From a virus (taxonomy: Duplodnaviria; Caudoviricetes): a stretch of DNA of 56,735 nucleotides. The translations under genes and the position numbers were made by a program. The notes under the pieces were generated by a model that worked only from the letters and a program-made list of their open reading frames with translations, was not told where the DNA came from and did no database searches. Below, piece by piece: positions 1 to 56,735 of the stretch. How positions within the stretch are numbered: the first letter of the stretch is position 1; every line of letters starts with the position of its first letter. The stretch covers positions 1 through 56,735 of IMG/VR virus record IMGVR_UViG_3300027869_000003, one strand, 5' to 3'.

Positions 1-127
1 ATGGAACTCGACACCAAGTGCGGTCAGTTGCGCCCTCAGTTCCTCGACCTCATCCGCTTCGCTGACCGCCGGCCGGGCGACCTGCGCCCGTAGCGCCTCG
101 ATCTCGGCCTGCATGGCGGCCATCTTG
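1..127. repeat. 127-bp terminal direct repeat (copy 1); circular-assembly overlap
   Basis: 1-127 is identical to 56609-56735; a CDS reads in frame across the join. Confidence 0.95.
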
Positions 128-588
128 CGAAGGTTAGCGAGTTCCGCTTCCAACTTCGCCATGTCATCGCCCGGCGCCGGCGCGTCGAGCGCATCGCCGA
201 GTTCCCGACGCAGGCGCACCGCCGACCATTTCGGATCGGCGGGGATGCCCAGGTTCCGCGCCCGCTGAATCAGGCCCTGGCGTTCGTCCTCCATCTGCGC
301 GGACGTCTTGCCGCCGGACAGAACGCGCTCTTCCTCTTCCTCGGAATTGACGATGATATCCTCGAAAACCTCTTTCCTCTCCGTCCAGGTGATCGAGCGC
401 TTGTCACACGTCTCCGTATGGCGCTCGACCTCCTGGACGCCGCGCGACAGCCGCACCATCCTCGGATACTCGTGGTAGACGTAGTCCGCCGCGAGCGTGC
501 CGGCTTCCTGCATTTTCGCGAGAGCGGCCTGAAAGACGCCGCCCTGCATCAAAAAGTTGGTCTGCGCTCGTGATGTGCTGCCGCTCAT
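1..588 (-). CDS. Hypothetical virion-module protein (5' part; ~217 aa in total, continues across the join to 56543)
   Basis: ATG at 588 overlaps the HNH stop (ATGA); MSGSTSRAQ... is in frame with MAAMQAEIE of ORF 56543..56731; not in the ORF track because it wraps. Confidence 0.85.
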   Translation of the reverse strand, partial: MSGSTSRAQTNFLMQGGVFQAALAKMQEAGTLAADYVYHEYPRMVRLSRGVQEVERHTETCDKRSITWTERKEVFEDIIVNSEEEEERVLSGGKTSAQMEDERQGLIQRARNLGIPADPKWSAVRLRRELGDALDAPAPGDDMAKLEAELANLRKMAAMQAEIEALRAQVARPAVSEADEVEELRAQLTALGVEFH

Positions 589-1109
589 TGGGGCTCCTGT
601 TTTGTCCTGGCGAACTCGCCAAATGCCGCGCGTGCGGCGGTTTCATAGGCTGCGGCAGCTTCTTCTGACGTGCCGAAGTAGCCAAGTTTTATGGCCTTGT
701 AATTCACGCAAATCTTGGCGAGCCATTTCTTGCGATCCGGCGCCCATGTGACGCCTTTGATGCCTGACTTGCTCTGCTTACGCGCCACTGAGTTGCTGCA
801 ATTCTGCGAATTCGTGGCCTCGCGGAGATTGGCGATGCGGTTGTCTGTTCGATCCCGATTGATGTGGTCGATGTAATCGGGAACAGGAGAACCGTACACG
901 TAAAACCACGCGAGTCTGGCTGCTCGATAGATGGTCCTGTCAAACGCTACGTAGTGATATCCATCCTTATACGTCCCGCCCGCTTCAGCGCCGGCCAACG
1001 CCCTTGCGCCGACCTTCTTGTTCCATGTGAAAATTCCGGTGTCAGGATCGTAAGATAGGAGTTCCATTAGCCTGTCGCGGTTGGGCATGTTAGCCCTGTA
1101 GTCAGCCAT
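585..1109 (-). CDS. HNH homing endonuclease with C-terminal AP2 domain
   Basis: LSYDPDTGIFTW, IDHINRDRTDNRIANLR (HNH), GIKGV..W.A.I....LGYF...EEAAAAY (AP2); start taken at ATGGCTGAC after a GAGGA RBS. Confidence 0.9.
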   Translation of the reverse strand: MADYRANMPNRDRLMELLSYDPDTGIFTWNKKVGARALAGAEAGGTYKDGYHYVAFDRTIYRAARLAWFYVYGSPVPDYIDHINRDRTDNRIANLREATNSQNCSNSVARKQSKSGIKGVTWAPDRKKWLAKICVNYKAIKLGYFGTSEEAAAAYETAARAAFGEFARTKQEPQ

Positions 1110-1199
1110 AGCCTGTGTCCTCAGGTGAAAGGTTAGGGGCGCGGCCAGCACGCCAATGCTGGCCTGTCCCGAACCTAACAAACCCTGAGAATGTGTCAA
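1110..1199 (-). promoter_or_regulatory. Putative promoter (TTGACA) plus structured leader of the HNH gene
   Basis: TTGACA at 1199-1194; hairpin GGCCAGCA/TGCTGGCC 1143-1164; CCCTAACC; architecture shared with 50552-50648. Confidence 0.6.
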
Positions 1200-1218
1200 C
1201 AAGTAAATTGAAGTATTC

Positions 1219-2424
1219 TCAAACAATATCGGGGATTACGACGGCCCATTCAGGCCGCATCCAAAGAACTCCCCAAACAACGTCGAGCCTTGTGCCAGTA
1301 ACGCCGGTCCCGATGATGTATTGTCTCGTCATCAACATTGACACACCATCCAACTCATGTCGAGCGGCTTCCACATTTGGCGGAATTTCGAGGTCTGCCG
1401 TCGCCATCGTTATTGCATCGGGGGTGAACGCAATATTTTTCCTATATACCGCGCTCGCGGGCGACACCAGCGTGATGACCGCGCTGTTGGCGGGCGAAAT
1501 ATCCACCGTCTGATACTGCACATCCTGGCCACCGCTCGCCGGGATCAGCGGCGGATAGATGCTCAGCGACGTGCCGCCGCTCGCCACGTCCGCGAGGACG
1601 ACGAACTGGCGCAACTGGCCGTAGGACTGCTTCTCGATCCGGTTCACACCGTTGACGGAGGCGAACGTGATGATGTCGCCCTTTTTCAGCGTGCCAGTAA
1701 TCGCGTTCGTCGTGATCGTGGTGCCGGTCTGGCTCGCGCCGTTGACGGTGCCGGCGGAGAACGTGCCCGCCGTGTGCATCAACACGGTCTGATCTTTCAG
1801 CCAGTCGAAACCGAGCGCGTTTTTCACAGCGCCGCTACGATACTGCTCGCTGATATCCGCGGACGGGTTGAACAGGCCGGACAACGCGCCTGCGATGCGA
1901 GCGTCGGTGAATGGGTTCACCACGAGGCGGTGGTTCATCATCGGCGCCGACTGCGTGTCGAGGATCGCGTTCGCCGTCAGGATCGTGTTGACGGACGGCG
2001 AGATGATCGCGCCGGCGGCCTCGTTGTCGACGTAATTACAAACGCCGCCTTCGGCGCCGCTCATGATGCCCACCGCGACTTTGCCGGCCAGATTGTTGAC
2101 GGCCGGAGCGATGTAGCGTTCCGCGAAGTCGTCGACCTGCAACGTCAGTTCGATCTGCGGGAACGACATGCCGACGTTGTTCTGCGTCGCGAGCGTCAGG
2201 GTGATGCTGTTCTCAACGGTGTCCTGGAATGACACGGACTGCCCGGTGCCGACGGTGAAATCGACCGGCAAGCGGATACGCAGCGATGAGCCGATCTTGG
2301 CGCCGGTGCGGGCGTATTGGTCATCGTACTGAGTTGAGATGTTACGCATGAAAGCGTTTGTGTTCTTCCAAAGTCGAACGGCGACTCGGGTCACGAGATC
2401 GATAGTCAAAAGTTTGTCGGCCAC
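1219..2424 (-). CDS. Major capsid protein, P22 coat (gp5) family
   Basis: 401 aa; AKIGSSLRIRLP, DDFAERYIAPAVNNLA, TRLDVVWG..RPEW typical of P22-type coats; follows the scaffold; GGAG RBS. Confidence 0.92.
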   Translation of the reverse strand: MADKLLTIDLVTRVAVRLWKNTNAFMRNISTQYDDQYARTGAKIGSSLRIRLPVDFTVGTGQSVSFQDTVENSITLTLATQNNVGMSFPQIELTLQVDDFAERYIAPAVNNLAGKVAVGIMSGAEGGVCNYVDNEAAGAIISPSVNTILTANAILDTQSAPMMNHRLVVNPFTDARIAGALSGLFNPSADISEQYRSGAVKNALGFDWLKDQTVLMHTAGTFSAGTVNGASQTGTTITTNAITGTLKKGDIITFASVNGVNRIEKQSYGQLRQFVVLADVASGGTSLSIYPPLIPASGGQDVQYQTVDISPANSAVITLVSPASAVYRKNIAFTPDAITMATADLEIPPNVEAARHELDGVSMLMTRQYIIGTGVTGTRLDVVWGVLWMRPEWAVVIPDIV

Positions 2425-2594
2425 GGCCTTCTACTCCAACTGTATTTGGATATGACCAGACTTGTCTCACCAGCATAGGTTCTTGATTTGTCTGACCTTC
2501 ATACAGCCGTGGCGGAAACTTAAAATAACCATCACGCACACCAGCCCAGGCACGTCATCAACGGCTAAACCGGCCGGATCGGGAATGATTTCTA

Positions 2595-2623
2595 TTGTCA
2601 CTACGCATATTGCGTATTAACAA
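2595..2623 (+). promoter_or_regulatory. Putative promoter with palindromic operator for the GIY-YIG gene
   Basis: TTGTCA-17 nt-TAACAA; spacer holds the perfect inverted repeat TACGCA-TAT-TGCGTA. Confidence 0.5.
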
Positions 2624-2629
2624 TAAGGA

Positions 2630-3379
2630 ATGACCAGAAAACACGAACTAAGCATCCCTGGAATTTACACCATCACCCACACAGCCTCCGGAAAGGTCTA
2701 TGTGGGCCAGTCAGATCGTATTCGACGGCGATGGATGTCCCACCGCGGGAGCCTGAAGAAAGGCACACATCGAAACTTTCTGCTTCAACGCGCATGGAAT
2801 GCCCACGGCGCTGATGCTTTCGTTTTCGCGGTGTATATCGATCTCAGTCACGTGTCTCCGGATCAACTTACCGAAGCTCTTAATGCCGCTGAACGACAGG
2901 CGCTGCTCGACTTCCCCAAGTCGTACAACCTGATGGAAGCGGGAGACAGAGGACCGTCCGCCAGCAAATCCACCCGTGAATTGTGGTCCAGACAGCGATT
3001 GGAAATGTGGGCTAAGCCCGGCGCCAAAGAACGAGCGAGCAAAGCCACGAAAGCACTGTACGCTGATCCTCAGTGGAAAGCCGCGCGAGATGCCGCTATG
3101 AAAGAAGGCAAGAACACGGCCGAGGTCAAAGCCGCTGTATCCGCGCACATGACGGAACTCTGGCAGACGCCGGAACATCAGGCCGCCATGTCCGCTGCCC
3201 GCACAGCCAACTGGAAAGATCCAGAATACCGCGCGAAGCAAAAAGAATCCCGGTCCGCGGTATGGCAAGATCCAGTCAAACGACAGCGCCGCATTGATGG
3301 ATTGAAAGCCGCATGGATCATCCGGCGAGCACGAGAGGAAGAAAAGTTGAAAGCGTGGCAAAAAGAACTCGGCATCTAG
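2630..3379 (+). CDS. GIY-YIG homing endonuclease with helical (NUMOD3-like) repeats, antisense to the head operon
   Basis: GIYTITH...VYVGQS..IRRRW..H...H.N..LQRAWN; C-terminal W-x-x-P repeats. Confidence 0.9.
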   Translation: MTRKHELSIPGIYTITHTASGKVYVGQSDRIRRRWMSHRGSLKKGTHRNFLLQRAWNAHGADAFVFAVYIDLSHVSPDQLTEALNAAERQALLDFPKSYNLMEAGDRGPSASKSTRELWSRQRLEMWAKPGAKERASKATKALYADPQWKAARDAAMKEGKNTAEVKAAVSAHMTELWQTPEHQAAMSAARTANWKDPEYRAKQKESRSAVWQDPVKRQRRIDGLKAAWIIRRAREEEKLKAWQKELGI

Positions 3380-4152
3380 CGGGGGCGCCCGCCCAACGAC
3401 CGCGGCGCCTGTTTGTCCCACAACGCCGCCCACTCCTTCATGGACAACTTCTCATCGTAGATATCCGGCTCCGGTTCCACGGCGGGCGTCCGTAGTGGCG
3501 CGACCGGCTTTGGCGCACTGGACGCGCGTGGCGTCGAGGTTGTTTCCATTTTCGCGTCCAGCCTTCCCAGATGTGCCGCCATCGCGGCGGGGGATTTCTT
3601 CAGCAGCGCCACGACCTCGTCGCTGTCGTCAGCGAGCGCGGTGAAAATCTTCGCGGGGTTCGATGTCTCGGCCAACGCCTCGAGGAACGCCTGATTCCCC
3701 GTTGCCCCGAGCCCGGTGAGGATGTCCTTCGCGCTTTCCCACGCCTCGCGGCCGGCCTCCGTCTTGCCCGCCGTATCGATGTCGGTCAGCCGTTTGGCGA
3801 AGGCGCGCTGGCGGATCAGTTCGTCGGCAGCGGTCTCGATGTCCGCTGTCGCCGTGGCGCGCGGTGGCGTGGGTTGCTCGCCATTGCCGCCCCGCGTGGC
3901 CTGTAGCATAGCTTCAGCGGCTTGCGCGCGGCGCTCGGCCTCGGCGACCTCCGCCTCTTTCGCGGCCAGGCGCGCGGTCAGGTTGGCGACGTGGCGATCG
4001 GCCCGGCGCGGCTTTGGTTGCTCCGGTTCCGGCTCTGGCGCCGCGTCCTGTTCCGGCGCGGCCTCGGTCGAGACCGGGGGGATGATCTCGACGGGCGGCT
4101 CCGGAACAGGCGCGGATTCGATCGGCGGTTCGGCTTGCGTGGTTTCGCTCAT
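3376..4152 (-). CDS. Scaffolding protein
   Basis: Acidic/Pro-rich N-terminus, coiled coil, SSAPKPVAPL and SMKEW C-terminus; lies between portal and coat. Confidence 0.8.
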   Translation of the reverse strand: MSETTQAEPPIESAPVPEPPVEIIPPVSTEAAPEQDAAPEPEPEQPKPRRADRHVANLTARLAAKEAEVAEAERRAQAAEAMLQATRGGNGEQPTPPRATATADIETAADELIRQRAFAKRLTDIDTAGKTEAGREAWESAKDILTGLGATGNQAFLEALAETSNPAKIFTALADDSDEVVALLKKSPAAMAAHLGRLDAKMETTSTPRASSAPKPVAPLRTPAVEPEPDIYDEKLSMKEWAALWDKQAPRSLGGRPR

Positions 4153-4168
4153 GTGTGTCCTTCAGTCG

Positions 4169-5311
4169 TCACGGCTGGTCCCCGCCGGATGGGGTTTGGT
4201 TTTGAACAGACGCCGCGCCAGCGCCGCCCGCCATCAGGCCGGCGATGCCGTATTTGCGGATGATGTTCATGATTTCGGGGCTGAAGACGACGGTGTTGCG
4301 GCTGCCCTCGCCCGCGCCGCGGCTGCCCGCGTCGAGGTAGCGAATGCCGGGTATGCCCGCTTCATGAAGTGCCTGCGCCGCGCCTGTAATCGACTGTTTG
4401 ACCGCCTTCCCCGCCGGGATTTCATAAAACGTCGGATCGCCGTTCATCCGTGAGTGTGCGTCGGCGAGGTCTTTGTAGAATTGCTGTCCCGTGGCTACCT
4501 TGCGGGCGGCCACACCATCTGGGTTATCCAACGCGACACGCGAAGCCCCTTGGATGTTTGCTCTCACTTCCGGTGATAATTTCGCCAACGCATCCCGCAC
4601 ATGCTGGCTTTGCTCGCTCAGCGGCTTGTCCCAATCCAGAAAGTGCGCGGGATCGGCGTTGACCTGGACCTCGTACATGTGACCGGGGTTCGCGCGCCTC
4701 GCATCAGCCAGCGCCGATTCGGCGGCGGCTATTCTGTCATGCGCGGCCTGCGACCCGTCAAAGTTGTAATGAGCGTCGTTGAACTCTTTTTCCGCCGCCT
4801 GATATGCCGGACTTCCCTGGCCTTGCAGCGCGTCACGATATTCGCGCGCCACAGCCTCATTGTCCGCGAAGTACATTCCGTGGCCGTAAGCCTGCGCGCC
4901 CTCGCCGGTGCCAATCTTGGAAGCGTCAAACTGATCGAACAAGTGCGGCGAGCCGTGGAACGCGCGGAAGCCACCACCGCTCGGCCCCACGCCACCCATC
5001 GCCATCGCCATGTCGATCGCGTTCTCTGCGTGCTGCTGGCCCTCGGCGGTCAACTGGCCGGACCAAGGATCAACATATCGTGACACCGGCTCGGCCGCCA
5101 TCTGGCCTGTCGTCGGCATCGTCCCGGGCGCGATTTCGTTCTGCAACGGCGTGGCGCTTGTCAACGATTGCCCGTAGGGCGCAGGCTGCGCCTGACCCAT
5201 CGCCTGCCAGCGCGCGAGTTGGTCCTGTAGCGACGTCTGCCCGGGCCACCATGCCGGCGCGAGCGGTTGCGTCAGCCAGTCGCGGTTCGTCTGCAAGGGG
5301 TTACGCGCCAC
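4169..5311 (-). CDS. ADP-ribosyltransferase-like (ART-PolyVal-type) domain protein
   Basis: AFHGSPHLFDQFD..IGTGEGAQAYGHGMYF..VAREY, MYEVQV, LDWDKPLSEQ, GIPGIRYLD, VVF. Confidence 0.65.
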   Translation of the reverse strand: MARNPLQTNRDWLTQPLAPAWWPGQTSLQDQLARWQAMGQAQPAPYGQSLTSATPLQNEIAPGTMPTTGQMAAEPVSRYVDPWSGQLTAEGQQHAENAIDMAMAMGGVGPSGGGFRAFHGSPHLFDQFDASKIGTGEGAQAYGHGMYFADNEAVAREYRDALQGQGSPAYQAAEKEFNDAHYNFDGSQAAHDRIAAAESALADARRANPGHMYEVQVNADPAHFLDWDKPLSEQSQHVRDALAKLSPEVRANIQGASRVALDNPDGVAARKVATGQQFYKDLADAHSRMNGDPTFYEIPAGKAVKQSITGAAQALHEAGIPGIRYLDAGSRGAGEGSRNTVVFSPEIMNIIRKYGIAGLMAGGAGAASVQNQTPSGGDQP

Positions 5312-5314
5312 GGC

Positions 5315-5719
5315 TCAATGCAACGTGCTCGGAATACTGGCGTTCGCTTCCGCCACGTAGCGGTTGGCACGCAGGTCGGTGTCCTTCACCAGCGCATCCG
5401 CGATCTCGTCCTTCTGCTTACGCGGCATCACGTCGTCAGGCAGCGCCAGGCAGTCCGTGAGCGCGCGCCGCGCGTCCTCCAGTAGCCGGGGCGCGACGCG
5501 CTCGACAAACACAAGCCGCGCGGCCTTCTCAGTGATCTGACCCTGCGCCCGGATCGCCTTGTAAAAAGCGTTATCAGCCGCGAAGGACTCGAAATATTCC
5601 TCCGCCATCTTCACGGCGCACTCAGCGACCATGCGGTGTGCGTTCAGGCCGGTGTTGGTGCCGGAGACGCGCGACAGTTCGGCGGTTTTGCGGCCGATGT
5701 GCGGGCGTTTTAGGGTCAT
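5315..5719 (-). CDS. Hypothetical protein
   Basis: 134-aa ORF coupled (ATGA) to the upstream gene in the head operon. Confidence 0.75.
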   Translation of the reverse strand: MTLKRPHIGRKTAELSRVSGTNTGLNAHRMVAECAVKMAEEYFESFAADNAFYKAIRAQGQITEKAARLVFVERVAPRLLEDARRALTDCLALPDDVMPRKQKDEIADALVKDTDLRANRYVAEANASIPSTLH

Positions 5720-6030
5720 ACCGGGAACTTCGTGAAATCTCCGCCAAGCATCCGACGATCGCCAGGCACAACGCGCGTCCAGTCGTGCGGCACGGACTTT
5801 ACCGCGTCGATGTTCAGCTTGCGGACCACGCCCGCGGCAGCCTCATAGAGTGCCCGCCAGTGCGCCGCTTCCTGCCGTGCCGCGTCACGCTCGGCGATGG
5901 CATGGGCGCGGAGGTTCATGGCGGCGGTCAGTTCGTCGTCGAGTATAGCCGTTGCGCCGCCTGCTGTACTTTCCCAGATCCTAACCGCGACTTTGTTCAA
6001 CATGTCGATGGTCAGCACCTTATCGGACAC
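5716..6030 (-). CDS. Small protein with a capsid-N-terminus-like first 22 aa and a coiled coil
   Basis: GTG start with AGGAG RBS; MSDKVLTIDMLNKVAVRIWEST vs coat MADKLLTIDLVTRVAVRLWKNT. Confidence 0.75.
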   Translation of the reverse strand: MSDKVLTIDMLNKVAVRIWESTAGGATAILDDELTAAMNLRAHAIAERDAARQEAAHWRALYEAAAGVVRKLNIDAVKSVPHDWTRVVPGDRRMLGGDFTKFPV

Positions 6031-6104
6031 AGAACGAACTCCTGTTGTATTTACTCCGCGGCATTACCCTAACTCACCTGCGATGGTTCTTGAACCATGG
6101 TCCA

Positions 6105-8312
6105 TCACATCCCCCCTGGCTGCGCCGCTTGCTGGCCTACGTCGGGCACGCGCACCGGCAACGCACCCGTGGCACCCGGCGGTCCCTCGGCGCTCGTGGA
6201 CTGTTCCAGGCCACCGCGTAGGCTCGCCACGATCGGGCCAAGATTGTCCTGCAACGCCTGGCGCACGGTCTGCGCGATAAGCGCCTGCATGGCCACCGGA
6301 TCGGCCGGGATCATGTCCTTGACCACCGCGAGCCGCTTCGTGTCGGCATCGAATGCGTCGATCGTATTGTCGCTGTCCTTGGCCTTGACCTTCAACCGTT
6401 CCTCGGTCAGCGCCTGCATGGCCTCCGCGAGCAGCTTCTCGGTGTTCATCCCTTTGGCCTGGGCGACCTGTAGCGCCTTCTGCAACTCGGTCATCGCCGC
6501 CTGCGCCTGCGGATCCAGGCCGGGCTTCAGCCGCTCGGCCATCTCGTCGGCGAGCGGGAAATCGGCAACTTTGAACAGCAGGTCGCCGATCTTGTTGATG
6601 AGTTCCGGCGCCTGAGTCAGGATTTGCACGATCGCGTTGAACGCCTCCTGGCGCTGCGTGGCGTAATCAGGCCCAACATCCGATACGACCTCATAATTGC
6701 CGATGTTCGGGTTGAAAATGCGCGTGATCGCGTCGCCAATCCGCTTCTCGCGATGTGCTTCAGGCGAGTTCGGATCAATCTGAACCTCTTCCTCTTCGTC
6801 CTTTGCGTTGATGATCTTGGCGACGCGCTGCGTGTCGTAAATGACCGGTATCCATTCCTTGATTATCGTGCCCTGCCGGCGGATGGCGAGCGCCTGATTG
6901 TCGAGGAAATGATAGGTCGCCCGGTCTCCCTGACGCTGACGCTCGTTGATAGCCTTGCCGCTGCGCTCGTTGCCGGGCTGGCCCATCGTGGCCTCATACT
7001 GGCCGGACGCGCTCTGCATGAACTGCTGCGCGAGTTGCACGCCCTCCATGTAAACCGGGGCTGCGGTCGGCGGCTGCATCTTGGTCGGAGGCGGTATTTC
7101 CTTTCCCTCTTCGTCACGATGCACCCACGGAATAACACCGTGATTGACCACGTTCGATGTCGTGTAATACGTCATGTAATCGCCAATCGCGGCGACCGGC
7201 GCCAGCCACGGCGACTTGCTTTGCAGCGCGCCATACTCGATCGACGCGGACCAGTTGTAATTCAGCATCCGCTGCGCGTCGATCATGCCGCGCGTGTGCG
7301 AAACGCGATCGAGCCGCTTGTCGATCAGCGTGATGCGCCCGTTCCATGGGATGATCGGCACGCATGTTCCGGGCAGATCGTCCGGTTCGCCGACCACATC
7401 ATTGCCGATTATGAGGTAGCATTTGACCTTTTTGCGGATGACATCGCGGCGGCGGAGTTTCTTGCCCTGTTCCTCCGCGTCATCCTCCCACTGACGGAAC
7501 AATTTCGCCGGCACGTCCGAGCGATAGACGGTCACGCCCTCGTCATCGCACACGAGTTCGTCTTTCTCTTCCTCGACCTCGTAATAGCGGCACTCGCGCA
7601 CATGATCGTCGCGGATCCAACCGGAATCGTGACCGTCAACCGCGTTGGCGACGGTCAGGCGGTTTTCGAGTTCCGGATATTCCTCGATGACCTCATCTTT
7701 CGGGCGGTCGCTGAACACGAACCCGTAGCGTGCGCCGGTGCCGTCCGGTTCCTCGCAATCACAATCCAGCATCACACCCATCGGGTTTTTCACCGACGAT
7801 ATGATGATTTCCTGGTCCATCGCTTCCGGGCCAGGCGTCGGGTCAGGCGTGACATAGCGGGATTCGATGATCGTGTAACCGAGCCCGGCGTCGACCTGGA
7901 ACTCGATCGCCATGCCTTGCGCCATCTGCGCGTTGCTGATGTTGGCGATGTTGCGGTACATGCCCTCGTAGACCTCGGCGGCGGCCTGTGTGGCACCGGC
8001 ACCGGTCGGGCGGTATTTGACGCTCGCCTTGTTTTGCTTCGCGTCGTTGATGATGTGCAGGTTTCGCACGCGCGTTTCGTTGACGGTCAGCGACGGTCGC
8101 GAGCCACGATCTTTGTAGACCTCAGCCGGCCATTGCCATGTGTTGTAAGCGTCGCCGTTGACGAAGCGAAGATCGCTGGCCCAATTCGAGCGCGCGGAGG
8201 ACTCCCAATCGCGGCATTTGCGCCAGCGGCGGTGCGCGCGATTGACCACGTCCTGATATTTACGCCCGCCGACTGATTGGATTTCGTCGTCGCTGTCGAG
8301 AGTGGAGGACAA
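6105..8312 (-). CDS. Portal protein, P22 gp1-like
   Basis: 735 aa; DLRFVNGD..QW, RPSLTVN, DAQRMLNY, NERSGKAINERQ, GPDYATQRQEA. Confidence 0.93.
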   Translation of the reverse strand: MSSTLDSDDEIQSVGGRKYQDVVNRAHRRWRKCRDWESSARSNWASDLRFVNGDAYNTWQWPAEVYKDRGSRPSLTVNETRVRNLHIINDAKQNKASVKYRPTGAGATQAAAEVYEGMYRNIANISNAQMAQGMAIEFQVDAGLGYTIIESRYVTPDPTPGPEAMDQEIIISSVKNPMGVMLDCDCEEPDGTGARYGFVFSDRPKDEVIEEYPELENRLTVANAVDGHDSGWIRDDHVRECRYYEVEEEKDELVCDDEGVTVYRSDVPAKLFRQWEDDAEEQGKKLRRRDVIRKKVKCYLIIGNDVVGEPDDLPGTCVPIIPWNGRITLIDKRLDRVSHTRGMIDAQRMLNYNWSASIEYGALQSKSPWLAPVAAIGDYMTYYTTSNVVNHGVIPWVHRDEEGKEIPPPTKMQPPTAAPVYMEGVQLAQQFMQSASGQYEATMGQPGNERSGKAINERQRQGDRATYHFLDNQALAIRRQGTIIKEWIPVIYDTQRVAKIINAKDEEEEVQIDPNSPEAHREKRIGDAITRIFNPNIGNYEVVSDVGPDYATQRQEAFNAIVQILTQAPELINKIGDLLFKVADFPLADEMAERLKPGLDPQAQAAMTELQKALQVAQAKGMNTEKLLAEAMQALTEERLKVKAKDSDNTIDAFDADTKRLAVVKDMIPADPVAMQALIAQTVRQALQDNLGPIVASLRGGLEQSTSAEGPPGATGALPVRVPDVGQQAAQPGGM

Positions 8313-8314
8313 GG

Positions 8315-8482
8315 CTACTTCTTGCCCCGTTTCCTGACCGCCGCGTTAGCGATCCTGATGGCCTCACCATCGCTTCCGGTCTTCTTCAGCACGGCATCAG
8401 CGGTCGCGGCCCATTGCTTCTTGGCGGCGGGCGACTTCGCTTTCTTCGTGTGCGACGCGGCCTGATCTGGCTTCCAGGGCAT
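8315..8482 (-). CDS. Small basic ChaB/YdaT-like protein (55 aa)
   Basis: Own translation: MPWKPDQAASHTKKAKSPAAKKQWAATADAVLKKTGSDGEAIRIANAAVRKRGKK. Confidence 0.65.
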   Translation of the reverse strand: MPWKPDQAASHTKKAKSPAAKKQWAATADAVLKKTGSDGEAIRIANAAVRKRGKK

Positions 8483-8700
8483 CAGCCGTGCCCGATCGCG
8501 GAGGACGTGTTCGCCGTGTTCACCGCCTGCCGCGCCGTCATCAACGTTTGCATCAGATCGTGGTGCTCCGTGCGGGCAAGCAGAACCAGCAGCGTGTTCG
8601 CCACGGCCAGCAACAGGCGGCGCTCGGCATCGGTCCTGTCGTCGTGCTCGCTCACCGCTTCGTCACCGTGTATCGGACGAATGCGCGGATTGCGATTCAA
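8482..8700 (-). CDS. Hypothetical protein
   Basis: 72-aa ORF in a tightly packed late-gene run. Confidence 0.55.
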   Translation of the reverse strand: MNRNPRIRPIHGDEAVSEHDDRTDAERRLLLAVANTLLVLLARTEHHDLMQTLMTARQAVNTANTSSAIGHG

Positions 8701-8956
8701 GCGCCTCGTCGATCATGGCGCTCCATCCTTCTTCGACAAAACCTTCGCATTGAGCATAACCGTTAAACTTGCTCATCATGGCCTCGGTCGGCTCGCGCAT
8801 CGCCTCAATAGCGAGTCGCGCCAACGTCAGAAACATCGTGTAATATGGTACTTTCTCATCATCTTCCGACAATACGATCGTATCTACCTCTATCCCCATG
8901 TAGTGTGCCTGCGGCGCGCACATCGCTTTCGCCACGCGATCCACCATCTCGCTCAA
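8663..8956 (-). CDS. Hypothetical phage protein (REPTEAM...WSAMID motif)
   Basis: Coupled ATGA start; motif shared with 14027..14290. Confidence 0.7.
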   Translation of the reverse strand: MSEMVDRVAKAMCAPQAHYMGIEVDTIVLSEDDEKVPYYTMFLTLARLAIEAMREPTEAMMSKFNGYAQCEGFVEEGWSAMIDEALESQSAHSSDTR

Positions 8957-9121
8957 CGGCTGCCTTTCGCGGGACCGTTCTTCGGCGGCACGGGCGCCAG
9001 CTTGTCGGGGCGATCGACGCGCGGCGGACGAATGGTGTTCGTGCCGGGATCGACGCGCGGCTCGATGAACGGAGAATTGCCCGACGATTGCGCGGGCCGG
9101 TCGCGATAGTTGGGGTTCATG
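8953..9121 (-). CDS. Hypothetical Pro-rich small protein
   Basis: MNPNYRDRP...; stop overlaps the next start. Confidence 0.55.
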
Positions 9122-9124
9122 CGC

Positions 9125-9316
9125 TCAGTCCCTAACATTCACCGCAGGCCAGTCGATAAAGCGACCGGGCATTTTGCTAAGGTCAATCGGCGAGTGTGGA
9201 TCAAATAGCGGGCCGGCACGCATCCACGCCTCGCAATCATCGGCTTCCTGGCGCGTGATGGTCTCGTTGTTGATGATCCGCGTCATGATCGCACGCGCTT
9301 CGTCGCCACTGATCAT
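9125..9316 (-). CDS. Hypothetical protein
   Basis: 63-aa ORF with coupled start. Confidence 0.6.
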   Translation of the reverse strand: MISGDEARAIMTRIINNETITRQEADDCEAWMRAGPLFDPHSPIDLSKMPGRFIDWPAVNVRD

Positions 9317-9468
9317 GCCGCCTGCTTTCGTTGCAATTCGTTCAGCATCTCAACCACGAGGTCCAGCCGGTGGCGCGTCGAGGCGAGTTCGGCATACTGC
9401 GCCTGTATGATGTCATCTTTGTCGCGTAGTGCCTGCTCCAACAGCGCGATGGTCTCAGCGTCGCTCAC
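9313..9468 (-). CDS. Small coiled-coil protein (51 aa)
   Basis: Own translation from GTG: MSDAETIALLEQALRDKDDIIQAQ...; overlaps both neighbours by 4 nt. Confidence 0.6.
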   Translation of the reverse strand: MSDAETIALLEQALRDKDDIIQAQYAELASTRHRLDLVVEMLNELQRKQAA

Positions 9469-9647
9469 TTCACGCGCTTTTTCGCCGCGCTCATGTCGAT
9501 CGTGACGCTCGGTTTGTAATTCTGATCGGCCCAGGCGCGCTTGAGGCCGTCACCCTTCGGCATCGTGTCGCGGCCACCGCCAGCGGGCGCCGTCTTGCCC
9601 ATCGCGCCGCCGGCCTGTGCGTCGCGGACCAGTTTACTGTCTGCCAT
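9465..9647 (-). CDS. Hypothetical protein
   Basis: 60-aa ORF with AAAGG RBS directly after terL. Confidence 0.65.
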   Translation of the reverse strand: MADSKLVRDAQAGGAMGKTAPAGGGRDTMPKGDGLKRAWADQNYKPSVTIDMSAAKKRVK

Positions 9648-9658
9648 GTGCGTGCCTT

Positions 9659-12109
9659 TCAGATCGAGGCCCAGCCGCCAGACGTGGGCGGAATGGGGCG
9701 ATGGACGTAGGGGGGAACGACGGGCTTGTTGACCGCGTTCTCGGGATCGGACGAGCCTTGAACGCCGGTGCCGATCGCGTCCGATCCGTGCGAGGCATCA
9801 TCGTGAACGGGCTCCGCGCGCCACACGCCCATGTGCTCGTTCCATGCGCGCCGGTAGGCACGCAGCCGCTTCAGTCCAACCTCGCAGCCCTTCGCGTCGA
9901 ACCACGAGCGCGGCAGGATCTGCCGCACGGCGGAGACGCGATCGGCGGGGTTCGCCGCCGGGACCACGAAGATCGGCTTGACGCCAAGGCCGAGCAGCGT
10001 CGTGCGGCGCGATTTGCCGCCCGCGCTCAGTTCACGAACCTCGATGTCATGCGGGAGATAGTGCTTGCCATAGACGTACGGCTTGCTGTGCAGAAGTCTC
10101 GCATAATGATCGAAGCCCTGGCCGCTGTCCTCGTGATATTCAAGCCAGCGCCATTCGCCGCCTGGGCTGCGCTGAAACCACCAGATAGCGGTGGAGTCGT
10201 CCATGCCTAAGTCCCAACTTGTGAACACAGGCAACTTAGGATCATACGTCACGCGCGTTACGCGATTGTCACGAATGACTTCATCCAGCCATTTGCCGTA
10301 ATAACTGCCGGAGTTTGGCGACGTGAACGAACATTCGAGTTCTTGTGCGAATTCCTCGACATCCAACGTCTCGCGAAGTCGTTGCACCTGCTTATCGTCA
10401 AGCGCGCCGGTCTCAGTGTAAGGCAGCAGATAGCGCGAGGCGTGCGGATCATGGCCGGCGGCGTCGTAAGCAGCGGCGAGGCGTCCATTGCCCTTCGGCG
10501 TGCCGATCTTGATGCGCGCGCCGTCGTAGTCGGACAACATTGGTTCGATGACTAAATCCAGGCCGGAAGCAATCACATCGTCAGCTTCATCTTCAATGAC
10601 TTCATCGGCGTATGAACCACGGTAGCTGTCAGGCTTATCCATTCCCCCACATTGATATACACCGCCATTAGGCAGTTCCACCCGCAACACGGACTTCATC
10701 GCTATCGCGCCAGGGATCATCTCAGCAGCGCGGGCTACCTTGTCCCAAAGCCCAGTCCGTTGCCACATCACTTGCCCAGGAAGGACGTGAATCACGCGAG
10801 GCGGATCAGATTTCAGATTGCGCCGATGCAGCGGTAAATGCCTGCGATCCTCCGTCAACGCCTTACGAAGACCTCGCCAGATAAACGCTGTGCTGTTATG
10901 AGTCGGGATCAGCCCTTCGCCGGCCAGATAAAGATGGGATGGACTATCGACCGTGATGCAGCGCACCGGTCGGCTTTCCACCGGTTCAACAGATACAATC
11001 CGGCGCATTCCCCCGAAAGCATTGCGGTTGGCCGCGCTGCCCGGCAGTTTGAATACGCTAGCCTTTCTGGTCAGTTTGAATGGATTGAATGCCGGGCTGA
11101 ACGTGATCCTATGATAAACCTTCCCATTAACGACCTTTTCAGCGACGCGCGGATTACCGCCAAGCGCCCGAATAAGCGCGATGATGCCAGTCGCCAGTGC
11201 GCCATTCTTCTGAGCGATCTCGCATCTTCGTCCGCCTCTTGGATCAATCGATCCGTCGGTGTCCATGATGCCGCGAAGCAGTTCTAATCGCTGCCGTTGG
11301 CCGGCTCGTAGATAGGCTGCGGGAATATGCTTGTTCTTAATTAAGCCGATCTGGCGCAATCGCCTTGTGAGGCTATCGGTTTCATGATGTCCGCTATCTC
11401 CCGCCACCGAATAACTGCGCGCGAGACCTTGGCCTCCCTTCGATGCGATGGTTGAAAACCGCCAATCGTTGGCCTCAGCGTATTCTTTCAAGCCAACGAC
11501 AATCTCTTGGTCCATCGTCGTGAACCGAGCCGTGCGGCTATGTCCATCTCCGAGCCACAGGCCCAGGATGTAAGGATCAATCGGAAGCACGGCATCGGGA
11601 AAATCGAGCGGGCCCGCGAATGGGATTGCATGGTTCGATTCTCCCCGAGATCTGAGTGTGTCTCTGATTACCGCCGTGGTCTTCGCTGTTCCTGGCCGGC
11701 GTTTCTGAATGCCAGACACTGGCTTATGGCCCCGCCCGGTTCCTTTGACATAACGCCCGACCCGCGTCGTCCTGTCCGCCTTGGTCTCGGTGTACCAAAG
11801 ATGGTCTTCATCACAAACGATCTGCTGGCCGTCGTCGAATGTCACGGCGTAACATGGCCTACCATGCATAACAGGATAAGCGTGGGTTACGTGGCAGAGT
11901 TCACCCGATTCATCGAATATTATATCGCCGCGGGCCAGATCACCCATCGCCTTAAACGCACCGCTCGCGGTCATGATCGGCGTGGTGACGTCCAATGCCT
12001 TGCCGGCTCTCCTATGAACAACTGCCACCATGGCGCGAGACTTGTCGTCCATGAGCGGCATTTGCCACGGGCGCGGCGTAAACGGCAGGGTGACATATTT
12101 GACTGTCAT
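9659..12109 (-). CDS. terL: Terminase large subunit (intein-containing precursor)
   Basis: PRPWQ motif, Walker A HRRAGK|S, Walker B VIEDE, GTPKG, nuclease WDLGMDD and HDDASHGSDA; ATG 12109 overlaps the terS stop. Confidence 0.95.
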   Translation of the reverse strand: MTVKYVTLPFTPRPWQMPLMDDKSRAMVAVVHRRAGKALDVTTPIMTASGAFKAMGDLARGDIIFDESGELCHVTHAYPVMHGRPCYAVTFDDGQQIVCDEDHLWYTETKADRTTRVGRYVKGTGRGHKPVSGIQKRRPGTAKTTAVIRDTLRSRGESNHAIPFAGPLDFPDAVLPIDPYILGLWLGDGHSRTARFTTMDQEIVVGLKEYAEANDWRFSTIASKGGQGLARSYSVAGDSGHHETDSLTRRLRQIGLIKNKHIPAAYLRAGQRQRLELLRGIMDTDGSIDPRGGRRCEIAQKNGALATGIIALIRALGGNPRVAEKVVNGKVYHRITFSPAFNPFKLTRKASVFKLPGSAANRNAFGGMRRIVSVEPVESRPVRCITVDSPSHLYLAGEGLIPTHNSTAFIWRGLRKALTEDRRHLPLHRRNLKSDPPRVIHVLPGQVMWQRTGLWDKVARAAEMIPGAIAMKSVLRVELPNGGVYQCGGMDKPDSYRGSYADEVIEDEADDVIASGLDLVIEPMLSDYDGARIKIGTPKGNGRLAAAYDAAGHDPHASRYLLPYTETGALDDKQVQRLRETLDVEEFAQELECSFTSPNSGSYYGKWLDEVIRDNRVTRVTYDPKLPVFTSWDLGMDDSTAIWWFQRSPGGEWRWLEYHEDSGQGFDHYARLLHSKPYVYGKHYLPHDIEVRELSAGGKSRRTTLLGLGVKPIFVVPAANPADRVSAVRQILPRSWFDAKGCEVGLKRLRAYRRAWNEHMGVWRAEPVHDDASHGSDAIGTGVQGSSDPENAVNKPVVPPYVHRPIPPTSGGWASI
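10895..11998 (-). mobile_element. Class-3 (Ala1, WCT) intein with LAGLIDADG endonuclease, 368 aa
   Basis: Starts ALDVTTPI, block B CDEDHLW, block F VRCITV, ends PTHN/S; LGLWLGDG and LRGIMDTDG motifs. Confidence 0.92.
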
Positions 12110-12564
12110 TCGGTCGGCTTTGGCCCGTCCCACCGGTAGACGACCTCGGTGTTGCCATCGCCAGCAGCGTTCGCGTGCTGCAACTTGTCGCCGTATGTTC
12201 CTGGTCTCAGTTTGGACAGCAGCCACTTGCGGGTGTCAACGCGAAGACGGGAACGCGTCACATGCTCATGGTCCACACTCATTTCGACTGAGCCGTCTTT
12301 CCCCGCGCGCTGCATCCAATCGTTCGCGCCATCGTCTGATATTTCAACGATCTGATCGGCCCAATGCTCTGCCTGTAATTCTCTCGCGCGCACGTATCGC
12401 ACGGAAAATCCATCTGGATTATCCATCACCCAACCCCTAACGGTGCTGGCCGGTGGCATTCCTTCGCTTCGGCTGATCTCGTTCAGGCTTTCGCCCTCTG
12501 CCATGCGCCGACAGATTTCATCGGCGATGGTCCTGGCATATTTTGACGGTCTTCCGCGTTCCAC
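12106..12564 (-). CDS. terS: Terminase small subunit
   Basis: GRPSKY..IADEICRRMAEGESL, MP..STV..W, RSRLRVDTRKWLLSKL.P..YGDK. Confidence 0.93.
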   Translation of the reverse strand: MERGRPSKYARTIADEICRRMAEGESLNEISRSEGMPPASTVRGWVMDNPDGFSVRYVRARELQAEHWADQIVEISDDGANDWMQRAGKDGSVEMSVDHEHVTRSRLRVDTRKWLLSKLRPGTYGDKLQHANAAGDGNTEVVYRWDGPKPTE

Positions 12565-12577
12565 ACTGACCTGTCGA

Positions 12578-13054
12578 TCAAATATGAAACGCGATCAGCA
12601 TGGTGCCGTTGAACGCGGTCGTTCCGGTATTGGTCCAAACGATCACCGTCGATCCGACCGCGTTGGTAACGGAGGTCAGCGTGATGATACCGCCGGTGTT
12701 GGTGAGGCCGGTCATCGAGACAGATGGCGCGGGTGCGCCGGCGACGAGAAGCGAGTTGGTCAGCGTGAAGGTGTAGGTCGCGCCGGCCGCGGTGGTCAGC
12801 GCCTCGGTCGTGATCAACCCACCGGCGGTGTTGAGCGTCGCGGCGTGGACGGTGCTGGTCGCGGTGCTGGCGGTGATGGAGGCGACCCAGGCGGCGAGTT
12901 GCGTCAGCGACAACGCGGCGGTTTGCGGGACGCCACCGGCGGCGATCTGCGTGTCGATGGGAAGCAGACCGGCGCCACCGCCGAAGCCTGTGAGTTGCGG
13001 GATCGTAGCACTTCCGACCAGCGGCAATGTGCTGGTGTACATACCTGCGGCCAT
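12578..13054 (-). CDS. Putative capsid decoration/minor structural protein
   Basis: Thr/Ala/Gly-rich, beta-rich 158 aa; first gene of the late operon, upstream of terS. Confidence 0.55.
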   Translation of the reverse strand: MAAGMYTSTLPLVGSATIPQLTGFGGGAGLLPIDTQIAAGGVPQTAALSLTQLAAWVASITASTATSTVHAATLNTAGGLITTEALTTAAGATYTFTLTNSLLVAGAPAPSVSMTGLTNTGGIITLTSVTNAVGSTVIVWTNTGTTAFNGTMLIAFHI

Positions 13055-13256
13055 GATTTGGTTCCTTCTACTGACCGGCTATCTGACCGGGCTTGGTTTA
13101 CTGATGCGCGCGACGGCGCGGTCAGCGGTTCGGTTCTTGTTGCGCTCGGAGTTCGCCGCCGTTCGTGGGGGCGGATCGCGTGATGGTGGCGCGGACAGCG
13201 GCGATTTCCGGTCTTGCCGGGAGCCGTTACGCGCGTGATTTGTCATGATGACCTGG

Positions 13257-13286
13257 CGCATAGGCACGTTTCGTCACGCGATGCAA
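13257..13286 (-). promoter_or_regulatory. Possible late-operon promoter
   Basis: TTGCAT-18 nt-TATGCG between the putative late regulator and the first late gene. Confidence 0.3.
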
Positions 13287-13325
13287 GGGGAAAGCGCCGG
13301 AAACCGCGCGAAACTTGACCGGGCA

Positions 13326-14030
13326 TTACTCCCCGCCGACCTCGTAACTTTCTCTTTCGGGTCCAAACCCGACCAGCGCCCGCGAGCGTGGCCGCTCCGG
13401 CGCTGTCACAAAATAAAATCCTGTCAGTCTATCTAACCCAGCCCGCAGCCACGCCATGGCGTCATCCTGCGACTTGCCGACCTCCCGCGCCCAAACGCAG
13501 ACCGGCACGCAGTCACAGACGACCCGGCGTAGGCATGGCGTAAAGGCCCCTGCGTGCGTCAGGGCGCCCTCCAGCCTCGCCCGCGTCTCCAACTGCCTGA
13601 CCAGCGCCGCGTGAGCTCCAGACCCCGCTCCAGGCCCCGCGTTGCCCCCTCCACTGGACCAGTCCACCGCGGACGGCCCGATGCCTGCGCCGACCTCGTC
13701 GTAATCGAGGCGCAGCATCCGGGCGGCGCGGGCCTGGCTGCCGGTGAGCCGGATGCGGGCGAGCGGATCTTCCGACACGTGCGGCAGGCCGCGAACGGCG
13801 CGGCCGTCGATCACGACTACACGCGGGCCGTGCAGGAGGGCGCCAGACGGCGCGTGAGCGGCTTCCCGCATCGCCAGCGGGGCCAACGCCTCGGCGGCGT
13901 CCTGCGCGGCTTCCAGGCGCCGCGCTTCGGCCTCGGCGCGGATGGCGCGGCGGGCGGCGTCGCGGAGGCGTTTGCGGGCCTGCCGCTCGCGGGCAAGGTC
14001 GCGGGTTCGCGATGAGACGGCGGCGCTCAT
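13326..14030 (-). CDS. Putative late-gene regulator (DUF6456-like, at the lambda Q position)
   Basis: ATG 14030 overlaps the upstream stop; Q..AA..LR.D, VVCD and C-terminal LR.GLD.L..F; last early gene before the late operon. Confidence 0.6.
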   Translation of the reverse strand: MSAAVSSRTRDLARERQARKRLRDAARRAIRAEAEARRLEAAQDAAEALAPLAMREAAHAPSGALLHGPRVVVIDGRAVRGLPHVSEDPLARIRLTGSQARAARMLRLDYDEVGAGIGPSAVDWSSGGGNAGPGAGSGAHAALVRQLETRARLEGALTHAGAFTPCLRRVVCDCVPVCVWAREVGKSQDDAMAWLRAGLDRLTGFYFVTAPERPRSRALVGFGPERESYEVGGE

Positions 14031-14290
14031 GGAGCGTCCTTGATCAGCACGTCGATCATCGAACTCCAGCAGCCGCCGGGTGTCGTTTCGCGGTCGGCGG
14101 CCAGCATCATCGCCTCGCTCGGCTCGCGGAGGGCCGTGAGAACCGCGCGCAGGAACGTCCGGTGATGCTCGACGGTGTGGGCGCACATGAAGCTACCCGG
14201 CGCCCAGCCGGTCAGTTCATCCCACTCGGGCGTGTATTTGCTTCGCGCCGCGTCCCATGAGGCGCGGGCGGCGGCTTCGAACGATGTCAT
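14027..14290 (-). CDS. Hypothetical phage protein (REPSEAM...WSSMID motif)
   Basis: GGGAGG RBS; motif shared with 8663..8956. Confidence 0.7.
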   Translation of the reverse strand: MTSFEAAARASWDAARSKYTPEWDELTGWAPGSFMCAHTVEHHRTFLRAVLTALREPSEAMMLAADRETTPGGCWSSMIDVLIKDAP

Positions 14291-14292
14291 GA

Positions 14293-14448
14293 TCAGACCC
14301 TCCCCTTCAGCATGGAAAACCCGCCCTTCGCTACCGCGAACCTCGCGGCCGGCTTGCGGACGGCGCGGCGAGCGGCGTCACGGAGCCGCTTGCGGGTCTG
14401 TCGTTCGCGGGCGAGATCGCGGGCGCGGGTCGAGATGGCGGCGCTCAT
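14293..14448 (-). CDS. 51-aa chimeric mini-ORF
   Basis: MSAAISTRARDLARERQTRKRLRDAARRAVRKPAARFAVAKGGFSMLKGRV = N-terminus of 13326..14030 plus C-terminus of 14936..15295. Confidence 0.7.
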   Translation of the reverse strand: MSAAISTRARDLARERQTRKRLRDAARRAVRKPAARFAVAKGGFSMLKGRV

Positions 14449-14939
14449 GGGAGTGCCCTTTCGATCATGGCGATGGCTTCGCGCAGGCAGTCCGCCAGGC
14501 CCTTGGCCATGGGCGCGTCTTCTTCGTCCAGTCTTCCGTTCCTTCCTCTACGGGCGTCAAGCCAGTCCCCCACCATGTCGAACAGGGGCGCGTTCAGTTC
14601 GAGATCGTATTCCAGCGGCCCAAAATTGGCTTCCCAGACGCCGCGCTCATGCGTCAATCCGGCCATGGTAGTGCGACGGATTTCCGCCGCCACCAGTTCA
14701 GCGACCTCGACCGCCGATTTCCTGTCGATGGGCCATTCCCATGCGCTGAAATCCTCGCTGCATCGTGATGCCACGCCCCACTCGTTCGTGGTCCATTCTG
14801 GGGCGCCGGACGGTATTGGTTCGCTTGTCGCTTCCATCCGAACGGCGCGGATGAGGGCCACGAGATCGTCCGCTGTCGGTGTGATGTCGAGCGCCTTCCA
14901 CAGCGCGACGATGATCTGGGCGCGTTCCTCGTCGGTCAC
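14445..14939 (-). CDS. Hypothetical protein
   Basis: GTG start (MTDEERAQ) overlapping the upstream stop, GGGAGG RBS. Confidence 0.65.
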   Translation of the reverse strand: MTDEERAQIIVALWKALDITPTADDLVALIRAVRMEATSEPIPSGAPEWTTNEWGVASRCSEDFSAWEWPIDRKSAVEVAELVAAEIRRTTMAGLTHERGVWEANFGPLEYDLELNAPLFDMVGDWLDARRGRNGRLDEEDAPMAKGLADCLREAIAMIERALP

Positions 14940-15295
14940 AGCTTCCCTCCCATCATCGAAAATCCGCCCTTCGCCACCGCGAACCGACCGTCCGGCTTGC
15001 GGACCGTGTTGTCCGCCGGTCTGCCGCCGCGGTTCCACCGCTCGACGGACGCGAGTTGCAGGCGCGCGACGACGGCGTGCGGTTGTTTGCTCGCGAGGGC
15101 ATGGCGTTCGTAGCCCCTGCGGTCGGCGTGCGTCTCGGCGCGGATGTGTTGGCCGTATTTCGCGGACAGGCGGGCGGAGATCTCCGGGCCCGGGACGCAG
15201 GTGTGGCACCACAGGTGTTCGAGGTCGCGCTCGGCCTCGGGTGACAGCATCGGGGCGTTGCCGCGATGGTTGGCGTGTCTATGGGCGTCGCTCAT
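14936..15295 (-). CDS. Hypothetical protein, possible HTH
   Basis: ATGA-coupled start MSDAHRH; LEHLW...EISARL weakly HTH-like. Confidence 0.6.
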   Translation of the reverse strand: MSDAHRHANHRGNAPMLSPEAERDLEHLWCHTCVPGPEISARLSAKYGQHIRAETHADRRGYERHALASKQPHAVVARLQLASVERWNRGGRPADNTVRKPDGRFAVAKGGFSMMGGKL

Positions 15296-15471
15296 GCGGC
15301 GGTCTCCGGTTCGATGTCGGCGCCGGGGAACCACGTTTCGCCGTCCATGCCGTCCCAACGGACGACGACCCACTCGCCGGATCGGCGCATCAGCACGCCG
15401 GTGCGGGTGCCAAGGTCGGGGAAACGCGAACAGGCGGAGGGGGTCAGAACGACGCGGTTCGCATCGGTCAT
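15292..15471 (-). CDS. Small SH3-like beta protein (hypothetical)
   Basis: MTDANRVVL...GEWVVVRWDG; AAGGAAG RBS. Confidence 0.6.
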   Translation of the reverse strand: MTDANRVVLTPSACSRFPDLGTRTGVLMRRSGEWVVVRWDGMDGETWFPGADIEPETAA

Positions 15472-15499
15472 TCGGCTTCCTTTTTTCGTTTTGATTCCG

Positions 15500-15780
15500 T
15501 TAAGTGTAGCCATGTAGCCTCTGTATCCGCACTTTTCAGTTTGTTTCTCCAGAGCGTGATTCCAGCGCGCCAATACGCCGATCACATGAGCAATGCGGAA
15601 ACAGGTGGATACGGTGGCTACGGTGGACACATGATTGATATTATACATGTATTTGTGTATCCACCTATGTATCCACCTATCTAAATATATATATAAGAAG
15701 CTACACTTTCCTATGTTAGATATATCGGAAGCCACTTCGTATGAAAATTGGAACGTCTGAGACGTTTTCATAGCCACTTC
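15500..15780. repeat. AT-rich iteron-like region, candidate replication origin
   Basis: GGTGGATAC/GGTGGCTAC/GGTGGACAC tandem at 15604-15630, inverted GTATCCACC at 15657 and 15669, then a TA run; directly downstream of the VapE helicase. Confidence 0.6.
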
Positions 15781-17122
15781 ACTCGCTGCCGATTTCGTCA
15801 TTTTCAGGTAGCCGCCAAATCTTGATGACGTGGCTTTTCCGGCCACCCTTGCTGGATGTCCGGAAGTTTGTTCGTTCCCACCCCAAAGACCGCAGCACGG
15901 AGCCGACCCGCATGGTCGCGGCCCGGGTCATGCGCTCCTTATCCATGCCGAGCGCCTGTTCCAGAATGTCAGCGGAGGTAACAGGAACAGCCCGGTTGCG
16001 TTCTGGTGAGTCAAGCCACTGGACGATCGCCGGCTGCCACACTTCCTCCGCCATGCGGGCCTCCGTGGTGGACGCGGCCGCACTCTGGGCGTCCTCGCTG
16101 TCCAGCCAGATCGCTTCCCCGCTGGCCTCACGCGCGCAGGCTTCCGCCCATAACTGATCGCGATTGAGCGCGATCCACCGCACGTCGGCTGACCGGCAGG
16201 GTATTGGCCACATGCGGGTGTTGCCGGTGTTATCGCGAAGGTAATCGTCGCTGTTCGTCGTCCCGGCGAGCACGCCCTGGCGCGGTACGTCAACGAAGTC
16301 GCGGCCATGCACTGGCCGGTAGTGATCGACGGCGCGGGACAGGAATGCCTTGATCGTCTCGACCTCGGTGCGGACGAGATGATCGATCTCCGCGAACTCC
16401 AGGCACCACAATCCATGCAGCGCGATCGCCGCGTCCCGGTTGGCGAGGTCGGGCGGAACGGAATCGGAAAACCACTGCTGGCCGAACAAGGTGGCGAGCG
16501 CGGTCGACTTGCCGATCCGCTGCGGCCCTTCGAGGATCAGAAGGGAATCGAACTTGCATCCTGGCGAGCGGATCCGCCGCACGGCGGCGATCAGGAAGCG
16601 GGACCCGGCGGTGCGGTAATACGTCACCTTGGCTTTGTATTCGTCGGTTCCCGGCAGAAGGTCGTTTCGCACGTCGAAGGCGGCGAACAGCCAGTTATCG
16701 ATCCGCTTCACGCCGTCCCAGACCAGGCTGTTCAGCCAGTCGCGCACCGGATGGAAAGGAAACGACATGGCGGTGACAGCCATGGCGTCGGCGATCGTGT
16801 TACGGACGAAGCGCGGCGCCCAGACCCTTTGCATGTATGCCTGGAACAGCGAGATGTCCTCATCATACCAGGAACGCGGATAAGGCCCCGGCATCATGAA
16901 GCCGCCGTCCTCGGATGGCGGCGGCTCGCGCATGAGAACGCGCCGGTCGGTGAACTGGTTATGGCCGAACATGCCCTTGAACCGTGGATCATGCGCCATG
17001 ATGGTCAGCGCGTTCGCCAGGGTCGGATGGACCTCGCCATCTTTCGTGTGGCTGAGCCGGCCAATCCATGACGGCTTTGGAGCGGACGCGATTGGGATGA
17101 CGTTGTCCGGCGGCGGGTTCAT
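15779..17122 (-). CDS. VapE (virulence-associated E)-like SF3 helicase / primase-associated ATPase
   Basis: FHPVRDWL..L.WDG..R, PGCKFD..LILEGPQRIGKST, EFAEI, GTTN..YLRD.TGNTR.WP. Confidence 0.9.
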   Translation of the reverse strand: MNPPPDNVIPIASAPKPSWIGRLSHTKDGEVHPTLANALTIMAHDPRFKGMFGHNQFTDRRVLMREPPPSEDGGFMMPGPYPRSWYDEDISLFQAYMQRVWAPRFVRNTIADAMAVTAMSFPFHPVRDWLNSLVWDGVKRIDNWLFAAFDVRNDLLPGTDEYKAKVTYYRTAGSRFLIAAVRRIRSPGCKFDSLLILEGPQRIGKSTALATLFGQQWFSDSVPPDLANRDAAIALHGLWCLEFAEIDHLVRTEVETIKAFLSRAVDHYRPVHGRDFVDVPRQGVLAGTTNSDDYLRDNTGNTRMWPIPCRSADVRWIALNRDQLWAEACAREASGEAIWLDSEDAQSAAASTTEARMAEEVWQPAIVQWLDSPERNRAVPVTSADILEQALGMDKERMTRAATMRVGSVLRSLGWERTNFRTSSKGGRKSHVIKIWRLPENDEIGSE

Positions 17123-17123
17123 G

Positions 17124-17933
17124 TCATCCTCCATGCAATCCCTCCATGGGATTGCGTTGACCGGATCGGATGCCCGAGCGGATGGTATTGCGGGTCTCAT
17201 CGTGATCGAGCCCCGCTTGCCGGGCAGCGCCGTAGAGCGCATCCACCGCCTCGGTTTCCGCCAGCAGCCCGGCGCCGACCATGCGCCCGACCTGATAGGC
17301 CCGCCGGTTCAGGGTTTCGTTGCGTGCGCCCTGCGGTGCGTCGATGACCGCGATGGCGGCACGGTAAAGACGGCGCCGGGCCTGATCTGACGTATCGATC
17401 ACCATGGGATGACGCGCCGGTTCCGGCGGCATCTCGACCAGCCTGATCAGCCACGCCGGCGCGATTGGCGGCGCCACGTCCCACGGCGCGAGCCCGCGCG
17501 CCCAACGGTAGGGCAGTCCGGTGACGAGATGGACAGACGGCGGGATCGTGAGCGACAGCATCCCGCGCCTCGGATCGATCCCGGGCGCCGGATGGCCGGT
17601 TTTCCCAATGATCCGCTCGCCGTTGTATTTGAAGATCAGCCCGTAACCGCCTCCGCCTGAAAGCGAGGTCGGACGTGGCGGCAACGCGCCGTGGACAGCG
17701 GTGAACGCCTTCATCGCGGCGATGCCGTTGGCGCTGTGCGTCGCGCCGGGCGCATCGATGTCCAATCCCCAAAGATGCGAGGGGCCGAACAACAAGCGCC
17801 AGTTTGAGCGGGGATACTCGCGGCACCAGCGCGCGATCTGGTTCAGGTCGTCCGTCGCCTGAAGATGCGCGCCCTTGAACGCGGCGGCGCGCGACTGGCG
17901 CGATGCCGGGAAGACCTTGAACCCGAGCAGCAC
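17124..17933 (-). CDS. Bifunctional DNA primase/polymerase (Prim-Pol N-terminal domain); true start probably further upstream
   Basis: GFKVFP, ATDD..QI..W, GLDID, SGGGG, PGIDPR, IPPS.H..TG.PYRW, GARNETLN. Confidence 0.88.
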   Translation of the reverse strand: MLLGFKVFPASRQSRAAAFKGAHLQATDDLNQIARWCREYPRSNWRLLFGPSHLWGLDIDAPGATHSANGIAAMKAFTAVHGALPPRPTSLSGGGGYGLIFKYNGERIIGKTGHPAPGIDPRRGMLSLTIPPSVHLVTGLPYRWARGLAPWDVAPPIAPAWLIRLVEMPPEPARHPMVIDTSDQARRRLYRAAIAVIDAPQGARNETLNRRAYQVGRMVGAGLLAETEAVDALYGAARQAGLDHDETRNTIRSGIRSGQRNPMEGLHGG

Positions 17934-18047
17934 AACCCGCTCGATGTCGTTCGGGATCGTTGGAACTGGTTTATTCCTCGGACGGGCGACGTTGATCCCG
18001 CCACGCCATGAAATCTGGCGCGGCGGGCTGAGAATTTCAGTTATTCG

Positions 18048-18539
18048 TCAGAACGGTATTTCGTCATCGATGTCACCGGCGGCGACCTTCATGCGTGACG
18101 GAGCCGAAGGCCGGTTGATGGCTGCCGTCCGTTGCGGCACATGACTTTGCGCCTCGCGCGGCAGGTAGTCCGCGACCTGATTGCCGGCAGGGTATTGGCC
18201 GTTAGCTGGTTTGATCTTCAGCTTCAGGCGACCGACGCGACCGCCAAGAAACTCCGGATCAAGTTCCCCGCGCTCATAGTCGGTAAGCACATCAATCGAT
18301 GAGGCGAAGTGTCGGCACTTCCACGCCCCCGACTCGCTGGAAAGGATATAATCGAATACTGTCCGGTGTTTGCCATCCCCAAGCAGGATATGAAGCGTCA
18401 GTTTGAGCATTTCATTCCCGGCGGCGGAAACGGCATCCTCAGCCTGGAATACGGAGAAATCATACTCTCCGGGCTTTAACGGCTCAAAGGAACCAGCGCC
18501 CTCGTTCGCCTGTTCTTCGGTGACTGGATTTACACGCAT
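18048..18539 (-). CDS. DUF669-like single-stranded DNA-binding protein
   Basis: FEPLKPGEY, GNEMLKL, acidic tail DIDDEIPF. Confidence 0.85.
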   Translation of the reverse strand: MRVNPVTEEQANEGAGSFEPLKPGEYDFSVFQAEDAVSAAGNEMLKLTLHILLGDGKHRTVFDYILSSESGAWKCRHFASSIDVLTDYERGELDPEFLGGRVGRLKLKIKPANGQYPAGNQVADYLPREAQSHVPQRTAAINRPSAPSRMKVAAGDIDDEIPF

Positions 18540-18553
18540 GATTTTTGGATTCC

Positions 18554-19147
18554 TTACAGGAGAAGCCCGTTTTCACGGGCGAAGTTGATCGGATGCTTGG
18601 CGTGCTTACGCATATTGCAGGCCGGGCACAGGAGTTGAATATTCTGGATTTCGTTGGTCCCACCGAGAGCGAAAGGCTTGATGTGGTCTATGTGGTAGGA
18701 CTTCCGAAGTGAGACGGAGCAGTAAACGCATTTCCATTTCTGGACATCGGCCAGATGGGTGATCTGATCGTGGGTATACGTTCCAGGCGCGTTTTTCTCG
18801 CGCGCCCTGCGGTTGGAATTGTGCGTCTTTCGGCCATGCGGATTGCGAAGATGCCAGATTACGTTGAGTTCTTTTGTCCGCTCTGGGTTTTGCTGACGCC
18901 ATTCCAGTGCTTTCTGGCATAGGGCACCTGGGTTCTTCCAATACCTCTCACGCGCATATTCCCGTGACCTGTCGATATTGGTGACAAGCCATTTCTTTTT
19001 GTGCTGAAGGAGGCACAACGTACACTGGCCGGTGCTGACGTAGCGTTCCCCGTTGTGCCCGGCGGGGCACGGCTTTCCGCTGACATAGCGTGCCATGCCA
19101 GCGGCTTTGGCCGCGCTCCGCTTCATGAGGGGAATCCCGTCGATCAT
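18554..19147 (-). CDS. HNH endonuclease (homing type)
   Basis: GKPCPAGH..ERYVSTGQC..C; CVYC...HIDHIKP..LGGTN...NIQLLCPACN; ATG overlaps the AAA stop. Confidence 0.9.
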   Translation of the reverse strand: MIDGIPLMKRSAAKAAGMARYVSGKPCPAGHNGERYVSTGQCTLCLLQHKKKWLVTNIDRSREYARERYWKNPGALCQKALEWRQQNPERTKELNVIWHLRNPHGRKTHNSNRRAREKNAPGTYTHDQITHLADVQKWKCVYCSVSLRKSYHIDHIKPFALGGTNEIQNIQLLCPACNMRKHAKHPINFARENGLLL

Positions 19148-20064
19148 GCCGCGATACGAGACCGGAGATGATCGATGGCTTTGCTGGCCCGCTCGCTGGC
19201 CATTTCCTGCCAGGAGTTGACGTTGGCGGCGGCCAGCCATTTATCGACCGTGCCATCTTCCAGTTTGACGATATCCAGCAGCCGGGTGATTTCCTCCATC
19301 TGTTCTGGCGTGGTGCAGATGATGGGTTCGGACGGCGCCTCGACCACGGACTGCCCGATGCGATTGACAAATTCCTCGTAAGTGAACGGGAACACGTCGC
19401 TTTGCGGGAATGCCGCGATCCTGCTTTTCCGGACACGGCCATGCCGCGACAAGCCGGTGCGTGTGACCTGGATGGCGAGGTCCAGTTCATATTCGAGGCG
19501 CGGCCAGCAATCGAACGTACTGCCGATCTGTGTCCGCTCGCCGGTCGCGGGATCCTTGCCCCATTCCGCCACTTCGCCGGCGATCAGGATCACGTTCATG
19601 TTGATCCTGGTCAGCCACGACATGAGTTGCCGCATGTAGCCGACCGCTGGCCGCTTATCGGCACCAAACTCGTTCTTTTTCCCGGTATCGGAAAGCCGCT
19701 CCGCCTCGCGGGCGATCTCGTTGGCGAACAGCTTCGTGATGCTGTCGATGACCAGAGTCCGGCGGTCATGCTTCTCGGTGGTCAGCGCGCGAACCTGTTC
19801 GAGCACAACGTCAAATGACGCCGCGCCATCCTCCGGCCCGAGATAAAGGCCGCCTGAGGCGCGCAATTTCTCGACGTATTCAGGCTGCGTGGCACCACCC
19901 TCGCAATCGATCATGTACACGTCGGGAAACGAAAGGCTCCATAGCGTCTTGCCCACGCCAGAGCCTCCGAACACCAGCACAGTGGGATGTCTGGGCTGAA
20001 TGGTTTCGGGCTTGGCACCCAATAGCTTCGAGTGGGATGCCCGAGGCTTCGTGATCGCGTTCAT
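19144..20064 (-). CDS. AAA_24/Sak4-like ATPase (recombination/annealing)
   Basis: GGSGVGKT Walker A, IDCEGG, TLVIDSIT; adjacent to DUF669 SSB; AAGGAG RBS. Confidence 0.85.
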   Translation of the reverse strand: MNAITKPRASHSKLLGAKPETIQPRHPTVLVFGGSGVGKTLWSLSFPDVYMIDCEGGATQPEYVEKLRASGGLYLGPEDGAASFDVVLEQVRALTTEKHDRRTLVIDSITKLFANEIAREAERLSDTGKKNEFGADKRPAVGYMRQLMSWLTRINMNVILIAGEVAEWGKDPATGERTQIGSTFDCWPRLEYELDLAIQVTRTGLSRHGRVRKSRIAAFPQSDVFPFTYEEFVNRIGQSVVEAPSEPIICTTPEQMEEITRLLDIVKLEDGTVDKWLAAANVNSWQEMASERASKAIDHLRSRIAA

Positions 20065-20075
20065 TGGCTTACTCC

Positions 20076-20126
20076 TTGACATCGCGTTAGCGGTTGTTTA
20101 TACAATCGAGCAGATACAATGTCAAT
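20076..20126. promoter_or_regulatory. Overlapping face-to-face promoters with ATACAAT direct repeats
   Basis: Minus strand TTGACA-17-TATAAA toward the AAA gene; plus strand TTGACA-17-TATACA toward the RHH gene; ATACAAT at 20100 and 20117. Confidence 0.7.
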
Positions 20127-20133
20127 CAGGTGT

Positions 20134-20340
20134 ATGATGGTTTCTGAGAGACGAACGGCAAATATTCTGATGCGGACGACGCCGAACGTGAAAAGCGAGG
20201 CGGAACGAATCGCGGCTAAGGAGCGACGGACATTGTCGGCATGGATCGAGGGATTGATCCTCGACGCCGTCGAACAAGCGACGCCGCACGGTAGGACGCG
20301 CGCCTCCATCACCCCGGACCCTCGTCGCCCGGCAGCCTGA
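20134..20340 (+). CDS. Arc/HicB-like ribbon-helix-helix regulator, antisense
   Basis: TANILMRTTPNVKSEAERIAAKERRTLSAWIEGLI; CAGGTG RBS. Confidence 0.75.
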   Translation: MMVSERRTANILMRTTPNVKSEAERIAAKERRTLSAWIEGLILDAVEQATPHGRTRASITPDPRRPAA

Positions 20341-20457
20341 GCCATGCCGGCACCGGCCGGTCTGGTTGCGGTTCGCACTCCGGCCCCGGGATGAACACGA
20401 ACGGCTCGACCGGCGCTGGCTTTGGCCGCCCGGGCAGCGGCAGCGCGCGTTGGCGGG

Positions 20458-20616
20458 TCATGGGCGTTCCTCCCTTATCGCCGCGACGCGATCCGCGATG
20501 TCCGTCACGCGGCGCTCCAGGTCGCGGCACGTCCGGCGGTAGAGCAGCCACGCGCGGAGGCCGAGCGCGGCGGAGACGGCGCAGCACGCGGCCACGAGGA
20601 TCAGCGCGGTGGTCAT
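20458..20616 (-). CDS. Small membrane protein
   Basis: MTTALILVAACCAVSAALGLRAWLLY followed by a short coiled coil. Confidence 0.5.
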   Translation of the reverse strand: MTTALILVAACCAVSAALGLRAWLLYRRTCRDLERRVTDIADRVAAIREERP

Positions 20617-20721
20617 GTCGGCTCGCCGAACGGCAGCACGGGCCACGCCTCGGCGGCGGCGCGCGGCGTTTGTCGAGAACGCGCGCGACGATCGCGGCGA
20701 TGATGTCGGAGATGTCCCGCA

Positions 20722-21216
20722 TCACAGCAGCCCCTTGCCATGCAGGCGCCGGTATTGCGCCACCGTCATGGAGTTGACCGCCGCCCCCGGCTTCCGCGTC
20801 TCGCGCCGCTTGACCGGCAATCGTTCGTTCTGCGCCTCGATGCGTTCGCGGATGTCGCCGAGGCTCGCGCGCAGCGGAATGCCGGCGGCGCGGAGGGCGG
20901 CTTCGACGTCTTCGGTCGAACGAGCGAGCGCCCACAGGTGGCCGTTGGCCGTGACAGCATCTCGGAACAGTTGTTGCGCGGGTGAGAGCGACGAACCTAC
21001 CTTGAGTTCCAGCCAGATCGTTACGTTGTTATACACAACAATCATGTCGCTAATTCCGGGCCTTACGCCCCTGGCTTTCCGTAACATGCCCTGGCGAGCG
21101 GATCCGGCCGTGCCAATGTCGATCGACGAATAATAGGCGCCGACCGGTAACGCTTTCGACAGATAGACATTGCACAGCCGTTGCAACTGCCACTCGTGCT
21201 GGACGTTGACGCTCAC
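20722..21216 (-). CDS. VRR-NUC domain nuclease (resolvase-like)
   Basis: EWQLQ, GVRPGISD, WLELK.G..LSPAQ..F. Confidence 0.85.
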   Translation of the reverse strand: MSVNVQHEWQLQRLCNVYLSKALPVGAYYSSIDIGTAGSARQGMLRKARGVRPGISDMIVVYNNVTIWLELKVGSSLSPAQQLFRDAVTANGHLWALARSTEDVEAALRAAGIPLRASLGDIRERIEAQNERLPVKRRETRKPGAAVNSMTVAQYRRLHGKGLL

Positions 21217-21398
21217 GGCCAACCCCCGCGCCACAGCGGCGTCCGTGGCGCCTCCGCGACCGCGAGCGCGATCTGGCGCTTCAGTTCCGCCGCGATCTCC
21301 GCGCGCATTTCGTCGCTGTAGTGGATCGTGCGGGGCCGCGTGGCCTTGCGAACGCCGACCGAGGCGCGCTCGGCCGGGGTCAGGATGTGGCGCGTCAT
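21213..21398 (-). CDS. Hypothetical protein
   Basis: MTRHILTP...; coupled at both ends. Confidence 0.5.
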   Translation of the reverse strand: MTRHILTPAERASVGVRKATRPRTIHYSDEMRAEIAAELKRQIALAVAEAPRTPLWRGGWP

Positions 21399-21631
21399 GC
21401 GACCTGCCTTGGCGCCATCCGCCGCGCTACCACCGCCGCGCCGTCCGCGCGGATGCGGCACGTCACCAACGGCCACACGGCGCGGTGGTAGCCGCCCTCC
21501 GCCGCGAGCCGGTGCGCCTGCGTCGGCGACAGGCCGAGCGCGTCCGCGATGGCGTTCAACGTTTGCCCGGCACGACGGCGCGCGGCGCACTCAGCGGCGA
21601 GCGATGCGCGGGCGCGGGTGGGGCGGGTCAC
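21395..21631 (-). CDS. Small HTH protein
   Basis: RRAGQTLNAIADALGLSPTQAHRL. Confidence 0.65.
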   Translation of the reverse strand: MTRPTRARASLAAECAARRRAGQTLNAIADALGLSPTQAHRLAAEGGYHRAVWPLVTCRIRADGAAVVARRMAPRQVA

Positions 21632-22443
21632 GGGCGGTACACCGCGGCGATGTGCCGAGAGAGCGGCAGCGGGATTTTCGCGATCAGGGCGGAGGCGGCT
21701 TTGCGGGCCGGCGATTTACTGCTGGTCATTCGCGAGATTGACGGTTGCTTGTCGTTGAACCAGTCGCCGCCGCACTTGATGCCGTCGGGCACCATCTGGT
21801 TGCAGGACTTCAGTGTGCCGTTTTCACGCCAGCCCGAGCCGTCGTGCTTAACGCCCTTGAACGTGTGCGGCATCAGCGCCGGCACATCGCCCCACAAGTA
21901 GAACGAACCGAACGACCACCGCGCCCGCCCGACCCACGGCTGCGCGCCACGCACGTTCTCGACCACGAGCGGGATGTGACGACCGGCCGCTTCGACCGCC
22001 TCGCGCTGGATGCGGAAGCAGGCCTCGAACAGTTTGTTGCACGGCGGCGGCAGCGCCTTGGCACGCGACCAGGGCATCGCGCGGTAGCTGTATGCCTGAC
22101 AAGGTGGGCTGGCGACGATCAGCGCCGCGTCGCGGAACTGCGAGCCGTGCAGCGTGAGAACGTCCTGAATGACAAGCTGCGCCGGATATCGATGTTCGCC
22201 GTATTCGTGGCGTTCAATGTCGAAGCCCACGACGTCATAGCCTTCAGCGAGCAGGCCATCCGTCCAGCCACCGAGCCCCGCATAGAGGTCGATCGCCAGC
22301 GGCTTCCTCCCAAAAGGCCGCCCGGCGTCGCTAACCGGGCGGCAGTTTGTTCGGGAGGAAACGACTGACCGCGCCACGCCGGCGGTCCGCAGCGAAGCGC
22401 CGGCGGGAAGCGTGCCGGCGGATGGGGATAGGATGGAGGGCAT
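21628..22443 (-). CDS. DNA (cytosine-5) methyltransferase, compact
   Basis: AIDLYAGLGG (I), GFDI (II), ASPPCQ (IV), VENV (VI); internal ATG 22443 with GGAGA RBS; also in frame with the upstream ORF. Confidence 0.8.
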   Translation of the reverse strand: MPSILSPSAGTLPAGASLRTAGVARSVVSSRTNCRPVSDAGRPFGRKPLAIDLYAGLGGWTDGLLAEGYDVVGFDIERHEYGEHRYPAQLVIQDVLTLHGSQFRDAALIVASPPCQAYSYRAMPWSRAKALPPPCNKLFEACFRIQREAVEAAGRHIPLVVENVRGAQPWVGRARWSFGSFYLWGDVPALMPHTFKGVKHDGSGWRENGTLKSCNQMVPDGIKCGGDWFNDKQPSISRMTSSKSPARKAASALIAKIPLPLSRHIAAVYRP

Positions 22444-23124
22444 CAGGCGTTCTCCATCCTGGCGCACGCGCTCACGGGAGACGCCGTAAGCCGCTCCGAT
22501 GTCCTGTAGGGTGCGGCGTTGCGCGCGGAGGCGGCGCCATTCGGCGTCGCGCTCGGGGCCGGGAGTGCGATGCGTCACTTTAATCGGCGGCGACAGCGGC
22601 TTTATGGGGCCGTTGTATTCCCGCTTGACCGAGGGATCGAAGTCAGTCAGCGAGCCATTGCTCAGTTCCCAAAGAATATGGCGAACCCGCAGGCGGGGAA
22701 CGCTGCCATACCTGATCCACCCGACGACGGTTTCGGGTTTGGATCCGGTGAGTTCCGCCAGGTCATGCGCGGAAAGACCGCGTGAAACCATCCATGCGCG
22801 GATTGATTGTGACCGGTCTGACCTGTCATCCAAACCATCCCCGCGCGCCTCGAACAGAGTTTGGGACGGGTCGCGCGTGATGTCGGGTAGATCAAGATCG
22901 CCAAGCATCTCATCCGACCAGGTGAACCATTCCCGTTTCAGGGCGAGATGCGCGAAGCGGGCATGGAGCGCCTTTTCGTCAGCGAAGCTACCAGCGAGCA
23001 TTCGGAACAGGTTGAGATCGTCCCACAAAACACGCTGTATCGCGTCGATGCGGACGGCGATGTTAGTCGTGCAACCAATTTTAACGGGGCCGTCTCCCCC
23101 CATCCGCGCCAAATATATCGGCAT
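22444..23124 (-). CDS. T5orf172/GIY-YIG-like domain plus HTH domains, read in frame into the MTase
   Basis: IYL...VKIG.T..RI...E.ALH.RF...EWF; XRE-like HTH; TLQDIGAAYGVSRERVRQ (sigma70 r4-like). Confidence 0.75.
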
Positions 23125-23357
23125 CAGGCGTCCTCTCGCCGGGCCGCGATCGCCTCGCTGACCGCTTCGATTTCATCAAGGGTGAGTACGGGGCGTATTT
23201 TTACGCGGTCAGCCAACCGGACCAGAGCAATCTGCCGTTTTGGCGGGATTCCTCGGTTTTTCCAGTTAGAGACGGCGGATTGCGAGCATCCTAGCGTCCT
23301 GGCGACGACTGTTTCCCCGCCAAGAACCTTGATAATTTGGTCCAGGTCACGATACAT
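23124..23357 (-). CDS. Cro/YdaS-like repressor
   Basis: IIKVLGGETVVARTLGCSQSAVSNWKNRGIP; divergent from the cI-like gene. Confidence 0.85.
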   Translation of the reverse strand: MYRDLDQIIKVLGGETVVARTLGCSQSAVSNWKNRGIPPKRQIALVRLADRVKIRPVLTLDEIEAVSEAIAARREDA

Positions 23358-23361
23358 GCCC

Positions 23362-23431
23362 CACGATTTCACATTTTGTGTAACGTGTCCATAGGCAATC
23401 GGGGGTTCCACAAGGTCATGAAAGATGTAAT
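23362..23431. promoter_or_regulatory. PR/OR-like promoter-operator region
   Basis: Minus strand TGGACA-cgttaCACAAAATGTGA-AATCGT; second box TCATGAAAGATGTAAT at 23416. Confidence 0.7.
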
Positions 23432-23465
23432 GACCGCTTCACCGGCCGTGTAGTAGGATGGCGCC

Positions 23466-23774
23466 ATGCCACACAAGCCAAAGCAGCAGCAAAATCGCAT
23501 CAGCGATGTGTTGTCAGACCGTTTCGTGCTTCTCCCGAGCGCCCTGGGTCTGACGAAAACCGAGTTCGGCCGCCGGATCGGCATTACATCTCAGCAGTTT
23601 TCCAACATCCAGAAACGCAGGGCCGCGCCGAGCCACGATATGATCAGCGCGACGATTCGCGAGTTCGGCCTTACGGCGGATTATTTTTATCAGGGGGTTT
23701 TGTACGGGATACGGAACCCAGAACTGGCCCGCTGGCTGGACGAGAAACACAGCGGGTGTCAATCGGCGGACTGA
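23466..23774 (+). CDS. XRE-family CI-like repressor (no peptidase domain), probably leaderless
   Basis: LGLTKTEFGRRIGITSQQFSNI, FGLTADYFY.G; TAGGAT -10-like box just upstream of the ATG. Confidence 0.85.
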   Translation: MPHKPKQQQNRISDVLSDRFVLLPSALGLTKTEFGRRIGITSQQFSNIQKRRAAPSHDMISATIREFGLTADYFYQGVLYGIRNPELARWLDEKHSGCQSAD

Positions 23775-23884
23775 GCGTCCGTTTCGCCTTCGGCTTTCGA
23801 CGTGGCGGTTCGTTCGCCGGCGGGGTAGCCGGGAACCTGGGCATTTGCGCGTGCGGCGCGTCGTCCTGCGTCCTGAACCTTTTT

Positions 23885-23946
23885 TCACGAAAAATGTAAT
23901 TCCAGGCAGATTCCTTCTTGCCACGCTTCACAAAATGTGAAACGTT
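23885..23946 (+). promoter_or_regulatory. PL/OL-like promoter-operator region
   Basis: TTGCCA-cgcTTCACAAAATGTGA-AACGTT with palindrome TTCACA-N3-TGTGAA; second box TCACGAAAAATGTAAT at 23885. Confidence 0.7.
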
Positions 23947-24169
23947 GGGCTCGTCACCCAGGACGAGGCCGAAATGGACACCTGTCATTCTCCGCTCTCC
24001 GAAGTTGTAGCGCCATCAACGACATGGCGTATTTCGGCGTCTTCTTGTGTCCGTAACGTACGTTATCAGACAAAGAGACGATATGACATGCGGGTTACGC
24101 GGTCTACCGCTAATCGGCCGTCAATTGACGATTGACGTTTTATTAACGCTTTAGTTACGGTGCAAGTCA

Positions 24170-24475
24170 ATGTCGAATACCGGACAAATAGAATTCGCGC
24201 TTGAGCATACAACCGCAAGTGGCGACATGATGGAAACACTTATCAACGTCGAGTTCGTCTATACGCGCGGCAGTCCAGGCGGCCGCTACGATCCGCCCGA
24301 GACGCCGGAATGGGACTACGTGCGGTCCAGCTACCGCGACGAGACCGGCATCTGGCGGCCCATCGCGACGGGAGATTTCTTAGACCTATGGGCGCAGGCG
24401 CGTTTCGCCGCGTGCGAGGCGGATGAGATCGAGGCGTGCATCCCGAGCGCGGCTTATCCGGCGATCGCGGAATGA
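24170..24475 (+). CDS. Hypothetical early protein
   Basis: 101 aa; PGGRYDPPE.PE motif; coupled to the next gene. Confidence 0.65.
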   Translation: MSNTGQIEFALEHTTASGDMMETLINVEFVYTRGSPGGRYDPPETPEWDYVRSSYRDETGIWRPIATGDFLDLWAQARFAACEADEIEACIPSAAYPAIAE

Positions 24476-24663
24476 CAGACCTCCTACCTATTACGATCGA
24501 CGACGAGATCAGGTGCGTCGAGCGCGAGATCAAAATGCGCGAGCGCGTTTATCCGCGTTGGATTGCCGCTGGAAAAATGAAGCGCGAGACCGCACATCGC
24601 GAAATCGATGTGATGCACTCCGTCCTAGAAAGCCTCCATCGGTTGAAGGGCTTAGATAAATGA
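24472..24663 (+). CDS. Conserved-looking small phage protein
   Basis: EIRCVEREIKMRERVYPRWIAAGKMK..A..EI..M. Confidence 0.7.
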   Translation: MTDLLPITIDDEIRCVEREIKMRERVYPRWIAAGKMKRETAHREIDVMHSVLESLHRLKGLDK

Positions 24664-24887
24664 ACACCCTGCACAGCGCCGATCTGGCCGACATCATCGA
24701 GATGCTGGCGGACATCACGGACTTGCACGCGCGGATCGTCCGCCTTGATGCCGCGGTAGCGCCGCTGGTTCGCATCGCCGACGACCAGGTGACGGAGATC
24801 CGCCGCACGCTGCTTCGCGCCGCGCTCGCCGACGTTGAGGTCGAAGCGCCGGCCGTCAATGTTGCTTTCAGGGAGTTGGTAACATGA
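24660..24887 (+). CDS. Hypothetical protein
   Basis: Coupled 75-aa ORF. Confidence 0.6.
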   Translation: MNTLHSADLADIIEMLADITDLHARIVRLDAAVAPLVRIADDQVTEIRRTLLRAALADVEVEAPAVNVAFRELVT

Positions 24888-25069
24888 CCCGCAACGACCA
24901 GCTACTTCGCGACATCGCCCGCCGCATCGCGCCCGATTATCCGGAGGACGCGAAGCAACTGCGGATCATCGCCGGAGAACACGAGCGCATGGCGCAGTGC
25001 CTGGATGGCATTTTCCAGGATGAGCGGCGTAAGGCGATGCTTGCCGAACCGGTGCGCGGACATGGGTGA
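24884..25069 (+). CDS. Hypothetical protein
   Basis: 61 aa, GGGAG RBS. Confidence 0.6.
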   Translation: MTRNDQLLRDIARRIAPDYPEDAKQLRIIAGEHERMAQCLDGIFQDERRKAMLAEPVRGHG

Positions 25070-25196
25070 GGCATTGGTTCGCATCCTCGCGATCGTGCTG
25101 TGCCTCGCCGTTGGACCCTGGATGGTCTGGCAGATGTTCGATGCGCTCGACACGGAAATGGCGCTGTCCGAGCAGGCGTCGCTGGCGCGGCGATGA
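25062..25196 (+). CDS. Small single-TM protein
   Basis: MGEALVRILAIVLCLAVGPWMVW. Confidence 0.55.
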   Translation: MGEALVRILAIVLCLAVGPWMVWQMFDALDTEMALSEQASLARR

Positions 25197-25870
25197 CCAT
25201 CCATTACCATCAGGGGAACATCACGCCGATCACAGCTCTATACGAAATGGCTGGCCGGCATTTTATATGCAATTTCCTGTATCAATCCAACGTGAAGCGA
25301 TGCCACGACATCGGGCAGTCAATCGCGATCGACAATGGCGCCTTCGGAGTGTGGAAATCAGGCAAGGCGCCGATCTGGTCAAAATACTACGCCTGGGTCG
25401 ATCAGTGGCTTGATTACCCGACGACATGGGCCATTCCGCCCGATGTGATTGACGCGCCTTCTCAAGAGCAGGACGGGCTGCTGAACGCCTGGCAGCACGG
25501 CAAGCGGCAGGCGGCGCCGGTTTGGCACATGGACGAACCGATCTCACGGCTCTGCCGGCTTATCGATGATGGCTGGTCGCGCGTGTGCATGGGTTCGACT
25601 GCGGAATATGCCGAGGTTCTTTCTGATGCGTGGATCGCGCGCATGGATGATGCCTGGAACGAACTCGCGACCGTGTTTCACCGCACGCCGCCGATCCACA
25701 TGCTGCGCGGAATGCAATGCTCTGGATTGCGTTGGCCGTTCGCGAGCGTGGACAGTTCCGACATCGCGCAGAACCATCATTTGCCACAGAACACACCACG
25801 CGCCATGGCCGGTCGCGTTGTCGTGCGGCGCCCAACGCTCGGATATGTCGTGGAGGCGTTACGAAGATGA
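25193..25870 (+). CDS. TGT-fold / DpdA-like transglycosylase (putative DNA base-exchange enzyme)
   Basis: IDNGAF, PDVI, PVWH, VCMGS, IHMLRG, FASVDSS in TGT-like order; ATG 25193 coupled. Confidence 0.65.
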   Translation: MTIHYHQGNITPITALYEMAGRHFICNFLYQSNVKRCHDIGQSIAIDNGAFGVWKSGKAPIWSKYYAWVDQWLDYPTTWAIPPDVIDAPSQEQDGLLNAWQHGKRQAAPVWHMDEPISRLCRLIDDGWSRVCMGSTAEYAEVLSDAWIARMDDAWNELATVFHRTPPIHMLRGMQCSGLRWPFASVDSSDIAQNHHLPQNTPRAMAGRVVVRRPTLGYVVEALRR

Positions 25871-26154
25871 AATCGGTTCGCGCCTGGGCGATACTATGCA
25901 CCAGCGACAACGAACTGGACGGCGCACGGACGTGGCTGGACGGCGAAGCGAACGGTACCACGCGCACCCGCTTGTTTCCGACGCGCGACGATGCGCGGAA
26001 ATTTTGCGGCGAGTGCTACGGATACATCGCCGAACGAGCCGATCTACAGGCAGAACCGTATGGCTGGAAACCGAGCCGCGTGGTGCGCGTGAAGATCGAG
26101 ATCACGATTGACGAATCACGCGGCGCGAATTTCGGATCCGCCGCGGGTGGCTGA
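25867..26154 (+). CDS. Hypothetical protein
   Basis: MKSVRAWAIL...LFPTRDDAR; GGAGG RBS. Confidence 0.65.
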   Translation: MKSVRAWAILCTSDNELDGARTWLDGEANGTTRTRLFPTRDDARKFCGECYGYIAERADLQAEPYGWKPSRVVRVKIEITIDESRGANFGSAAGG

Positions 26155-26263
26155 TGGTTCCCCCTTGCTGGCATCAGCCGAAGCCGGGCGCGGGCAGGCG
26201 GAGACGGGTTCTCCAAAGCGTTGTCCGCCGCGCGTCCGGCTTCAACTTTTGAAGGAGACTGTT

Positions 26264-26776
26264 TTGAGTGAAATCGTCGCCGGCCCGCGCGTGACAGGAT
26301 CGTTCAGCGCTGCCGAGATAGACCGGTTGCGGACTTTATGGCACGAGGGCCACTCAACCCGGGTCATAGGCATCATGACGGGCCGCACCAAAAACGCCAT
26401 CGTTGGCAAGGCGCATAGGCTTGACCTTCCATCGCGCGAGAACCCAATCCCGCGTGAACCTGGCGAACCAAGATCACGGCCAGTGCGTGCGCCCGTCGTC
26501 ACGCTGCCGCCATTGCCATCTGTCGTGTCACTGCCGCCGCTGTTCGTGTTCGGCCCCTACACGCGCGCCCGCTCGGATGCGCCGCCCAGACCAGCGGTGG
26601 CGCCCGTCGCGGCGCGGTATGTTCCGGTTGGGCGGACGTGCCAGTTCCCGATGTGGGGGAACGAAGCGCCGACGCATGTTTATTGCGACGAGCCGGCGGT
26701 GACGCGGGAATACTGCGCGGTTCACAGATCAATCTGCTACCATCGCGTGTTTGATCGCAGGGAGATGGTGACGTGA
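26264..26776 (+). CDS. gcrA: GcrA-like cell-cycle transcriptional regulator
   Basis: LRTLWHEGHS..IG...TKNAIVGKAHRL N-domain; TCQFPMWG...YC...YC..H...Y C-domain; TTG start with GAAGGAG RBS. Confidence 0.88.
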   Translation: MSEIVAGPRVTGSFSAAEIDRLRTLWHEGHSTRVIGIMTGRTKNAIVGKAHRLDLPSRENPIPREPGEPRSRPVRAPVVTLPPLPSVVSLPPLFVFGPYTRARSDAPPRPAVAPVAARYVPVGRTCQFPMWGNEAPTHVYCDEPAVTREYCAVHRSICYHRVFDRREMVT

Positions 26777-27012
26777 GCGAACCTGAGAACGATTACACCA
26801 GCTTCTACGTTACGTTTGTAGATAATGGAGACAAGACATCCAATGTGTGGGTGTTCGACAAAGACACGGTAATGCCGGATATAACAGCCTATGAATTAGC
26901 GCAGATTCTTCGCATCGCGATAAAGCTGGATGACAGATACATGGATAAAATAATTGGCAACGAAAGATTGATGAGGCATTTCAAAATGCGCTCAGAGTCA
27001 TGGGTGCCATGA
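26773..27012 (+). CDS. Hypothetical protein, paralog A
   Basis: WVFDKDT..PDITAYELAQILRI...YMD...ERLMRHF; paralog of 27483..27713. Confidence 0.8.
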   Translation: MSEPENDYTSFYVTFVDNGDKTSNVWVFDKDTVMPDITAYELAQILRIAIKLDDRYMDKIIGNERLMRHFKMRSESWVP

Positions 27013-27083
27013 ACAACTTCATCTCCATATTCTACAACGCGCTAGCGTACCATCGCGTGCCGCGAGCGGAGTTGATGGCATGA
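27009..27083 (+). CDS. 24-aa linker mini-ORF echoing the GcrA C-terminus
   Basis: MNNFISIFYNALAYHRVPRAELMA; ATGA overlaps at both ends; shares TACCATCGCGTG with the gcrA 3' end. Confidence 0.5.
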   Translation: MNNFISIFYNALAYHRVPRAELMA

Positions 27084-27319
27084 CCGAATGGCAACCAGCC
27101 GAAACCGCGCCCAAGGACGGCACGAAATTCCTGGCGTACACGATCCATGGCGAGTTCGAGGTAACGTATTGGTTCACGATTCCGCGTGACCGTTACGAAG
27201 AAGTCAGCGAAGGGCTCTATCGTAAGACGCTGTGCGAAGACGGCTACTGGAATGGCAATGGCATCGCGTGGTGGATGCCGTTACCACCCGTTCCTGAATC
27301 GGAGCCGCCGAAGCCATGA
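27080..27319 (+). CDS. DUF551-like phage protein
   Basis: WQPAETAPKDG...WWMPLPPVP. Confidence 0.8.
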   Translation: MTEWQPAETAPKDGTKFLAYTIHGEFEVTYWFTIPRDRYEEVSEGLYRKTLCEDGYWNGNGIAWWMPLPPVPESEPPKP

Positions 27320-27480
27320 CCAACCACATCCAGATCACCCGCACCGGCCGCGTCGTCCGCATCGAGATCGAGTGCGCTGACGAGTATCAGGCCATGGCGT
27401 TTTTCGATGAAGCCGAAGCGCAGGCCGACGCCGGCGAAATCCGCATCACGTTCCCGAAACAGGCAACCGAACCGGAGTAA
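27316..27480 (+). CDS. Hypothetical protein (54 aa)
   Basis: Own translation MTNHIQITRTGRVVRIEIEC...TEPE; coupled start. Confidence 0.6.
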   Translation: MTNHIQITRTGRVVRIEIECADEYQAMAFFDEAEAQADAGEIRITFPKQATEPE

Positions 27481-27482
27481 CA

Positions 27483-27713
27483 ATGCCAGAAACCAACGAT
27501 TATATCAGCATATCCGTCAGATTTGTCGATGAAGAGGATCGGACACCCACAACATGGGTATTCGACAAGGACACGGCGAAACCCGACCTGACGGCTTATG
27601 AATTGGTGCAAATCCTTCGCATCGTCCTGACCACAGACAATAAATACATGGATGAGATAAGGGGCGACGAAAGACTGATGCGCCACTTCCAGATGCGCGA
27701 AAAGCCGGAGTAA
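27483..27713 (+). CDS. Hypothetical protein, paralog B
   Basis: Paralog of 26773..27012; flanked by the direct repeat CCGGAGTAACAA. Confidence 0.8.
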   Translation: MPETNDYISISVRFVDEEDRTPTTWVFDKDTAKPDLTAYELVQILRIVLTTDNKYMDEIRGDERLMRHFQMREKPE

Positions 27714-27732
27714 CAACAAAGGAGCACGCCGC

Positions 27733-27933
27733 ATGTCCGAAACGCACAGCCATCGCATGGCCCGCATCACCGCGAGCGTCACCGACGTTTCAGTTCCGGT
27801 TTCCGCACGTCTCGTGGCCGGTGTGCTGCGGTCAGCCGGCGACGCGGTGCAGGATCGCGGCGCCGATGTGCCGGTCGTGACGGTGCGGCTGCTGGCGCGG
27901 CTGCTGGCGGCATTTATGGAGGATGCGCGGTGA
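27733..27933 (+). CDS. Hypothetical protein
   Basis: AAAGGAG RBS. Confidence 0.6.
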   Translation: MSETHSHRMARITASVTDVSVPVSARLVAGVLRSAGDAVQDRGADVPVVTVRLLARLLAAFMEDAR

Positions 27934-28132
27934 CGACCGCGAACGCCGAGCGGTGGATCCCCGCGCCGCCACCGCGCCCGATCGCGCACGTCCAGAATTT
28001 ACGCCGCGAACCCTGGTGGTTTGTCCTGGAGTTGAGCGACAGCAGCGAGACGTGGATTCTGGCTGACAGGAAGGCTTCCTTGCCGCACATGCGGCTTGCG
28101 CCAGACGCCCCGGAATCGCTAGACCACGATCA

Positions 28133-28547
28133 GGCAAACCAAGAGGCAAACGACATGGCGAATGAGGCAAACCAGGAGCCCGACAAGGCTCCCTGGACCG
28201 TGAAGTCAGTTCCGGTGGAAACGCGGAAACTGGCCGTTTCCTGCGCCACGAAGACTGGTGAAACCATGGCCGAATGGCTGGCCCGCGCCGTCCGCAATCA
28301 GGCAAACCTTGAGACTGGCGAGCGGGTGATCCCGCCGAAGCCGGAGAAGGTTGTCGCGCCTGCCATTGCTCGTGAGGACATGGCGGCGCTCGTCAGCCTA
28401 ATGACCGCTGTCCAGTCGATGGCGGCGGCGCCAAGCGATCAGATCCCGTCGTCGGTCGTCCGGCAGGCGGTCGGTATGCTGCGCGATCAGCTTCGTCTTG
28501 CGCGCGGTAAAACCCTCAGGCAAACCAGCACGAAAAACTGGCAAACC
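28133..28547 (+). repeat. Six GGCAAAC(C) direct repeats (iterons)
   Basis: Copies at 28133, 28145, 28166, 28301, 28519 and 28540, in two different reading frames. Confidence 0.8.
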
Positions 28548-28625
28548 ATCAATGCCGGTCTACTGAATGGCGAAGCTCACCGAAGCCTTCCGAGCCCGGT
28601 CAACCAAGAGGACGCCACACCATGA
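28155..28625 (+). CDS. RHH-like DNA-binding protein, plasmid stability/ParG-like candidate (ORF is open from 27930)
   Basis: PWTVKSVPVETRKLAVSCATKTGETMAEWLARAV strand-helix-helix; GAGG RBS; promoter-like TTGCGC-18-TAGACC at 28096-28125. Confidence 0.65.
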   Translation: MANEANQEPDKAPWTVKSVPVETRKLAVSCATKTGETMAEWLARAVRNQANLETGERVIPPKPEKVVAPAIAREDMAALVSLMTAVQSMAAAPSDQIPSSVVRQAVGMLRDQLRLARGKTLRQTSTKNWQTINAGLLNGEAHRSLPSPVNQEDATP

Positions 28626-28834
28626 CAACCGCTATCCGTCACGGCCAGCGCCACGAAGCCGCGCTGCTGGCGATCCGCGAGTTCGAGACCGTGCGCGGCG
28701 ACCTGGAACGCCTGCTCCGCAAGTTATCCGACACCAGCCTCGCGCCGGCGGCGTGGGACGCGGCGCTCGAGCGCGTGCGGACGCAGACCACGGATCTGCG
28801 GGCGTTCGTTAGCGCGATCCAGGAGGCCGGATGA
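28622..28834 (+). CDS. Small helical protein
   Basis: 70 aa, coupled to the RHH-like gene, GAGGA RBS. Confidence 0.65.
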   Translation: MTTAIRHGQRHEAALLAIREFETVRGDLERLLRKLSDTSLAPAAWDAALERVRTQTTDLRAFVSAIQEAG

Positions 28835-28881
28835 CGTTTTGTACAATTCCACAGGTTATCCGTAAACGGTCGTTTGATCAG

Positions 28882-28965
28882 GTGGCCGAGTGCTCCCGGC
28901 GGCCTGGAACGCGGTGGTTTCGCGTGGCGTCGCCGAGCACCGGGGCTGAACTCTACCGGGGCCAC
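28882..28965. ncRNA. Putative structured RNA (nested stems)
   Basis: GTGGCC/GGCCAC, GTGCTC/GAGCAC, GGCGGC/GTCGCC, ACGCG/CGCGT; intergenic; TTGTAC-18-TAAACG upstream on +. Confidence 0.45.
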
Positions 28966-29028
28966 GGAATAATGTGCCTATTTTACCCTATCAGCCAGTT
29001 AGCGTAATGCAACGCGCAAGGTATTGAA

Positions 29029-29478
29029 ATGACGCATGAAATTCCAGATGCCGTGCTCGATGTGGCGCCTGAGATCATTACCCACGAAGAAGCCCGCGAA
29101 ATAGTGATCCGCATGTGCAATTCGCATTTCGATAATCTCGGTGAGCATATGCGGGCGTCCATCCCCGCAGACCCAAAGCGCGATGACGACCTGCGGCTGG
29201 CTGAGTATATCAGGCAACAAGAAGCCAAAGACGCCATCCCCTCCGCCGACAAGGCGCGGGGAATCAGCGGACTGCCGATGATGCCGCCTGGATATCGATT
29301 TGTTAGGGGCGTTCTCGCTGACGGGTCTGATCAGCCGGCCCCGTCGTCCGCCCTCCGCGCGATCCTGCATCGGTTCCAGAACGTCAGCATGAAGCCGGGC
29401 GGGTTCGCGTATAGCTATGTGCGCGCCGACGAACTGACCGCCGCACTGGCTGAACTGGCGGCGATGGAGCGGAGATGA
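29029..29478 (+). CDS. Hypothetical protein
   Basis: 149 aa, AAGG RBS. Confidence 0.65.
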   Translation: MTHEIPDAVLDVAPEIITHEEAREIVIRMCNSHFDNLGEHMRASIPADPKRDDDLRLAEYIRQQEAKDAIPSADKARGISGLPMMPPGYRFVRGVLADGSDQPAPSSALRAILHRFQNVSMKPGGFAYSYVRADELTAALAELAAMERR

Positions 29479-29714
29479 CTGTCTGGATGTTCGCGCTCAA
29501 TGTGGTGGTTGCCGTGATGGCGATTGATGCCACGGAAACGATGCTGAAATGGATCAGGAGATGACCACCGACGCCCAGATAATCGTGCTGATCCGCGCCG
29601 CGTTCCTGTGCTCAGAGCGGGCGGCGGTCGCGTTCCTCGCGGAGATGAAGGCGGCGGTGCGAACCGATCGGCCTACGGGCTGAAGAGATTAAGGCAGGCA
29701 AGGAGAACGCTCCA

Positions 29715-30584
29715 ATGCCAAAAGATCAGACCGCCGTCTTTGAAAGCGTCCTCGACAGCATAACCCACCTTCTCGCCGGCAATGACGTGCGCGCGGATAC
29801 GATGTTTCCAAAAGCCGCGCTGAAGGACTTTGATGGATTCGAGTTGTTCGATCCTGAGTTGGGCAGAGACGACGAAATCCTTTACGCCGCCGACGTGAGC
29901 GATGCTCCGGTCTGGCCTATGGATGCGAAATTCGCATTCCCGAAAGAGGGGCAGGAACTCGGAGAGAACGTTGGCCAAGGATGGTTGTTCGCCCGGGTTT
30001 CCACCCTCAACATGAAAAAATGGCGTGGGAAGCTGCGCCTGACATTTCCGCGCATGGTCGAGATAAGCGAGGCATATATCGATGGGCGTGGACTGGCGTG
30101 GTCCTGTAGCGCGCCGGTCGGACTGGCGAAAAACAAATCCGTGGATTGTCTGGCTCACAATCACCCGAAAGGCGGAGATCGCGTTTCGTTCGCGGCGATC
30201 TATGATCGTTCGAGCCGCTCAGACAGCGGCACGGCGAACGAGGATGATTTCAGGATCAGGATCGCGCATGGAGTGGAACTGCGACGCGAATACCTGTGGT
30301 CGGTTTTATTGGGGGAACAAGACGTTCCACGCGCGAGGTTTGTCACCGATCCTGTCGGTGTTCGCGCTGCTTTTCGGCTGCGTGACATCCCGCCTGGCAA
30401 GGCGCGACGGGCGGCATTGCGCCATTGGGTAAAGAACCATTGGCGTCAGTCCCGTGACCCATCGCACGAGGATAATATCTTCGTTCGAGAATATCTGCGC
30501 GGCGCGACACGGTTCGGATGGAATGGCCTCGACTGCACCATTGAACCGTCTCGGGACGATATTCGACGCGCTACGCCGTCCTGA
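29715..30584 (+). CDS. Hypothetical protein with C-terminal H-W-V-x-x-H-W-R motif
   Basis: 289 aa, AAGGAG RBS; last + strand gene, converges on the late operon. Confidence 0.8.
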   Translation: MPKDQTAVFESVLDSITHLLAGNDVRADTMFPKAALKDFDGFELFDPELGRDDEILYAADVSDAPVWPMDAKFAFPKEGQELGENVGQGWLFARVSTLNMKKWRGKLRLTFPRMVEISEAYIDGRGLAWSCSAPVGLAKNKSVDCLAHNHPKGGDRVSFAAIYDRSSRSDSGTANEDDFRIRIAHGVELRREYLWSVLLGEQDVPRARFVTDPVGVRAAFRLRDIPPGKARRAALRHWVKNHWRQSRDPSHEDNIFVREYLRGATRFGWNGLDCTIEPSRDDIRRATPS

Positions 30585-31953
30585 CGATCACCAGCGCCGC
30601 GCTTTCCCCGACGATCTTCACCGGCTCCGTCACGCCCTTGAACGTCACTGTACCCACCCCGGCGATGAACGGGTTCGGGCACAGAGCGTTGATCGTGCCG
30701 CCGTTGATGAACCCGCCAGCAGAACCATTGCTTTGGGACTCTTCACCAACCCCCATGCAATGGTGGTCGCCGTCAGTTGCCGCCTTGTTCAGCGTGGCGC
30801 CAGTGATCTGGAACGGCACCGTAGATCCATCCGGTAGGTCGAAGCACGAACCGTTCGATGCCGCGAACGTGCCGCCGGTGACGATCAACTCAGGCCCGCG
30901 ATACTTAACCGCGTGAGCGTCCTTGCAACCGTTGCTGACAACCCGCGTGAGCGTCAGGCGGCGGCAGTCCGAACCCACGTAGAGATTGTGCGTATTCGCG
31001 CCGGCGTTGTTCGGCAGCCCGTTGTCCGAAATATCGCAGTCCTCGATGTCGATCACCACCGCCGAGCCGCCATGGCCGACACCGCACTGGTTGCCGTGTA
31101 GCGTCATGTTCTTGATCGTCAGATAGCCGCAACCCGCATCCGGCCTGATCGCCGAGGTTAGTTCACCCTGGCCCTGGTCCATCGCTGTGCCGGTGATCGT
31201 GCCGCCCTGGATGATGCAGTCCGCAGTCGGGACGATGCACCCCTTGCCGTATGCCAGCGAGCCCGTCTTGCCGGTCATATCCAGCGTCGCGCCGTTCAGG
31301 TCGAGCAGGATCGGCACCGTGATCGCCTTTGGAGGCTGTGTGTACATGCCCGGCACCAGCCTGATCGTATCGCCCGGTTGCGCCGCCGCCAGCGCATCAG
31401 CGAACTGAGCATCCCCACTGGCGAGGCGAAAATTGCTCGACGAGCCTGGCGCGATGGCAGACGGTGTGGGGAACGCGGGCAGCGGCGGCGGTGCTGGCGT
31501 GCCTGTCGTGCCGGTCGAGGCCGCCGGCAATGGCGTGTTCCGGAACCCGTTGGCGTTCTGCGTCTGGATGGCACCGGATCCGAGAAACACGAACACGGTG
31601 CCTTGGCGCACGAGTAGTTGTACCGGCGGGCTGTCCGCATGGCCTGACCAGCCGGCCATCTGCGAGGCGCCGTTGATCCAGTATTCGTTCACGCCCGCCA
31701 CGACTTTCAACGTGTGGACGCGCCCGGAGGCGTCGAGCAGATACGGCCGGCCGCCGACCACGCCGTTCGTGATCGTCTGTCGGCTGTCCTCTGGCGACGG
31801 GAATTTCGCGAGCGCCGGATCGGCGGGGAAATAGTCGGTGGTATCGACCGGGACAGTGCCCGTTCCGGTGCCTCCGCCTGTATAGGCTTGCAGAAACGCC
31901 AACATCTTCGCCGCGTCGGCGACGAGGTCGAGCGTGCCAAATTCGATTGTCAT
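30571..31953 (-). CDS. Right-handed beta-helix (pectin-lyase-like) protein
   Basis: ALAAAQPGDTIRLVPGMY, repeated beta-helix rungs, HNLYV; ATG 31953 coupled. Confidence 0.8.
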   Translation of the reverse strand: MTIEFGTLDLVADAAKMLAFLQAYTGGGTGTGTVPVDTTDYFPADPALAKFPSPEDSRQTITNGVVGGRPYLLDASGRVHTLKVVAGVNEYWINGASQMAGWSGHADSPPVQLLVRQGTVFVFLGSGAIQTQNANGFRNTPLPAASTGTTGTPAPPPLPAFPTPSAIAPGSSSNFRLASGDAQFADALAAAQPGDTIRLVPGMYTQPPKAITVPILLDLNGATLDMTGKTGSLAYGKGCIVPTADCIIQGGTITGTAMDQGQGELTSAIRPDAGCGYLTIKNMTLHGNQCGVGHGGSAVVIDIEDCDISDNGLPNNAGANTHNLYVGSDCRRLTLTRVVSNGCKDAHAVKYRGPELIVTGGTFAASNGSCFDLPDGSTVPFQITGATLNKAATDGDHHCMGVGEESQSNGSAGGFINGGTINALCPNPFIAGVGTVTFKGVTEPVKIVGESAALVIVRTA

Positions 31954-32852
31954 GCTGTCACCAGGGTTGGCAGATGATGACCGGGCGCGTTCCCGCCATC
32001 GATCCATGCCAGGTTGTGGCCATTGATGCCGGGTTCGGCGGCAACCCGAGGATCGTGCGTGAACGACCACGCATCCCACACACGCGAGCCCCAGATCGCG
32101 ACCGCGCTTTCGCCGCCCGCATGGCGCGCGATCTCCGCGTCTGTCGGCGTGCCGCGCACCACGGCCCAATCGCGAAGGCCGCCGTCGAAATTGTGCCGCT
32201 CGATGTTCGTCGCGCCGGCGACGACCGTCTTGTACGAGCCGAACGTCAACGCGAGCGGCCCTTGCGGGACGATCGTCGTCACGACCTCGGGAACGGCACG
32301 GGCTCCATCAACGACGAGGTCGCGGGACGTGGTCGAGGCGACCGTCGCGCAAACGTGCTGCCATTGGTTTGACTTCACGGTGCCGTTGCTGTCGGCGAGG
32401 ACTTGCCATCCCCCCGGCGCCGGCCACCACCACTGGAACAACCGAACCATGGCGCCCTGTAGGGTCAGGCTGATCAGCCCGCCGTCAGGATTGTCCTGGG
32501 CGCCGATCGCCGCCAGCATCCCGAACATGGAATCGCGGGCCAGGAAAAAGCCGGTCATGAAGAACGGCCCGGCGACGAGTTCGGCCGGCACGTCAACGCG
32601 GCTTTGGGTGACGAAGCCTGGCCCGTTGCCGGGGTCACCCTGGAACTGCACGTAAGGCAGCATCGCCGCGCCATCGACCGGCGGGAAGTTCGCGATCGCC
32701 GGTGGCGTCGTGACAACGGGCGGATCCACCACGACAGGCGGATCGACCGCTGGCGGCTGCGTTGCCGGCGGCGCGACTGGCGCACCGCCGAGCAAGCGTA
32801 ACAGCGGCGCGAGGTCGGCGCCGAGTGGGTCGGACGACCTCAGATGAATCAT
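31950..32852 (-). CDS. LamG/concanavalin-A-like lectin domain protein
   Basis: NQWQHVCAT, LVVDG, FDGGLRDWAV...PTDAEI. Confidence 0.75.
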   Translation of the reverse strand: MIHLRSSDPLGADLAPLLRLLGGAPVAPPATQPPAVDPPVVVDPPVVTTPPAIANFPPVDGAAMLPYVQFQGDPGNGPGFVTQSRVDVPAELVAGPFFMTGFFLARDSMFGMLAAIGAQDNPDGGLISLTLQGAMVRLFQWWWPAPGGWQVLADSNGTVKSNQWQHVCATVASTTSRDLVVDGARAVPEVVTTIVPQGPLALTFGSYKTVVAGATNIERHNFDGGLRDWAVVRGTPTDAEIARHAGGESAVAIWGSRVWDAWSFTHDPRVAAEPGINGHNLAWIDGGNAPGHHLPTLVTA

Positions 32853-33226
32853 GGAGTGGGCGGCGTAGGGGCTGGCGTGTTCGCCGTGACCGCTGATGCC
32901 ATGGCGGCCGCGTTGCTGTTGAGGCTATCGACAACGGCTTGCATGGCGACGGGATCGTTCGCCGCAATGGCGTCTTTTAGCTGCTGCGCCAGGCCCGCGA
33001 GCAGCGCGAGGACCGAGTCCTCAACCGTTTTTTCTGCCGCGACAGCAGCCTGGATGTCCACGAGTGTCGCCATGATGATCTCCTGTTTTTGGATGATGCG
33101 GTCTAGTTTCTGGCTGAGTTCTTCAATCTTGCGATCTGCCGCCAGTAGGAGCAGCCGCGACGTGCGCGTCCCAAGCATGTCCTCGACCTCGTCGAAAATC
33201 GCGCGCCACCTGTTGTCGCTTGTCAT
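32849..33226 (-). CDS. Coiled-coil hypothetical protein
   Basis: IMATLVDIQAAV...SVLALL.GL..QL..AI...AVTANTP. Confidence 0.7.
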   Translation of the reverse strand: MTSDNRWRAIFDEVEDMLGTRTSRLLLLAADRKIEELSQKLDRIIQKQEIIMATLVDIQAAVAAEKTVEDSVLALLAGLAQQLKDAIAANDPVAMQAVVDSLNSNAAAMASAVTANTPAPTPPTP

Positions 33227-33402
33227 TTTCTTGGCTCCGCGCACGCCACGGCGTTCCGCTCGATGCGCTCCATGTCAATCCGCAGCGCATCCACGGTGAC
33301 GGACATGGCGACCAGCGCATGAGAATTTTGCCACGCGATCGTGACCAGCGCGGCAAGAAGCAAGGGTAACAAAGCGATAGCCGACTTGGTCCATACGGTC
33401 AT
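33223..33402 (-). CDS. Small single-TM protein (59 aa)
   Basis: Own translation MTVWTKSAIALLPLLLAALVTIAW... Confidence 0.6.
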   Translation of the reverse strand: MTVWTKSAIALLPLLLAALVTIAWQNSHALVAMSVTVDALRIDMERIERNAVACAEPRK

Positions 33403-33606
33403 TCACCGCGCCGGTTGTGCTTTATCGAACAGCCAGCGCAGGACTTCCAGAAGCGCCGGATTAGTCGGGTCTTTGAACCCATTCATCGCGTGATACGTCG
33501 CGCAAAACAGCGCGATCTTTTCAGGTGCGGGATCCTCGCTCACGACCGACGCGGACTTTGCCGTCAACCGCAGCGGCGGATCCTCCGTCCATTGTCCATG
33601 TCTCAT
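33403..33606 (-). CDS. Hypothetical protein
   Basis: MRHGQWTEDPP...; coupled to the endolysin stop. Confidence 0.55.
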   Translation of the reverse strand: MRHGQWTEDPPLRLTAKSASVVSEDPAPEKIALFCATYHAMNGFKDPTNPALLEVLRWLFDKAQPAR

Positions 33607-34301
33607 GATACCTCGACCTCGCCCGTTGTTGTGATCCGCACTTTCGACCCGCGCGGCACGCTGATCGTCACGGTGACGGTGTCCGTCTCCGGCGGCTCCG
33701 AGACACCAGCCCACGACGCACGCAACTCATCATCGGTGCCGTCGAATGAGTCGAGATCCACATTGCCCGTGATTCCCGCGATGGAGCCGTGTGCCGTCCA
33801 CTGCCACAGCCATGGCTTCGACCATCCAGGCGGGCACACGGGCGCCGCGGCATATTGCGCGAGCCACAGCCGGCATTTGCTCAGGACGGGATCAGGGCCT
33901 CTCAGGGCTTCCTTGGCCGCGTTGCTGCTGTAAATGGCGATGCGTTGGCCGGTCGCGGCAAGAACGCGATCGTGGAACTCGATCACGTCACCCACCGACA
34001 TCGCGCCGTCTGTCGTGTTTTCCCAATCGAGCGCCAACAATTCGTCGGGTTGCCATCCGTCGAGGAAATTGGCGACTTGTGCCGCGATGTTGCCGGGATG
34101 GCCGAAGTGGTATCGGCCGAAAAGCAACCCGGCGCCCTTGGCCGCGACGCGACGCGCCGAATATTCACTGTCCCTGACCGTGGTGCCCTCGGAAAACTTG
34201 TGGATCACGCCGATGACGCCGGCGCCCTTAACCATCTGGAAATCCGGCGTCGGCTGGAAATGACTGATATCGATGATTTTGTGGTTCTGCGGATAACTCA
34301 A
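33603..34301 (-). CDS. Endolysin, GH25 muramidase
   Basis: IDISHFQ, KFSEG, GRYHF, ALDWE, LWLAQY, WQWT, GNVDLD; TTG start with AGGAG RBS. Confidence 0.92.
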   Translation of the reverse strand: MSYPQNHKIIDISHFQPTPDFQMVKGAGVIGVIHKFSEGTTVRDSEYSARRVAAKGAGLLFGRYHFGHPGNIAAQVANFLDGWQPDELLALDWENTTDGAMSVGDVIEFHDRVLAATGQRIAIYSSNAAKEALRGPDPVLSKCRLWLAQYAAAPVCPPGWSKPWLWQWTAHGSIAGITGNVDLDSFDGTDDELRASWAGVSEPPETDTVTVTISVPRGSKVRITTTGEVEVS

Positions 34302-34303
34302 GG

Positions 34304-34552
34304 CTACTTTTCTCCTGTTGCCTGATCGGCGATTGTCTTGTCCTTCGCGCGGCTCCCGCTCGATGACCCCAGCCAGTAGCCCGCCGCCGTTGTCGCCTGC
34401 GCCGACGCGGCACCGAGTAAGATTCCCAGCGAAGGGTCCTTCGTCCACCACGCCACCGTAATGGCGAGAACGAAGACCACCTCAGCGAAAATGGAAACGA
34501 CAACCGGCCCGAGAATGGCAACCCGGCTTTCAGTGTGATTCGTGCCGCTCAT
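34304..34552 (-). CDS. Putative holin (2 TM)
   Basis: Two hydrophobic segments, GYWLGSSSGSRAKD tail; directly upstream of the endolysin. Confidence 0.7.
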   Translation of the reverse strand: MSGTNHTESRVAILGPVVVSIFAEVVFVLAITVAWWTKDPSLGILLGAASAQATTAAGYWLGSSSGSRAKDKTIADQATGEK

Positions 34553-34642
34553 TCAAAAGAACTGCATCAGGTTGGACAGCAACTCGAACACCAGAACCCA
34601 GGACAGCGAAGCAAGACAAAAAAGAACAAAGAATGGATTCAA
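34553..34642 (-). CDS. 29-aa hydrophobic peptide
   Basis: TTG start overlapping the upstream TGA; MNPFFVLFCLASLSWVLVFELLSNLMQFF fills the gap exactly. Confidence 0.5.
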   Translation of the reverse strand: MNPFFVLFCLASLSWVLVFELLSNLMQFF

Positions 34643-35037
34643 TGCCCGTTAACCTGACTTATAAAGTCGCGCATTGCTTTTGTCGCCCTGGCCAACGCCG
34701 CGACATCACGTTGATCATACCGGCCATCCTTTTTTCGATGTTCTTCCATGATATTTCGTGCCACATCAAGCTTTTGCGATAAAATCGTTAGTTGGTCAAT
34801 GGAATCCGGTTCTGAATTGGGCGCCAGAACATAATTTTTCGCCTGATCTTTTGTGTCCGCCGCACCCCTGATGACCTCTATGGGATTACCTCCCTCCGCC
34901 ATGTCGGTTTCGTGCTCTTTTTTATGCACGGGCTGCCTGACCGGCCATGGCACATCCACCCTGACGGGCGGAGCCGAACGATACGGAGCCGGATGGCAGC
35001 CCGCCACGACCGCGAGCAGCAGTGCCGTTGCTTTCAT
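34639..35037 (-). CDS. Lipoprotein, o-spanin-like
   Basis: MKATALLLAVVAG-C lipobox, Pro-rich linker, in the lysis region. Confidence 0.65.
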   Translation of the reverse strand: MKATALLLAVVAGCHPAPYRSAPPVRVDVPWPVRQPVHKKEHETDMAEGGNPIEVIRGAADTKDQAKNYVLAPNSEPDSIDQLTILSQKLDVARNIMEEHRKKDGRYDQRDVAALARATKAMRDFISQVNGH

Positions 35038-35474
35038 CTGCGCGGAGGCTGGACATATGTTTGCGCGGCAGGTGGAACCTGGTTGCCGAGAAAGGTCAAT
35101 TGCGCCTCCATCCTGGTCAGCCTGAGATTGATGCCCTCGACCAATTGCTGCAATAACCTCAGGTTCTCGTCCGACAGGGTGCGGCGTTCCGCCATGTCCT
35201 TACGCAAAGTCTCCAACGCGGTCGCCATGTCGTGCTTCAGTGGATCAAGCGACGCGGCGACTTCTTTTTTCAGCCTGTCCCGGTCATCGTCGATGACCTT
35301 CAGCCTGTCCTCATGGCGTTGAACCTGAGAGTTCAGCGCGGCCATGAACCATGATCCACCAGTTGCCGAGCCGATGACTGTGAGCAAAATCACATACACA
35401 GACGATAACGGCATCGAGAGCGAATTATTTGCCTTCCTTCGCTCTGCAAACGGATCACCGGACAAGGATAGCAC
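35034..35474 (-). CDS. TM + coiled-coil protein, i-spanin-like (start uncertain)
   Basis: One N-terminal TM then a long coiled coil; coupled to the lipoprotein. Confidence 0.6.
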   Translation of the reverse strand: MLSLSGDPFAERRKANNSLSMPLSSVYVILLTVIGSATGGSWFMAALNSQVQRHEDRLKVIDDDRDRLKKEVAASLDPLKHDMATALETLRKDMAERRTLSDENLRLLQQLVEGINLRLTRMEAQLTFLGNQVPPAAQTYVQPPRR

Positions 35475-35635
35475 TCTGATTTGACATTTTAGATCTCCCC
35501 GGATAGTCAGTGCTGAAAATACAGCCCCGTAGTCAGAGATCAGAGTGTTTCATTACAGAATAGCGGAAGTGACGCGGTTTTTAACGCATTATTGTTTCCT
35601 TTCTGACGATATAATAACGCCAGGATACTTGTGAC

Positions 35636-35707
35636 TTACGCAAGCCAATACCGGACGCAGAACCATACCGTCATGCTGACCGCCACCAGCGCGGCCAGGA
35701 GCCTCAA
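35636..35707 (-). CDS. 23-aa hydrophobic peptide
   Basis: TTG overlapping the upstream TGA; MRLLAALVAVSMTVWFCVRYWLA. Confidence 0.4.
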   Translation of the reverse strand: MRLLAALVAVSMTVWFCVRYWLA

Positions 35708-35943
35708 TGCCGCCCGACGCCCATGCCGCCCGCGCACTGAATCAGATCGTACGCGAACCACACAAGCCAGATCAGAACGATCGCGACAAGCACGATATTA
35801 AGCACCTGCATGACGAGGTCGCCTGCCATGCCAAGCCAGCCAAGCACGACAGGGAGCACCCGACGAAAAATAGCGACGACCGCGCAGATGACGATCAACC
35901 ATATCAGCAAATTCACGAAGAAAGCCGCGCTAAAACAACCCAT
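35704..35943 (-). CDS. Two-TM membrane protein
   Basis: Highly hydrophobic 79 aa; AAAGGA RBS. Confidence 0.75.
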   Translation of the reverse strand: MGCFSAAFFVNLLIWLIVICAVVAIFRRVLPVVLGWLGMAGDLVMQVLNIVLVAIVLIWLVWFAYDLIQCAGGMGVGRH

Positions 35944-35945
35944 GA

Positions 35946-36389
35946 TCAGTGTCCTTTATGTGTGTCCATCAGCGCCTTCATGAGCGCATCCTGCCCGGCG
36001 CGAAGTTCACGGTCGCCGTCCTCGGAACGCTTGCCGACCACGCCGATGCGGTCCTTCAGTTCGACCGTTTGCGACGTCAAACCGGCGACGCTGGCGGAGA
36101 GGTCGCGCATCTCATGTCCGAGCAAACCTTCCAGCGTCGTGATCCGGTTCTCGTCCACCTTCTGCGACAGTTGCAGTTGCGACAGGATGACGTTGTGTTC
36201 CTGAAGCGATTTGATCGCGACATCGTGCGCCGTGATCCTGGCATCGTGGATCATGGAATCGCGCTCGTAAGCGCCGAACCGCCAGAACACGTAACCTACC
36301 GAACTGACCAGCCCGATCAGCGTCACGACGATCCCAAGCCCGACCTGTAAAGACTTCGCGACGTTCCAACTTCGCTCAACCGTGCTCAT
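35946..36389 (-). CDS. TM + coiled-coil protein
   Basis: GLGIVVTLIGLVSSVGYVFW TM followed by heptad repeats. Confidence 0.7.
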   Translation of the reverse strand: MSTVERSWNVAKSLQVGLGIVVTLIGLVSSVGYVFWRFGAYERDSMIHDARITAHDVAIKSLQEHNVILSQLQLSQKVDENRITTLEGLLGHEMRDLSASVAGLTSQTVELKDRIGVVGKRSEDGDRELRAGQDALMKALMDTHKGH

Positions 36390-36535
36390 GATTCTCTCAC
36401 CGAGATCCGGCACGGCAGCCTCCCCGCTATCGCTACCGATGATTTAACGCTATGATGACGATCTCGCCCTGTCCGTGTGCGTGCCTTGCTGTTTCGCGTG
36501 GTGCCGAGGCCGACATCAGGCAGCAGCGAAAGCCC

Positions 36536-38341
36536 TCACGGAAATGTCGCCATCGGATAAAACGCTTTCACATTGGCCAGCAGCGTCGTTTCATCACCAG
36601 CGGATGCCACGGCATTCGTAATGAAACCTTCCCAGAATTTGACCGGTGCGGGCGTGGTCAGATCGCCGCCGCCACCGAGCGACCATTTCGTGCCGGTCGC
36701 CATGTAACCGACGCCGGCCGTCACCGAATAGTAATTCGCCGCGTTGAAGCTGATCGAGTTCTGCCGTGTCGCGGAGTTGTATTTCGCGATGACCAGATTG
36801 GAGTTCGTCGGCAGATTGATCGAATAGAGCGGCGACGGTGGAAATCCCGTGGCGTTGCAACCCGCGCCAGCCTCGCAATCGATCGTCGCACAATAGGAGT
36901 TGCCGTTGCATTCCAGCACGCCGGGACCGGGATCACCGAACCCGAGCGCGATGAGAAAGGATGACCCGTTGACCCCGAGCGTGTGCGCCGATGGTCCCCA
37001 ATTGCCGCAGCACGCGCCATTGCCCGGCTGAAACTGTCCGATTTCAACGAGCGTTCGATCGGCGCCACCCGAGACGATGCCAGTGCTGTTGCCGTCCGTT
37101 CCGGTGCCGATCAAATATTGATACCCGAATCTCGGAGGACCGCCGAGGATGTTCGTCGCGATCTCAGGAAGGCCCGTCGTGGCGCCAAGAGCAAGTGGCG
37201 CGGCACACGGAGGACGTGTCGGAACCGCCGGCACGGTGCAGTCGGGACGGTTCACATCGCCACCGTTCCCGAGTGTGGAATAGTGCAGAGGGTTGGCGGC
37301 ATTCACGTTCGGGTAAATCTGAACGATGTGGCAATTAGAAAGCGTCCCGCCGCAGAACGCGGAGGCCGCGCTCATGTCAACGACGCCGCCGGTCTGGCCG
37401 ATATCGAGCGTCGATCTGTCGGAGTTTTTGGCGATCTGGAACAAAGGCCCAACGTACGCCGCGCGCATCGTCCGGGTCAGTGACCACGCTTCCTGGCACC
37501 CGGACGCCAGAGCATCACACGGCGACGTTGTCGCGACCGGAGCCTGAAGTACGGCAGAGGATATAAACACCGCCTGCGACGCCGCCATGATACCGCTTGT
37601 GCCGGTCCATGTCGGGTTGTCGCCTGTCGCGGCTGTCTGGATATTATACGCCAAGGCGCCGCCGCCGCCGTTCGTCCCGTCCCATGGCAGCTTGTCGGTG
37701 ATATTCGCGGAGAACGGACCATTGACCGTCAACGTTCCGGTTTGCGTCGATGTCACGCCCGCGATGCTCAGCATAAAATTATGCTGCGGCGAGACGCCGC
37801 CGGCTTGCAGCGTCGTGACGGATGCGCCGCCCGAGTTCGCGCTGGAAACGTCATTGGCGGCGAGCGAAATCGTGCCGGCGCCTTTGAACGCGGCGACCTG
37901 AATGCTGCCGAACAACGATGCCGCCGTCTTCGTGAACGTGAACGTATGCCCCGCGCCGGTCGTGCAAGGCGCCGCGTAGCAAATGCCGCTGCCGGTCGTG
38001 CTGCCGACAGGCGCCGACGCGGTCAGCCATGTGTTGCTCTTGCTGTCCGAGATATTCGCAGCGCAAGTGATCGACGTGGAACTGACCGCCCAAGATGGCT
38101 TGACGATGCAGATGTTCGCGGTCGAGGTATCGATCGCCGGCGTCGTCACGGTGTTCTGACTGGCGACGCTTGTTGTATGCGCGACCAGGGCGAACGGCGA
38201 GGACGGAGGCGGCGCGGGGGGCGCGGAACTGTTCGACACGGACACGCCACCGCCGATGTTGACCCCGTTCAGGATCGTCACACGCGCGTTTGCCAGAACA
38301 GGCGCCAGAGCGAACAGGGCAAGCCACTTCCACATGGTCAT
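36536..38341 (-). CDS. Signal-peptide-bearing Cys-rich protein with a C-terminal GH54 (arabinofuranosidase B catalytic)-like domain
   Basis: MTMWKWLALFALAPVLANA; PCD...SLTR..AAY.GPLFQ, DIG..GG...AFC, GACC, LGGGGD, FWEG.IT. Confidence 0.7.
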   Translation of the reverse strand: MTMWKWLALFALAPVLANARVTILNGVNIGGGVSVSNSSAPPAPPPSSPFALVAHTTSVASQNTVTTPAIDTSTANICIVKPSWAVSSTSITCAANISDSKSNTWLTASAPVGSTTGSGICYAAPCTTGAGHTFTFTKTAASLFGSIQVAAFKGAGTISLAANDVSSANSGGASVTTLQAGGVSPQHNFMLSIAGVTSTQTGTLTVNGPFSANITDKLPWDGTNGGGGALAYNIQTAATGDNPTWTGTSGIMAASQAVFISSAVLQAPVATTSPCDALASGCQEAWSLTRTMRAAYVGPLFQIAKNSDRSTLDIGQTGGVVDMSAASAFCGGTLSNCHIVQIYPNVNAANPLHYSTLGNGGDVNRPDCTVPAVPTRPPCAAPLALGATTGLPEIATNILGGPPRFGYQYLIGTGTDGNSTGIVSGGADRTLVEIGQFQPGNGACCGNWGPSAHTLGVNGSSFLIALGFGDPGPGVLECNGNSYCATIDCEAGAGCNATGFPPSPLYSINLPTNSNLVIAKYNSATRQNSISFNAANYYSVTAGVGYMATGTKWSLGGGGDLTTPAPVKFWEGFITNAVASAGDETTLLANVKAFYPMATFP

Positions 38342-38787
38342 GAGCCGGCCTGGACCCCTACCAGGCACGTCCCTGTAGAGCAGACGCCCGTGATGGCGGT
38401 GCCAACAGGTTGACCGCTGATCGTGGCGACCTGCCCAGGCTGAAGAACAACACCCGTGTTGATGACCGCTGCCGTTCCGAAAAGGTTCAACGTGAGCGTG
38501 CCCCCGCCGCTCGCCGTGGCGTTCGAGATTATCACAACCTTCTGGCCCGCCGGCGCCACAGTCGCCGTCGTGGTGACGGACACCAAGGCCGGTGCGATCC
38601 ATGTGATTGTTGATGTAGCTGCCGATGCCGACGTGCAGAGGTTGCCGTTCACATCCATATAGACCTGTGACACGCCTATCGGCGGCTTCGCATCGCCGCA
38701 ACTCGTCACACGGATCGCGGTCTGCGCGGCGGCCTGTCCCGTCAATCCAATCGCCATCAATGCGGCGAGCCATGTCAAACGCATCAC
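38338..38787 (-). CDS. Signal-peptide-bearing beta-sandwich protein
   Basis: MMRLTWLAALMAIGLTGQAAA signal; four Cys; GAGGA RBS. Confidence 0.75.
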   Translation of the reverse strand: MMRLTWLAALMAIGLTGQAAAQTAIRVTSCGDAKPPIGVSQVYMDVNGNLCTSASAATSTITWIAPALVSVTTTATVAPAGQKVVIISNATASGGGTLTLNLFGTAAVINTGVVLQPGQVATISGQPVGTAITGVCSTGTCLVGVQAGS

Positions 38788-38811
38788 CCTGTTCCTCTTT
38801 TCAAGATTGGA

Positions 38812-41040
38812 TCAATGCCCGATCGCGCGACAAAACACGCCTGATGCTATCCCCACTCCCGCCGCCGCCGTATAAACCGGGATCGACGTTGTCGTCTGAG
38901 CGCCAAAAACCACAACAACATCAGACGGAATGGTGCCTTGTGCATTTCCTTGCACGCTCAACATCGCCGTAACGAACGGCTGAGCGAATGTGAACGTGCC
39001 GTGTCCTGTAATGTCCGTCACTACCAAAGCCCAATTCTCGATCGTGCCATCAACATCAATACGCCATCCTGGCGATGTGAGGCTTGAACTCCCGCCGCCG
39101 GTCGTGACGACATGACCCGCCTCGAACCACTGAAATCCATTGTGGATCAGATCAATGGACATGCCCTGGATCGTCGTGACATTGGCGCTACCAACCAAAG
39201 AAATGCCATCAGCAACGTGAGAGTGGGTAATCACGAGAGCGGCATCGAATACAAACCTAACGCGGCGCCCCGACCATCCGTTGAATAGCGCGTTAATGGT
39301 CGTCGTTCCGGATACCTCGAAGAAATCGAACGACCTGGGAAGATCGATGGACCCTGCTGACGGGATGACAAATGGCGCCATGGTAGTCGATACGCCGGCC
39401 GATCCTCCACCGAGATTAAGGCGGATGAAATCGCAATCAGGAGAAACGTATATCCCGCCCCCACCGCCCTGATTGAATACCACGGCATTCGTGATTTGTT
39501 CGGCGCGAAAACCTCCGCATATCGTGACAAAACTATCAGGTGATACAACTGTCACGCAAATCACGGCCGCATCAACCGTGCCGCCGATTATCTTCACGTC
39601 TCCTGAATAAATCTGGTATGCGGTAGCGGCGGTGTTCGAATAGCAGGAAGAAAATTCCATATAGTCCTGTGTAGGAACATCCACCACGTATCCTACCGCG
39701 TCTGTGTTGCCGGCATTGGCGAACGCGGTGCAACCAATCGCACGGCTACCTTCAATTCCTGTGTCAAATCTGAATCCGATAGCCAGATCATAAATCCCAT
39801 CAGCCTGACAGTCTAATAGCAACGCGCCACCGCATTGACCGATGTGATAGCCAATCTTATAACTGATGCAAAAGTTATGACGAAGCGATGGAAGATCGGA
39901 GGCCGTCACGTCATACGCCGTGCCTGTACGGAAATGCTGAGCCGCGGACGCGCTCGCGCTATAAGTGCAAAACGGCCAGAAATGACAATTCATGATGTTT
40001 GGCGTATCGTGCGAATTGTCGATCCGAATACCGGCGTTATTGTCTCCCCATAACCATTCAATCTTCTGCCGAACGAACGAGTTTCCACCAGCGACGCTGT
40101 AATATGCCTGCGCGAAGCCAAGGACCAGACAATACCCGACATACACGTCGTCACCAGCTACCGTGATCGCGGTTCCGGCGAACGCCGAACTGTCGGCGGC
40201 GGGGATGACAAGACCCTGACGATAGACCGGCACACCACGCAAGGCGGATGAACTGTTGAGCGTGATCGTTGCCGTCGACGCCAGGATCAAGGCGCCATTG
40301 AGCGTGGTCAGGTCCAGGGACTGAGGCGAAGATGCTGATGAATTGGTTGATCCTGGGACGTTCCATCCGGCGTGAAGGGCAACGCCCTTCGGCACGGTAA
40401 TGGTGGAATCGCAGAGATGCCGCCCGGTCGCGGACAGCCACACGTCTCGACCAGGCGTCGCCGCCGCCAGAGCCGCGTTGATCGCGTCGGTGTCGTCAGT
40501 CGTGGCGTCGGCCTTCGCGCCAAACCACATAACGGACCATTGCGCGTCCGGGATTTCCCGAAACCACCGCTGGCCCGCGGCGTCAACGACGATCGTCCCA
40601 CCGTTATCGATGGAGGTATGGTCCGATGGGATGAAGATGAAATCTCCGGCGCCCGCATCCCCGGGCACATAGTATCCCGTGACCTCGACCTCGTAAGGCG
40701 CCGTGACGATCAGGGCATTCGCGCGAAGGTCCGCGATCGTGGCGAATGTGCCGGATTGGAGGGGGGCTGAAACGATGCCGCTGTAAGCATCAACGATATT
40801 TCCTAATGCATCCGTGGTATCAAATTGATAAATTCCAGTTCCGTAGATCGTCGCGGCTCCATCAGCATTGAGAACTATTGGGTTGGAATTCGCGATACTC
40901 ATCGCGGCGTCCTGCCACGTTGAGCGCAATGGTCCGCCGCCCGGCGTGGAAGTAGTCACAAGTCCGCCACTGAGGGGGTTCCCGTTCTGGTCGAACGCCA
41001 CGTATTTGGGCAGAGAAAGCAAGCTGGCAGTCGCCATCAT
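38812..41040 (-). CDS. Tailspike (head-binding domain + pectate-lyase-3 beta-helix + C-terminal fibre domain)
   Basis: DQNGNPLSGG..NSNPIVLNADG, GYY.PGD.GAG.F, SVMWFGAKAD..TDDTDAINAAL, DGTIENW..F.QPF. Confidence 0.88.
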   Translation of the reverse strand: MMATASLLSLPKYVAFDQNGNPLSGGLVTTSTPGGGPLRSTWQDAAMSIANSNPIVLNADGAATIYGTGIYQFDTTDALGNIVDAYSGIVSAPLQSGTFATIADLRANALIVTAPYEVEVTGYYVPGDAGAGDFIFIPSDHTSIDNGGTIVVDAAGQRWFREIPDAQWSVMWFGAKADATTDDTDAINAALAAATPGRDVWLSATGRHLCDSTITVPKGVALHAGWNVPGSTNSSASSPQSLDLTTLNGALILASTATITLNSSSALRGVPVYRQGLVIPAADSSAFAGTAITVAGDDVYVGYCLVLGFAQAYYSVAGGNSFVRQKIEWLWGDNNAGIRIDNSHDTPNIMNCHFWPFCTYSASASAAQHFRTGTAYDVTASDLPSLRHNFCISYKIGYHIGQCGGALLLDCQADGIYDLAIGFRFDTGIEGSRAIGCTAFANAGNTDAVGYVVDVPTQDYMEFSSCYSNTAATAYQIYSGDVKIIGGTVDAAVICVTVVSPDSFVTICGGFRAEQITNAVVFNQGGGGGIYVSPDCDFIRLNLGGGSAGVSTTMAPFVIPSAGSIDLPRSFDFFEVSGTTTINALFNGWSGRRVRFVFDAALVITHSHVADGISLVGSANVTTIQGMSIDLIHNGFQWFEAGHVVTTGGGSSSLTSPGWRIDVDGTIENWALVVTDITGHGTFTFAQPFVTAMLSVQGNAQGTIPSDVVVVFGAQTTTSIPVYTAAAGVGIASGVFCRAIGH

Positions 41041-41047
41041 TTTGTCC

Positions 41048-41077
41048 TTGACGTAGTTCCGATATGGTGCCTATAAG
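41048..41077 (+). promoter_or_regulatory. Promoter of the antisense moron (probably leaderless)
   Basis: TTGACG-18-TATAAG, ATG 5 nt downstream. Confidence 0.65.
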
Positions 41078-41082
41078 CACTC

Positions 41083-41226
41083 ATGATCGGACACAAACAG
41101 ACTATTACGTTCACCGTGCCGCAAGCCGAATATCTGAAAGCCGAGGCAATTTCCCTTGGGATTTCGGTTGCTGACTTAGTGCGCCGTATCGTGGATGCAC
41201 ATCGCGGCAGTAAGGCGTCCGGGTAA
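41083..41226 (+). CDS. CopG/Arc-like RHH protein (47 aa)
   Basis: Own translation MIGHKQTITFTVPQAEYLKAEAISLGISVADLVRRIVDAHRGSKASG. Confidence 0.75.
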   Translation: MIGHKQTITFTVPQAEYLKAEAISLGISVADLVRRIVDAHRGSKASG

Positions 41227-41233
41227 TGGGCAC

Positions 41234-41890
41234 GTGAGCGCTCGTATTGATCTGACTAATCGTGTGTTCGGCCGGCTGACTGTAATCGCCTATGCGGGAA
41301 ACGATAGGCATCGCAACGCGGTGTGGAAATGCATTTGCGTCTGCGGAACCGAGACCACATCTCCTGGAAAGTGTCTTAGGACTGGCCAGACTAATTCCTG
41401 CGGATGTCTGTCTATCGAGCGGACTAAACAATTCAATACCACTCACGGTGCTACCGCGAACCGCACAATCAAGCCGACCTATAAAGTGTGGATCGGAATG
41501 AAGCAAAGGTGTTCCAGTCAAGAGGACTCGAAGTTCAGGACTTATGCTGGACGTGGCATCGCCGTATGCGAAAGGTGGAATGATTTTGCCAACTTTCTGG
41601 CGGATATGGGAGAAAGACCGCATGGAAAGACCATTGAGCGTCTTAATAATTACCTGGGATATTCTCCAGATAACTGCGTATGGGCGACGCCTAAGGAGCA
41701 GTCGCTCAACCGAAGAGATACAAACCGAATAACAATTTGTGGGAAACGGAAACCGATGCAAACAGCTTGTCAGGAGTACGGTATCAAATATGCCACCGTC
41801 TACTCGCGGCGAGTGAGACATGGGGTTCCGCTTACGCAAGCTTTTCTCGATGTCTTGGATAAGAAACTTCATCCCTCAATCTATAACTGA
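41234..41890 (+). CDS. HNH-like homing endonuclease
   Basis: DLT..FGRLTV, W.C.C.CG, SCGC, W..MKQRC, Y.GRGI.VCERW..F.NFL.DMG.RP, TIERLNN..GYSPDNC.WAT. Confidence 0.88.
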   Translation: MSARIDLTNRVFGRLTVIAYAGNDRHRNAVWKCICVCGTETTSPGKCLRTGQTNSCGCLSIERTKQFNTTHGATANRTIKPTYKVWIGMKQRCSSQEDSKFRTYAGRGIAVCERWNDFANFLADMGERPHGKTIERLNNYLGYSPDNCVWATPKEQSLNRRDTNRITICGKRKPMQTACQEYGIKYATVYSRRVRHGVPLTQAFLDVLDKKLHPSIYN

Positions 41891-41902
41891 TCGGACCGTC
41901 AA

Positions 41903-42184
41903 ATGGTCGTTCTCATCTGGGTTGGCGTGTTTCTGGCGCTGCTTTATTTTTGGCTCATTGGAGGATGGTTCGCGCGTGTGCTGATGTGCATGTTACTGAT
42001 GGCGACATTTGGCGCTGTTGGCGTCGTCATGGGTCAAAAGATACCGGCGACCATAGTCACATTCGGCCTGATGGGCGCTGGAATCGGATGGGCGATCGGC
42101 AGTGGACCAACATGGTATTGGCGTGAGAGAATGCGCTCCATCGCGCAAGCCGAGAACGCACATGCGATGACCCTGTATCGCTGA
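41903..42184 (+). CDS. Three-TM membrane protein, superinfection-exclusion candidate
   Basis: Hydrophobic 93 aa; antisense, abutting the last ejection-protein gene. Confidence 0.7.
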   Translation: MVVLIWVGVFLALLYFWLIGGWFARVLMCMLLMATFGAVGVVMGQKIPATIVTFGLMGAGIGWAIGSGPTWYWRERMRSIAQAENAHAMTLYR

Positions 42185-44356
42185 TCATGGCGCAGGGGGA
42201 ACCCCAGAACCCAAAGTGGAAAGCGCATTTTGCATACGGCGAGATTGAAGTCGCGTCGCCCCAGACCGCAAAAGCGAGGAACCTAGATGTGTCGCGCCCG
42301 CCACGGCCATCGCCGGCAGAAAGCCAGTAGACGCACCAAAAGCAGCGCCGCCGGCCGCAAGAGGAATGAGGCGGCTCCCAAAGACGTGCAATGCCCCTCC
42401 CAGAACGCCTCTGTCAGCAGCGGCCTTTAGAGCCGAAATTTCCTCTGGGCTATACCCGCGTGATCTGGCGGGATTGGACAACAGAGTTCGGATGCCAGAT
42501 TTTATGCCGGTCGCAGGGTTATCGGTCATGCCCGCACGCGTCACGATCCGCTCCAGGTCGCTCATTTTCATCGCTTGCGACCACGCCTTACGAGCATCAC
42601 TTAGCGCGGCAAAACCCTCTTTCCCCCCGGTTATATCGGATGGCCCAGCGTCCTGGATCATGTTGCGAAATGTCGTTTGAAGATCCTGGAGATTCTTGCC
42701 GTCTTTTGATAAACCTCTCGGCCCATATTCCTTGTCGATCAGGTTGCCAAGCCCCTCGTCAATCTCCTGCACGCCAGACAGAGATATTGGATTGTCACGC
42801 AATGCCTGCATCCGGTCCACAAGTTTCGTAACAGGATTTTCCCCCGCGACGATCTGGCCTTCAGATGTTTGCGGCGCGGCACTTTCCACGCGATCGATGA
42901 ACTTGTTCGTGAAATCTGGCGACAGCGTGCCGCCAGCATCGTCCGCTTTCTTATAGTAGGCTCCCGCGATTTGCTTTGCTTCTGCCGAAGTGGTTGGTAG
43001 TCCCACATTGGGAACAACCTCGCGAGGCATGGGGGGTACCGCGTTCAGAGGCGTCCCTGCTTCCCCTGGTCTCGCCACAAGCGGCATTCCAGTCTGTGTA
43101 GCTGGCGCACCCGGGAACGGTGTTTGGCTTGTCACCGCCGTTCTGGCGTCCGCGGTCAATGGATTCGCCATAAACTCAGGCGACAATGGAGCGATACGCA
43201 AATCCCCAGGAGAAGGAAGGCGCGCTTCAGGTGCTCCCAACTGAATGTCGCGCCCAAGCGGCGACATAATCGACGCGCGAGGCTGCAATGGGTTTGGGTT
43301 GCCCACCCTGGCTCCCAACATAAGCATCGTCGCGGCTGGGCTGACCTTTCCAGCGAGCGGCGCATTTGGACCGCCCATGCTGGTTTCCAGTCCAGTTCCT
43401 TCCAGTAGGTCGAGCACTGGATTGACGAGTGGCGCAATCGCCGCGCCAGGATCGAATTTAAGCCCGCTCCATCCGGATTTTGGATCGATCTCGCCTGACC
43501 CTGGCGTTGTTTCCTTCCAGGCTAATGGCAACAAAGGGATTGGCGCACGGACGTAGCCCGGTTCTGGCATTAGCGCATTCCGCATTCCCTGACCGCTGGA
43601 AAGTGCTCTGACGATCGGGGCTCCGTCAGTCTCTGACGGAGATGCCTGAGCAAGGGGAGAGACTGGATTTCCATATTGATCCCTCCCCTGACCAGAGATG
43701 TCATTCGGAGTTTCCGCCATGACGGTCTCCGACTTCGGCGGGGCCGCCCCCGTCATTTTCAGGAAATCGTCATCGGACGGAATACCAGGCGCGGCATTCG
43801 GCGCCGCCGTGGTCGCTCCGCCAGCATCAGGCGACTTCGCAACCGTGCCAGTGGCCTTCAGGAAGTCCTCGTCGGACGGAACATCGGATGGTGGTGGAGG
43901 TGGCTTCGCAGCCGCTGTTCGCGGACCTGCCATGGGCTGATCTACCTTAGCGAACCGTTGATAATGCGCTGAGACAGCCGGAATATATGCCTTGGTCTCA
44001 TTCGGCAGGCCGGCTTTGCCCGACAGATACGCATCGACGCGGTTCGGCCCGGCATCATAAGCCATGCTGGCGTGGATGGGATTGCCGTATTTGTCGAGCA
44101 ACTGACTGAGATATTTCGCGCCTCCGTAAATCGCCTGCATCGGATCATGGACATCCTCGACGCCCAGATCGCGGGCGGTTCCCGGCATGATCTGCATGAG
44201 ACCGCCGGCACCGGCCGTCGAAGTGATCGGGCGGCCGAACCTGTCAACTCGATTGCCGCCGCTTTCCTGTTGCATGATGGCCTTGATCCAGGTCGGATCG
44301 ATGTTCCATTCACGCGCCGCGTCCTGTATCAGCGGGTCGTAATCACTAACCGCCAT
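42185..44356 (-). CDS. DNA ejection protein with an N-terminal lytic transglycosylase (SLT) domain
   Basis: AIMQQESGG, AGGLMQIMPGTA, GAKYL, AYDAGP, ETKAY. Confidence 0.88.
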   Translation of the reverse strand: MAVSDYDPLIQDAAREWNIDPTWIKAIMQQESGGNRVDRFGRPITSTAGAGGLMQIMPGTARDLGVEDVHDPMQAIYGGAKYLSQLLDKYGNPIHASMAYDAGPNRVDAYLSGKAGLPNETKAYIPAVSAHYQRFAKVDQPMAGPRTAAAKPPPPPSDVPSDEDFLKATGTVAKSPDAGGATTAAPNAAPGIPSDDDFLKMTGAAPPKSETVMAETPNDISGQGRDQYGNPVSPLAQASPSETDGAPIVRALSSGQGMRNALMPEPGYVRAPIPLLPLAWKETTPGSGEIDPKSGWSGLKFDPGAAIAPLVNPVLDLLEGTGLETSMGGPNAPLAGKVSPAATMLMLGARVGNPNPLQPRASIMSPLGRDIQLGAPEARLPSPGDLRIAPLSPEFMANPLTADARTAVTSQTPFPGAPATQTGMPLVARPGEAGTPLNAVPPMPREVVPNVGLPTTSAEAKQIAGAYYKKADDAGGTLSPDFTNKFIDRVESAAPQTSEGQIVAGENPVTKLVDRMQALRDNPISLSGVQEIDEGLGNLIDKEYGPRGLSKDGKNLQDLQTTFRNMIQDAGPSDITGGKEGFAALSDARKAWSQAMKMSDLERIVTRAGMTDNPATGIKSGIRTLLSNPARSRGYSPEEISALKAAADRGVLGGALHVFGSRLIPLAAGGAAFGASTGFLPAMAVAGATHLGSSLLRSGATRLQSRRMQNALSTLGSGVPPAP

Positions 44357-45818
44357 TGAACCCTTCTAAGTTTTTCGTCGCCCATGCCCACGACTTCTTG
44401 AAGGCTTCCCGGTCTTTTTCGTCCTTTATGCCAAGATAATAGTTGTGTTTTTGTTCCGCGTTCAGTCGTGCGTATTGGAACACGCGCGGGTCAAGGTTTT
44501 TGGCGACATTCGCCTCAAACCCTCTGAGGTCGGTCTGGTCCGGATGCTTCGCCGCCAGTTGCTGCCTCGCCCTCTGGTAGTCCGCATTCCCGCGAAGTTG
44601 CTTGAGGATGAAGTCGGCACCTTCAGGCGACAGGCTCGAACTCGGATTGGCGCCTTGATTGACGTGCAATCGCGCATCGCTGCCGGCGCCTTGAGCGTCA
44701 GCGAGTTGGTTCGCCAGCTTGTCGAAAGATTCCTGCCCGGCCACTGATTTCGGATCGACGCCGAACGTCGCGCCCATCGGGCCGCCCCACGATTGCAAAA
44801 ACCTCTTGAACCCCAGGGTTTTGTCAGCATTCGTCCCGCTGGTGAACATATTCAGGTCGGTTTGCATGTTGGCGAGTAGCGCATCCTGCCCGCGCGCCCT
44901 GACACCTTCATCGGAAATCTTCTGGAACCCGGCATCGGAGGTTTGTCCCTGCGAAGTCATCTGCTGTTGCTTCGCTGGGCCGACGCCAGTGGTCATTTGC
45001 CCTGGGATCATCGGTGGAGCAGGGCCGGTCGGCGGAATGGTGACGGGAGCATTCGGCCCGGTAGACGACGGTCCTGGTGCCGGTTGATCGCCACCATTCG
45101 ACGGGGGCGCATTGGGATTTCGCAACGCGGGCGGAAGTGGTCGCCCGGTTCCCATGGGCGGCAATCCCGTCAATGACGGAGGGGTAACAGGCCCAATCGG
45201 AACGGATGTCGGTTCTCCGTTCGGCCCAGGCGGACCTGAAATGCGACCCATTTGGGCCGCGCGTGAGGGATAAACGGGCGTTGAAGTCGAGGGGACAAAG
45301 CCGCCAGGCGTAGGTGAAAAAAGCGGCCGCTCGATACCGGACTCGATAGCCAATCCGGTATCCCGCGTTGCTGGTCTACCCAGAACCGCTCCGACCTCGT
45401 TCCCCGGCGTGGCCAGATTGGCACTGATCCATGTACCGAGCTGGGTTCGAAAATTCGGGCCGTCCGTCATGCTCGACAGCGCGGCGAGCGGTTCGTGGGT
45501 AGACATGCCCTGGCTTTCCAGCCGCGCGAGAGTGGTTGTCGCGTCCGCCAATGTCGGATTGGCGCCCTCGGCGAGAAGCGGCGCCAGTTGCCGGGCAGCG
45601 GCCTGCTTCCAGGTCTGCAACAGATCAGCTTTGTTCGCCGAGATGCGCTGCTGCTGCAGTTCCATCTGACCAGGGAACATCTTATTCTGATTGATCGCGT
45701 TCTGCACCGTCGCGAACTGCCCGATCGTCTGCAACGGGTTCGCCGGCGGCGGCAGGTTCCGCCCGGCCTGGAGCGCGATGGCGGGATCAAAGCCGGGCGA
45801 GGAAAGCGCGCCGCTCAT
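44346..45818 (-). CDS. DNA ejection/transfer protein (P22 gp20-like position)
   Basis: MSGALSSPGFDPAIALQ; Gln/Pro-rich; lies between the gp7-like and SLT proteins. Confidence 0.7.
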   Translation of the reverse strand: MSGALSSPGFDPAIALQAGRNLPPPANPLQTIGQFATVQNAINQNKMFPGQMELQQQRISANKADLLQTWKQAAARQLAPLLAEGANPTLADATTTLARLESQGMSTHEPLAALSSMTDGPNFRTQLGTWISANLATPGNEVGAVLGRPATRDTGLAIESGIERPLFSPTPGGFVPSTSTPVYPSRAAQMGRISGPPGPNGEPTSVPIGPVTPPSLTGLPPMGTGRPLPPALRNPNAPPSNGGDQPAPGPSSTGPNAPVTIPPTGPAPPMIPGQMTTGVGPAKQQQMTSQGQTSDAGFQKISDEGVRARGQDALLANMQTDLNMFTSGTNADKTLGFKRFLQSWGGPMGATFGVDPKSVAGQESFDKLANQLADAQGAGSDARLHVNQGANPSSSLSPEGADFILKQLRGNADYQRARQQLAAKHPDQTDLRGFEANVAKNLDPRVFQYARLNAEQKHNYYLGIKDEKDREAFKKSWAWATKNLEGFNGG

Positions 45819-46279
45819 GCTGGTGGCACTCCCTGTGGCGGCATCGCTGGCCCCGGCGCCGCTGGCATGGCCTGTTGCGGCGCCTGCTGTTGGGGCTGAG
45901 CCTGCTGCATCATCGCCGCCTTCATATGTACCACGGCGGACAGGTTGGCGCTGTAGAGGCTCCGCAGCCACGGCGATAGCTTGTCGGCATCCGCCGGCAT
46001 TTGCGTGATGAACCGGATCGCCTCGGACGGTGGCACCTTGCCGTCCGCCGCCTCGCGCGCCGCCGCCTTGATCACGTCCTTGGCCGTGACTTTGGGATTG
46101 GTCGCGAGTGACCCGAGGATCGGCAGGATGTAATCGAGTTTCGCGATTTGCGCGGGCAGGTCGCCGGGATCCATCTGTCCGACGTGCTGCCAGACGCGGG
46201 CATGGCCCATCGCGGGATGATCGGGCCGCGGCGTCGCGAGCGGTTGCGCGCCGGACATGAGGGGGTTGGTGCCTGACAT
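45815..46279 (-). CDS. Hypothetical protein in the ejection module
   Basis: 154 aa, coupled at both ends. Confidence 0.7.
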   Translation of the reverse strand: MSGTNPLMSGAQPLATPRPDHPAMGHARVWQHVGQMDPGDLPAQIAKLDYILPILGSLATNPKVTAKDVIKAAAREAADGKVPPSEAIRFITQMPADADKLSPWLRSLYSANLSAVVHMKAAMMQQAQPQQQAPQQAMPAAPGPAMPPQGVPPA

Positions 46280-47178
46280 TATCCCGCGCTCACGCCGCCA
46301 AATCCGACGGACGGGTTGAAGATGCTACCGTTGACAGCAGACGGGCCAAGCGCCGTCGAAGCGTTGTTCGCGGCGGTCAGCGACGAATTAAAGCCGGAGT
46401 TTCCGCCATTCCCGAGCAGTTGATTGAACAGCAGCGTGTTCAGTGGCGTGTTCGCCGCCGTGCCGAGTGCCGAGCCAAGCGCGTTGGCGCTGCCAACGGT
46501 TCCCGCCGCCTGCGATGCCGCGCCTGACTGCAATGCCGCGTTGCTCTGTCCCACGGATTGCAAACTATTCTGCCCCGTTTGTGTCGCCGCTGTCTGGCCG
46601 AGATTGGACAAGTTCGCGAGCGGACCTAACACATTCTGAAGGTTGTTTTGAAAGATGCCCTGGTTCATCCCATAGATGCCCTGGTTCATCCGGTAAATAT
46701 CAGCCTGCGTCCGTAACGTATTATCCGCGAGGCCAGTGGCGTAATTCGCCGCGCCTTTCAGCGCCGCGCCGGAGATGCCACGCCCCGATGCCGCGTTGCT
46801 GTTCGCCACGCTTTGTAATCCCTGGCCAAGCGTGAACTGATATCCCGGCGTCGCCGCCAAACCCGCTTGCGTGGGATTGAAGGCCGGAAATGGCGCCTGC
46901 GGATACACCAGAGAGTTGATGCCGTTCGCCGCCAACAGGTTCGTCCCAGGACCGCCCAACCCGAGACTGGCCAGGAGCGCATCAACACCAGTCTGTCCGG
47001 CCGCCCGATATGGCGCGAGATCGGAGCGGACCTGGGCCTGTTGCTGCTGCGAGGCCTGCGACGCTCGATCCGCCGCGGCCGCCTGAGTGCTCGCCGCGCT
47101 CTTGGATGCGCCAGATGAAATAAGAGCACCGCCGATCGAACCGACCGCGCCGATGCCGGCTGCCACGGCGAACGGCAT
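46279..47178 (-). CDS. DNA transfer protein, P22 gp7-like
   Basis: Hydrophobic Gly/Ala N-terminus, LAPYRAAG, TPGYQF...G...AA.G...SGAALK. Confidence 0.8.
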   Translation of the reverse strand: MPFAVAAGIGAVGSIGGALISSGASKSAASTQAAAADRASQASQQQQAQVRSDLAPYRAAGQTGVDALLASLGLGGPGTNLLAANGINSLVYPQAPFPAFNPTQAGLAATPGYQFTLGQGLQSVANSNAASGRGISGAALKGAANYATGLADNTLRTQADIYRMNQGIYGMNQGIFQNNLQNVLGPLANLSNLGQTAATQTGQNSLQSVGQSNAALQSGAASQAAGTVGSANALGSALGTAANTPLNTLLFNQLLGNGGNSGFNSSLTAANNASTALGPSAVNGSIFNPSVGFGGVSAG

Positions 47179-47523
47179 CTACCCCTCCACCAGATTGTTC
47201 TCTCGCGCGACCTCGATATCGCCCGTCCGCGAAACGTTGTGGATGCACAGGATCACGGTGTTGTCTTCCAATGTAAGGAACGTATGCGGCAAGTTGGCAC
47301 GGATCGTCACTGTCGCCGGGGCCTTGAACAACCCTCGATCCGTGTCATCCTCCCACAACCGCACCGAACCGGCCGCGATCACTGATACATGCGAGAACGT
47401 GTGAACGTGCTGCGGCAAATATGTCTTGGCCTTCGGGATCAGATGCGACTTGACGAAAATATCATCGGTCAACGCCAGGTCGGTCTCGATAGGCTGGAAC
47501 GGATGCGCCACGAACTCGTTCAT
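47179..47523 (-). CDS. Cupin-fold protein
   Basis: QHVHTFSHVSVIAAGSV...AP..I.ANLPH.F..LED.T..LCIH. Confidence 0.8.
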   Translation of the reverse strand: MNEFVAHPFQPIETDLALTDDIFVKSHLIPKAKTYLPQHVHTFSHVSVIAAGSVRLWEDDTDRGLFKAPATVTIRANLPHTFLTLEDNTVILCIHNVSRTGDIEVARENNLVEG

Positions 47524-48068
47524 TCTGTCCTCATGCTCACGATGCAAACAATACGCTCCGCATCCCCGTCATTCGTCACCGAATGCGACAACAGATTATC
47601 GAAAGTATAGACATCCCCGGCGACCATGCGGACGGGCTCTCCAGCGCATTCGCTCAATGACGTTCCCGACAGCGTCACATGACACTTGCAGTTGTAAAAC
47701 TCAGGCGCCCACGAACCCGCGTCGGAATGTGGTTTCACGACGCCGCCGGGCGGCAGGCGGGTGATCAGGATCGAGCCGAGTTCCACCGCCGATACCTTCG
47801 TCATCAGGCCGAATACCAGAGGCCGCAGCGAAGGCAATGCCGACCACGCTGGCCAGAACACGTTCCTGTGCTCTTCCTGAAATGAACCAAGACCCTTGAT
47901 TTCATCTGCCGCACGATACCGAACCCAGACTGATCGCGTGTCCGCGTGCGGCGTGCCAGGGTAGGTTTCGCGATGGTTGTTCACGTCCCATAGTTCAGGA
48001 TGACGCTGCAATTCCAGCATGATCGGCATCGTATCGACACCACGCGCGATGCAAAGAAACTGGCTCAG
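47520..48068 (-). CDS. Aspartyl/asparaginyl beta-hydroxylase-like 2OG-Fe(II) oxygenase (probable CTG start at 48068; ATG at 48029)
   Basis: ITRLPPGG.VKPHSD (HxD), FDN...HSV.N.G..ERI. Confidence 0.82.
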   Translation of the reverse strand: MSQFLCIARGVDTMPIMLELQRHPELWDVNNHRETYPGTPHADTRSVWVRYRAADEIKGLGSFQEEHRNVFWPAWSALPSLRPLVFGLMTKVSAVELGSILITRLPPGGVVKPHSDAGSWAPEFYNCKCHVTLSGTSLSECAGEPVRMVAGDVYTFDNLLSHSVTNDGDAERIVCIVSMRTE

Positions 48069-48616
48069 GAGCAGAATCCATAAGATTGCAACAATGCAAT
48101 TATATCAGCGGTGGTAACCGGTGTCGCCGGCTGCGCGCCGGGCGATGCGTGCCCCCAGACGCCAATGCCGCCCGCGACGAGGACGTTACCCGTGAAGTGC
48201 GGCGAGGCCAGCGGCGCCAGAAGCGCGTCCGCCGCGATCCGAGCCGCCGTCTCCGTCGCGATGGCCGCCGTATTCGCGTCAGCCGTCGCCTGCGCCGTGG
48301 CTGCGTTCGTCACCCCCGTGTTGGCGGTGCCTTGTGCCGTCGTGGCGCTTGCCTGGGCCGTGTTCGCCGTGGCCTGCGCCGTCGCCGCGTTCGCGACTCC
48401 GGTGTCGGCGGTCGTCTGGGCCGTGTTCGCCGTGCTCTGCGCCGCGTTGGCGGTCGCCTGCACGTCCGATGAGCCTATGCCGGCAAGGCCACCCGTGCGC
48501 GCCATGATCTGCAACGACCAACGGAACCACTCCCGGCTTTGCAGCCCCGTGACCGGATCAACAAAGGGCACACTCGGCACCGGCATCTTGCAGGCGTATT
48601 CAGTCGTGGCGCTCAT
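48065..48616 (-). CDS. Tail needle, P22 gp26-like trimeric coiled coil
   Basis: P.VPFVDP.TG...EWFRW N-terminus; TANxAQ heptad repeats; position after gp10. Confidence 0.7.
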   Translation of the reverse strand: MSATTEYACKMPVPSVPFVDPVTGLQSREWFRWSLQIMARTGGLAGIGSSDVQATANAAQSTANTAQTTADTGVANAATAQATANTAQASATTAQGTANTGVTNAATAQATADANTAAIATETAARIAADALLAPLASPHFTGNVLVAGGIGVWGHASPGAQPATPVTTADIIALLQSYGFCS

Positions 48617-48880
48617 TTACGCAGCGATCTCCGCCGCGAGCAGCCGCCGCGCCTCGACCAGTTGCGTCCGCAGCGTGACGTTCTCGGAAATCTCCGCCAT
48701 CAGCTTTTGACTGAGCGCCTCGACCTCCGCCGATGGGAGGACCGGTGCCGGCGGCGCCTGCTTCGCGGTCATTTTCTCGCGCGACCGCGCCTCACGCTCG
48801 TTCATGTCGGGGCTGTAATCGGCGATTGTGTCCATTTCAGTGTCCATTGTCGTGGTGGTCTCTTTCCAGTTCCATGTCAT
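48617..48880 (-). CDS. Small coiled-coil protein (possible fibre chaperone)
   Basis: Follows a fibre gene; EALSQKLMAEISEN..LR. Confidence 0.55.
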   Translation of the reverse strand: MTWNWKETTTTMDTEMDTIADYSPDMNEREARSREKMTAKQAPPAPVLPSAEVEALSQKLMAEISENVTLRTQLVEARRLLAAEIAA

Positions 48881-48881
48881 G

Positions 48882-50537
48882 TTAGAAACACGGGATGTAG
48901 CGGACGGTGCCGGCGGCGTTTTTAACGGTCAGCCATTCCTGAACCGTCGTGTGCGAGCCGGCCGGCCCGAGGTTCGTCATCGCCGTGGCGACAGAACCGT
49001 TCGCCGCGATCATGCCGGAACCGACACGCACCGGGCCACCGGCCGGCTGCAAATACAGTTCCGTCAGCGCCGTCCACGTCACATTGAACGTCGCCAACCC
49101 GTTGCCCGATCCACCCGTGGTCGAAACCGTGGCCGGGGCACCGCCGCCAAACCAGAATGGCTCTTTGCCGACGAGATAATGCGCGGTCAGGATATTGCCC
49201 GACCCGTTGACGGTATCGACATTGATGATGCCGCCCAACCCGTCATAAAGTTGATCATTGACCTGATACGCGGCGCCGATGACGATCACCGCCCCAAGCG
49301 CGCCCTTCGATCCAGTCACGTCGATCTGCGCGCCGGTCGCGTTGGCCGCGAGCGCCGCCGGGCCTATGTCGATCTCGGGAATGCCCTTGAGGCGCAACCC
49401 GGGCGAACGCATCACGCTGTTGGAGAAATTGACCCGGCTGAAGTCAAACCCGCCCGCCGCCGCCATCGGCATACGCTGCGCCAGTCCGGGATTATTGTTG
49501 ATCTGTGCGTAGGTGTTGACGATCCAGCCAGTCGTCGGATCAATCGGCCACTGACCGCCGGGCGTGCCGAGAAGCAGCCCCGTGTTGACGCTGGTCGATC
49601 CACTCGCGGCGAACATATGCAAATAGGACTCATAATCCACCGCGTGATTGCCGGACGTATTCGTGGCGATCATGCCGATGATGTTGTAGGCATTGATCGT
49701 CGTGCCGGCGACGCGCTGAATGCCGCACTCGATCCCCTCGACATTGGCCCAACCAACGGCCCCCGCCGCCTGGTTGATGTAAATGCCGACGCCGACGCTG
49801 TTGGACTGATTACTCACGCGATGCGCGAGGTTCTGCGTTACCTGGAGCGTGTTAAAAAACCGTGTCTGCCCGTCAGGGTCCAGCGTGTCAGAGGTCTGCG
49901 TCTGGCTGATGGTCATCGCGCCGATCGAACCCTTGCTCCCGCCGAAGTTCGTCTGAACCTTGAACGGCATGAACGGATCAGGCGCGGCGGTGTTGTCGAT
50001 GTTGTTGGAGTTCACGCCGAACAGCCACACCGATCCATCCACGGCGCCCATTGTCCCGGTCACTGTCTGGCCAGGGATAAAGACCGCTTGCGTGGTCGCG
50101 TCCGTCACCGATGCCGGTGTCCATGTCCGCGTGTTCGTGGGGATCGTAAGACGCGACAATGATGCGGCGTTGTTTGTGGTCAGGCCGATACCCGCGGCGC
50201 CGCTCCCGATCCCGAACACCGTGTTGCCCGTGAAACCCCCGCTCGCGGTGAGGACGCCGGATAACGTGTGATTGCCAGCGAACGTGCCGGTGAACGTGCC
50301 ACCGGCCAGCGTGGTCGTGCCGCTCACATTCAGCGTCGAATTGATGACAAGCGGCCCGGTCAGCGTCCCGCCGATCAGCGGCAGGTAGGTATTTCCTGAC
50401 GTGCCAAGAAACTGCCCGATCGTCGCCTTTCGCGTTGTCGCGGTGCCGGGAATGTTCGGCGTGCCGCCCTGGTCGAGAGCGATCAGGTCGTTGACCGAAA
50501 CCGACGCGGCGGCGGGAAGTCCGTCAAGGTACGGCAT
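48882..50537 (-). CDS. Tail fibre/receptor-binding-like protein
   Basis: LPAA..V...DLI..DQ..TRKAT, YLPLIGGTLTGPL, C-terminal ANGSVAT...VQEWL...RYIPCF. Confidence 0.75.
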   Translation of the reverse strand: MPYLDGLPAAASVSVNDLIALDQGGTPNIPGTATTRKATIGQFLGTSGNTYLPLIGGTLTGPLVINSTLNVSGTTTLAGGTFTGTFAGNHTLSGVLTASGGFTGNTVFGIGSGAAGIGLTTNNAASLSRLTIPTNTRTWTPASVTDATTQAVFIPGQTVTGTMGAVDGSVWLFGVNSNNIDNTAAPDPFMPFKVQTNFGGSKGSIGAMTISQTQTSDTLDPDGQTRFFNTLQVTQNLAHRVSNQSNSVGVGIYINQAAGAVGWANVEGIECGIQRVAGTTINAYNIIGMIATNTSGNHAVDYESYLHMFAASGSTSVNTGLLLGTPGGQWPIDPTTGWIVNTYAQINNNPGLAQRMPMAAAGGFDFSRVNFSNSVMRSPGLRLKGIPEIDIGPAALAANATGAQIDVTGSKGALGAVIVIGAAYQVNDQLYDGLGGIINVDTVNGSGNILTAHYLVGKEPFWFGGGAPATVSTTGGSGNGLATFNVTWTALTELYLQPAGGPVRVGSGMIAANGSVATAMTNLGPAGSHTTVQEWLTVKNAAGTVRYIPCF

Positions 50538-50551
50538 TAGGTTGTAATCCC

Positions 50552-50648
50552 TTGACAAGGCCCAACGATTTCAGGATTATGACGGACAGACGCGGCGTTA
50601 TCAGCACCGCGTCCACCCTGACCACCATCGCTCGGCAAGGAGCAGATC
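50552..50648 (+). promoter_or_regulatory. Promoter (TTGACA-17-GATTAT) plus structured leader of the GIY-YIG gene
   Basis: Hairpin GACGCGG/CCGCGTC 50589-50613, CCCTGACC, RBS hairpin GCTC/GAGC; architecture shared with 1110-1199. Confidence 0.65.
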
Positions 50649-51557
50649 ATGGCTGACACCATCATCTCAGGCATTTACCGGATACGCAATACGGTGAATG
50701 GACGTTGTTATATCGGTTCCTCCATGAGGATACAGCGTAGATGGCACGCCCACAGAACCTCTCTTAGAGGTAACAAGCATCATTCCGTTGCTCTGCAAAG
50801 AGCATGGAATAAGTATGGCGAACCCACGTTCATCTTCGAGATCGTTGAGGCCGTTCCCGACAAACATAATCTGATCGACCGAGAACAACATTGGATTAAC
50901 CATCATAGTAGCGCGTCCGGTCATGGATATAACTCGTCTCCTACAGCCGGAAGTCCTCTTGGCGTTAAACATTCAGAAGCCAGCAAGGCAAAATCACGAC
51001 TAACTCGGTCAACGCCAGAGTTCAAGGCCGCGTGGAGTGCTAAAATGCGCGGTCGAAAACACACACCAGAAGCGCTGGCGATATTTCGGGAGGCAATGAG
51101 GAAGCCTGAGTATTTGGCGAAAAGAAAGGCATGGGCCGCAGGCCGTAAGATGCCAAAAGAAGCCCTTGCCAAGGCGATAGAAGCAAACCGCAAACGAAGT
51201 ATTTCAGATGAACACAAGAAGCGATTAATAGACGCCAGGATTGCTTTCGGCACACCAGATGCTACTCGCGAAAAAATGCGAAAGTCCCACCTGGGGAAAA
51301 AGCATACCCCTGAACATATAGCTAAAACGGCGGCTGCAAATCGGGGTAAAATCAGATCACCAGAAATAAGACAAAAGCTTCGCGTTGCCCAAAGCCAAGT
51401 GGTCCTATCGGATGAGGAAAGAAGGAGACGTAGCAAGGTCTTTCTCTCCATCATGAAAGACCCTGCCACACGAGCGAAAATGTCGGCCACGCGCAAGGCG
51501 ATGGGAGCGGAGAAGCGAGCGATACAGAACAAAGGACAAGGCGAGTTCTCATTCTAA
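50649..51557 (+). CDS. GIY-YIG homing endonuclease with NUMOD3 repeats, antisense in the tail operon
   Basis: SGIYRI.N...CYIGSS, LQRAWNKYG, REQHWI, GYN; GVKHSE/GRKHTPE/GKKHTPE repeats. Confidence 0.92.
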   Translation: MADTIISGIYRIRNTVNGRCYIGSSMRIQRRWHAHRTSLRGNKHHSVALQRAWNKYGEPTFIFEIVEAVPDKHNLIDREQHWINHHSSASGHGYNSSPTAGSPLGVKHSEASKAKSRLTRSTPEFKAAWSAKMRGRKHTPEALAIFREAMRKPEYLAKRKAWAAGRKMPKEALAKAIEANRKRSISDEHKKRLIDARIAFGTPDATREKMRKSHLGKKHTPEHIAKTAAANRGKIRSPEIRQKLRVAQSQVVLSDEERRRRSKVFLSIMKDPATRAKMSATRKAMGAEKRAIQNKGQGEFSF

Positions 51558-53140
51558 TTCTCAATTAAAATTGGGGGAGGATCCAAAAACGCGCCTTGTA
51601 TCGCGAACCTACCAGGGAGGACCCCGTAGATTTCGAAGATTCTATCTCTTGCCCTTCCGCAACGATTCCACTGTGGCTGCGCGCGGTAATTCCCCATTTC
51701 CCCAAGCGATTGCGGCAATGGATTGCCGAACGTGCGGCCCCGGTCATCGCTCCACCGCAGGTAAATCAGCGGCGCGGTCGCCGGTAGCGGCGCGGGCCCG
51801 GCCAAAAGCGCATCCTCGAACACGCCAGCATCGATCGACGGTGCCGCGTTGACGCCGCTCGCCCCGGTCAGCAGCGGAAACGGGCCGGGCGGATCAATCG
51901 TCCCAAGCCCCGTGGCGGCCTCCACATCGAGCGTGAAGCCGGGATAGATCACCTGCTTGCCGTCGCCCACCATGTGCGGGAAGCCGCGCCTGTAGTGGAT
52001 CGGAGCGCCCGCGTCGGTATGGTTCTCCGGGTCGAGCGCGTAGAGTTCTCCCGTCTCCCAATCCGCGACCACGTTCTTGCCGTAAGCGAAGGCGGAACAC
52101 GCCGCCCGGTGCCGATGCTCGACGCCGTTCACGTCCGACCACATCGGCTCATGCCACTGATCCGGCACCGTCTCGTCCCACCGCCAGGACCGATCCGCGC
52201 TCGGGAAATTGATCTGATAGAACGTGTGCCCGGCCTGCTGGAATGTGAACGCCTCCGCGTCGCTCACCTGGGGATATTTCGCCATCGCCGTTTCAAGCGC
52301 GAAATTACTGATCCGCTTGGCGTCATAGCCTTCCGTGCGGACCACGATGGCCTGGCCGTTCTGGTCCTGCGACAGCCAGAAAATCGCGCCATTCGCCTGC
52401 GCGACCGACGATTTCGCGATGCAACCGTGCTGCGCGAACGGTCCAGGCATGATCTGGAACGGGAAATCGGCGGCGCCGGCGTCAAACCAGACTTCCGATG
52501 TGCGCTCGCCGATCAGCCAGATTTCCCGCTTCGTGACGCAAATGCTGACCAGATTGTCGCTGTATCCATTCTTGGCGGCGAAAAACAGCGCGTCGAATTT
52601 CATCTCGTTGAGATACGTGCTGTAAAAGTTCCGCGTGCCGGGCTGGTTCAGCACGATGAACCCGTCGATGATGTCCACCCGGTCGGCACCGTAGAACGCG
52701 AACACCGCGCCCGCCACCGGCGGATCTGGCGAGTTGTTCGTCGAGTTGATGGGACTGAAGGCGTTCGTGGTGAGATCGACCTGATATCCTTGATCCGAGC
52801 CATCCACCAGGATCAGCGTCGTGCCGTTGTCCGCCATACTCACGCGGCCAATCGTGGTGCCGATCGCGCCAAGCCGCGTCAGAACCCAATCCTTGGACAC
52901 GCTGAACACCGTCGAGCCGGCGGCGTAATAAAGCGTGCCGTTGTTGGCCCAATACAGGCCGCGACCGGCGGCGGCGCGCGGCGGTTTGACGAGAGAGGTC
53001 AGGCCAGGGCAACCGTAGTATGTGAACGGGGCCGGGGCGCTCTCCGGGTTTTTTTCGCCGTAGAGATTCACCGATCGCACCGCTGACGCGATGACGCTGC
53101 GCGCTTCGTATGCGCCACCAGAGAGGACGACTCTCGGCAT
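51554..53140 (-). CDS. Head-closure/tail hub protein, P22 gp10-like
   Basis: R.VNLY.E, MADNG, GERTSEVW, GCIAK.S, GHTFY.INFP, L.WSDDRGRTF, G.ARDR.FE. Confidence 0.88.
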   Translation of the reverse strand: MPRVVLSGGAYEARSVIASAVRSVNLYGEKNPESAPAPFTYYGCPGLTSLVKPPRAAAGRGLYWANNGTLYYAAGSTVFSVSKDWVLTRLGAIGTTIGRVSMADNGTTLILVDGSDQGYQVDLTTNAFSPINSTNNSPDPPVAGAVFAFYGADRVDIIDGFIVLNQPGTRNFYSTYLNEMKFDALFFAAKNGYSDNLVSICVTKREIWLIGERTSEVWFDAGAADFPFQIMPGPFAQHGCIAKSSVAQANGAIFWLSQDQNGQAIVVRTEGYDAKRISNFALETAMAKYPQVSDAEAFTFQQAGHTFYQINFPSADRSWRWDETVPDQWHEPMWSDVNGVEHRHRAACSAFAYGKNVVADWETGELYALDPENHTDAGAPIHYRRGFPHMVGDGKQVIYPGFTLDVEAATGLGTIDPPGPFPLLTGASGVNAAPSIDAGVFEDALLAGPAPLPATAPLIYLRWSDDRGRTFGNPLPQSLGEMGNYRAQPQWNRCGRARDRIFEIYGVLPGRFAIQGAFLDPPPILIEN

Positions 53141-53644
53141 TTACGCGCTCTTGGCGCCGCCCTGCGCTGAAATCCAGGACGTTCCTGTCGTCTGGATGAA
53201 TACCGCGTTTTTCGAATTCGTCATCGTCACCGCGGCAGCCGTCGTGCCGCCGTCAATCGTGGTCGTCGTCTCAGCCGGAAATACCGACATCGCCGACGCG
53301 CCATTGTTGAAGATCCACACCTGAGTTCCGACGCCGGAACCAACCGGCGGCAGCTTCACCGCGTCGCCCGCTGTGCCGACCTTGGTCACGACCGCGATAC
53401 CGGTGTTGATCGCCACCGCGCCGGCCAGTGTCTGCGTCGTGCTCGCGGTGATGCTGTTCGTGATCGAGTTATCAAGCAGCCCGGTATAGCTGAGATTGGT
53501 CGCGACGACCGGTTGCGCCACCGTGCCACCATTGAGCATATCGACCAGATTGCCCTGCGTGCCGCCGGTTGGCGTGACCAGGATGGTCGATGGTTTTTGC
53601 TGCTGGAACGTCGGCCCGGTCATGATGAGTGTGTCGTCGGCCAT
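53141..53644 (-). CDS. Short fibre/decoration-like structural protein
   Basis: Thr/Gly-rich; N-terminal LVTPTGGTQG module shared with 53659..55137. Confidence 0.7.
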   Translation of the reverse strand: MADDTLIMTGPTFQQQKPSTILVTPTGGTQGNLVDMLNGGTVAQPVVATNLSYTGLLDNSITNSITASTTQTLAGAVAINTGIAVVTKVGTAGDAVKLPPVGSGVGTQVWIFNNGASAMSVFPAETTTTIDGGTTAAAVTMTNSKNAVFIQTTGTSWISAQGGAKSA

Positions 53645-53658
53645 TGTCTTTTCCTTAC

Positions 53659-55137
53659 CTAAGTAACACGTATTTGCAAAACGCTTCCATTGCGGTACAA
53701 CTGACCGACCGCCACGCCACCGCCCGCCGCCGCCGCGTCATTCGCGAACGTCGTGGACGCCTGCAACGTCGTGGATAGAATCTCACCGTCCGCGTGACAC
53801 TCCCAGACGGAGACAGTGTTATTTCGCGCCTTGAACAGAATCGTCGCGTTCAGCGAGTCGCCCGCGCGAAGTTCCAGAAGCGCGGTCGGCGTGGTCGTGC
53901 CGATGCCCGACTTGTGCGCGACGGAGAAACCATACTCGTTCGTCGCCTTGTTCGAAGACGGCCCGAATAGCGTGTAGTGATTGGTCAATACACCGCCGGC
54001 ACCCGTGTTGAAATCCGTCCGGCCCAGAAAGTCAGCCGCGTTCGTGACCGTGCCAACGCCTCCATTCCCACTGGAACCCTGGACGCCGCCCACCCATGCC
54101 ACCGTGCCGCCCGTGACGGAATCCGTGGCCTGCCCGATCCCATAAATCGCCGTGCTGCGCGTATTGGAAAATGTCGATGCGCCACCGCCCGTGTCGATAC
54201 TCAGATGAGACGACCATCCATACAATTCCTGCGAATTACTCGCGGTCAATGTGACGGTGGTGCTGACCTTGTTGATATCCGTTGTCGTGACAGGATCGCT
54301 GATTTTCGTGTTGACGGCCAGCGGCAGACTCGGATTGTTCGTGAGCGTCACCGCGCCTTGGACGAGCACGGAGGCATCGCCCTGAATATCGATGATCGCG
54401 GTGGTCTGATTACGAACACGCAAAAGCCGTGTCGCGTTCAGCAGATCAGCGCCTCTGATTTCCAACAGGCCAACCGGCGTCGCGGTTCCAATGCCGGATT
54501 TGTAAAATACCGCGAAGCCGTATTCGTTCTGCGCGGCGCTGCTCACCGACCCCATGAGGTCGTAATGATTGACCAGTACCCCGCCGCCGGTGTTGTAGTC
54601 GGGATGCGAGAAAAAACTGACCGCGTTCGTGACGGTGTCCAGCCCCTGGTTTCCCACGGTCCCAACGACGCCGCTCAGTGTGTTGATCGTCCCGCCAGGC
54701 GCTGTCGTGAAAGCCGACGCCTCCGCGTAAACACCTGGGGAGTGCGCGCCGGTATAGCTATGCCCGCCCGTGTCGATGTGCATCCGCCATGCCGAGAGCA
54801 CGTCCTGCACGTTGTCGGCGGTCAGGCGTAGGTTGGTCAGCATCGTATTCGTAACGGTCTCGGTCACCGGGTCGTTGACCGTCGTCGTGACGTTGAGCCC
54901 ATTGCCAGGGGTGTTGTTGATCGTTACCGCGCCCGTGAATGTCGCGGCGTTCTGGAACGCGGCGGTGTTCGTGAACGTGGTCGCGCCAGTGACCGTGCCG
55001 CCGGTGAACAGGGTGCCGCCGATCAGATCGGCGAGCCTTCCCTGCGTCGCTCCGGTCGGAGTGACAAGCAAGTCGCCCATAGTGATCGGGAAGTTCGTCG
55101 GCCCCGTCAGAACGAAGTTGTCGAGGGATTTGGTCAA
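53659..55137 (-). CDS. Fibre-like structural protein with an internal tandem duplication
   Basis: TTG start; two ~190-aa repeats; C-terminal ANDAAAAGGGVAVGQLYRNG. Confidence 0.75.
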   Translation of the reverse strand: MTKSLDNFVLTGPTNFPITMGDLLVTPTGATQGRLADLIGGTLFTGGTVTGATTFTNTAAFQNAATFTGAVTINNTPGNGLNVTTTVNDPVTETVTNTMLTNLRLTADNVQDVLSAWRMHIDTGGHSYTGAHSPGVYAEASAFTTAPGGTINTLSGVVGTVGNQGLDTVTNAVSFFSHPDYNTGGGVLVNHYDLMGSVSSAAQNEYGFAVFYKSGIGTATPVGLLEIRGADLLNATRLLRVRNQTTAIIDIQGDASVLVQGAVTLTNNPSLPLAVNTKISDPVTTTDINKVSTTVTLTASNSQELYGWSSHLSIDTGGGASTFSNTRSTAIYGIGQATDSVTGGTVAWVGGVQGSSGNGGVGTVTNAADFLGRTDFNTGAGGVLTNHYTLFGPSSNKATNEYGFSVAHKSGIGTTTPTALLELRAGDSLNATILFKARNNTVSVWECHADGEILSTTLQASTTFANDAAAAGGGVAVGQLYRNGSVLQIRVT

Positions 55138-55871
55138 TATGTTTGCCCCGGCCCTGAATAGATGTTGTAGAGGGGCCGCCGCACCAGCCCTGTCGGCATT
55201 TCCATGCGCGGAATCTGTGCGTTCGCGGTGCGGATTGTCTCAAGCGATGACCTAGCCAGCCCAAGCGTGGCATCCGGCAGCACGGATCCGGGATACTGTG
55301 CGGTCAGGCGAATCGCGAGATTGGTCCAGATCGCCTCGGTGTATTCGTCAGGCAAATTGATCGACTGCACGTAAGAATCGAACTGCCGCAGCGTCGCCTT
55401 GAGCACGAGATGCAACTCGAACACGCCGGGCGGTGCCGGGATCGGCCACGGAAAGACGCTACCAAGTGGAAAATCGCTGTCGTAAAAGATCGCGACCGGC
55501 CACGATCCAAGCGTCTTCAGCGCGATGTTGGAGTAGTCCTCCCGCGATTGCAGGATGGTCAGCGGGTAATCCACGAAGTTCGGCGAACTGTTGACGAGTT
55601 GACGCAAATAGGCCGCCTCGAGCCGCGTTGGCCGCGCCACGTTGAAGTCGCCGCCCGGGCCGACCGTGTAGGACTGCTGCCCCGTGGTCGGGATCGACAC
55701 GTCAATTTCGTGATAGATCAGCCACCGTTTGGCGTTCCAGCCCGCTATCATGCCATTGAGCGCGGAGAAGGCGTCCCGGTAGTCCTCCGGAAGCGCCGTC
55801 TGGCCCGTGCCAAGCACGCCGATCGCCCGTAGGCCGAAATTGATCTGGTCCTGCGGCGTCGTCAGCGGCAT
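55134..55871 (-). CDS. Head-tail adaptor, P22 gp4-like
   Basis: I..GLRAIGVLG.GQT....DA..ALN.MI..W, YTVGPGGDF, LP.EY.EAI..NLA.RL. Confidence 0.85.
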   Translation of the reverse strand: MPLTTPQDQINFGLRAIGVLGTGQTALPEDYRDAFSALNGMIAGWNAKRWLIYHEIDVSIPTTGQQSYTVGPGGDFNVARPTRLEAAYLRQLVNSSPNFVDYPLTILQSREDYSNIALKTLGSWPVAIFYDSDFPLGSVFPWPIPAPPGVFELHLVLKATLRQFDSYVQSINLPDEYTEAIWTNLAIRLTAQYPGSVLPDATLGLARSSLETIRTANAQIPRMEMPTGLVRRPLYNIYSGPGQTY

Positions 55872-56257
55872 CAGCCGGTTTTTCCCGATCGCGACATAAT
55901 GCCGCCCCGATGAACCATCGGTGGAACGCCTTTTTCAGTAGGCAAGAGGACAACCGAATGGTCGGGGTTGACAGGTGGAGGCGTGACCACGGACGGCGGC
56001 GTCGTGTCAGTTGTCGCTGGCGGCGTAGCCACGATGACGGGCGTTGTTGTCGTGGTCGCATCAACCGAAGTGCCGCCCAACGCTACGCGCATCGCGTCAC
56101 GATCCTTATTGTCCTGTGCGATCGCCATCATCGCCTTCGTCCGCACCGCCGCCAGAGCCGCATCCTCATCAGCCCAATGCGCCTTGAGATCTTTCATCGT
56201 GGCGTCAGACGCCTTCTGCTCCTGGTCCAGCGTCTCCAGTGGGGTGAGGTTTCCCAT
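55871..56257 (-). CDS. Hypothetical protein, paralog of 56268..56546
   Basis: LTPLETL...LK..W.DED...DRDAMRV.LGG. Confidence 0.7.
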   Translation of the reverse strand: MGNLTPLETLDQEQKASDATMKDLKAHWADEDAALAAVRTKAMMAIAQDNKDRDAMRVALGGTSVDATTTTTPVIVATPPATTDTTPPSVVTPPPVNPDHSVVLLPTEKGVPPMVHRGGIMSRSGKTG

Positions 56258-56267
56258 TCGGCTTCCG

Positions 56268-56546
56268 TCAGGGTTTCGCTGTCTGCCCGAGCGCGGCCAG
56301 CGGCTCGGCCGGTAACGACGAGGCCCGCGGGCGGCGCGGGTCAGGCGTCGAAGGCGCCGTGGAGGCGCCACCCATCTGCACACGCATCGCATCCCGGTCC
56401 CTGGCGCCCTGTGCGTGCGCCTCGAGTACCGCCGCGCGATTGGCGGCGGTGGCCTCATCCTCGCGCTTCCAGAGATCCTTCAGTTCGGCCAGCGCGGCTT
56501 CCGCCTCACGCGCGCCGGCTTCCAGGATTTCCAACGCTGTCATCAC
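56268..56546 (-). CDS. Hypothetical protein, paralog of 55871..56257
   Basis: MTALEIL...LK..W.RED...DRDAMRVQMGG; GGAGG RBS. Confidence 0.75.
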   Translation of the reverse strand: MMTALEILEAGAREAEAALAELKDLWKREDEATAANRAAVLEAHAQGARDRDAMRVQMGGASTAPSTPDPRRPRASSLPAEPLAALGQTAKP

Positions 56547-56735
56547 ACGCCCTCCGGTGATGTCGCGGCGTCCAACAGATACCTCAACCGCTGCGCGCCG
56601 TGACGGTGATGGAACTCGACACCAAGTGCGGTCAGTTGCGCCCTCAGTTCCTCGACCTCATCCGCTTCGCTGACCGCCGGCCGGGCGACCTGCGCCCGTA
56701 GCGCCTCGATCTCGGCCTGCATGGCGGCCATCTTG
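56543..56735 (-). CDS. 3' part of the join-spanning gene that starts at 588
   Basis: In frame through the 127-bp overlap. Confidence 0.8.
   Translation of the reverse strand, partial: KMAAMQAEIEALRAQVARPAVSEADEVEELRAQLTALGVEFHHRHGAQRLRYLLDAATSPEGV
56609..56735. repeat. 127-bp terminal direct repeat (copy 2)
   Basis: Identical to 1-127. Confidence 0.95.

Follow-up and report, generated by a model that had tools for sequence, protein, structure and literature searches.

A mobile promoter and hairpin cassette heading unrelated homing-endonuclease genes in uncultured soil phages

INTRODUCTION

Homing endonucleases must be expressed strongly enough to spread, and not so strongly that they harm the phage that carries them. 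For the free-standing members of this group, such control has been worked out in no more than a few T4-type genes. As described in the available text of PMC2988022, the T-even and Aeh1 homing-endonuclease genes (I-TevI, I-TevII, I-TevIII, segB and mobE) combine a late promoter with control by an RNA hairpin, and in seg43(25) of Aeromonas phage 25 a leader hairpin is located upstream of the ribosome binding site (RBS), which is left exposed. Dassa et al. (2009, PMC2677866, available text) also reported conserved hairpin leaders common to the GIY-YIG and Vsr-like endonuclease genes that occur in 'fractured genes' from marine metagenomes, and cyanophage S-PM2 has an antisense RNA, termed CfrI, located between psbA and F-CphI, a homing endonuclease gene (Millard et al. 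2010, as related in parts of PMC12197685 and PMC5931967). The antisense control of restriction-modification genes is covered, as far as the available text goes, by a review (PMC3874152). Our full-text literature search returned no description of the cassette presented below, or of an antisense cassette common to unrelated homing endonucleases.

Outside of homing endonucleases, face-to-face promoters are found at the 5' end of other genes for potentially harmful DNA enzymes, as with pIN, pOUT and RNA-OUT of IS10 and with SymR and symE. In systems of this type, a short and stable antisense RNA covers the Shine-Dalgarno (SD) sequence and the AUG, and it is the same layout that we propose here. 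Unlike those systems, our transcripts are predicted, and there is no sequence relation to either RNA; a SymR match to the antisense strand of our GIY-YIG leader falls far below the threshold (20.2 bits vs 61, E 0.084).

In the current study, we examine two leaders in a viral record of 56,735 bp, which is a complete genome with direct terminal repeats (hereafter 'the window', meaning this whole stretch of DNA). One leader precedes an HNH_3+AP2 gene and the other a GIY-YIG gene, and both are copies of a mobile control unit of ~95 bp that heads free-standing homing-endonuclease genes in uncultured soil phages. As with the T-even and Aeh1 genes in the available text of PMC2988022, a free-standing nuclease gene carries its own promoter in or beside a stable leader hairpin, and, as with seg43(25) in the same text, the large hairpin is located upstream of the RBS and does not hide it. 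Unlike the T-even genes, the promoters are of the host sigma-70 type (TTGACA-16/17-TAGGTT or GATTAT, TGnTAnnnT) rather than the T4 late type TATAAATA, the large hairpin does not include the RBS, a read-through test was negative in seven of nine cassettes, and the pairing is conserved on the opposite strand. The carriers also differ from T-even phages in having a P22-type coat protein and in coming from soil metagenomes.

The leaders of Dassa et al. share with ours a similar 5' hairpin, conserved motifs and an embedded promoter in front of unrelated endonuclease families, and in both cases the nuclease gene runs at its 3' end into the start of the gene that follows, here at positions 585-588 of the window (PMC2677866, available text). 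Their leaders, in contrast, have other sequences, carry a T4-late promoter element and occur in other phage groups, and the available text mentions neither a strand analysis nor an antisense promoter motif, both of which are reported here. CfrI resembles our case in that an antisense RNA, expressed in S-PM2 and predicted here, is placed where a phage gene adjoins a free-standing homing-endonuclease gene, but it represents a single locus of a T4-like cyanophage and, in the available parts of PMC12197685 and PMC5931967, is not described as portable among unrelated nucleases. Thus, promoter and hairpin leaders on homing-endonuclease genes are already known, whereas the fit of the pairing to the opposite strand and a back-facing -10-like motif are new here.

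RESULTS

Two nuclease genes of one phage genome share an ordered leader

The phage was found in three DNA runs from soil metagenome, one of them its likely source, with no RNA run among them, and a search for a cultured phage closely related to the regions flanking the two genes gave no match. A P22-type coat gene is recognized by Pfam on the minus strand at 1219-2424. Directly after it, and co-directional with its neighbours, is the HNH_3+AP2 homing-endonuclease gene (ORF 585-1109, minus strand, 174 aa), whose stop codon shares the ATGA at 585-588 with the start codon of the gene that follows. The GIY-YIG homing-endonuclease gene (50649-51557, plus strand, 302 aa), which also has a weak NUMOD3 match, is flanked by a minus-strand gene on either side and runs antisense to each. 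Both proteins were assigned through Pfam and through HNH / homing-endonuclease PHROGs, and each of the two genes overlaps a neighbour at its 3' end.

An earlier reading of the window, made from its sequence only, had proposed that the two leaders (1086-1199 on the minus strand for HNH-AP2 and 50552-50672 on the plus strand for GIY-YIG) are built from the same parts in the same order, and each of those parts is indeed present. The HNH-AP2 leader begins with the -35 hexamer TTGACA (1199-1194), which is also found in the orthologous cassettes L023 and L030, and continues after a 16-nt spacer with an extended -10 element, TGtTAGGTT (1172-1180), that includes TTAGG (1178-1174). GGACAG (1169-1164) runs into a two-part GC hairpin (1136-1170). 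The outer helix of this hairpin is formed by GGG (1170-1168) and CCC(C) (1139-1136), and its inner stem by GGCCAGCA (1164-1157) and TGCTGGCC (1150-1143) around a loop at 1156-1151; the internal loop contains A.C mismatches on the gene strand that correspond to G.U pairs on the plus strand. Next comes CCCTAACC (1138-1131), wherein TAACC (1131-1135), directly 3' of the hairpin, belongs to a near-invariant CT[A/G]ACC(A) motif. A mini-hairpin, CCTG-AGGACA-CAGG (1125-1112), holds the SD sequence GAGGA in and at its loop, and the gene starts with ATGGCTGAC (1109-1101). All of these elements are as read on the minus strand.

The corresponding elements of the GIY-YIG leader are as read on the plus strand. 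TTGACA (50552-50557) is followed by TCAGG (50571-50575) and is part of a predicted promoter, TTGACA-17 nt-GATTAT (50552-50580), which a promoter scan calls with 10/12 matches. GGACAG (50584-50589) again leads into a two-part GC hairpin (50584-50618), with an outer helix of GG (50584-50585) and CC (50617-50618), an inner stem of GACGCGG (50589-50595) and CCGCGTC (50607-50613) around a loop at 50596-50606, and three gene-strand A.C-type mismatches that correspond to G.U on the minus strand. CCCTGACC (50616-50623) includes the TGACC (50619-50623) of the CT[A/G]ACC(A) motif, the mini-hairpin GCTC-GGCAAG-GAGC (50630-50643) surrounds the SD sequence AAGGAG, and the start of the gene, ATGGCTGAC (50649-50657), is identical to that of the HNH-AP2 gene. 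The pattern TTGACA-N12-18-TYAGG, which was picked post hoc after inspecting the sequence, occurs twice in the window, in the two leaders only, where 0.10 occurrences are expected and 1 of 100 shuffles reaches two.

The cassette recurs in front of unrelated nuclease genes

The same reading had suggested that the leader is a portable cassette swapped between nuclease families, and covariance-model searches bear this out. A first model (R1), built from four leaders with the GIY-YIG copy left out, recovered that copy untrained (E 0.044 in 298 kb), as it did the copy in L021, and found further copies in L050 and L065. Relatives of the HNH protein of L048, L050 and L065 were then used to fetch 80 loci, among which R1 matched more cassettes. 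A second model (R2), built from 16 leaders, gives 24 gene-strand matches at E <= 1.5e-5, namely the two window copies and 22 in other viral or metagenome contigs. Within the window, the gene-strand matches of R2 are exactly the two known copies, and 6 of 31 related viral records, scanned whole, contain a cassette match.

A nuclease gene is located downstream in 22 of the 24 matches, an association that is partly built in by the nuclease queries through which most loci were retrieved. The downstream genes are of several kinds, including HNH_3+AP2, GIY-YIG, PHROG-374 HNH, Pfam HNH/HNH_5 and endonuclease-VII-like HNH. In the less biased sample of coat-related contigs, inspection shows a nuclease gene directly downstream at each gene-strand match (the window, L023, L030, L048, L050 and L065). 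The two matches lacking a nuclease gene precede a partial ORF (L072) and a 117-aa ORF of no family (L073), and both lack a promoter. They come from a metagenome scan with a sequence pattern, and we regard L072 as a clear homologue and L073 as a likely one.

The whole leader is kept in two contigs with 82-87% identical HNH-AP2 genes (L002/L023 and L003/L030), and the GIY-type stem also precedes a 37%-identical HNH_3+AP2 gene (L006/L007) and a PHROG-374 HNH gene (L021). The site after the coat gene was compared in 35 contigs with related coat genes and differs among them: it is empty in, for example, L043 and L032-L037, which have a terminator-like hairpin or a short spacer; it is occupied by this cassette and an HNH gene in L023, L030 and L048; and it holds other nuclease genes under different leaders in L024-L029 and L031. 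Therefore, the promoter and leader belong to the inserted unit. For the GIY-YIG gene, the four loci with relatives of the neighbouring tail gene differ upstream and do not mark the insertion borders. By inspection of 14 cassettes, 10 are co-directional with their neighbours, two are opposed and two are unclear.

In pattern scans, the GIY-type stem matched three viral contigs, and the 3' half of the cassette matched three and then four viral contigs, all already known, as well as the metagenome contigs L072 and L073. The latter pattern also matched a bacterial sequence (L075, a Terriglobia MAG), which has no hairpin and a 32-aa ORF and was taken as a chance match. A blastn search with three leaders against 50,697 phage records, aimed at copies in cultured phages, gave chance-level matches (E 0.3-1) or none. 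The cassette likewise matches no characterized family in Rfam 15: across the whole window there are no matches at the gathering score, both leaders give only far-sub-threshold matches at E <= 10, and 12 related loci match Rfam only at two group I introns situated elsewhere within them.

A sigma-70-type promoter abuts a covarying hairpin

One proposal of the sequence-only reading does not hold in the form given, which is that TTAGG/CCTAA and TCAGG/CCTGA make up a compensatory pair in the leader. The T(T/C)AGG box aligns with TAGGAT, TAGGCT, TAGAAT, TAAAAT and TATAAT in other cassettes, and its equivalent is located 16-18 nt past a TTGACA-like hexamer in many copies; it is therefore a -10 box, and the close relatives L023 and L030 have GTAGG at this position. 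Given that it is a -10 box, it falls upstream of the predicted start of the cassette's own transcript and is not a stem arm of a leader RNA. As judged from these motifs, the cassette promoter is of the sigma-70 type, often of the extended -10 kind. In a strict test, TAnnnT occurs within 14 nt of the hairpin (<=14 nt) in 14 of 24 matches, with TGn upstream in nine of those. The promoter scan that calls the GIY-YIG promoter makes no call on the HNH-AP2 leader, where TTGACA-16-TAGGTT has only 3/6 matches in the second hexamer.

In nearly all cassettes, the end of the -10 box is separated from the hairpin, and thus from its outer helix (helix 1), by 1-4 nt. A predicted start ~7 nt past the box would omit the 5' strand of helix 1, and therefore the outer part of the hairpin, like the -10 box, is placed upstream of the predicted start.

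The stem letters were said to differ between the copies while the pairing is kept, and this is supported by the larger set. The outer helix GGG/CCC becomes GAG/CTC, GAA/TTC or GGA/TCC in other copies, and the sequence of the inner helix varies from copy to copy. Of 16 pairs tested in the large hairpin, 15 vary at both positions. Covariation scores 0.498, compared with 0.174 in shuffles (none of 500 reach it) and 0.09-0.15 with the partners slid, and RNAalifold on the antisense strand returns 13 pairs, 12 of them with compensatory changes. The CT[A/G]ACC(A) motif is found 3' of the hairpin almost without exception, and the ATGGCT start is kept in 13 of 14 distinct cassettes, with GCT as codon 2 despite the GC-rich genomes. 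On reading the individual sequences, the SD sequence is displayed in the loop of a 4-bp mini-hairpin, for which other cassettes have other 4-bp stems; the formal count for this helix 3 is weak (52% paired), with rows shifted by one column in the model alignment.

Base pairing is better kept on the strand opposite to the gene

The mismatches within helices 1 and 2 are unevenly distributed. The aligned cells comprise 232 Watson-Crick pairs, 41 gene-strand A.C combinations, which are G.U on the antisense strand, five gene-strand G.U pairs and 10 others, such that standard pairs amount to 94.8% on the antisense strand and 82.3% on the gene strand. When 13 hairpins are taken as independent, A.C exceeds G.U by 32 to 10 (p about 0.001). 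Helix 1 carries most of this bias. It covaries and yet is located upstream of the predicted mRNA start, and therefore another RNA is needed.

Folding energies point in the same direction. For the hairpin region, the antisense strand gives the better fold in all 11 cases compared by energy and in eight of nine compared by z-score. When the whole cassette is folded, taken as the stretch between the -10 box and +7, all 21 copies have a lower z-score on the antisense strand than on the gene strand (mean -4.88 vs -2.21); for the two window copies, the values are -3.62 and -3.16 on the former and -1.94 and -1.87 on the latter. The G+U-rich antisense strand also folds better by composition, for which the z-scores correct and of which the A.C-versus-G.U count is independent. 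As judged from these alignments and z-scores, the fold of the antisense transcript, a predicted RNA, is stable and conserved. The earlier description of the element as a structured leader therefore stands for the structure, whose covariation is real, and probably does not stand for the strand, given that the pairing fits the opposite one by both measures. Most of the structure is probably assigned to the wrong strand when it is placed in the mRNA leader.

A back-facing -10-like motif recurs in codons 5-8

On the strand opposite to the gene, 12 of 14 and 16 of 22 cassettes have a TA dinucleotide at a distance of 9-10 nt from CAT, a peak that is partly inflated by related N-termini within the HNH family. 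It takes the form TGnTA in seven and eight of these, often as TGnTAnnnT, and at nearly all other offsets (0-49/59) the count of antisense TA is 0-1. The information content of codons 3-8 is low, at most ~1 bit per position. In the window, the HNH-AP2 copy has an extended -10-like TGtTAGCCC in codons 5-8 (1088-1096, plus strand), facing the leader at 10 nt from CAT, and the GIY-YIG copy has TGaGATGAT in codons 5-7 (50661-50669, minus strand), facing the leader at 9 nt from CAT. The -10-like hexamer is thus TAGCCC in the former, which lacks the important last T, and GATGAT in the latter. No antisense -35 partner was found, and a stricter two-hexamer scan gave no consistent antisense promoter.

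DISCUSSION

A tentative model of antisense restraint

From the cassette, its spread, the covariation, the strand bias of the pairing and the positions of both promoter-like motifs, which can be observed directly, we infer the two transcription starts, the existence of an antisense RNA and repression. The cassette plausibly restrains nuclease expression. The reading that we prefer, and in which we place a little less than even confidence, is that face-to-face promoters produce a nuclease mRNA and a cis-antisense RNA that would extend over the SD sequence and AUG and restrain the nuclease. The back-facing promoter would start the antisense RNA at codons 2-3 and yield a transcript of ~75-85 nt. 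This RNA would run over the AUG and the SD sequence, presenting the anti-SD in a small loop suited to loop-loop contact, and would end in the large hairpin, which may confer stability and perhaps defines the 3' end. Pairing with the nuclease mRNA would then block ribosome binding or trigger cleavage and so keep nuclease levels low. The gene's own transcript would start within the 5' arm of the hairpin, of which no more than the perfect inner stem would then remain at the 5' end of this mRNA.

The hairpin does not have the form of an intrinsic (rho-independent) terminator, given that the stem-loop has no immediate U tract in the window copies, and no terminator-like site was found on either strand at 900-1400 or 50350-50850. 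The missing U tract speaks against our preferred reading, as do the imperfect back-facing hexamers of the window copies, the lack of an antisense -35 partner and the low information content of codons 3-8. T-rich tails after the hairpin on the antisense strand are evident by inspection in some relatives only, such as L050. The sequence-only reading had also considered a nuclease-associated RNA, and we see no pointer to a guide-like RNA bound by the nuclease. Ends of the IS200/IS605 type and HEARO or omega RNAs were set aside because there is a single 5' hairpin, the gene 3' ends overlap their neighbours, Rfam gives no match, and the proteins are HNH_3+AP2 and GIY-YIG.

Other explanations of the cassette

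The leading alternative, which we judge unlikely, is that the cassette simply ensures expression: a host-type promoter, a 5' stem-loop that protects the mRNA, a C/A-rich unstructured stretch, a good SD sequence and ATG GCT, shared by unrelated nuclease genes through easy recombination. A 5' stem-loop is an established means of stabilizing mRNA against 5'-end-dependent decay. The short distance of 1-4 nt from the -10 box to the hairpin puts the predicted start at the base of the perfect inner stem, and 88.9% of the inner helix is paired when read on the gene strand, both as this explanation expects, and the conserved ATGGCT also agrees with it. Left unexplained, however, are the covariation of helix 1 upstream of the predicted start, the skew of 41 to five between A.C and G.U mismatches, the antisense z-score advantage in all 21 cassettes, and the position-specific TGnTA in codons 5-8.

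A function at the level of DNA seems improbable to us, whether as an operator palindrome, a promoter-tuning cruciform, or a template-strand hairpin for recombination or priming that aids movement of the cassette. The palindrome abuts the -10 box, the covariance model also scores the reverse strand, and hairpins of single-stranded DNA tolerate G.T, so that the strand bias by itself fits template-strand DNA as well as antisense RNA. Duplex recognition or a cruciform, however, predicts no asymmetry between A.C and G.U. The stems differ wholly between cassettes, even within one genome, while the flanks are kept, which argues against a sequence-specific duplex-binding protein, and no second hairpin, as needed for ends of the IS200/IS605 type, is present at the 3' end of the gene.

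We give a similarly small probability to the proposal that the cassette acts as an insulator, wherein the hairpin stops or stabilizes transcripts entering from the gene side and so shields the upstream phage gene, with outward promoter-like sites restarting the phage genes. Consistent with this are the greater strength of the hairpin on the antisense strand, the T-rich tails just mentioned, and outward promoter-like sites whose -35 is located in the hairpin (CTGATA-17-CATAAT at 50604-50576 of the window, and others in L050, L021 and L048). Such sites occur in only four of 14 cassettes, however, the window copies have no U tract, and incoming antisense transcription is not expected for most cassettes (10 of 14), which are co-directional with their neighbours.

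Control of the T4 type, wherein read-through from upstream late genes pairs with the SD and AUG and blocks translation while transcripts from the gene's own promoter are translated, follows the paradigm set out in the available text of PMC2988022. We compared SD/AUG accessibility in nine cassettes with 80 nt of native upstream sequence against 100 shuffles, and found a drop in L023 (0.18 vs 0.41, fraction 0.04) and L030 (0.27 vs 0.42, fraction 0.06). In addition, the spacer TTCTCAGG of the HNH copy in the window can pair with CCTGAGGA, and by inspection the -10 box of the other post-coat nuclease leaders (L024-L029 and L031) overlaps the 5' arm of a stem that hides the SD sequence. This control is nevertheless highly improbable as the function of the cassette, given that seven of nine cassettes, including the window copies (fractions 0.37 and 0.83), showed no effect, that the GIY-YIG copy is antisense to its neighbours and hence has no read-through mRNA, and that the SD sequence is outside the big hairpin. 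An origin of the hairpin by chance or as a plain palindrome is ruled out by the covariation and the strand bias.

Implications for homing-endonuclease control

These findings show that modularity and mobility between nuclease families extend beyond the nuclease genes to their control elements. The strand bias points to an antisense RNA, and CfrI marks the only homing-endonuclease locus that we found in print with that mechanism. More broadly, the selfish nuclease genes of unrelated phage lineages might each have acquired a self-contained, swappable 'brake' made of two facing promoters and a hairpin-ended antisense RNA, all set within the first 100 bases of the gene, including the first codons, a proposal that we consider somewhat doubtful at present. 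If true, throttling by antisense RNA would amount to a general design rule of free-standing homing endonucleases that has yet to be named, comparable in standing to the control of transposases by antisense RNA. If confirmed, the cassette would offer a compact natural module for limiting expression and a marker for mobile nuclease genes in metagenomes, and it would connect homing-endonuclease control with transposase control in a way that can be tested.

Insertion sites and flanking genes

Comparison of relatives among the viral and metagenome loci fetched for this analysis (L024-L029, L031, L043 and L032-L037) identifies the site directly 3′ of the coat gene as an insertion hotspot. The site is empty in some relatives (L043, L032-L037), where only a short spacer or a terminator-like hairpin is present, and is occupied in L024-L029 and L031 by other HNH genes, each equipped with its own TTGACT-type promoter. 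The insertions in L024-L029 are located about 20-110 nt past the coat stop codon. As we read the leaders of L024-L029 and L031, each carries a stem that hides the SD and whose 5′ arm overlaps the −10 box, a layout similar to that of T4.

Group I introns (RF00028) were detected upstream of cassette-headed HNH genes in L083 (777-1044, 60.1 bits) and in L050 (1103-1873, 50.2 bits); the L050 intron is situated where the coat gene region begins. The coat genes of L038, L041 and L054 may also be interrupted, because their matches span 1493-1667 bp rather than about 1203 bp. At the 3′ ends of the nuclease genes in the window, the GIY-YIG ORF overlaps a converging minus-strand ORF (51554-53140) by four bases (51554-51557), and the HNH-AP2 stop codon shares bases with the start codon of the following gene in the sequence ATGA (585-588).

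Promoter-like sites and a conserved antisense word

A promoter-like CTGATA-17-CATAAT sequence (50576-50604, minus strand) is directed at the neighbouring tail gene; its −35 element resides within the hairpin loop and its −10 element overlaps that of the GIY-YIG gene. L050, L021 and L048 have comparable outward-facing sites. Elsewhere in the window, the interval 20076-20125, flanked by ORFs of opposite orientation, contains one perfect TTGACA hexamer on each strand, and the TATA-rich −10 regions of the two overlap; this arrangement resembles a regulatory switch region. On the antisense strand of the cassette, the big hairpin is immediately preceded by GGTGGTYAG, a G/U-rich word that is conserved and complementary to CTRACCACC (columns about 31-39 of alignment A9).

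Cassettes lacking a clear nuclease gene

Behind the cassette of L065, similarity of an HNH-family ORF (1574-2200) ends before the HNH motif (alignment A5), and this ORF is possibly a decayed nuclease gene whose cassette is still intact. Two minus-strand copies (L072, 135-228; L073, 843-935) retain the hairpin, CTAACC, the SD hairpin and ATGGCT; no upstream promoter is recognisable for either, and their downstream ORFs gave no nuclease match. The module may also serve other genes, or the two copies may be remnants.

Follow-up and report, generated by a model that had tools for sequence, protein, structure and literature searches.

Why does a small gene directly behind a phage portal gene begin like the major coat protein of the same phage? 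The gene is small104, on the minus strand of the window, which is the whole stretch of 56,735 nt analysed here and corresponds to an IMG/VR record of a complete virus of 56.7 kb with direct terminal repeats. It encodes 104 aa from a GTG start codon with GGAG 8 nt before it, and its stop codon overlaps the ATG of the next gene, orf134 (ATGA). A separate gene call in the protein collection is an identical 104-aa protein (P0001), and the GC content by codon position (0.68/0.46/0.73) is like that of the neighbouring genes. The portal stop and the small104 start are separated by a spacer of 74 nt, with its own GGAG and GTG.

The head module of the window is on the minus strand, with the positions of its genes and of the features discussed below given in Table 1. 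For comparison, 35 related loci were gathered through the coat protein. Among these IMG/VR loci, orf134 is matched by tblastn in all 23 that have a portal match, with 37–84% identity, and in those that match the scaffold too it lies between that gene and the portal. Pfam and PHROGs give no family for orf134, which from this distribution appears to be a conserved core gene of the head module. Two other genes of the module carry additions of their own. The large terminase has an internal LAGLIDADG_3 / Hom_end match at residues about 312–376, and this insert is probably an intein. The 380-aa ART-PolyVal protein encoded between orf134 and the scaffold has an ADP-ribosyltransferase domain; among the relatives only L011 weakly matches its N-terminal third, and the gene therefore looks like inserted cargo.

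Table 1. Positions in the window of the head module genes, of small104 and its parts, and of the copied coat sequence.
Feature	Position	Strand
Small terminase, Sf6 type	12106-12564	-
Large terminase, 855 aa, LAGLIDADG-type insert	9659-12226	-
Portal (P22-like; P22_portal, E 4.5e-126), directly upstream of small104	6105-8312	-
Remnant of ancestral portal-coupled start (TGATG), now a 13-codon upstream ORF ending inside the patch	6064..6105	-
Mosaic block, patch plus codons 23-40; replaced in the contigs of three other runs	5911..6101	-
Non-coding part of patch, homologous to the coat upstream region	6031..6095	-
Patch motif AAGAAC-N8-GTGAG	6073-6091	-
Patch motif AAATACA	6046-6052	-
Patch motif GGAG	6039-6042	-
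small104, chimeric 104-aa gene, stop included	5716-6030	-
small104 codons 1-22, coat N-arm-like peptide, predicted helix 8-24	5965..6030	-
small104 codons 41-104, conserved family part: long helix, then tail motif HDWTR..GDRRMLGG	5716..5910	-
orf134, conserved gene coupled to small104	5315-5719	-
380-aa ART-PolyVal protein	4169-5311	-
Scaffolding protein (phrog_8865), proposed partner of an N-arm mimic	3376-4152	-
GIY-YIG homing endonuclease gene, between scaffold and coat	2630-3379	+
Upstream element of the coat gene itself	2434..2484	-
Coat upstream motif AAGAAC-N8-GTGAG	2466-2484	-
Coat upstream motif AAATACA-N3-GGAG	2434-2447	-
Major coat gene (P22_CoatProtein, Pfam E 3.1e-33); paralogous source type of the patch	1219-2424	-
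Coat N-arm codons 1-22	2359-2424	-
HNH-AP2 endonuclease gene, start overlaps coat end	585-1226	-

The resemblance of the small104 N-terminus to the coat N-arm was noticed in an initial annotation made from the letters alone, and it lies far beyond chance. Residues 1–22 of the two proteins are identical at 13 of 22 positions and all 9 differences score BLOSUM62 ≥ 0, giving an ungapped score of 74. The best six-frame scores in the genome of 300 shuffled queries had a mean of 27.2 (sd 3.6) and a maximum of 42, so that none reached 74. HMMER within the genome itself matches small104 to the coat N-terminus with E 2.9e-4, and a profile of the N-arm built from 17 coat alleles matches it in hhalign with a probability of 95% (E 3.7e-8, 24 columns). 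Past this part there is no detectable relation between small104 and the coat. The PF11651 coat domain, an HK97-type fold over about 400 residues, was not found in small104, where the 24 N-arm columns are what aligns. Searches of Pfam and PHROGs assign it to no family, and its nearest clusters in the Protein Atlas, viral proteins without names (scores 0.89–0.90), provide no family lead. The other features first remarked upon, namely that both genes start at GTG after GGAG, that the remainder of small104, described there as a coiled coil and modelled here as a single long helix, is unrelated to coat and that the gene follows the portal, are also borne out.

The extent of the copy is where the first description was too narrow. 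It had been placed in the coding sequence, and residues 1–22 are indeed included, but it continues for about 65 nt upstream of the start codon. The copied patch is about 131 nt long (about window 5965–6095) and is made up of a coat upstream element, the GGAG, the GTG start and codons 1–22. In blastn searches window 6092–5965 aligns to L011 (66.7% of 129) over a stretch that begins 62 nt upstream of the coat start and ends with codon 22, and window 6032–5970 aligns to the 5' end of the L004 coat gene (77.8% of 63). Upstream of the start codon the patch is most like the region before the L011 coat, with 46 of 68 aligned columns in common, compared with 37 of 71 for the coat upstream region of the window. 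Likewise, codons 1–22 are closest to the L004 allele, from which 17 of 66 nt differ, compared with 23 of 66 for the coat of the window. By these best matches, the source of the patch was a coat 5' region of the L011/L004 type and not the allele that the coat gene has now; because the donor allele is unsampled, the graft cannot be dated. The presence of homologous non-coding DNA upstream of the start codon is the mark of copying and not of convergence. This origin is the firm result of the analysis.

Multiple alignment with coat upstream regions identifies the blocks held in common as TCAAGAAC, GTGAG, AAATACA and GGAG. The combination AAATACA-N3-GGAG has two matches in the window, at coat and at small104, where 0.28 are expected and 5 of 100 shuffles reach two. 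AAGAAC-N5-11-GTGAG is likewise found only twice in the window, before coat and before small104, with 0.12 expected and none of 100 shuffles reaching two. This second motif is present in 23 of 39 loci, two of which are pieces of the window, and in the other 21 it precedes the coat start by 15–85 nt; L016 has a further match within the portal gene. Although a third of the upstream letters of the patch differ, these motifs are intact. A scan for σ70-type promoters had no match at the patch, and RNA folding of the patch and of three coat 5' regions (z 0.07, 0.29, 0.19 and −0.59) gave no structure signal. The AAGAAC..GTGAG cis-signal before coat genes is uncharacterised, and the natural second copy makes it testable.

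The part of small104 that is not coat-like belongs to a family of small coiled-coil proteins in phages, as yet without a name, whose genes directly follow the portal. A family profile made from small104, P0002 and five proteins of this post-portal slot was searched against 1.84 billion representatives and found 20 proteins at E ≤ 1e-3, with P0001 returned at E 5e-7 and P0002 at 8.4e-9. The members have in common a helical core and a tail ending ..DWTRDF.GDRRR.GG. In small104 the C-terminal family motif, [HS]DWTR-x3-4-GDRR-x-GG, follows the long helix, as the alignment shows: HDWTRVVPGDRRMLGG. The position of the gene, right after the portal and before orf134, is also that of the family. The start codon is not, since in the family it overlaps the portal stop (TGATG coupling). 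The slot itself is variable among relatives, the closest of which encode proteins of 92–114 aa from an ATG overlapping the portal stop. In small104 the upstream ORF that starts at the corresponding ATG ends about 34 nt before the start codon and might affect re-initiation.

Some apparent relatives of the gene were set aside. The single metagenome-contig match of small104, L040, is a spurious frame over bacterial RecF/ClpP-like DNA. The 110-aa gene after the portal of Pseudomonas phage PAE2, of which the coat is 52% identical, is unrelated to small104. A role for the slot family as a mini-scaffold found no support either, hhalign against the scaffold giving a probability of 0.1% and only a 4-residue DRR match. 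This (G)DRR match, of scaffold residues 51–54 to the C-terminal tails of the slot family, is probably due to chance.

The coat-like N-terminus is rare. It is absent from all 18 other family proteins that were read, which include P0002; of the 20 found, P0023, an 889-aa weak hit, was left out. It is also absent from all 23 related loci with a readable post-portal slot. When all six-frame segments of 36 loci and of the window were searched with an N-arm HMM, only small104 (E 8.9e-5) and one ORF in L019 (E 3.2e-8) were found outside coat genes, the next matches having E ≥ 1.8. A tblastn search of small104 against 50,697 phage records gave 5 records, the best at E 0.2 and none credible, and a scan for small104 found no relatives in viral contigs and none in genome contigs. 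The word-indexed search for longer proteins with residues 1–40, a weak test, gave 6 candidates, none at E ≤ 10.

The closest relatives locate the joints of the chimera. Four soil-metagenome runs cover part of window 5650–6250, and the chimera is found only in X1, which is possibly the source of the record itself. Contigs of X2 and X4 match 5300–5910 and 6102–6500 and are about 91% identical on both sides (for X4, 53 letters differ in 611 and 39 in 399), with 146 different nt in place of window 5911–6101 and joints at 5910/6102. X3 has loose ends at 5910 and 6102. The contigs of these three runs, like the related loci, use the portal-coupled ATG. At 6102 the loose letters encode the beginning of P0002, the one close homolog of small104. 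P0002 differs from residues 41–104 of small104 at 3 of 64 positions (95% identical) and is the only protein to have the same 7-residue C-terminal extension, but its N-terminus is unrelated. The boundaries of the mosaic are sharp, at the portal stop and at codon 40/41. Residues 23–40 of small104 are only loosely like P0002 (DELTAAM vs DELDVAM), so that the whole 191-nt block, the patch together with a diverged piece of slot gene, looks like the mosaic unit and, we infer, was exchanged between lineages as such. By these comparisons small104 is a rare mosaic chimera of a coat 5' region and a slot gene. Mosaic and chimeric genes are made in phages when recombination is illegitimate or uses short homologies, and homing endonuclease genes and introns are often close by. 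small104 is similar to these in its sharp boundaries, its paralogous patch and a neighbourhood with many GIY-YIG, HNH and LAGLIDADG genes as well as group I introns. It differs from them in that the patch joins a conserved cis-element to an N-terminal structural peptide in which change has been constrained. Chimeric phage genes being already known, small104 is an unusually well-resolved variant.

The changes in the borrowed peptide show what has been lost and what has been kept. True coat N-arms hardly change: 13 of their first 22 columns are invariant in 17 alleles, and between pairs of these 3–6 codons differ non-synonymously and 9–11 only synonymously. small104 keeps 7 of the 13 invariant columns, the other 6 having been changed conservatively (A2S, L5V, T12N, R13K, L18I and N21S). 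In addition, small104 has E in place of the nearly invariant K20 of coats, and it lacks the NAFMRN motif with which coats continue. This indicates that small104 is free of coat-specific constraint. It is not, however, free of all constraint. In 20,000 neutral simulations of 17 nt changes from the closest allele, L004, the probability of a score as high as observed was 5.5e-4, and that of all substitutions having BLOSUM ≥ 0, given no stop, was 1.5e-4. About 35% of runs gained a stop, and simulations starting from L011 or from the coat of the window gave probabilities lower still. With all 9 replacements conservative (P about 1e-4 to 5e-4), the peptide is not a neutral relic, even though the count of changed residues does not by itself fall below what neutrality predicts (9 vs 10.6, P 0.22). 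Neutral drift of the first 22 codons, which in the initial annotation would have spoken against a mimic of the coat, is thus rejected. The same annotation had allowed for a relic of recombination; recombination as the origin is supported by the copied non-coding coat DNA, the remainder from another family and the different 5' block in relatives, but a relic evolving neutrally is not.

These results can be accommodated as follows. About 131 nt were copied ectopically from the 5' end of a coat gene of the L011/L004 type and took the place of the beginning of a small coiled-coil gene, of which the usual start is the portal-stop ATG. The slot gene was thereby uncoupled from the portal and given the initiation signals of the coat gene itself. 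Its product begins with an N-arm-like helix, and a Gly-Gly connects this to the long helix of the family and its C-terminal tail. Selection may keep mainly the expression cassette, in which case the 22-residue helix would be a tolerated passenger under generic helix-preserving constraint, and not itself a specific ligand of the scaffold. That the patch has been kept as a coat-type expression cassette, with the N-arm-like helix tolerated, is our tentative preference, to which we give a chance a little short of even. It is preferred on account of the specific element that was copied, the remnant of the ancestral ATG, the family remainder, the relatives that do without the patch and the lost coat constraints. 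The origin, extent and rarity of the graft and the non-neutral change in it are what the sequences show; a benefit to expression is the part of this that we infer. Counted against it are the conservative changes, which could reflect a specific interaction, together with the ORF in L019 described below, the lack of a σ70 match or RNA fold at the patch and the unreduced count of changed residues. If the helix is a passenger, then small104 is a clean, datable example of a new gene start built by copying the control region of the most expressed gene, and also shows mosaic blocks moving between close relatives.

As the main alternative, the N-terminal helix may be a working mimic of the coat N-arm, which binds the C-terminal region of the scaffold or neighbouring coat subunits and so tethers a coiled-coil protein in procapsids or modulates assembly. 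This is doubtful, though by no means far-fetched. The conservative, non-neutral change over 22 codons is what would be expected of it, and the predicted structure is compatible. The AF2 model of small104 (19-row alignment, mean pLDDT 77) has a helix at 8–24, a break at the Gly-Gly, a helix at 27–78 (pLDDT 87–97) and a low-confidence tail with the family motif. According to published accounts, the P22 N-arm (residues 2–30) is a helix in the procapsid, where its D14, E15 and E18 contact R293 and K296 of the scaffold helix-turn-helix (PMC9965877; bioRxiv 10.1101/2022.12.13.520362). The coat of the window is a P22_CoatProtein member and the peptide that was copied corresponds to the first part of its N-arm and is likewise predicted to be helical. 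The likeness does not extend further, since small104 has only 22–24 N-arm-like residues with neither coat fold nor NAFMRN, and its binding to scaffold is putative. The N-arm of this clade is moreover basic where that of P22 is acidic, so the P22 salt-bridge model is not directly transferable. A complex prediction for residues 1–45 of small104 with scaffold 130–258 (score 0.02, mark 0.32), made from an 11-row alignment and without controls, counts neither way.

The distribution of the peptide also speaks against the mimic. Of the 20 family proteins found, a single one has it; the 23 loci with a readable slot all lack it, and near-identical relatives do without it. Nor is there a decayed form of it in the family, an hhalign comparison of the coat N-arm profile with the family without small104 giving a probability of 0.05% over 1 aligned column. 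Homologs that lack the coat-like N-terminus had been named at the outset as evidence against mimicry. Within the peptide itself, the 6 changed positions of the 13 invariant ones, the reversal of K20 to E and the missing NAFMRN point the same way. For the more specific roles first suggested, a decoy against satellites or defence systems or a tag for loading cargo, nothing was found that points to them.

There is precedent for the sharing of such motifs. SaPI1 CpmB copies the C-terminal helix-and-hook (RIIK motif) of the 80alpha scaffold, which contacts the coat N-arm (PMC5644958). As in CpmB, a short terminal motif from a capsid-assembly protein would in small104 be reused on a small, dimer-type helical accessory protein. 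The direction is the reverse, however, in that CpmB copies the end of the scaffold, binds coat and is encoded by a satellite, whereas small104 copies the end of the coat and is in the head module of the phage itself.

The capsid targeting sequences of T4 are N-terminal peptides on internal proteins; they are not known to be copies of a capsid protein, and the prohead protease cleaves them off. Both they and the small104 helix are N-terminal peptides that could direct proteins into proheads. When the head-module ORFs of the window were scanned for families, no prohead protease was noted between the terminase and coat genes. No coat-N-arm mimic was found in the literature on N-arm/scaffold biology and capsid targeting sequences, a search that was not exhaustive for such mimics. 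If the helix does bind the scaffold/coat lattice, it would be the first natural coat-N-arm tag, a handle for loading P22-type capsids and a new way of tuning assembly.

The mimic also draws support from a second ORF. At L019:751-1038 lies a 95-aa ORF (ORF95) with its start coupled to the scaffold stop (TGATG). Behind a coiled-coil-like head it carries diverged coat residues 10–61, in which ITR.AVRLW.N.NAF is kept. Its local score against the coat is 91, where shuffles give 22.8 ± 4.0, and over 41 aligned codons 10 are identical, 13 have synonymous-only changes and 18 have non-synonymous changes. Like small104, ORF95 is a singleton in the protein and viral collections, and from these features it appears to be a second N-arm graft, independent of the first. 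This raises a bolder proposal, that in these P22-like soil phages the coat N-arm helix is a portable module. Two or more independent grafts would have placed it on small coiled-coil proteins (small104 beside the portal, ORF95 beside the scaffold), and selection would keep it there to dock these proteins to the scaffold/coat lattice in procapsids. We consider this unlikely. If true, the phage would be loading or tuning its own capsids by a coat-side counterpart of CpmB-type scaffold mimicry. A pair of independent N-arm grafts is consistent with sloppy repair at a hot spot, yet it keeps the idea of a portable module alive.

The coat 5' end is such a hot spot, where the loci compared here show repeated traffic of selfish elements in the clade. 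A GIY-YIG gene lies just upstream of coat in the window, in L013/L014 and in L036/L038. Group I introns (Rfam RF00028) split coat after about codon 30 at L035:8179-8456 (60.5 bits) and L031:1103-1873 (50.2 bits), that of L031 carrying a 218-aa HNH endonuclease ORF. HNH genes follow coat, and the endonuclease genes that flank coat are patchy among relatives. L019 adds a partial duplication of coat. In the window itself there is no group I intron at the Rfam gathering threshold, and the patch was rejected as exon 1 of an intron-split coat gene, with no intron downstream of the N-arm codons.

From this traffic of homing endonucleases and introns, and from both extra N-arm ORFs being singletons, it could be argued that the start of small104 is a functionless recombination scar, with a drifting peptide and a gene that possibly starts further downstream. 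This is improbable. According to the neutral simulations the peptide has not drifted freely, the reading frame is open and has its GGAG before the GTG, the stop is coupled to the conserved orf134 and the conserved upstream motifs are intact. The weakest alternative, that all slot-family proteins carry a decayed N-arm-like helix by descent or convergence, appeals to weak local resemblances (LMTIE in P0007 vs LLTID in coats, VAV...W in the family core) and is barely credible in view of the hhalign result for the family and of the common non-coding upstream DNA, which shows copying.

Stretches resembling another part of the coat are found outside the coat gene in two of the loci. L022:5106-5243 and L023:8885-9136 resemble coat residues about 234–321, the region of the insertion domain, with 29–37% identity, and may be separate copies of that domain.
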